Positions 1 through 24,335 are shown, counted from the stretch's first letter. The stretch: DNA of 24,335 nt from Candidatus Eiseniibacteriota bacterium (GCA_034440375.1 JAWXBZ010000194.1:1-24335); one strand, 5' to 3'. Notes: a model not told the origin generated them from the sequence alone. Numbers and translations are program-made.

Positions 1-2028
1 CGGCACCCGGGTGCCGCGGGACGCACGGCCATCCTTGAATGCCAGGCCAACGGGAGGGAAGGTGACGTCGAGAAAATTGCTGCGACCGAGTTCGCTGTGG
101 ACCAGGAGCGCGTCGGATGCCGCCACCTCGACAATGGCGGCGGCCGATTCCTCGCCCAGCCGGACCAGCCTGTCGTACCCCTGCACCCAGGCCCCCGGCA
201 GGATCGTGTAGCGTGTTTCGACAAAAGCCATCCCCGATTTGGCGGTCAGTCCGTAAATCTCGTAGAAGAGATCGAGCTGTTTGTCGTCGCCAACCAGGCG
301 CAGCGGATTTGGAATGTAGCGCGCGCCCAGGCGTGTCACGGCGGATGGGATGTCGGCGGATTCGGATCGGAGCGTCAGGTCCAGGTCGCTGATGATCGGC
401 ACGGGCGCCGGATCGTAGTCGCGGATATCGACCGGGCCGGTGAAAACGCCATGCTGCTTTCGGTCCTTGTCCTCCACGTAGCCCGTGACCGTATACCGTC
501 CCGGGTTCAATTCCCAGATCTGGTTGAGCAGCAGGGCATCCACTCCGCCGTCAAACATCGACACGACATCCTCGCGCGTGGCCCGATGCTTCACCTGCCG
601 GACGATGGCCCGCGTCGTATCCCGAACGATGATCTCCATGAAAACGGCGTCGAGCCAGCGGCCATCGCCGAGAGGGCGCCATAGGGGAATGCCGAGGTAG
701 GCGTTGACGCGATCGCGTCCCGGCTGGCCGATGACCCCCACTGTGGTCAGCGACAGGTATCGAAGCGGCCCCGGAGGAGCTTCATGGAAGACCACCGGCG
801 AGGCCCTGCGGAGCACGTCGAGCGCCCTGACCGTGCTGTCGTCCGCGCGAAAATCACCGTTCAGGTTCCGGTCCTCGAAGCGCAGCCTCATGGCCAGGCC
901 CCGGAACTGGTACTTCCATGTCCAGGCCGATGGGGAGAGGCTGATATGGGGCGTCTGGCGCGCTCCGGAACCGGTTATCACGATTTCTCCCGGATCGAAT
1001 TCATACGTCTGGGGCGCGCCATACCCGATGAACGACTTGCCAGGTTCGGTGTCCCAGCCCCGGAGCCCCCTTTCGGGTTTTCCGAACAGAAAGTCCGCCA
1101 TGGCCAGCCGCTTCCAGATTTCCAGATGGTTTTCATTCAGATCGGTCAGCGGCGTCGGATCGTGGTGCCTCCAGTAAACGCGATCGTAGGTGGCCCGACT
1201 GGAGTCGGCGCGAGTCTCAAGGGCCTTGAGCGCCGCCACGGGCGCCGTCCAGCGGGAGGACAGAAATGCTTCGCGAACGTCCGCCGGGGCCATGGAAAGG
1301 GCGCGCTCAAATTCGGCTGCCGCGAGATCATGCTGCCCGATATCCATACAGTGGACGGCCACAAGCAGACGCGCCGCGAGATCGCTCGAATCACGCTCGA
1401 TGATCTGTCGCGCCTGCGCCATCCCCTGCCGGGTCATGCCTGGCGAGTCCCCCTCTGGCAGCCCGGCGGCCATGCCGAGGGCCAGCGAACTGTAGAAGAG
1501 CGCCTCGCGATCGTGAGGCGAAAGGACGAGCGCCGGACGGAGCGAGTCCAGCATCCGGCGGGTCAGTGTGAGGTCGTAGTGGTAGAGGAGATCCTGCAAC
1601 CAGAGCCGGGCGATTCCGACCCGCGCCTCGACGTCCTCTGGATCGAGCTCCACCAGCCGTTCCAGGGATTGGCGTGCCTGTGAGGGCTGCTGACACGCTT
1701 CATAGATGGCGGAGCGATCACGGTGGTAGCGGATCTCGCGATCGTAGACGTGGCGAATATTTTCCAGCATCTGGAGTGCCAGGGTGCGATCCTCGATGGT
1801 CCCCATGGCGGCGAGCGAGAGAGCCAGCTCGTACTTGAGCGAATCGTTCCCGGCGTCATGGCGCAGGGCCCTGCGCGCTTCCTTGAGGCGGGCGGACGCG
1901 GCGGGATCACCAACGCGCTTTGCCGCGCGGGCCGGGGGATTCGGGACGAGGCCACTCATGACCAACAGGACGACCAGAATCGGCGCCAGCACCAGAGTTC
2001 GATGCGACAAACTCATTTGATACCGCAT
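1..2028 (-). CDS. GWxTD domain-containing exported protein with N-terminal TPR-like helices (partial, 3' end beyond window)
   Basis: Not in the ORF track because it has no stop inside the window. My manual translation is open from ATG 2028 (alternative ATGs 2016, 2043) to base 1. It has a signal peptide (MSLSHRTLVLAPILVVLLVMSGLVPNPPARA), TPR-like helices (LERLVELDPEDVEARVGIARL) and the GWxTD core YWRHHDPTPLTDLNENHLEIWKRLAMADFLFG...RGWDTEPGKSFIGYGAP. The C-terminal beta region includes PIISDL and LDLFYEIYGL. Confidence 0.85.
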   Translation of the reverse strand, partial: MRYQMSLSHRTLVLAPILVVLLVMSGLVPNPPARAAKRVGDPAASARLKEARRALRHDAGNDSLKYELALSLAAMGTIEDRTLALQMLENIRHVYDREIRYHRDRSAIYEACQQPSQARQSLERLVELDPEDVEARVGIARLWLQDLLYHYDLTLTRRMLDSLRPALVLSPHDREALFYSSLALGMAAGLPEGDSPGMTRQGMAQARQIIERDSSDLAARLLVAVHCMDIGQHDLAAAEFERALSMAPADVREAFLSSRWTAPVAALKALETRADSSRATYDRVYWRHHDPTPLTDLNENHLEIWKRLAMADFLFGKPERGLRGWDTEPGKSFIGYGAPQTYEFDPGEIVITGSGARQTPHISLSPSAWTWKYQFRGLAMRLRFEDRNLNGDFRADDSTVRALDVLRRASPVVFHEAPPGPLRYLSLTTVGVIGQPGRDRVNAYLGIPLWRPLGDGRWLDAVFMEIIVRDTTRAIVRQVKHRATREDVVSMFDGGVDALLLNQIWELNPGRYTVTGYVEDKDRKQHGVFTGPVDIRDYDPAPVPIISDLDLTLRSESADIPSAVTRLGARYIPNPLRLVGDDKQLDLFYEIYGLTAKSGMAFVETRYTILPGAWVQGYDRLVRLGEESAAAIVEVAASDALLVHSELGRSNFLDVTFPPVGLAFKDGRASRGTRVP

Positions 2029-2191
2029 GGGGCATTGGAGCATGTTTTGCGGGAAGTTGGCTACCGGGTCCTCTGATCAAGCATCCGCCTCCGGCGATCG
2101 GCCAGGAAGCTGGATCCAACATCCCGGCTGGACAACTTGACCACGATTCGGTCTATCCTTTCCGCCACACCGCTGTCCGGAGGAATGTTTC

Positions 2192-4150
2192 ATGGTTCAC
2201 CTTTCGATCCGCCTCTTTCGATGTCGTCAGTTCCAGACCGCTCTGCTGCTGGTTGGCGGCATCCTGCTTTCACCACTCGCCCCAACCGCCCGCGCCCAGG
2301 ATTTCCGCGTCCTGGAGGACACGACGACCGTGGTGCCAGACGCCAATATCGTCCTTGGCGCCACGCCGCCGCAACTCCTGGTGCCGCGCGTCCTCCTGGC
2401 CGGCGACAGCTGGGCCCAGTACATGTGGGATGACGGGTCGCACAATGACAATTTCGACCGCTTCGGCTTCGAGGATCGGCGGGCGGTAAGCCTGTCGCTT
2501 GGCAGCGATCCGGGGCCGGGGCACGTTGGCCCGGAGTACTCGGTGTCAGGCAGTGAGGCCCGGCAGTGGGCCGATACGGTCAATTATCCCTGGATCGCGA
2601 ACATGGTGGCGGCACTCCAGGCCAACCCGACGATCGAGCTCGTCGTCCTCTCCATCGGCGGCAACGACGTCCTGGCCGGAAAGCCGGGAGGCGGCTGGTA
2701 CAAGCAGATGGACCTGGACGTCCCGGGGTCGGAAGCGGCCTTCTTCGACCGGTTGGAAGATGACACCTTCGCCGTCATCAATGCGGCACTGGCTGTCCGA
2801 CCATCGATTCGAGTGCTGATCTCCAGCTATGAATACCCGAACTTCAATGTCGGATTCTGGTGCTTCCTCTACGCCTGCCCAAAGCGCCGCGATCTCTCCC
2901 GCGATCCGAACAGCGCGCTGATCAGCGACATCGAACTCAACGACATGATGAAGCGGACCGAAGAGCGCCGGATTGGCTGGGTGTCGTCAAACCCGCGGCT
3001 GCTGTTCGACCACAGCATCGGGCTGATGCACTGGTACCACGGCGATGGGCAGACGGGGCCGCGCCTGCTTCCCTATCCAGGACAGACACCTCCGAATTTT
3101 GCCCCCTTTCCGGGAGGCAACCCGCTGCGGCCCACCCTGCGCGCTGATTTCCGGAGGCCGAATGGTGTCGATGCCGATCCGATTCATCTCAACGTCGCCG
3201 GTTACCAGGACAAGATCGCCAACCAGGCGACGAGCCTGTTCGTGCCCTGGTTTCGAGGCGGGATACTGGAAACAGTGGTGGCCACCGGCGGTAACCTGGA
3301 TGGTTGGACCGATGGGGTAACCCTGGGAACGAGCGGCATCCGCGCCGGGGACACCGGCACGCTCCCTCTCTGCGGAATTCTATCGTTCGACACCAGCGTC
3401 ATCCCCGACGGGGCCAGCGTCACCGGTGCCTCGCTCTACCTGACCAGGGATTCGTTGACCGGCACCAATCCGTTCACGTCCGGAACCCTCGGAATGCCGA
3501 CGATCGATGTCCGTCGGGGTACCTTCGGCGCGTCGGTAGTCGAGATTGGTGATGCCAGCGCTTCCGCGGATGCGGCCAATGCCGGGGTGGCGATCGGCTC
3601 GGTGAAGGGAAATGGCTATGCCCTGCGAATCGACATGGATGTCAGCGGATTGGCGGCGATCAATGATGTCGGCCTGACCCAGTTTCGCCTCTCCTTTCCG
3701 ACGGTCTCGAGCGGCACGGCGGCGGATTACATCACGTTTCGCGATGGCGAATCGCCGCCACCTCCCGCCACGGAACCCTCCACGCTGGCCGAGTTCATGG
3801 GGACATCGGCACCGTTCCTCGACCTCTCCTATCTCGTGCCGTCCGGCGTCGAGGATCCGGAGATGGCCCCGCCGATCGTCCTGCGCGGCGCCTCTCCCAA
3901 CCCGTTCAGGGCCGCCACCACGATCCGATTTCGCCTGGGCTTTGCCGGTCCGGCCCGGCTCGACGTCTTCGACGTGACCGGCCGCCGGGTCGTCACGTTG
4001 CTCGAGCAGGTCTTGCCGGCCGGTGAGCAGGGCGTGACCTGGGACGGGAGAAATGGAAGGGGAGAAGCCATCGGCGCCGGGCTGTACTGGGTGCGATTGA
4101 CTTCGGGAGGCGTTACGCGCGGGCTTCGAGTGGCGCGAACGAGTCGCTAG
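2192..4150 (+). CDS. Secreted SGNH/GDSL-family hydrolase with central beta-sandwich and C-terminal FlgD-Ig-like (T9SS-CTD-like) domain
   Basis: GGAGGA at 2179-2184 lies 7 nt before the ATG, and the signal peptide ends ...ARA-Q. SGNH blocks are GDSW, SGSEA, GGND and DPIH. The tail is SPNPFRAATTIRF...LDVFDVTGRRVVTL...VTWDGRNGRG...GLYWVRL. Confidence 0.85.
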   Translation: MVHLSIRLFRCRQFQTALLLVGGILLSPLAPTARAQDFRVLEDTTTVVPDANIVLGATPPQLLVPRVLLAGDSWAQYMWDDGSHNDNFDRFGFEDRRAVSLSLGSDPGPGHVGPEYSVSGSEARQWADTVNYPWIANMVAALQANPTIELVVLSIGGNDVLAGKPGGGWYKQMDLDVPGSEAAFFDRLEDDTFAVINAALAVRPSIRVLISSYEYPNFNVGFWCFLYACPKRRDLSRDPNSALISDIELNDMMKRTEERRIGWVSSNPRLLFDHSIGLMHWYHGDGQTGPRLLPYPGQTPPNFAPFPGGNPLRPTLRADFRRPNGVDADPIHLNVAGYQDKIANQATSLFVPWFRGGILETVVATGGNLDGWTDGVTLGTSGIRAGDTGTLPLCGILSFDTSVIPDGASVTGASLYLTRDSLTGTNPFTSGTLGMPTIDVRRGTFGASVVEIGDASASADAANAGVAIGSVKGNGYALRIDMDVSGLAAINDVGLTQFRLSFPTVSSGTAADYITFRDGESPPPPATEPSTLAEFMGTSAPFLDLSYLVPSGVEDPEMAPPIVLRGASPNPFRAATTIRFRLGFAGPARLDVFDVTGRRVVTLLEQVLPAGEQGVTWDGRNGRGEAIGAGLYWVRLTSGGVTRGLRVARTSR

Positions 4151-4154
4151 TATC

Positions 4155-4453
4155 TATAACGGCCGCGGGAGTCCCCCACTAAGCAATCATCCCGCGGCCG
4201 CTCTTAACCACAGCCTGCCGGCGGTGGATTAACCATAAGATTTCCTGAAGGCCGGCCCGCCCAAGAGCCAAATAGCTAAGCTTCAATAGCCGCCTCCGTG
4301 GCTAAATCGGCACGGGCCAGCACTTCGGAAATCGAACACGCACTTCAGCGGAATCCCGCTGCAAATCGTTCCTTTGTGATGGCACCGATTTCATGCCGGC
4401 CTCCGCATCTCATCTCGTCGGGCCGGCGGCTCGAATCACCATCGTTACTGGAC
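4155..4453 (-). ncRNA. Candidate structured sRNA (or small-ORF transcript) downstream of a sigma54-type promoter
   Basis: About 300 nt between the -24/-12 element and the terminator hairpin, containing five stem-loops and lower GC than the flanking CDSs. It matches no RNA family I recognise. Confidence 0.4.
4160..4200. terminator. 11-bp inverted repeat, probable bidirectional terminator
   Basis: CGGCCGCGGGA (4160-4170) pairs with TCCCGCGGCCG (4190-4200), starting 10 nt after the SGNH stop. It is followed by CTCTT on + and TTATA on -, both weak U-tracts. Confidence 0.55.
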
Positions 4454-4462
4454 GGACTTACT

Positions 4463-4479
4463 AACAAGGCTCGTGCCAA
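4463..4479 (-). promoter_or_regulatory. Putative sigma54 (-24/-12) promoter
   Basis: Minus strand reads TTGGCACGAGCCTTGTT against consensus TGGCACGnnnnTTGCw, with GG-N10-GT (one mismatch at -12). Upstream are an IHF-like TACCAATCATTTA (4507-4519) and the palindrome CCCACGC-GA-GCGTGGG (4539-4554). Confidence 0.55.
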
Positions 4480-4673
4480 AGCCTTTCGTCATCTCCGGCA
4501 GCCGCTTAAATGATTGGTATCCAACACATTGAAGATGTCCCACGCGAGCGTGGGCTTGATGTCCGGGGAAAAATTCGGGGCGGGGTCCCGCGTCAATACT
4601 TCCGGGGTATGACGACATTACCGGACCGTCACCGGCAAGCACCTGGTCCCGGTTACCTGATAGATTGCCGCGC

Positions 4674-5735
4674 ATGACCGGTTCCCGCCTCCAGTTGATT
4701 CGCGATCTCGATGCCGGCTACTGCCTCGACCTGGTCCTCGTGTCGGCGGTGACGGCCGTGCTCAGCATTCGATTTGGACTCAGGCTGACCGGCTTTCCGC
4801 AGGTGTCTCTCGGCGAGATCCACATCGCGCACATGCTCTGGGGAGGCCTGCTCATGCTGGCCGCGATCGTGGTCCTCCTGTCTTACATTGGTCGGGGTGG
4901 GGATGAGGTGGCGGCTGTCATCGGCGGTCTCGGATTCGGCACGTTCATCGACGAGGTCGGCAAGTTCGTCACCCGTGACAACGACTACTTTTACCGACCG
5001 TCGGTGGCCATCATCTATGTGACGTTCATCATCGCCTGGATGGCCGTGCGTTCGATCCACCGGGAGCGGACCGCCTCAAAGGCGGAATATCTCGCCAACG
5101 CGATCATGATGCTGCGCAAGATGGCCACCAGCCCCCTGACAACCGAGGAGCGACTGAAAGCGCTCGATTACCTGAAGAAGAGCGACCCATCGCATCCGGC
5201 GGTTGTCCCGCTCCTGCGCTTCGTGGACAGCCTCCCCGAGGCACGCGGCGTGATGCCCGGCATCCTGGCGCGCACGCGTGTCCGACTGGCCGACGGTTAC
5301 CGCCGACTGGCCGGCCGGCCCCTCTTTGCAACCGCCATGACGGTATTCTTCGTCGGGCAGCTGGTTCTCAAACTATTGCAGGCGGCCCTGTTCGTCGGGG
5401 TTGATCGGCTCTCACCGGAAGTGGTCGCCCAGATCCCGTTCCTGCAGCCGGAATTGCTGGACGACCGTACGCGGGCCGAATGGGGCCAGCTCGGCTCATC
5501 GCTCCTTTCCGGTATTTTTGTGGTGCTTGGCGCCCTGGCCATTCGAAAAGACCGTCTCGGCGCCTTCCGGATGTTCCAGCGTTCGATCCTCGTCTCGATC
5601 TTCCTGACGCAGGTCTTCATGTTCTACCAGCGCCAGTGGGGAGCCCTGGCCGCCCTCGCCTTCAACCTCCTCGTCTTCCTGGCCCTGCGCTTCATGATCG
5701 AACGGGAGCGCGCCGCCCGGGAGAATTCCCCCTGA
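4674..5735 (+). CDS. Conserved uncharacterised integral membrane protein
   Basis: About 7-8 hydrophobic segments in two blocks, with motifs HIAHMLWGG and GFGTFIDEVGKFVTRDNDYF. ATG 4674 is preferred over TTG 4665 because it is preceded by TGa-TAGATT (4658-4666). Confidence 0.8.
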   Translation: MTGSRLQLIRDLDAGYCLDLVLVSAVTAVLSIRFGLRLTGFPQVSLGEIHIAHMLWGGLLMLAAIVVLLSYIGRGGDEVAAVIGGLGFGTFIDEVGKFVTRDNDYFYRPSVAIIYVTFIIAWMAVRSIHRERTASKAEYLANAIMMLRKMATSPLTTEERLKALDYLKKSDPSHPAVVPLLRFVDSLPEARGVMPGILARTRVRLADGYRRLAGRPLFATAMTVFFVGQLVLKLLQAALFVGVDRLSPEVVAQIPFLQPELLDDRTRAEWGQLGSSLLSGIFVVLGALAIRKDRLGAFRMFQRSILVSIFLTQVFMFYQRQWGALAALAFNLLVFLALRFMIERERAARENSP

Positions 5736-5811
5736 ATCACCGCAATGACCGTCAAATGTCATGGACTGGTGGAGGACGACGAGTAAGATACCGGTAGATC
5801 GGAATCGCGCC

Positions 5812-6768
5812 ATGAAACAATCTCCCCACGATTGGACCATCCTGCTCGCCGGCGGAAGCGGCACCCGGCTCTGCGGCTGGGCCGGACCGGATGATGGTGC
5901 CCACATCCCAAAGCCGTACCGTCGCCTTGTCCATGAGGAGGCACTCATCGATCAGGCCGTGGCCCGCGCCCGTCATCTGGGGCCGGCTTGCCGGCTCGTG
6001 CTCGTGGTTTCTGCCGAGCATGAATCCTGGTGGCGACCACGTCGGCCTCAGATTCCCGGGGTAACCTGGCTCGTGCAGCGAGACAACCGGGGGACCGGCG
6101 GCGCCATTCTTTCGGCCCTGAGCTTTCTCCTCATCAAGGATCCCGAAGCGGCGTTCACGCTCATGCCCGTTGATCAGGCAATCGACGACGAGGAGAACTT
6201 CCTGGCCGGCATCCGGCAGGGGCGCGAGGCCCTGACGCGCCACCCGGAACGAACCATCCTCCTGGGATCCGGGGACGACGGGGTAGACGACGGTTATGGC
6301 TGGATCGTGCCCGGCGAGACGTTGGAACCGGGGCTCCGAGGTGTCACACGATTCGTCGGCCGGGCCGAACCGGAGGAAGCCGGAATTCTCAGGCGATCGG
6401 GAGCGCTGGTCGACACGTTTCTCCTCGTCGGGGCCGCCCGGACCTTGATGGCCCAATTTCGTCGCGCCAGCCCGGAGCTGATCGAACGTTACCTGTCCAC
6501 CCTGCTGGACGTCGGCCCCGCGCCGGACTCCCTGATGCGACGGCAGGCCGCGCTCCCCATCCTTGATTTCGGGAGATGGTTCCTCGAACCGGCGGCGGCT
6601 CGCGGCGAACTGGCGGTGGCGACACTTCCGCCATGCGGGTGGGCCGATATTGGCACCCCCGAGCGGGTCGAGGCATGGCTCGACCGGCATCAATCGGTCA
6701 GAGCCGGCGTCGAAGCTCTCGAAGTGCCCGGGCGCGGTGGCTCAGGCTGGCCTTCTCGTCGACACTGA
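5812..6768 (+). CDS. Sugar-phosphate nucleotidyltransferase, mannose-1-phosphate guanylyltransferase-like, with degenerate motifs
   Basis: Motifs ILLAGGSGTRL, PKPY, NRGTGGAI, YGWI and GWADIGTPERV. Start is ATG 5812 or ATG 5761. No C-terminal cupin/PMI domain. Confidence 0.75.
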   Translation: MKQSPHDWTILLAGGSGTRLCGWAGPDDGAHIPKPYRRLVHEEALIDQAVARARHLGPACRLVLVVSAEHESWWRPRRPQIPGVTWLVQRDNRGTGGAILSALSFLLIKDPEAAFTLMPVDQAIDDEENFLAGIRQGREALTRHPERTILLGSGDDGVDDGYGWIVPGETLEPGLRGVTRFVGRAEPEEAGILRRSGALVDTFLLVGAARTLMAQFRRASPELIERYLSTLLDVGPAPDSLMRRQAALPILDFGRWFLEPAAARGELAVATLPPCGWADIGTPERVEAWLDRHQSVRAGVEALEVPGRGGSGWPSRRH

Positions 6769-7303
6769 GTTCGGCCATGGTCCGGCCAACTTCCGTCACA
6801 ACGAAAATCGGGTCATAGCCAAACCCCCCCACGCCTCGTGGCTCCCGGCTGATGCTCCCCTCGACGATTCCCTCGACATACTCGGGTTCGATTGTTCCGG
6901 GTAATGCCAGCGCCAGAACACAGCGGAATCGCGCCGTCCGGCGGGCGTCAGGTACCCCGTCCAGGGCCTTCAGGAGCTTTTGGATGTTCCCGGCCGGATT
7001 CGCGTCGGGACCGGCGTAGCGAGCGCTGTGCACGCCCGGTGCGCCGTCCAGTGCATCGACCTCGAGGCCCGTGTCGTCGGCCAGAGAAGGAAGACCCGTG
7101 ACAGCCAGTGCGGCCATGGCCTTTTGCCGGGCATTCTCCCGGCAGGTGGCCCCGGTCTCCGGGACGTCCACCGACTCCGGCCACTCGGAAACCGCCGACA
7201 GCAGGAGCGGCGGATCGAAGCCGGTCAGCCCCCCGGCCAGTTCAATAAGCTTGCCGGGATTGCGCGTGGCGACGACGAGGCGCGGAAACCTGGGGGAATT
7301 CAC
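6698..7303 (-). CDS. rdgB: Non-canonical purine NTP pyrophosphatase (RdgB/HAM1)
   Basis: Motifs ATRNPGK, ADDTGLEVDALDGAPGVHSARY, GFGYDPIF and SHRARA. GTGA overlap with the rph stop. Confidence 0.95.
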   Translation of the reverse strand: MNSPRFPRLVVATRNPGKLIELAGGLTGFDPPLLLSAVSEWPESVDVPETGATCRENARQKAMAALAVTGLPSLADDTGLEVDALDGAPGVHSARYAGPDANPAGNIQKLLKALDGVPDARRTARFRCVLALALPGTIEPEYVEGIVEGSISREPRGVGGFGYDPIFVVTEVGRTMAELSVDEKASLSHRARALRELRRRL

Positions 7304-8037
7304 GAATCCGCGACGGCCGGCAGGCCGAGAGCCTTTCGTTGCTTCACAAGCAGACGGCGGATTCCCGCGCGGCCCAGCCGGAGGAGCGCCGACAGTTCCT
7401 TGTCCGTGAAGGGCGTCGATTCGGCCGTCCCCTGCACCTCGACGAACAGGCCCGAGCCGGTCATGACGATGTTCATGTCGACGCCGGCCGCCGAGTCCTC
7501 CTCATAGTCGAGGTCAAGGCAGGGCGTGCCTGACACAAGGCCGACCGAAACCGCCGCCACCAGATCGCGCATGGGATGGTACGGTATCGTCCCCTGCTCG
7601 ACGAGATGGGTGAACGCCTGATGCAGGGCAACGCTGGCACCGTTGATGGCCGCGGTCCGCGTGCCGCCATCGGCCTCGAAGACATCGCAATCCAGCGTGA
7701 TGGAGCGCTCACCGAACGACGAAAGATCCGTAACTGCGCGGAGCGAGCGCCCGATCAAGCGCTGGATTTCAAGTGTTCGCCCACCCTGCTTTCCGAGTGA
7801 CGCCTCGCGGGTGATGCGGGTGTTCGACGAGCGCGGCAGCATGCCGTACTCCGCCGTCACCCACCCCTTGCCGGTGCCGCGCATCCAACCCGGAATGCGT
7901 TCCTCGATGGTGGCGGCGCAAAGAACCACGGTGCCCCCCATCTCGATACGCGCCGAACCCTCGGCGTGTCGAAACAGGCCGGTCGTCAGCTTGAGCGACC
8001 GAAGCTGATCCGGCCGGCGATCGTCGTGTCGCGTCAT
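7300..8037 (-). CDS. rph: Ribonuclease PH
   Basis: Motifs GWVTAEYGMLPRS, GRTLEIQRLIGRSLR, ADGGTRTAAING and DMNIVMTGSG.FVEVQGTAE. Confidence 0.97.
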   Translation of the reverse strand: MTRHDDRRPDQLRSLKLTTGLFRHAEGSARIEMGGTVVLCAATIEERIPGWMRGTGKGWVTAEYGMLPRSSNTRITREASLGKQGGRTLEIQRLIGRSLRAVTDLSSFGERSITLDCDVFEADGGTRTAAINGASVALHQAFTHLVEQGTIPYHPMRDLVAAVSVGLVSGTPCLDLDYEEDSAAGVDMNIVMTGSGLFVEVQGTAESTPFTDKELSALLRLGRAGIRRLLVKQRKALGLPAVADS

Positions 8038-8873
8038 GTCGATTCCCCCTGGGATTCGGTCGGTCGCCTGGCGTACCAGGGGACATCGCTTTGTGAAACC
8101 AGAGTCACGGGACCGAGTGGTCGGCCCAGGAAGCGGTCCCCGTTGATCTCGAAGCGACTCGGCACATCGCTGACGAAGAATTTCATCGTGCCCTGCCCTT
8201 TGCCCGCGGGCAACCCCGCGGCGATCTCCCGCGCTGTTTCGGCGCCGGTGTCGATGAGGTTGACATCCGGGCCGGCCACCTCGGCGAGTATCGAACTCAG
8301 GAGCGGGTAGTGGGTGCAGCCAAGAATCAACGTATCAACGCCCCGGGCCAGGACCGGCTCCAGGTACTCCCTGGCCACCCGTCGCGTGACATCGTGATCA
8401 GTCCACCCTTCCTCGACCAGCGGGACGAACAGCGGACAGGCCTGACTCACCAGTTCGAGGTCGGGCTGCCGTTCACGGAGGCGCCGCTCGTAGCCGCCGG
8501 AACGAATCGTGGCGGCCGTCCCGAGGATGCCGATCCGGCCGTTGCGCGTCGTGGCCAGCGCGGTGGTTACCGCGGCGTCGATGACACCGACCACCGGCCG
8601 GTCGATGGCCTGAATCAGCGACGGGAGGGCGATGGAACTGGCCGTATTGCAGGCCACGACGATCCGGTCGGGATCGAACCCCAGCAGGAACCGGAGGCAC
8701 TCGAGCGACTGCCTGATGATGGTGGCATCCGATTTGGAGCCATACGGAAGCCGGGCGGTGTCGCCGAAGTAGACGATCGAGGTGGCAGGCACCCGCAAAA
8801 GGAGCGCCTTGACCAGCGTCAGCCCCCCGATGCCGGAATCAAAAACCGCGATGAGCCCCCGATCGTTCGCCAC
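8034..8873 (-). CDS. murI: Glutamate racemase
   Basis: Motifs FDSGIGG, GDTARLPYG, ACNTAS and LGCTHYP; both catalytic cysteines are present. Confidence 0.97.
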   Translation of the reverse strand: MANDRGLIAVFDSGIGGLTLVKALLLRVPATSIVYFGDTARLPYGSKSDATIIRQSLECLRFLLGFDPDRIVVACNTASSIALPSLIQAIDRPVVGVIDAAVTTALATTRNGRIGILGTAATIRSGGYERRLRERQPDLELVSQACPLFVPLVEEGWTDHDVTRRVAREYLEPVLARGVDTLILGCTHYPLLSSILAEVAGPDVNLIDTGAETAREIAAGLPAGKGQGTMKFFVSDVPSRFEINGDRFLGRPLGPVTLVSQSDVPWYARRPTESQGEST

Positions 8874-8875
8874 GA

Positions 8876-9436
8876 TTACTGCCAGTCCACAAGGTCCAGC
8901 GGTTGGCTGGTGTCAATGCGGCCACCGAGCGAGGGTTTGGTCCGTCCCTCCACCAGAATCACCAGCGACTTCAGGGAGCGGAAATTGACGCTGAGCGTGC
9001 GGGCAAACGAGCGCAACAGGAGGATTTCCTGCGACAGTCCCGCGCCCGCCATGCCGCTGGACAGTTCGGCCGAAAAGTCGGCGTAGACGACGCCGTCTCG
9101 ATCGATGAAGACGTGGCGGACCCGCGTCCCATCGGGCACGATGCGGGCCAGCCGTCCCTCGGGACCACGGGCCAGCGCCTCGAGCGCCGCGGCCACCAGC
9201 GTCGACGTTTCGGCGCCGACGATCAGGTCGCGTCGTTCCGTGGCGAGATCGGCCCTCTCGGGATCGGCGAAGTACAGGGTGACGGCCTGCATGCCGATGC
9301 CGATTCCCTCATCGACCACCTGGCCGGTACCGGTGCCGCCCCTCTCCCCGCGGAAAAGATTCCTGCCGAGGAATGCGATGATCAGGAACACGAAAACAAT
9401 ACCGGCCGATCTGAGAATACGTCCCGCGCGGGTCAA
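8876..9436 (-). CDS. GerMN domain-containing membrane-anchored protein
   Basis: N-terminal TM helix; motifs VTLYFAD, LEALARGP, VYADFS and VILVEG; sits between the amidase and murI. Confidence 0.85.
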   Translation of the reverse strand: MTRAGRILRSAGIVFVFLIIAFLGRNLFRGERGGTGTGQVVDEGIGIGMQAVTLYFADPERADLATERRDLIVGAETSTLVAAALEALARGPEGRLARIVPDGTRVRHVFIDRDGVVYADFSAELSSGMAGAGLSQEILLLRSFARTLSVNFRSLKSLVILVEGRTKPSLGGRIDTSQPLDLVDWQ

Positions 9437-10959
9437 CGGATCTCTCGCCGATAGTGGTCAATGGCTCGAATGATCGCATTGATGACGGCGTCCTGCTCGC
9501 CCTTCGCCCGGCGTTCGCCGCCGGGCGCCGTCAGCGTGGCCACCTCCAGGTAGACCGCCGGCATGGTGGCGGCGGACAGAACTGGCAACGGCCACTCCTC
9601 GACACCGCGCGACGGGACACTCAGCGCCTGCGAGAGCTCGGTCACGAGGCGGTCCGCCAGTTGGTACGCGCGCGGCACCGCCTCGCGCTGCCCCTCGTTC
9701 CAGGCCGTGAAACCGAGATTGGCAAGTCGCCCCGGAACGCTCGTCCTTGGCCCTGGGCGGTTTCGGCTCACGACGGCGCGTGGGCCGACAACCGATGGCG
9801 ACGGGTGGGCGTCGTAGTGGAGGCTGATGAAGAGCATGGCCCCCACATTGTTGGCCACGGCCGCCCGCTGTTCGTCGCTGAGCGCTCGATCGGCATCGCG
9901 TGTCAGGTGTACCGTGACACCCAGCTCCTCGCTCAGCCGACGTGCCAGGTTCATGGCCAGCTCGAGCATGGCTTCCGATTCCACCACCCCCTTGGCACGA
10001 ACCCCGCGCTCATTGCCGCCACCCGCGGGGTCGAGGCCGATCGTGTCCGTGCCCGTTGCCGGCATGAATCCCCCCTCCATCGTGGGAAGATCCGGGAGCG
10101 GCGATGCGAACGGGGTGACCCGGCCACTCGCCAGATCAATGGAGTCCACCGAGAGGGTCACGGAAAGCCGCCCGGGCCGCTCCAATCGCTGCAGCCGGTA
10201 ACCAACCACGTTGGCTGCCACCGCGAACGTGACCTCCACCCCCTCGGGGATGAGCGTGGTGCGGATATCCCGGTAGAGTCCATTTCCGGAGGGGAGTCGA
10301 AACGAATCCCCGGGGCCCGCGATCCCCATGAAGCGCAGGACAACCCGATCCCGATCAGCGGCGGCCAGCCGCCATTCCCAGGTACCGCGCACTTGAATGT
10401 CGAGGCGCCCCGGTGATGCGGATGACAACGCAATCGCCTCCAGATTGCCGGCGGGTTCCCCGACCTCGAGGAGATGCTCGCCCGCATTCCAGCGAATCGG
10501 CAGATCAAACCAGGGAGAGGCGCCGTCCAGGCCGTTCAGGCCGAAGGGGGCTTGATCCGCGTCGAGGAGGATTTCAACCGGAATCCAGATGGCATCTCCC
10601 AACTGGTGAACAGGCGCCGGCAGGTGCAGCGGCGAGGTCGCGTCAAGGATCGCCACGTCGGAATCGGCGACCAGCGTCATCTGGTGGGCGCCGCTTTTCA
10701 GTATCAGCCGCTTCAAGTCGCTGCGCCAGTAGCGTGGGGCCCCGATGATGGCCGAAAGGTCGCGGGCCGAGAACCAGACCTGGCGGCCCGACTCGAGGAT
10801 GGCCACCTCTTCCGTGGGCCGGCCGTCACCGTAAACAATTCGCGCCCGTCCCGGTGTCGGTACTTCCTCGGCACGCCCGGACGGAACCGGAACGATGGCC
10901 AGCAGCGACATCGCCAAGACCGGCAGGAACCGAAGTATCCGGACGGAGGCCACCCTCAC
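9433..10959 (-). CDS. N-acetylmuramoyl-L-alanine amidase (Amidase_3) family protein with N-terminal accessory domains; first Zn-ligand His missing
   Basis: Signal peptide, then a C-terminal domain with IGLDPAGGG, ESEAML, LTRD, RAAVAN, FISLH and PAVYLEV. GTGA overlap with the smpB stop. Confidence 0.85.
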   Translation of the reverse strand: MRVASVRILRFLPVLAMSLLAIVPVPSGRAEEVPTPGRARIVYGDGRPTEEVAILESGRQVWFSARDLSAIIGAPRYWRSDLKRLILKSGAHQMTLVADSDVAILDATSPLHLPAPVHQLGDAIWIPVEILLDADQAPFGLNGLDGASPWFDLPIRWNAGEHLLEVGEPAGNLEAIALSSASPGRLDIQVRGTWEWRLAAADRDRVVLRFMGIAGPGDSFRLPSGNGLYRDIRTTLIPEGVEVTFAVAANVVGYRLQRLERPGRLSVTLSVDSIDLASGRVTPFASPLPDLPTMEGGFMPATGTDTIGLDPAGGGNERGVRAKGVVESEAMLELAMNLARRLSEELGVTVHLTRDADRALSDEQRAAVANNVGAMLFISLHYDAHPSPSVVGPRAVVSRNRPGPRTSVPGRLANLGFTAWNEGQREAVPRAYQLADRLVTELSQALSVPSRGVEEWPLPVLSAATMPAVYLEVATLTAPGGERRAKGEQDAVINAIIRAIDHYRREIR

Positions 10960-11450
10960 CGCTGACGCTCCTTCAGTGTTCGCTCCACGTCCCGTTTCAT
11001 CTCCCTCTCGGCCATGTCACGCCGCTTGTCGAACACCTTCTTGCCCCGGCCGAGGGCAATCTCGACCTTGGCCCAGCCACCACGAAAATAGACCTGGAGC
11101 GGGATGAGCGTCAGCCCCTTTTCGACGGTCCGGCCGATTAGCTTGCTCAACTCTCGCTTGTGCAGCAGGAGCTTTCGGGGCCGGGTCGGCAGATGGTTCC
11201 AGCGATTCCCCTGCTCATAGGGATTGATATGAAGATTATGCAGGGTCATTTCCGTGCCGTGCAGATCGGCGTAGGCATCGGCCATCGTGGCATGCCCGGC
11301 CCGGAGACTCTTGACCTCGGTGCCGGTCAGGACAAGGCCGGCCTCCCACGTATCGAGGATATGGTAGAGGTGCCGCGCCTTGCGATTTGTGCAGACAATC
11401 TTGATCTCGACCGGCCTGCCCTCGCCGGGAGGCGTTTCCGCCTTGCTCAT
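10956..11450 (-). CDS. smpB: SsrA-binding protein SmpB
   Basis: Motifs NRKARHLY, EAGLVLTGTEVKSLR, RKLLLHKRE and GKKVFDKR. Confidence 0.97.
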   Translation of the reverse strand: MSKAETPPGEGRPVEIKIVCTNRKARHLYHILDTWEAGLVLTGTEVKSLRAGHATMADAYADLHGTEMTLHNLHINPYEQGNRWNHLPTRPRKLLLHKRELSKLIGRTVEKGLTLIPLQVYFRGGWAKVEIALGRGKKVFDKRRDMAEREMKRDVERTLKERQR

Positions 11451-11474
11451 GGTGTGGTTCCCGCCGGCCGTTGA

Positions 11475-12143
11475 TCAGGCGTCCGGTTCGCGGCGGGGGC
11501 CGGAACGGAGTCGGTTCAGGATATCGGGCCCGTGCTCTTTCCAGACATGGATGGCGGTCGGAAGGACGGAGAGAACGATCACGGCCAGGATGATGAGCGT
11601 GAAATACTTGTCCAGCACCTCGGGTGGGATGAGGTGACCCAGCCCCCAGCCGGCCAGCGTGAGACCAACCGCCCAGATGAGCCCTCCCAGGATGTTGAAA
11701 AGCATGAATCGTCGGTAGTTCATCTGCACGGCGCCGGCCACGATCGGTGCAAACGTCCGGATGAACGGCATGAATCGAGCCAGGATGATCGTCTTGCCGC
11801 CGTGCCGGTCGTAAAACGCCTTTGCCGCGAGCAGATTTTTGGGACGGAAGAACAGCGATTTCTCACGCCGGAAGAGGGGCGGACCGGCCTTCCGTCCGAA
11901 CCAGTAGCCGACGTTGTCACCCAGGACAGCCGCCACGAAAAGGACCGGCAGGAGAATTCGGATGTCGAGCAACCCCTTGTAGGCAAAGAGCCCAGCGGTC
12001 AACAGAAGGCTGTCACCGGGGAGAAAGAAACCGAAGAAGAGGCCGGATTCGGCGAAGACAACCGCAAACAGTCCCAGATAGACCAGGGGGCCCAGTGCTG
12101 TCATGAACCATTCGATGAGATGTTTGGGATCGAGGAGATGCAT
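11475..12143 (-). CDS. DedA family (VTT domain) membrane protein
   Basis: Motifs FAESGLFFGFFLPGDSLL, GDNVGYWFG and ARFMPFIRTFAP. Start placed at ATG 12143; the longer ORF-track start would run through the tRNA promoter. Confidence 0.92.
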   Translation of the reverse strand: MHLLDPKHLIEWFMTALGPLVYLGLFAVVFAESGLFFGFFLPGDSLLLTAGLFAYKGLLDIRILLPVLFVAAVLGDNVGYWFGRKAGPPLFRREKSLFFRPKNLLAAKAFYDRHGGKTIILARFMPFIRTFAPIVAGAVQMNYRRFMLFNILGGLIWAVGLTLAGWGLGHLIPPEVLDKYFTLIILAVIVLSVLPTAIHVWKEHGPDILNRLRSGPRREPDA

Positions 12144-12149
12144 CCCGGC

Positions 12150-12155
12150 AGTATA
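12150..12155 (-). promoter_or_regulatory. -10 element 6 nt upstream of the dedA ATG (leaderless-type)
   Basis: Minus strand reads TATACT-GCCGGG-ATG, with no SD. Confidence 0.5.
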
Positions 12156-12222
12156 TCGCAAGTGAGGTGACCACCCGAAACCTGTTGGCGCCGTGGGGCT
12201 TGTCGGAGGCAGCCTGCAATGA

Positions 12223-12251
12223 TTGACTTTCCGCCGGGCGCTGGCTATCGT
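12223..12251 (+). promoter_or_regulatory. sigma70 promoter of tRNA-Leu
   Basis: TTGACT (12223-12228), 17 bp, TATCGT (12246-12251), followed by a GC-rich discriminator. Confidence 0.75.
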
Positions 12252-12269
12252 GGCGCGTCCCAATCGGGC

Positions 12270-12356
12270 GCGGAAGTGGCGGAATTGGTAGACGCGCTAG
12301 GTTCAGGGCCTAGTGTCGGCAACGATGTGGGGGTTCGAGTCCCCCCTTCCGCACCA
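12270..12356 (+). tRNA. tRNA-Leu (anticodon CAG)
   Basis: Acceptor stem GCGGAAG/CTTCCGC + ACCA; D-loop AATTGGTAGA; anticodon arm CTAGG-TTCAGGG-CCTAG; long variable arm; T-arm GGGGG-TTCGAGT-CCCCC. Confidence 0.98.
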
Positions 12357-12378
12357 CACCAAAATTCCTGAGAAGTTG

Positions 12379-12419
12379 ACGGGCCTGGCGCCGATGAGGC
12401 GCCAGGCCCGTTCTTCTTG
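12379..12419 (+). terminator. Rho-independent terminator after tRNA-Leu, probably also serving the convergent LTD gene
   Basis: 14-bp stem ACGGGCCTGGCGCC / GGCGCCAGGCCCGT with a GATGA loop, followed by TCTTCTT. Confidence 0.85.
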
Positions 12420-12462
12420 TCCGACCGATTACGAGGCGTCAAACCGGACCGGTGTACGGGAG

Positions 12463-13104
12463 CTACTCGCGGGAACTAACCAGTTGCTTGACCCGGCTCC
12501 AGGTCATCGGTTCAACCGGTGTGGCGCAGATGAGGAAGCCGCCCGGTGTTGGATAGCAACCGCTCCCGCGCGGCTCGGCCGCTCCCGCCCAGGGGTTGTG
12601 TCCATCCAGGAGAATCCAGTTCGGACCGCCGTCGGGGCCCCGACCGCTCGAACGGTCGTCGTCGGCTTCATGATCCGCGTAGGCGTAACAGTCGATCAGG
12701 CTGACCGTGCTGCCGATCACGCGAAACAGGACGATCTCGCTCCCGGAGTTGCCCAGCCGGAGTCCGAACGCCGGGTAACCATTGGCCGTCTCCCATTCGT
12801 AGGACTGCCGACCGTAGACGACGCGCACCGCGCCGGGTGCCAGTACACCTGTGAACTCGTAGCGCCAGACGGAATCGGGCCCGGCCAATCGATAGCCGGT
12901 CAGGTCGAGCGCCGCGAGGCCGGTGTTGATGACCTCCACCCACTCGTCGTCGCGGCTGGAGACGGCGGCATCACCGTTCCAGTCACGGGCCGGATCGGCC
13001 AGGACCTCGTTGAGCAGGAGTTGCGCCGACGCGGTCGGAACCGCCAGCGGCAGCGCGGCCGCCAGCGCAAGGCCGGCGGCAATAGGGATGAATCGAGCGA
13101 ACAT
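12463..13104 (-). CDS. Secreted lamin tail domain (LTD) protein with C-terminal TWSRVK motif
   Basis: SD GGAAGGGAG; signal peptide ending ASA-Q; LTD motifs LLLNEVLADP, DEWVEVIN, LDLTGYRL, LGNSG and SSGRGPDG; tail TPVEPMTWSRVKQL. Confidence 0.85.
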   Translation of the reverse strand: MFARFIPIAAGLALAAALPLAVPTASAQLLLNEVLADPARDWNGDAAVSSRDDEWVEVINTGLAALDLTGYRLAGPDSVWRYEFTGVLAPGAVRVVYGRQSYEWETANGYPAFGLRLGNSGSEIVLFRVIGSTVSLIDCYAYADHEADDDRSSGRGPDGGPNWILLDGHNPWAGAAEPRGSGCYPTPGGFLICATPVEPMTWSRVKQLVSSRE

Positions 13105-13242
13105 GGTCGCTCCCTTCCGGACGGGAGGTGTTGGATCCGGACGGGACCAGGACCGACATCATCCCTCGAAGAGCCACCGACTCCGCAAGGGGGTAAATTG
13201 GGGTCGGCGCCAACAAATCCGGTGGATTCCCGTGGGCCGAAT

Positions 13243-14238
13243 TCAGCGGGTGATGCGGGTTCCGGCGCGCCCGTCGAGCGCCTCGGCCAGATCGTCCGGC
13301 GCGCAGAGAATCGCCTCGCGTCCCCCGGAATCGAGAAACTCGCAGACAGCCTCGATCTTGGGGGCCATGGAACCGGGGCCAAATTGCCCCTCGGCCAGGT
13401 AGAGACGCGCCTCGGCCAGCGTCATCGCATCAAGGGGGCGCTCGTCGTTGGTACCGAAGGCCAGCCGGACCCGGTCGATGGCGGTCACGATGACCAGGCT
13501 TGGAATGCGCAGGTCGCGGGCCAGCACCGCCGACGAGCGGTCCTTGTCGATAACCGCCTCCACCCCTTCGAGCGTGCCGTCGTCCCGGCGAACGACCGGC
13601 ACGCCACCGCCGCCAAGCGCGATGACGATGAAGCCGGCATCACGCAAAGTCCGGATGGCCTGCTCCTCGACGATCTCAACTGGTAACGGCGATGGAACGA
13701 CCCGCCGCCAGCCGCGGCCAGCGTCCTCGCGCATCTCCCACCCACGGATCGATCGAAGATGTCCGGCTTCCTCGACCTCGACGAACGGCCCGATCGGTTT
13801 GTCCGGCGCGTCGAAAGCCGGATCACGTCCGTCGACACGCACCTGATTGATCAGGGTGACAACCGGTCGATGCCGGCCGGCCAGGAAAAGCTCGTTCTCG
13901 AGCGTCTGCTGGATCATGTAGCCGAGCCCGCCCTGGCTGTCGGCCACACACACATCCAGCGGCATCGGCGCGATCTGTTCGGCGGCCTCCAGATTTCGAA
14001 TGAGGATATTGCCGACCACCGTCCCGTTCCCGTGCGTGATGACGAGGCGGACGCCCGGCAGGGCCAGCCGGGCCACAACCCGCATCGTGCGACGGGTGAT
14101 GGCAATCTGTTCGTCGATGGTGCCGGTTCCGTGCGCGGGCAGGAGCGCGTTGCCGCCGAGCGCGATCAGCAGATCCTGCCGGCCTGAGGGAACGGGAAGC
14201 CCGGTGTCGATCGGGGCTACCCCTGGAGCTTCCGACAC
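13243..14238 (-). CDS. arcC: Carbamate kinase
   Basis: Motifs ALGGNAL, THGNG.VG, PDKPIG, RRVVPSP, GVEAVIDKD and GSMAPK. Start overlaps the aminotransferase stop. Confidence 0.92.
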   Translation of the reverse strand: MSEAPGVAPIDTGLPVPSGRQDLLIALGGNALLPAHGTGTIDEQIAITRRTMRVVARLALPGVRLVITHGNGTVVGNILIRNLEAAEQIAPMPLDVCVADSQGGLGYMIQQTLENELFLAGRHRPVVTLINQVRVDGRDPAFDAPDKPIGPFVEVEEAGHLRSIRGWEMREDAGRGWRRVVPSPLPVEIVEEQAIRTLRDAGFIVIALGGGGVPVVRRDDGTLEGVEAVIDKDRSSAVLARDLRIPSLVIVTAIDRVRLAFGTNDERPLDAMTLAEARLYLAEGQFGPGSMAPKIEAVCEFLDSGGREAILCAPDDLAEALDGRAGTRITR

Positions 14239-15410
14239 AGGACGTCGAGCCGCTGCAGCGCTTTTTCGATGTTCTCGATCGAGTTGGCGTAGGACAGTCG
14301 CAGGTAGCCCTGTCCGTGCTGACCGAAGGCCGTGCCCGAGAGAACGGCAACGCCGGCCTCATCAAGGCAGCGCGCGGCCATCTCCTCGCTCTTCATGCCG
14401 ATCTTCGTGATGTTCGGGAAGACATAGAAGGCGCCGTGCGGCATGACGCACGAGACGCCCGGAATGGCGTTCAGGCCAGCCACGATCCGATCGCGGCGAC
14501 GGTGGAACTCGGCCTTCATGGCATCGACCTCGTGCCGCGGACCAGTCAACGCGGCAACTCCGGCCCGTTGCACGAAAGAAGTGACGCACGAGTTGCAGTT
14601 GGTGGCCAGGCGGGCCACGTGGGCGGCCAGATCCTTCGGCATCACGCCATAGCCAAGGCGCCAGCCGGTCATGGCATAGGTCTTGGAAAAGCCGTCCAGC
14701 AGGATTGACTGTTCGGGCATCCCCGGCTGGCCGTACAACGACGTGTGCTCACCGTCGTAGACCAGCTCGGAGTAGATCTCGTCCGAGAGCACCCAGATGG
14801 ACCGCCCCTTTACCAGTTCCACGATGCCGGCAATGTCGTCCTTCGTGAGCACGCCGCCGGTCGGGTTCTGCGGCGAATTGACGATGATCATCCTCGTTCG
14901 TTCATTGATCCGCTCTTTCAGATCCTTCAGGTCGAAGCGAAAATCCTTCGATTCCTGCATCGGCAACGCCACCGGCTTCGCGCCCAGGTACTTGATGACC
15001 GATTCGTAGATCGGAAAGCCCGGGTTCGGATAGATGACCTCATCGCCGGGATTCAAGGTGGCCATCATCCCGTAGAACATGATCGGCTTGGCCCCGGGCA
15101 CGACGACCACCTGGGCCGCTTCAGTCGGCACGCCCCGCGTTCTGACCACCTGGGCCGCAATGGCCTCGCGCAGTTCCGGAAGGCCGGCCGATGGCCCGTA
15201 GTGCGTATAACCCTGGTCGAGCGCCCGATGCGCCTCTTCGATGATGTGCTTCGGCGTATCGAAATCAGGCTCGCCGATCTCGAGATGGACGATGTCCTTC
15301 CCCTCTGCCTCAAGTGCCCGGGCGCGGGCCAGCACCTCGAACGCCGTCTCGGTGCCCAGGCGGCTCATGGCCTCGGCAATCGGCATGGATGTCGAAAGGG
15401 TCGGATTCAT
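14217..15410 (-). CDS. PLP-dependent aminotransferase class I/II (aspartate aminotransferase-like)
   Basis: Motifs GEPDF, NSPQNPTG, SDEIY, GFSKTYAMTGWRLG (PLP lysine) and YLRLSY. GGAG lies 6 nt before ATG 15410 (alternative ATG 15422). Confidence 0.93.
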   Translation of the reverse strand: MNPTLSTSMPIAEAMSRLGTETAFEVLARARALEAEGKDIVHLEIGEPDFDTPKHIIEEAHRALDQGYTHYGPSAGLPELREAIAAQVVRTRGVPTEAAQVVVVPGAKPIMFYGMMATLNPGDEVIYPNPGFPIYESVIKYLGAKPVALPMQESKDFRFDLKDLKERINERTRMIIVNSPQNPTGGVLTKDDIAGIVELVKGRSIWVLSDEIYSELVYDGEHTSLYGQPGMPEQSILLDGFSKTYAMTGWRLGYGVMPKDLAAHVARLATNCNSCVTSFVQRAGVAALTGPRHEVDAMKAEFHRRRDRIVAGLNAIPGVSCVMPHGAFYVFPNITKIGMKSEEMAARCLDEAGVAVLSGTAFGQHGQGYLRLSYANSIENIEKALQRLDVLCRKLQG

Positions 15411-15459
15411 GGGGGACTCCATGGGGTAATGACCAGTCGTCGGCCGATGATGGCAACAG

Positions 15460-15586
15460 CACGGGCCGGTTCCTATCCCCGTTGGCGTGGTCGCATCCCG
15501 GCGACAGCGCGTCGGATCGTTTCTGATCCGTGGTCGGGATGGCCGGCCCGTGTCGTCATGGTGCGCCTTTTTGGATCACGATGCAA
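15460..15586 (-). promoter_or_regulatory. Putative promoter plus multibranch structured 5' leader of the aminotransferase-arcC unit
   Basis: TTGCAT (15586-15581), 17 bp, CACCAT (15563-15558). A 10-bp closing stem (15543-15552 / 15460-15469) encloses two hairpins. Confidence 0.45.
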
Positions 15587-15663
15587 GAAGTGCGGTGATA
15601 CAATGGACGGTGGCCCAACTCGCACCGGTGCCAGTTCATCCTGAGGCGAGAGCTCGTGCCCGC

Positions 15664-16647
15664 CTACTTGCGCCCCTTCCGCAACGCCCCCTCCAGCGCA
15701 TCAGCCACATTCTGCGGCGTCAGCCCGGCCATGATCAGCAGGTCTTCCGGCGGGCCGCTTTCGAGGTAGCGGTCGTTGATGGCCACGATTTTCATCGGGA
15801 CGCGGTGGTCGCTTTCGATCAGGACTTCGGCCACGGCGGAGCCGAGGCCGCCGTAGCGGCTGTGTTCCTCGGCGGTGACGATGGCGCCGGTGTCGCGGGC
15901 GGCGGCCAGGACCGCTTCGTGGTCCAGCGGTTTGATCGTGTGCATGTTGAGGACACGGGGACGGATGCCGCGGCCCCGGAGGATCTCGGCGGCTTCGAGC
16001 GCCTGGGCCACCATGAGGCCGCACGCGATGATCGTGCCGTCGGGGCCGTCTTCCATGAGGATGGCCTTGCCGGGTTCGAACGGCGTGTCCTTCGTGGTGA
16101 TCACCGGTACCTTTTCGCGGCCCATGCGGAAGAAGACGGGCCCCTCGTGTCGGGCCGACCACTTGGTCGTCTTGTAGGTCTCGTGATAATCGCAGGGGAC
16201 GATGACCGTGAAGTTGACGATCGGGCGGATGACGCCGACGTCTTCCATTGACTGGTGCGTCGGGCCGTCCTTTCCCACCGAGATGCCGCCGTGGGCCGCG
16301 CCGATCTTGACGTTGGCCGCGGAGTAGGCGACACCGTTCCGCACCTGGTCCCAGGCACGGCCGGAGAGAAAGATCGAGTAGCTCGACAGGAAGGGGATGA
16401 AACCCATGTGCGAGAGGCCGACCGCCGTGCCGACCATGTCCTGCTCGGAGATCCCCATCTCGAAAAATCGGTGGGGATACTTCTCGCCGAAGAATCGTGT
16501 CAACGTCGACTGCGCGAGGTCCGCATCGAGTACGACAACCCGCGGGTCCTCCTCACCCAGCTCGACCAGCGCATCGGCGTAGGCCTGGCGGGTCAGCTGC
16601 AGCTCCCACTTCTTCCCCATCACCTTCGTCGCGTCAACGACGCCCAT
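15664..16647 (-). CDS. Transketolase, C-terminal (pyrimidine-binding + C-terminal) subunit
   Basis: Motifs VVLDADLAQST, FEMGISEQDM, GKDGPTHQ, TIKPLD and TAEEHS.YGGLG. Confidence 0.93.
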   Translation of the reverse strand: MGVVDATKVMGKKWELQLTRQAYADALVELGEEDPRVVVLDADLAQSTLTRFFGEKYPHRFFEMGISEQDMVGTAVGLSHMGFIPFLSSYSIFLSGRAWDQVRNGVAYSAANVKIGAAHGGISVGKDGPTHQSMEDVGVIRPIVNFTVIVPCDYHETYKTTKWSARHEGPVFFRMGREKVPVITTKDTPFEPGKAILMEDGPDGTIIACGLMVAQALEAAEILRGRGIRPRVLNMHTIKPLDHEAVLAAARDTGAIVTAEEHSRYGGLGSAVAEVLIESDHRVPMKIVAINDRYLESGPPEDLLIMAGLTPQNVADALEGALRKGRK

Positions 16648-16671
16648 GTCTGCTCCCGGACCGGATGGTTG

Positions 16672-17598
16672 TCAATGATGTGCACCTGCGCCGGCCCAGA
16701 TCGGGCCTGGCTTGGGGGGCTGAGTCGGCCAGTCCTCGTAAGTGGCCACCAGTTCGTCCTTCGTGCCGGAAAAACCGAGGGCCTTCATGGCGATCGCGAG
16801 CTCGTCATCGTTGAGGGGCTTGCCGTGCCACTTGAAATTGTCCTCGTACGGCGGCACGCCCTTCATCATCAGCGTGCGGAAGAGAATCACTGTCGGTTTT
16901 CCCCGGGTGGCTCTCGCCTCATCATAGGCCGCGGCGATCTTTCCGTAGTCGTGGCCATCCGTTTCGATGACATGGAAATTGAAGGCGCGAAACTTGTCGC
17001 CAAGCGGTTCGATCCCCATCACGTCCTCCACCCGGCCGTCGATCTGGGCATTGTTGAAATCGACCAGGAGGCAGAGATTATCGAGCTTGTAGTGGGCTGC
17101 GGTCATGACCGCCTCCCAGATGTTCCCTTCCTGTAACTCGCCATCGCCGCAATTGCAGTAGATGCGGACATCGTGCTGACCCTTGAGCCGCGCCCCGAGC
17201 GCCATGCCGTTGGCCTGCGAGAGCCCCTGACCGAGACTGCCGGTGGAGGCCTCGAGGCCGGGCACGTAGATCATGTTGGGATGCCCCTGGAGCGGCGACC
17301 CCGACATGCGAAACCGAAGCAGCCACTTCGGCGGAAAGTAGCCGCGCCGGCAGAGGACCGCGTAGTTGTAGGCGGAGCAGTGGCCGTTCGACAGGACAAA
17401 ACGATCGCGTGGTTCCCTGCGCGCTGCTTTTGGATCGATGTCCATGACGTTGGCGAAGAGCCAGGTGGCATAGTCGGCCATCCCCAGTGGTCCCCCGGGG
17501 TGTCCGGAATTGGTCAGGTTCGTCATAAGGCATACATCAAGTCGGATCTGTTGCGCCATGCGGAAGACGGCGTCGGGCGCGAGATTGAGCGTTGGCAT
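16672..17598 (-). CDS. Transketolase, N-terminal (ThDP-binding) subunit
   Basis: Motifs SGHPGG, DRFVLSNGH, LQGHP, TGSLGQG, GDGELQEG...NN and WHGK. Confidence 0.93.
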   Translation of the reverse strand: MPTLNLAPDAVFRMAQQIRLDVCLMTNLTNSGHPGGPLGMADYATWLFANVMDIDPKAARREPRDRFVLSNGHCSAYNYAVLCRRGYFPPKWLLRFRMSGSPLQGHPNMIYVPGLEASTGSLGQGLSQANGMALGARLKGQHDVRIYCNCGDGELQEGNIWEAVMTAAHYKLDNLCLLVDFNNAQIDGRVEDVMGIEPLGDKFRAFNFHVIETDGHDYGKIAAAYDEARATRGKPTVILFRTLMMKGVPPYEDNFKWHGKPLNDDELAIAMKALGFSGTKDELVATYEDWPTQPPKPGPIWAGAGAHH

Positions 17599-17607
17599 AG
17601 GCAGTGA

Positions 17608-17636
17608 AACCTATCATCCCGATGCCGGTGCGTCAA
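17608..17636 (-). promoter_or_regulatory. sigma70 promoter of the transketolase genes
   Basis: TTGACG (17636-17631), 17 bp, TGa-TAGGTT (17613-17608). The -10 ends 9 nt before the ATG and there is no SD. Confidence 0.7.
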
Positions 17637-17730
17637 TCCATCCATTCGTAGAACGATGGCTGCAATGTGTTGCCATGCAACATCTTGCGGTTAGCGCTTC
17701 AAGTGCTGTCGCGCCCGCTTCGATGGCGGG

Positions 17731-19566
17731 TCACCAGTCCGAACCGCCAGCGGCCAGTCGAAGCGCCACGCCCGCGCTCCGCTCCACCGCCGCGAGCACG
17801 GAAACCTCCTCGGACACGAAGAGCGCCGCTTCGATCCGCCCCCGGGCGATGCCGGCGGCCAGGTGCCAGCGTCGTCCGCGCCCATGGACCGTGACCGAGC
17901 CGTTCTGTCCCGCCGCCCGCTCCTCGAACACCAGTGCCGACCCGGATGGTGGCATGTCGAATCGCGCGATTCCGCCTCCCGCCCAGGTGCCGGCCGGACC
18001 GCGCCAACGGCCGCGAATCACCAGGAGATCGCGGGCGCTCCGAATTCGATGGTCGTCGCCGGCCGCACCGCGTTCCAGGTCGAGCCGACCGCTCCAGTCG
18101 AATCGCAGGCGCGTCCGTTTCCCCTCCCAGGCTGCCTTGAGTCGGCCGGTGTATCGCCGCTCCGGTGGATCGGCCAGCGGGGATGGCCCGGGCGCGCCGC
18201 GCGTCTCCAGTCCGACATCGAAGGCCATGGCCAGCCCTGGTGTCCGCGTTACTTCGATCCCCAGTTCCGCCGCGCCGATCGGCCGGTCCCACGCCCGCCG
18301 GCTCGCCGCCGGATCGAGCCGGCCGGTCAATCGCCCGAGCGCGGCCGTGTGGCGCGTGAGCCGTGCGCGCAGCGAGAGGCTCGTCACCTCACGATTCTCA
18401 TTTCGGCCGGTTGACAGCAGCGCCGCCGAAACGGGATCACGCTCACTGTCGAATCCAAGCGGCGCCACGAAGCTGCGGTGGCCGCCCACATGACGAAACT
18501 CGGCACGGAGTCGCCGACCGTCGCGAACATCCAGGGTCAGCGCCCGGCGAATGGCGCCATCGGCATCGCGGGCCAGTTCGAGGCGGGCGACGCCCGCACC
18601 AAAGGGCGCCGAGAGATGAAGCGACGACCAGGGTCGCTGCTGCCAGATGGCGACCTGCACAGCGACGCCGACCGCCGAGTCACCACGGGCACCCACGCGG
18701 AACCTGGCCCAGTGCCAATGCGGTGGCGGAAGTATCGAATCACCGAGTGATGCTGCGGCCAGCGCCGCCCGGTACTTAAACGTACCGATCGTGAGGCGTC
18801 CGCCCAGATCGACCACCGCACCCCGAAGGAATCGGCTCCCCGGTGTCGGGGCGGTCCGCTCGAGATCGTCCGGTTTCCCGATGGTCCAGGGAGAGTTGGT
18901 CGGATGTCGCCCGATAGGCGGCTCCCCTGAAAAGGAACCGCGCAGGCCGAGTAGTAGCCCTAATCCCTCGAGGGGAGCCATGTCGCCGACGTGAATCGCC
19001 AGGCCAGGTCGAGGTCGAATTCTCAGGCTCATCGACGGCTCGACCTGTGGCTGGAGGCCGTTGGACATGGTCCGGCGTACCCGCCCCGCGGCGGCCACCC
19101 AGCCCGATCGCAGGAGGAGAGTGGCATCATCCCGGATGCGTGTCGGCGTCTTCGTCCGTGCCAGTGAGGCCCGCACCTCGTTGCCGGCGGCCGCGGCGCC
19201 CAGGAACAACCAGGGGCGCACGGCAAGCAATCGGCCCGCCGGAAGATCGGACTCGGCCGACGCCAGTTCGGACCAGGCGCGGATCGGTCCATGCGTCGCC
19301 CGAAATTGAACAAGGCCCTGGGCCAGGTCGGCGGTCATCCCCGGGATGGTCATTAGTTCGTCGAGCGTAGTGCGATTGATGTTGATCGGTTCCACGAGCG
19401 CCGCGTCCATTGCCATGCCGGACTCCGCCTCATCGATGGCGCCTGCCGGGGATGCGGATATCGCCTCGATGATGAGAAGTGAGAATGCGGCGAGTGGCAG
19501 AATCATCCTCGTGGTGCGGACGGCCCGTGGAACCCGATGGTTCCGGCCGCGACTGTCACGAATCAT
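17731..19566 (-). CDS. ComEA-type helix-hairpin-helix domain protein fused to a predicted outer-membrane beta-barrel
   Basis: Start at ATG 19566 (overlaps the upstream stop) or 19506; the ORF-track start at 20037 lies inside the upstream gene. Signal peptide, then HhH (PININRTTLDELMTIPGMTADLAQGLVQFRATHGPI), then ~500 aa of amphipathic beta-strands including VGDMAPLEGLGLLL and FLRGA. Confidence 0.75.
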   Translation of the reverse strand: MIRDSRGRNHRVPRAVRTTRMILPLAAFSLLIIEAISASPAGAIDEAESGMAMDAALVEPININRTTLDELMTIPGMTADLAQGLVQFRATHGPIRAWSELASAESDLPAGRLLAVRPWLFLGAAAAGNEVRASLARTKTPTRIRDDATLLLRSGWVAAAGRVRRTMSNGLQPQVEPSMSLRIRPRPGLAIHVGDMAPLEGLGLLLGLRGSFSGEPPIGRHPTNSPWTIGKPDDLERTAPTPGSRFLRGAVVDLGGRLTIGTFKYRAALAAASLGDSILPPPHWHWARFRVGARGDSAVGVAVQVAIWQQRPWSSLHLSAPFGAGVARLELARDADGAIRRALTLDVRDGRRLRAEFRHVGGHRSFVAPLGFDSERDPVSAALLSTGRNENREVTSLSLRARLTRHTAALGRLTGRLDPAASRRAWDRPIGAAELGIEVTRTPGLAMAFDVGLETRGAPGPSPLADPPERRYTGRLKAAWEGKRTRLRFDWSGRLDLERGAAGDDHRIRSARDLLVIRGRWRGPAGTWAGGGIARFDMPPSGSALVFEERAAGQNGSVTVHGRGRRWHLAAGIARGRIEAALFVSEEVSVLAAVERSAGVALRLAAGGSDW

Positions 19567-20476
19567 GGTCGACCGCCGGGCGTCGTCCCATACCCTTGCC
19601 GGTCGTGATGCCGATCGCCGTCCACGAGCCGAGGCGCGGATGCGTACGACGACCGATGTCCAGACGGATCGGACCGGTGCCGGCCGAGAGACCCACGCCG
19701 ATCTGCCCATCGGCCGGCCGGAATCCGCCCCGGACAGCGAACTGCCGCGTGATGGCCCACTCAAGCCCAGCCTGGTGCCGCCAGCTCTGTCCGGGCGCCC
19801 CCGCATCGAGGGCCAGGGCGAGTCGCCACCCCCGCGGCAGGTCGAGGGCCGCGCCAAGCTCAACGCGATCCGGGGCCAAACCGGCCAGCCCACCGCCACG
19901 GGCCAGCCATCGGGCCGCCAGCGCCAGGGAGGGGCCGACGCGCCCGCCGATCGCGATACCGAGGATCCAGCCGGAGGAACCGGTGGCGTCCGCTCTGCTT
20001 TCGGCATCCGACGTCTGATCGCCGGCACGCCAGCCACCGGCTCCCAGCGTCAACCCCCATCCCCAGCGGGAGCCGCCCCGGGCCGGGCGCGTGACATCGA
20101 GCTGAAATTCATTCTCGTGATAACCGGCCAGGCCGCGATCGGACAGGCGGGCGGCGAGCCGCAAGTTCCCCTTGCCGAACCAGGCCGCCGCGCCGGGCGA
20201 TTTCAATTCCGGAATGGACTCCACCCGGGAGATCACAGCCGTGCCCCCGAACCCGGTCGGCCCGCCCACGACGCACGAGCCGTCCACCGGCAGGCGTCCG
20301 TCATCGGACCAGGCCGGCTGTGGCCCTCCCAGGCCAAGGGCCAGGGGATCCGCGGCCGGGGCTTCCATCGCCGAACGCGCGGCGGGCGGCATGCTCATGC
20401 CGATCAACAACATCACGCCGCACCATGAAGCCGGGAGCGATATCGACGATCGGGTTGCCTGGAACCGCCCACTCAC
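19556..20476 (-). CDS. Predicted outer-membrane beta-barrel, PorV/PorQ-like
   Basis: Signal peptide; ALGLGG near the mature N-terminus, PEL and G..GYHE motifs; C-terminal AGLEW...AVRGG...LDIG...HPRLG pattern. GTGA overlap with the upstream stop. Confidence 0.6.
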   Translation of the reverse strand: MSGRFQATRSSISLPASWCGVMLLIGMSMPPAARSAMEAPAADPLALGLGGPQPAWSDDGRLPVDGSCVVGGPTGFGGTAVISRVESIPELKSPGAAAWFGKGNLRLAARLSDRGLAGYHENEFQLDVTRPARGGSRWGWGLTLGAGGWRAGDQTSDAESRADATGSSGWILGIAIGGRVGPSLALAARWLARGGGLAGLAPDRVELGAALDLPRGWRLALALDAGAPGQSWRHQAGLEWAITRQFAVRGGFRPADGQIGVGLSAGTGPIRLDIGRRTHPRLGSWTAIGITTGKGMGRRPAVDHDS

Positions 20477-21327
20477 CGCACACCACCCATCACGACCGGG
20501 CGCCGCCAGCGCCTCGGTGTCACTTCGTCATCAAAACGCCCTTCGAGCAGCACAACATAAAGCCCCGGCGGGCACCGACGACCCGCATCGTCGGCGCCAT
20601 CCCAGACAACCCGTCCCACCGTGGACGCCTCGTCCAATGGCCGGAGGAGCCGCACCGACCGGCCATCGAGATCGAATATCTCCAGAGTCAGGAGTGCCGG
20701 ACGATCAAGATGCCAGGAGATGCGAGCGCCGCTCGAACCAGGCACGATCGGTCCGATGGGTACGATCAACTCACCCTTGTCGATTTCCTCCGGCCGGGGC
20801 GAAAGGGAGTTTCGACCCAGCGGCGTGGCGCCGAGCGGGTCATCGCACGGGGACCAGTTGGCGGCCAGCAGGCTTCCGCCCACCGGATCAATGCGCTCGA
20901 GGGAACGCCCCGCCCCGCCGAGCCAACGCGCCTGATAAATCAGGGAATCCAGCACCGTGCCATTGGCGGATCGCAGGACGACGGCGTCCGCCCATCCGGC
21001 CTCGCCATCGGCATCGTTCAAGGTTGGCCAGGTGCCAATCGGCTTTACGACACGCGAGGAATCGAGTCCGGCAAAGGCGGAATGAACGCGCTCGACGTTG
21101 GATGCGAAGACGAGAAATTCGCCCGGGGCGAGATCGTCGATCGTGTCGGGAATTTGAGCCGGGCGTCGCCGCGCATCCTCGATCGACAGGCCGGCCACGG
21201 GTGCCGACGCATCCCCCGCATTCTGAATCTCGATCCATTCAGATCCGCCGGTCAGGGGTTTGACGAACAGTTCGCTGATGACGAGTCGCGCGATGAGGAA
21301 GACGAGCAGGGTCGCGATCTGGAGCAT
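20473..21327 (-). CDS. Lamin tail domain + C-terminal FlgD-Ig-like domain protein
   Basis: SD-like GGGAGAAGGA; LTD motifs LVISEL, EWIEIQN, LAPGEFLV, WPTLND, GRSLERID and GATP.GRNS; tail LEIFDLDGRSVRLL...WDGADDAGRRCPPGLYVV. Confidence 0.85.
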   Translation of the reverse strand: MLQIATLLVFLIARLVISELFVKPLTGGSEWIEIQNAGDASAPVAGLSIEDARRRPAQIPDTIDDLAPGEFLVFASNVERVHSAFAGLDSSRVVKPIGTWPTLNDADGEAGWADAVVLRSANGTVLDSLIYQARWLGGAGRSLERIDPVGGSLLAANWSPCDDPLGATPLGRNSLSPRPEEIDKGELIVPIGPIVPGSSGARISWHLDRPALLTLEIFDLDGRSVRLLRPLDEASTVGRVVWDGADDAGRRCPPGLYVVLLEGRFDDEVTPRRWRRPVVMGGVR

Positions 21328-21466
21328 GTCCTTCTCCCTGGCAGGCCGGATGGTTGACCCGGCTGCCGAACGGACGGGACCGTTTCGGGAACGTAGGACG
21401 ATGATTGCGCGGGACGGGAATCAGGATGGAGCGCCACGCACAGGGGGCGCCCCGGAGACGTTCTTG

Positions 21467-23761
21467 CTAGACCATTCCGCGACGACGTCGGAGAAACCAT
21501 TCGGACGAGAGCAGGCCCACGAAGGCGACGAAAAACCAGGGGCTGTCCCAGATGTCGAGGGTCACCACTTCCTTATTGGCGCTGCCGGCGATCTGCAATT
21601 CATCGGGGAGGCGTTTGGCTTCGGCCGGTCGGTAGAACCGACCACCCGATTCAGCAGACAGTCGTGCCAGGAAGGCCGGATCGGCCGCCGGGCGGCGGAA
21701 CTCAACGCCCATCGATTCAACGGCGAAACTGCCGCTCGCCTCGCCAAGCGACGTCCCTTCCCGTCGGGCCAGGGCGCGGTAGCGATAGCGACCGGGCGGA
21801 AGGCTCGGCGACTCCGCTGCATAAAAGCCGCCACCGCTGCCGGCCAGGGCCACCGTGCGCGGCAGGCCGGCTTCCGGTGACATCGGGCTGTTCTCCACGC
21901 TCGGGGCGGGTGCCGCCAACGAGTCGTCCCGCGTGATCGTTACGCTGATCTCCGCGCCGTCCAGCGGCTGGTACTCACCATCCGACAGGCGGGCCGTGAA
22001 GTCCACCGACGCGCCTCGCTCGAACACGGCGCGGCCGGGCTCGACCGACAATCGACTGGCCAGGTCGGGCGATGTCAGCCAGCGCGCCGCACCAATCCAG
22101 AGGCGCTCGTGAAAATCACGACGTTCCTCCGCGCCGGGTGGGCGAAAGGCCCAGCGCCAGAAGCCGTGGGCCGACACCACCAGCACCTTGCCGGCACCGG
22201 AACGACCGACCACCAACACGGGATAATCGCCGGGGCCCGACACCAGCACCTCGGCACTCCCTTTCAGCGCTGGTTCGCTCCCGGCTGAAGCCAGTGGCGG
22301 CAGGTCGGACCAGAGTGCCGCGTTGTCAGTTTCACCTTCAACCACCTGCGTTGCCGGATGACGACGCCCGGCATTGGTTAGCAGGACCTGAATCGCCGAA
22401 CTGCCGTTGACCTGCGGGGACGCCGGATCGACCGGCAGAATTCCGGCAAGCGGTGTACCTGCCAACCGCTTGATTCCGGTTCCGCCGGCGCCACCGAAAA
22501 CGAGAAGACCCCCGCCCCGACGGGTCCAGTTTGCCAGAGCCTCCCAGCTCGCCACCGGCAGATCGCGGGCGTCGAGCCCGCTCAATACGACCAGCACATA
22601 GGGTCCGAGTTCAGCGGCGCCCGGCGAAAACGATGTCGGCTGGCTGGGGCGTCCCAGCGATCGCCAGCCGGTGCCAAGCCGCACCATCGTCCGGACCGAC
22701 AGGCTCGAGTCGGCAGCCAGGGACCGATTCAGAAAGGCCAGATCCCAATCGGCGGTCCCGGCGATGACGAGGACCTTGTTCTTCTCCTCTCGCACATCGA
22801 GGGCGAACATGCGGCGGTTATTGATCCCGGTGAACTCATCCGGACGCGGGGTAACGCGGACCTCGTAGAAGTGCTGTCCCACGCTGGCCGGACGAAACTT
22901 GAGCCGCACCTGCTGTTCGGCACCGTCGGCCGCCCAGACGATCGACTGCTTCGTCACCATGTCCTCACGGCCTGGACGTGTCACGTCCACGACTTCGAGG
23001 TCGACCCCGCCGCCCGCGAGTCCCTGGTTGTGCACCGTCACCGCCAGCGGCACATCATCGCCCAGGAACGCGGTTCGGTTGACCTGAATGCGCGCCACCG
23101 ACGCGTCCAGGCGGATCGAATCGCTGCCGACACCAATGGTGTAAACCGGCAGCGCCAGCCGGCGGGCCACGGCCACGGGATCGATCCCCTGGTTAGCCAC
23201 GCCGTCCGAGACAATGACCACCGCACCGGCCCGGGCCCGGCCGATCTCGGCCACGGCCGATTCCATGGCCGAGCCGATGGCGGTAGCATCACCGGCCGGC
23301 GTCAGCGCGGGAGGGGGCGGATTCAGCTTGAGGCCATCGGGCAACGGACGCGCCACGCGATCGAATCCCCAGGCTCGAACGCCGTGTCGGTCGGCAAGTG
23401 CCGGAAGAATATCGGCGAGGGCCGTGCGGGCCTGCTCGGCGCGCGTCGGCCCCGCGTGGTCGGCACCGGCCGGGAGGGTCTGGCTTTCGGAGGTGTCGAA
23501 GAGGACCGCCACGAGGCGTCGCCCCTTGTCGGCGGCTCCCAGGGTAATGACGGGGCGGCAGATCAGAACCAGGAGGATGATAAAGGCTGCGGCCCGGATC
23601 ACCTGCAGCAGGGCGCGCATGGGGCCGGACATCGGCGCGGGGTTCTTGCGGTAGACCCAGATGGAGAGGGCGACCAGGAGCATTCCGACAAGTAGCCAGG
23701 GCCACAGGTGTCCGCCCGGCGGTTGAAACGAAAATCCCCTGAAATCGCTGATGGCCGGCAC
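21467..23761 (-). CDS. Membrane-anchored vWA + Ig-like + glutamine-amidotransferase-like domain protein
   Basis: Two N-terminal TM helices; MIDAS-like FDTSES, TAIG and VSDG; GATase-like section (GGGLLVFGG); WRW motif; C-terminal TM followed by EWFLRRRRGM. Confidence 0.82.
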   Translation of the reverse strand: MPAISDFRGFSFQPPGGHLWPWLLVGMLLVALSIWVYRKNPAPMSGPMRALLQVIRAAAFIILLVLICRPVITLGAADKGRRLVAVLFDTSESQTLPAGADHAGPTRAEQARTALADILPALADRHGVRAWGFDRVARPLPDGLKLNPPPPALTPAGDATAIGSAMESAVAEIGRARAGAVVIVSDGVANQGIDPVAVARRLALPVYTIGVGSDSIRLDASVARIQVNRTAFLGDDVPLAVTVHNQGLAGGGVDLEVVDVTRPGREDMVTKQSIVWAADGAEQQVRLKFRPASVGQHFYEVRVTPRPDEFTGINNRRMFALDVREEKNKVLVIAGTADWDLAFLNRSLAADSSLSVRTMVRLGTGWRSLGRPSQPTSFSPGAAELGPYVLVVLSGLDARDLPVASWEALANWTRRGGGLLVFGGAGGTGIKRLAGTPLAGILPVDPASPQVNGSSAIQVLLTNAGRRHPATQVVEGETDNAALWSDLPPLASAGSEPALKGSAEVLVSGPGDYPVLVVGRSGAGKVLVVSAHGFWRWAFRPPGAEERRDFHERLWIGAARWLTSPDLASRLSVEPGRAVFERGASVDFTARLSDGEYQPLDGAEISVTITRDDSLAAPAPSVENSPMSPEAGLPRTVALAGSGGGFYAAESPSLPPGRYRYRALARREGTSLGEASGSFAVESMGVEFRRPAADPAFLARLSAESGGRFYRPAEAKRLPDELQIAGSANKEVVTLDIWDSPWFFVAFVGLLSSEWFLRRRRGMV

Positions 23762-23859
23762 TCCCTACAAAGTTCGAGCCGGCCCTTCCGGTTCCCGGAA
23801 AGATCGGCGTCGAATCAAGGCTGTCGTACGGAAAGGATTCGAGGTTGGCGGGTTCGAAA

Positions 23860-23888
23860 AAGCTAGCATGCACCCGGGGGGGTGTCAA
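23860..23888 (-). promoter_or_regulatory. sigma70 promoter upstream of the vWA gene
   Basis: Perfect TTGACA (23888-23883), 17 bp, TGc-TAGCTT (23865-23860). Confidence 0.75.
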
Positions 23889-23924
23889 CGAATGGGTGTT
23901 GGTATCAGGGACCTGGTATTGGTC

Positions 23925-24335
23925 TCAAGGCCCTGTTGATGCGGACCGTCGAAAGTTGTACCAGCCGATCAACAACACCTGCGGAATCGTGATCGCCTCC
24001 ACGAACCCGATGGCCGTCACGAGCAATCCCTCGATTCGAACGAAGACGACCGCGGGAAGGGCGACGCGCCCGCCAACCAGCGCGGCCACCAGCAGTGTCA
24101 TCACAACACCGGTCGTCTTGCCAAGCACGGTCGGTCGTATCTGGACCGGACCACGAAAGAGATAGAGGAACGTCGCCCCACCGAATAGCAGTCCGTATCG
24201 GGTCATGATCAGGACCAGGACCCAGGCCGGAATGAGTTTTACTGCGAAGAGTGCAATGAACAGCGCCGCATTGAACAGAACATCGACGACCGGATCAAAG
24301 ATGCGACCGAAGTCGGTGGCGTCGCCGCGGCGACG
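23925..24335 (-). CDS. CDP-alcohol phosphatidyltransferase family protein (partial, 5' end beyond window)
   Basis: Frame is open to the right edge and reads RRRGDATDFGRIFDPVVD, the second half of the DGxxAR...GxxxDxxxD motif. It is followed by TM helices and LGKTT. Confidence 0.88.
   Translation of the reverse strand, partial: RRRGDATDFGRIFDPVVDVLFNAALFIALFAVKLIPAWVLVLIMTRYGLLFGGATFLYLFRGPVQIRPTVLGKTTGVVMTLLVAALVGGRVALPAVVFVRIEGLLVTAIGFVEAITIPQVLLIGWYNFRRSASTGP

Follow-up and report, generated by a model that had tools for sequence, protein, structure and literature searches.

The described systems closest to the locus reported here are those in which the T9SS barrels PorV and PorQ receive the C-terminal domains (CTDs) of cargo proteins, PorQ being paired with PorZ. 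Further points of comparison are ComEA, which receives DNA in the periplasm during natural transformation, and, for barrel size, the chaperone-usher pores FimD and PapC (24 strands) and MtrB (26 strands).

Genes for cargo with a type B CTD are described, in the available sections of two reports, as directly followed by the gene for the cargo's own PorP/SprF-like barrel, whose proposed role is to anchor the cargo or to route it (PMC9143113, PMC12618676). Pilus-independent transformation in Riemerella anatipestifer involves, according to the available text, a surface protein with a DUF5689 domain (RS04920), a barrel carrying CarboxypepD_reg (RS04915) and a separate HhH protein predicted to be periplasmic (RS02645) (PMC8459023). 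ExeM-type extracellular nucleases comprise, in the portion of the report available, a lamin-tail domain (LTD), an OB fold and an EEP nuclease, with the LTD and OB fold forming the front half (PMC6085458).

The window analysed here, a 24,335-nucleotide stretch of DNA from a Candidatus Eiseniibacteriota bacterium, carries three adjacent genes, p1, p2 and p3, encoding an LTD protein and two predicted outer-membrane barrels. The trio recurs in several related bacterial phyla, and no member is known to have been studied; it may catch or import extracellular nucleic acid.

Gene order, coupling and recurrence

The three co-oriented genes proposed by the sequence-only reading were found as open reading frames on the minus strand (Table 1), and their coupled arrangement is confirmed. 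A Shine-Dalgarno-like run, GGGAGAAGG, precedes the ATG of p1. Of the two stop/start overlaps that had been claimed, the GTGA at the p1/p2 junction stands, while that between p2 and p3 depends on the start codon chosen; the database version of p3 (P0001) begins at ATG 19506, giving a 49-nt gap after p2 and not an overlap. In the sister genome (G001) each of the two junctions is an overlap of 4 nt.

Table 1. Features of the locus, with positions counted from the first nucleotide of the window.
Feature	Position	Strand	Details
p1	20473..21327	(-)	284 aa; ORF read from sequence
LTD of p1	20935..21291	(-)	residues 13-131; PF00932
C-terminal Ig-like domain of p1	20476..20754	(-)	residues ~192-284; predicted p2 docking surface
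p2	19556..20476	(-)	306 aa from GTG 20476
GTGA overlap, p1 TGA stop and p2 GTG start	20473..20476	(-)	sequence
p3	17731..19566	(-)	611 aa from ATG 19566; 591 aa from ATG 19506
11-nt overlap, p2 stop and upstream ATG of p3	19556..19566	(-)	sequence; valid only with that start
HhH domain of p3	19261..19389	(-)	residues 60-102 of 611-aa form; HHH_3
Barrel of p3	17755..19179	(-)	~24-26 strands; DSSP strands of model
764-aa membrane protein, conserved neighbour upstream of p1	21467..23761	(-)	weak Pfam/NCBIfam matches only

The 764-aa protein encoded upstream of p1 has two N-terminal TM segments, VWA-like and GATase1-like regions and a C-terminal TM segment, and is 59% identical in the sister genome. 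It falls far below the BatA model (NF047508; 20 bits, cut-off 380), and "BatA-like" is used loosely here, for its VWA part. In 45 of 61 loci a homologue immediately precedes p1, linking this gene, which was left out of the earlier interpretation, to p1 as tightly as p2 is. The trio probably forms one operon-like module, with the BatA-like gene probably included.

The order BatA-like gene, p1, p2, p3 recurs with coupled junctions in the sister genome despite the low identity of p2 (29%) and p3 (32%, or 29% in the alignment); p1 is 56% identical between the two genomes, far above p2 and p3 (~29-32%). The p1 protein has 24 orthologues of ~285 amino acids, with 51-86% identity. A p2-like ORF starts between -81 and +98 nt from the end of p1 in 51 of the 61 loci examined, and 29 of these 51 p1-p2 junctions are 4-nt overlaps. 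HHH_3 was detected in 11 of 33 third genes, while 20 have no HhH and two a weak match only, and in families f9 and f10 the third gene has no detectable relation to p3. The HhH is absent from most third genes in the phylum.

A second, paralogous trio (type 2) was identified in the same genome (contigs C188 and C180). Its cargo has an LTDx2-PKDx2 architecture, its other two members are a PorQ-like barrel and an HhH barrel, and the genes for a FadL-like barrel and a 5'-nucleotidase come next. The order tail-bearing cargo, p2-like barrel, HhH barrel was found in 9/9 further type-2 loci, and the type-2 trio is also present in MAGs labelled Gemmatimonadota, Eisenbacteria and Bacteroidota. A FadL-like barrel follows the type-2 HhH barrel in 10/10 loci and in L134, and follows the HhH barrel in 7/7 loci from relatives of a Bacteroidota-labelled MAG; the 5'-nucleotidase lies downstream in 7/11 type-2 loci. 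The type-2 cargo carries an LTD in six of nine loci and a weak OB-fold match in two of nine. Recurrence of the trio in Bacteroidota and Ignavibacteria had been suggested earlier; it was found across the phylum and in Bacteroidota-labelled MAGs, while the one Ignavibacteria MAG searched yielded neither a p2-like nor an HhH-barrel gene.

The neighbours of the window trio are transketolase and amino-acid genes, and no nuclease, nucleotidase or competence gene adjoins it. When the genome's FadL-like and 5'-nucleotidase proteins were used as phmmer queries, neither was found beside any type-1 locus, with one weak match (4.5e-6) at L105. Synteny in this phylum extends to housekeeping genes: transketolase comes after p3 in both the window genome and G001, and many loci share an aminotransferase-like N-terminus downstream of the third gene. 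Such synteny would be expected if the trio had stayed adjacent only because gene order is conserved in a narrow lineage, with no joint work. That explanation is very improbable, as stop/start overlaps are kept across deep divergence, a paralogous locus and other phyla also have the three-part architecture, whether it arose there or persisted, and the p1-p2 complex prediction (below) exceeds its controls.

The BatA-like gene bears on a different explanation, in which its product, as an inner-membrane VWA protein, would be the centre of an envelope-spanning complex, perhaps serving as an envelope tether or in a stress response, with p1 as a periplasmic partner, p2 and p3 as outer-membrane parts and no T9SS display. 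Its position, often a few bases from p1, is consistent with this, as are its retention in sister family f2, where a p2-like gene occurs in only 1/5 loci, the higher conservation of p1 relative to p2 and p3, and the short leader and non-canonical (with respect to type A) tail of p1. Such a complex is nonetheless unlikely, given that no BatA-like neighbour occurs at type-2 trios (0/10 loci), that family f16 loci consist of p1, p2 and a third gene without it, and that the complex model seats the p1 tail on the presumed extracellular long-loop face of p2.

The LTD protein and its predicted partner barrel

The p1 protein consists of a short hydrophobic leader, one LTD, a linker and a C-terminal FlgD-type Ig domain. 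The domain calls made earlier hold in Pfam: the LTD reaches the curated score (PF00932; 41.4 bits, cut-off 34.3, E 2e-10), and the FlgD_ig match (PF13860; residues 199-259, E 2.3e-5, 24.7 bits, or 26.7 in the six-frame search) lies just under its cut-off of 27, a near miss that makes "FlgD-type Ig fold" a resemblance only. The N-terminal hydrophobic segment noted earlier in all three proteins is present in each; in p1 it is only ~14 residues and in the alignment runs straight into the LTD, so export of p1 is not certain.

Searches of the p1 tail with the type A CTD model (TIGR04183, Por_Secre_tail) gave no match at E <= 1, and the tail is absent from the genome's 104 TIGR04183 matches (E <= 0.001). 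No match at E <= 1 was obtained for p1 with the type B model CHU_C (PF13585) either, while long-form p1 orthologues give weak CHU_C matches of 18-25.9 bits, under the cut-off of 27. As a separate observation, a GDSL-lipase-like gene in the same window is among the 104 TIGR04183 matches.

The p2 protein has a signal peptide, an N-terminal hatch segment and a predicted 14-strand outer-membrane barrel of FadL/PorV type. Its model (pLDDT 82.7, pTM 0.79) aligned with PorV (6h3i_F) at Z 23.1 and rmsd 2.8 over 249 residues (model residues 35-295); PorV is tied with FadL homologues (Z 21-23; FadL-type chains, Z 20-23), the next class reaching Z 16.5, and the predicted fold of p2 is that of a FadL-type barrel with 14 strands and a hatch at the N-terminus. 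A Pfam search assigned no family (only OMP_b-brl at E 0.02), the NCBIfam models, including NF033709, NF033710 and NF033711 for PorV/PorQ, gave no match at E <= 1, and a PorV model search of the genome returned six other loci, that of p2 not among them. Among 48 members of the p2 family, five match NF033709 (best E 6e-17) and one touches each PorP/SprF model (TIGR03519, 1.5e-4; PF11751, 0.052). The sequence link of p2 to PorV/PorQ is thus only a transitive one, through relatives; together with the fold, these relatives bear out the earlier description of p2 as PorV-like.

It had also been proposed that the FlgD-type tail of p1 docks on p2, and a complex was so predicted: three runs gave ipSAE values of 0.80, 0.71 and 0.78 (score 0.78, best of three controls 0.00), with partner pLDDT of at least 77 and at least 83% of contacts in agreement. 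To pass, a score had to be 0.32 or higher and to exceed every control by 0.20 or more; 58/80 solved complexes and 2/110 mismatched pairs did so. The predicted interface joins p1 residues 192-282 to the mature N-terminus and alternate loops of p2, placing the C-terminal domain of p1 on the long-loop face of p2, which is presumed to be extracellular. Docking is suggested by the model, in which the score of 0.78 against 0.00 may reflect likeness and not real binding, since a PorV-CTD complex has already been solved (8gl6). The p1 protein is presumed to be a surface-displayed cargo or receptor and p2 its dedicated anchor or shuttle.

The genome contains SprA and ~100 CTD proteins (104 TIGR04183 tails and 114 FlgD_ig matches, largely at the same places), together with the six further PorV-like loci, at three of which (contigs C196, C241 and C150) a tail-bearing gene adjoins the barrel gene upstream by coordinates. 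The pair resembles PorV/PorQ and their cargo in this context, in the fold of p2 and in the predicted seat of the Ig-like domain on the loop face. Unlike PorV and PorQ, however, p2 falls below the PorV, PorQ and PorP models by sequence, is shorter when mature (~270 residues versus ~350-390) and serves privately a single small cargo, whose gene immediately precedes its own and whose tail the type A model does not match. The type B CTD and PorP/SprF pairs, as far as the available text describes them, are alike in that the cargo gene is directly followed by that of its own barrel and in the weak CHU_C matches of long-form p1 orthologues; they differ in that these matches are below cut-off and absent for the window p1, in the near absence of PorP/SprF matches in the p2 family, and in that the pairs described there have no third, HhH-barrel gene (PMC9143113, PMC12618676).

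The HhH-bearing barrel

The p3 protein comprises a signal peptide, a ComEA-like (HhH)2 domain and a large predicted outer-membrane barrel. The earlier description of a ComEA-HhH beta-barrel is upheld by an HHH_3 match above cut-off (E 7.1e-7, 29.7 bits, cut-off 27) and by a model of middling confidence (pLDDT 71.4, 13 sequences) with 26 DSSP strands, according to which p3 is a closed outer-membrane beta-barrel behind the HhH domain. Foldseek gave probability 1.0 to many outer-membrane barrels. In size and shape the barrel is similar to FimD (Z 13.7), PapC (Z 13.1) and MtrB (Z 13.4), with 355-385 residues aligned at rmsd ~5-6, but it has no sequence relation to them and lacks partners of the usher or Mtr kind; the likeness is one of fold only and uninformative on cargo. 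A motif conserved in A3, GD-AP-EGLGLL, lies just past strand 5; in A5 its aligned counterpart reads GD....FGQGLL. Using hhalign, the p3 family was related to HhH-barrels from other families with a probability of 98.85% (E 4e-17, 504 columns), and these in turn to the type-2 barrels (99.5%, E 1.1e-22, 546 columns).

The HhH domain shares with ComEA the HHH_3 fold signature, with an hN.A...L..hP cap, and an expected periplasmic location; by standard barrel topology it would lie at the periplasmic mouth and not at the surface. In contrast to ComEA, it is fused to a large barrel and scores far below the ComEA models (TIGR01259, 21.5 bits versus a cut-off of 152.35; TIGR00426, 17.6 versus 53.1), and a normal ComEA with hairpins PGVGPKLA and KGVGPSLL is encoded elsewhere in the genome (contig C96). 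The hairpins of p3, PGMTADLA and DLPAGRL, are without the second GhG glycine and the usual lysines, so that p3 lacks the two GhG hairpins with flanking basic residues of the ComEA type; those of type-2 barrels, LPITPAIA and PGVTPELL, are also degenerate. DNA binding by the p3 HhH cannot be assumed because of this degeneracy.

Possible handling of extracellular nucleic acid

The reading we prefer, at a probability of roughly 45%, is that of a surface receptor of T9SS type, held by an anchor barrel of its own, beside an HhH-bearing channel for nucleic acid from outside the cell, with scavenging likelier than transformation. We infer both the display through the T9SS and any nucleic-acid ligand. 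In this mechanism p1 would be exported and displayed on the cell surface. Its C-terminal Ig-like domain would be kept uncleaved and rest on the outward-facing side of p2, its private 14-strand barrel of the PorV/PorQ type, much as T9SS cargo tails do on PorV, PorQ or PorP/SprF proteins. The LTD protein would bind extracellular nucleic acid at the surface, and the acid or pieces of it may then pass through or along p3, a wide barrel of ~24-26 strands with its (HhH)2 domain at the periplasmic mouth.

New support for the hypothesis of DNA capture or uptake comes from the paralogous module, since it carries a 5'-nucleotidase and an OB-fold cargo. The comparison with ExeM points the same way in part, as the LTD fronts a secreted, envelope-attached protein meeting DNA in the available account and the type-2 cargo adds weak OB-fold matches, but unlike in ExeM no nuclease domain was found by domain searches of p1 or the type-2 cargo (PMC6085458). 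Against the preferred reading are the degenerate hairpins, the minority of third genes with an HhH, the presence of an ordinary ComEA, secretin and ComEC, the sub-threshold tail and short leader of p1, the middling confidence of the p3 model and the neighbours of the window trio, among which is no nuclease, nucleotidase or competence gene.

The same hairpins, and the dispensability of the HhH in most lineages, would fit a T9SS module that serves surface anchoring and has nothing to do with nucleic acid. In it p1 would be an LTD protein that acts as an adhesin or binds matrix, held by a private PorQ-like barrel, and p3 a structural partner in the outer membrane, much like the additional members of the PorU-V-Q-Z or PorP-PorE-PG1035 complexes, with an HhH that acts as a plug or in contacts between proteins. 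The pairing of p1 with p2 and the T9SS context are also consistent with such a module, the role of the LTD is not settled even in ExeM in the text available (PMC6085458), and the known cargo-barrel pairs anchor adhesins in the sections available (PMC9143113; PMC12618676). We regard it as a serious but doubtful alternative, as an LTD, an HhH barrel and a PorQ-like barrel are combined in two paralogous modules, one of which has the 5'-nucleotidase in the majority of its loci and the weak OB-fold matches in its cargo.

A parallel in logic is R. anatipestifer, an FCB-group bacterium in which, in the available text, the genes for pilus-independent transformation likewise encode a surface protein together with an outer-membrane barrel and an HhH protein. 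The HhH of p3 is fused to its barrel whereas RS02645 is separate, and the available text nowhere places the R. anatipestifer genes beside T9SS barrels (PMC8459023). A pilus-independent route, as suggested by the sequence-only reading, is not one on which this genome relies, because canonical ComEA, secretin and ComEC genes are present elsewhere in it. DUF5689 (PF18942), the domain of RS04920, had no matches in the window genome, which is 93.7% complete, while in the sister genome a neighbour of the type-2 module carries both an LTD and a weak DUF5689 match (22.4 bits, cut-off 28.6).

Gene order, domains and secretion context of the window trio

The window, which is all of contig C194 of genome G000 (3.96 Mb in 264 contigs, 93.7% complete), has a G+C content of ~65%. 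A row of minus-strand genes comprises a 764-aa membrane protein (loosely BatA-like), p1 (a lamin tail domain, LTD, with a C-terminal FlgD-type Ig tail), p2 (a predicted PorV/FadL-type barrel), p3 (an N-terminal helix-hairpin-helix, HhH, with a predicted large barrel) and a split transketolase (see table for details). The p1 stop codon and p2 start codon overlap in GTGA, a GGGAGAAGG run precedes the ATG of p1, and the end of p2 overlaps p3 by 11 nt when the upstream ATG of p3 is used; the database gene-caller start of p3 lies 60 nt further in, so this second overlap is contingent on the choice of start. Neither a promoter-like site nor a terminator at any gene boundary turned up in a scan of positions 17300-24335.

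Features of the window and of related loci, with identity between G000 and its sister genome G001
Feature	Location	Strand	Identity, G000 vs G001	Remarks
764-aa membrane protein	21467-23761	-	59%	ORF; first of the minus-strand row
p1, 284 aa	20473-21327	-	56%	ORF
p2, 306 aa	19556-20476	-	29%	ORF; GTG start
p3, 611 aa	17731-19566	-	32% (29% in the alignment)	ORF; 591 aa if ATG 19506 is used
GD-AP-EGLGLL-G motif of p3	17755-19179	-		residues ~174-190 of the 591-aa form; the coordinates are those of the p3 barrel
Split transketolase	15664-17598	-	82% (N subunit)	N and C subunits are separate genes directly downstream of p3; arrangement shared by G001
GDSL-lipase-like protein, 652 aa, type A T9SS tail	2192-4150	+		FlgD_ig 1.6e-5; TIGR04183 match at 3893-4117
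Type-2 module of G000	C188:342-5175 (L125) and C180:9000-16238 (L148)			paralogous to the window trio
Type-2 neighbour, G001	L145:1226-3250	-		LTD, CBM_56, weak DUF5689, type A tail
Type-2 neighbour, G002	L142:338-2713	+		792-aa protein; weak CarboxypepD_reg match

Pfam identified an LTD in p1 (E 2e-10, over the cut-off) and HHH_3 in p3 (E 7.1e-7); FlgD_ig in p1 scored 24.7 bits (E 2.3e-5) against a cut-off of 27, and p2 had no usable Pfam match. In NCBIfam, p3 matched ComEA models below threshold only and the p1 tail faintly matched FlgD, PorU and PorZ at their C-terminal ends. These ORF, junction and domain results showed the sequence-only reading, which had described three co-oriented genes with overlapping junctions and these domains, to be accurate.

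SprA is present in G000, along with 104 matches to the type A tail of type IX secretion (T9SS) cargo and 114 FlgD_ig matches, mostly at coincident sites. The p1 tail was not among the matches of the genome-wide type A search and is thus a divergent tail; long-form p1 orthologues (two LTDs plus tail, 560-630 aa) gave weak, sub-cut-off matches to CHU_C (type B). The export signal of p1 is unusually short. PorV-like matches were found at six further G000 loci, three of which (on contigs C196, C241 and C150) have, by their coordinates, a tail-bearing gene just upstream of the barrel gene. The GDSL-lipase-like protein elsewhere in the window is among these tail-bearing proteins and is an ordinary T9SS cargo.

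Predicted structures of p2 and p3

A confident model of p2 built from 48 relatives (pLDDT 82.7, pTM 0.79) comprised an N-terminal segment followed by 14 strands. Exhaustive structural comparison gave PorV of the T9SS translocon (6h3i_F) as the top match (Z 23.1, rmsd 2.8, 249 residues), on a par with both FadL homologues (Z 21-23) and FadL-like BAM subunits from Bacteroidota (Z 20-21), the remaining 14-strand barrels scoring from Z 16.5 downward; Foldseek returned the same barrel class. The p2 of the window matched none of the PorV/PorQ, PorQ and PorP/SprF models, and within its family 5 of 48 members matched PorV/PorQ (best 6e-17), 2 matched PorQ and 1 matched PorP/SprF. By its predicted fold and through the model matches of its relatives p2 is thus PorV/PorQ-like, but it does not reach the curated thresholds for family membership.

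One complex, mature p2 with p1 (each with its own alignment), was predicted alongside three controls; a score counted as a pass from 0.32 upward, provided that it exceeded every control by 0.20 or more (a mark reached by 58/80 solved complexes and 2/110 mismatched pairs). The three runs scored 0.80, 0.71 and 0.78 (median 0.78; best control 0.00), with contact agreement of at least 83% and partner pLDDT of at least 77. The predicted interface involved only residues 192-282 of p1, which form the Ig-like tail, and on p2 residues 37-40, at the mature N-terminus, and alternate loops (85-91, 114-121, 149-167, 199-202, 226-233, 255-258 and 279-282), on the face with the longer loops. The proposal that p1 docks through its FlgD-type tail on its own barrel agrees with this predicted model; as a PorV complex with a cargo C-terminal tail has already been solved (8gl6), the pass may reflect likeness to that complex, and binding itself is a prediction. 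Such docking would also agree with a plain T9SS anchoring module, a reading against which the LTD, HhH and 5'-nucleotidase discussed below speak and which is considered somewhat unlikely.

The model of p3, built from 13 sequences, was of middling quality (pLDDT 71.4) and contained a signal helix, HhH helices at 48-99 and 26 DSSP strands between 110 and 584. Its best structural partners were the usher pores FimD (Z 13.7) and PapC (Z 13.1), with 354-359 residues aligned at an rmsd of ~5, and MtrB (Z 13.4, 385 aligned), which points to a wide barrel of no specific family; Foldseek found generic barrels only (TM 0.2-0.4). Both termini of outer-membrane barrels are periplasmic, and about ten residues link the HhH to strand 1, so that the HhH of the modelled p3 should occupy the lumen or the periplasmic opening of the barrel rather than the cell surface. 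Strand 5 is followed by a loop, modelled with low confidence, that contains the motif GD-AP-EGLGLL-G; near-invariant in the p3 family, this motif may be a plug or a functional site. Its aligned counterpart in barrels of the window's type (type 1) from other families is GD....FGQGLL, and a similar motif (G.Y..AFGQGLVM) occurs in the paralogous type-2 barrels.

Recurrence of the module

Gene order in G001 is as in the window (type 1), with 4-nt overlaps at the junctions. A p1 profile matched 201/206 phylum genomes at E <= 1e-10, many of these being tail-only matches, as well as 46 loci in named MAGs (the 206-genome tallies include G078, flagged as unpublished, on which no claim rests). Sixty-one loci with a near-full p1 were compared, namely the window, 20 from the named-MAG search and 40 fetched regions; L052, which has no full p1, was left out. 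An iterated p2 profile located a p2-like gene starting -81 to +98 nt from the end of p1 in 51/61 loci, including Fibrobacterota- and Gemmatimonadota-labelled ones, and 29 of the 51 junctions were 4-nt overlaps. A homologue of the 764-aa protein was directly upstream of p1 in 45/61 loci, an association that would suit an envelope complex centred on the BatA-like protein, an explanation considered improbable. The 764-aa protein has two N-terminal and one C-terminal transmembrane segments with VWA-like and GATase1-like regions, and its linkage to p1 is as tight as that of p2.

No p2-like gene was found after p1 in the remaining 10 loci (L039, L041, L042, L045, L082-84, L086 and L114-115). Four of them (L082-84 and L086, from sister family f2) have ORFs of similar size after p1 that are too divergent to call. 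The LTD-FlgD homologues of Rhodothermales, Ignavibacteria and Latescibacterota (L039, L041, L042 and L045) were rejected as trios, there being no p2-like gene next to them. In the Latescibacterota-labelled MAGs FtsK lies directly after the homologue (L042) or beyond a non-barrel membrane protein (L045), and neither locus has a p2-like or p3-like gene. In four f9 loci (L092, L096, L097 and L117) p2-like sequence forms the N-terminus of a 1,814-1,884-aa open frame directly after p1, which may be either a real fusion of the barrel to a giant protein or read-through of a high-GC frame.

A leader-bearing third gene follows p2 in most type-1 loci; of 33 third genes scanned for HHH_3, 11 matched at E <= 2e-6, 2 only weakly and 20 not at all. 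Small proteins (~210 aa) that begin with a leader and an LTD-like stretch (..LLNE..ADP) were also observed ~2.4-3.8 kb downstream of p1, a few genes past the module, in many phylum genomes (L083, L084, L107, L108, L112 and others).

An HHH_3 search of G000 returned an ordinary ComEA-like gene on C96 (65.6 bits), p3 and a third match on C188, where the paralogous type-2 module is located. Its cargo protein (LTDx2-PKDx2 with a C-terminal Ig-like tail) is head to tail with the barrel genes: a p2-like (PorQ-like) barrel of 317 aa starts 3 nt past the cargo stop, and the following barrel, with three HhH, runs off the contig end and continues on C180, ahead of genes for a FadL-like barrel and a 5'-nucleotidase. 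With the protein of G130 (about 880 aa, three HhH repeats) as query, the full-length barrel was found in 17/206 phylum genomes (2/2 in f1, which includes G000, 7/8 in f2, 2/3 in f18, 5/89 in f10 and 1/15 in f16), and in Eisenbacteria-labelled (39% identity) and Gemmatimonadota-labelled (37%) MAGs. The proposed recurrence of similar trios in Bacteroidota and Ignavibacteria was confirmed in part: the type-2 barrel was present in 7/20 relatives of a Bacteroidota-labelled MAG, and at E <= 1e-6 was not found in three other MAGs searched, one each from Ignavibacteria, Bacteroidota and Fibrobacterota.

The order tail-bearing cargo, p2-like barrel, HhH barrel was seen in 9/9 fetched type-2 loci; among the seven relatives of the Bacteroidota-labelled MAG a p2-like gene preceded the HhH barrel in six, the seventh having no upstream flank. 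A FadL-like barrel followed the HhH barrel in 10/10 loci and L134, and in all seven of those relatives. A 5'-nucleotidase (Metallophos and 5_nucleotid_C) was found downstream in 7/11 loci, two others having none in a 1.4 kb flank and two having flanks of < 0.7 kb. The cargo contained an LTD in 6/9 loci and weak, sub-cut-off OB-fold (tRNA_anti-codon) matches in 2/9; Big_5 was the chief family in three f10 cargo proteins, where LTD was not found, and occurred in three others.

A direct search with p3 returned 8 proteins from a set of 5.8 billion; against 1.84 billion representatives ~9 matches among those listed covered the barrel, the rest being HhH-only among the best 150 of 19,347. A p3 profile gave full-length matches only in G000 and G001 among the 206 phylum genomes, and iterated HMMs from the p3 barrel did not recruit the other third genes. 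The wider family was accessible only through synteny and profile-profile comparison. Using hhalign, the p3 family aligned with the HhH third genes of other families over 504 columns (probability 98.85%, E 4e-17), which on this alignment are whole-length homologues of p3. Neither group aligned significantly with the f9/f10 third genes, and these HhH-less genes are therefore not detectably related to p3. Type-2 barrels aligned over 546 columns (probability 99.5%, E 1.1e-22) with HhH barrels from the type-1 loci of other families, indicating homology by sequence comparison; p3's own family reached the type-2 barrels directly only over the HhH. Atlas look-alikes (HhH proteins of 680-917 aa) in Cloacimonadota, WOR-3, Fidelibacterota and Bacteroidota are leads only.

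Possible functions and relation to known systems

Structural and comparative evidence firmly supports a recurrent module that combines an LTD protein bearing a tail with a PorV/PorQ-type barrel of its own and a second, large barrel, which often has a ComEA-type domain. LTD, OB fold, HhH and 5'-nucleotidase all suggest that the substrate is nucleic acid or nucleotides from outside the cell, and the probability of a nucleic-acid role is put at slightly less than one half; as the form of such a role, scavenging is likelier than transformation. The estimate stays below one half because the HhH hairpins of p3 and the type-2 barrels no longer have the second glycine or the basic residues (both kept in the genome's own ComEA), the HhH is missing from most type-1 third genes, no nucleotidase or competence gene neighbours the window trio, the secretin, ComEA and ComEC of G000 provide parts for a conventional route, and the p1 signal is short.

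The further proposal that the HhH-barrel family forms a channel importing DNA or oligonucleotides across the outer membrane, with no need for a type IV pilus or a secretin, is unlikely. A T9SS-displayed LTD (or LTD plus OB-fold) receptor would sit on its own PorQ-like barrel and pass nucleic acid to an adjoining pore of 24-26 strands, whose fused periplasmic (HhH)n would act as a built-in ComEA-style ratchet; in type 2, the FadL-like channel and 5'-nucleotidase would complete a 'nucleic-acid utilisation locus', and loci of this kind would be found widely across the FCB superphylum.

The pairing of cargo with barrel is a known principle; among systems already described, the nearest are the cargo-barrel pairs of PorV/PorQ and PorP/SprF, as far as the accessible parts of the sources go (PMC9143113, PMC12618676), and ComEA. 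In the available part of PMC6085458, the front half of the ExeM nuclease is an LTD plus OB fold, with the role of the LTD unresolved. The literature searched contained no description of this LTD/PorV-like/HhH-barrel module, nothing joining helix-hairpin-helix, PorV and type IX secretion, nothing joining Eisenbacteria and type IX secretion, and only unrelated work on the lamin tail domain and type IX secretion; the partial texts on the lamin tail domain, bacteria and the outer membrane do not describe it. As far as was found, there is no earlier description of the HhH-barrel family, of the five-gene type-2 locus, or of the link between such barrels and an LTD cargo with its private PorQ-like barrel.

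For the passage of DNA and nucleotides across the outer membrane of FCB bacteria, the genetic lead is a Riemerella screen in which, according to the part of the report available (PMC8459023), pilus-independent transformation genetically requires a surface protein, a barrel and an HhH protein, a logic that appears comparable to that of the module. The conserved gene set joins T9SS cargo-and-anchor logic, a new large-barrel class with a fused ComEA-type domain and, in the paralogue, a 5'-nucleotidase. A nucleic-acid role, if true, would mean that nucleic acid from outside the cell has a new route across the outer membrane, which would matter for gene transfer, biofilm DNA and phosphorus cycling in soils and sediments. 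Should there be no such role, the p1-p2 pairs still extend the T9SS 'private shuttle barrel' principle past Bacteroidota and PorP/SprF. The type-2 module in relatives of the Bacteroidota-labelled MAG may open the way to a tractable organism.

DUF5689 was not found in G000. Two type-2 neighbours, in G001 and G002, carry the weak DUF5689 and CarboxypepD_reg matches listed in the table, and these are domains of the Riemerella transformation genes RS04920 and RS04915.
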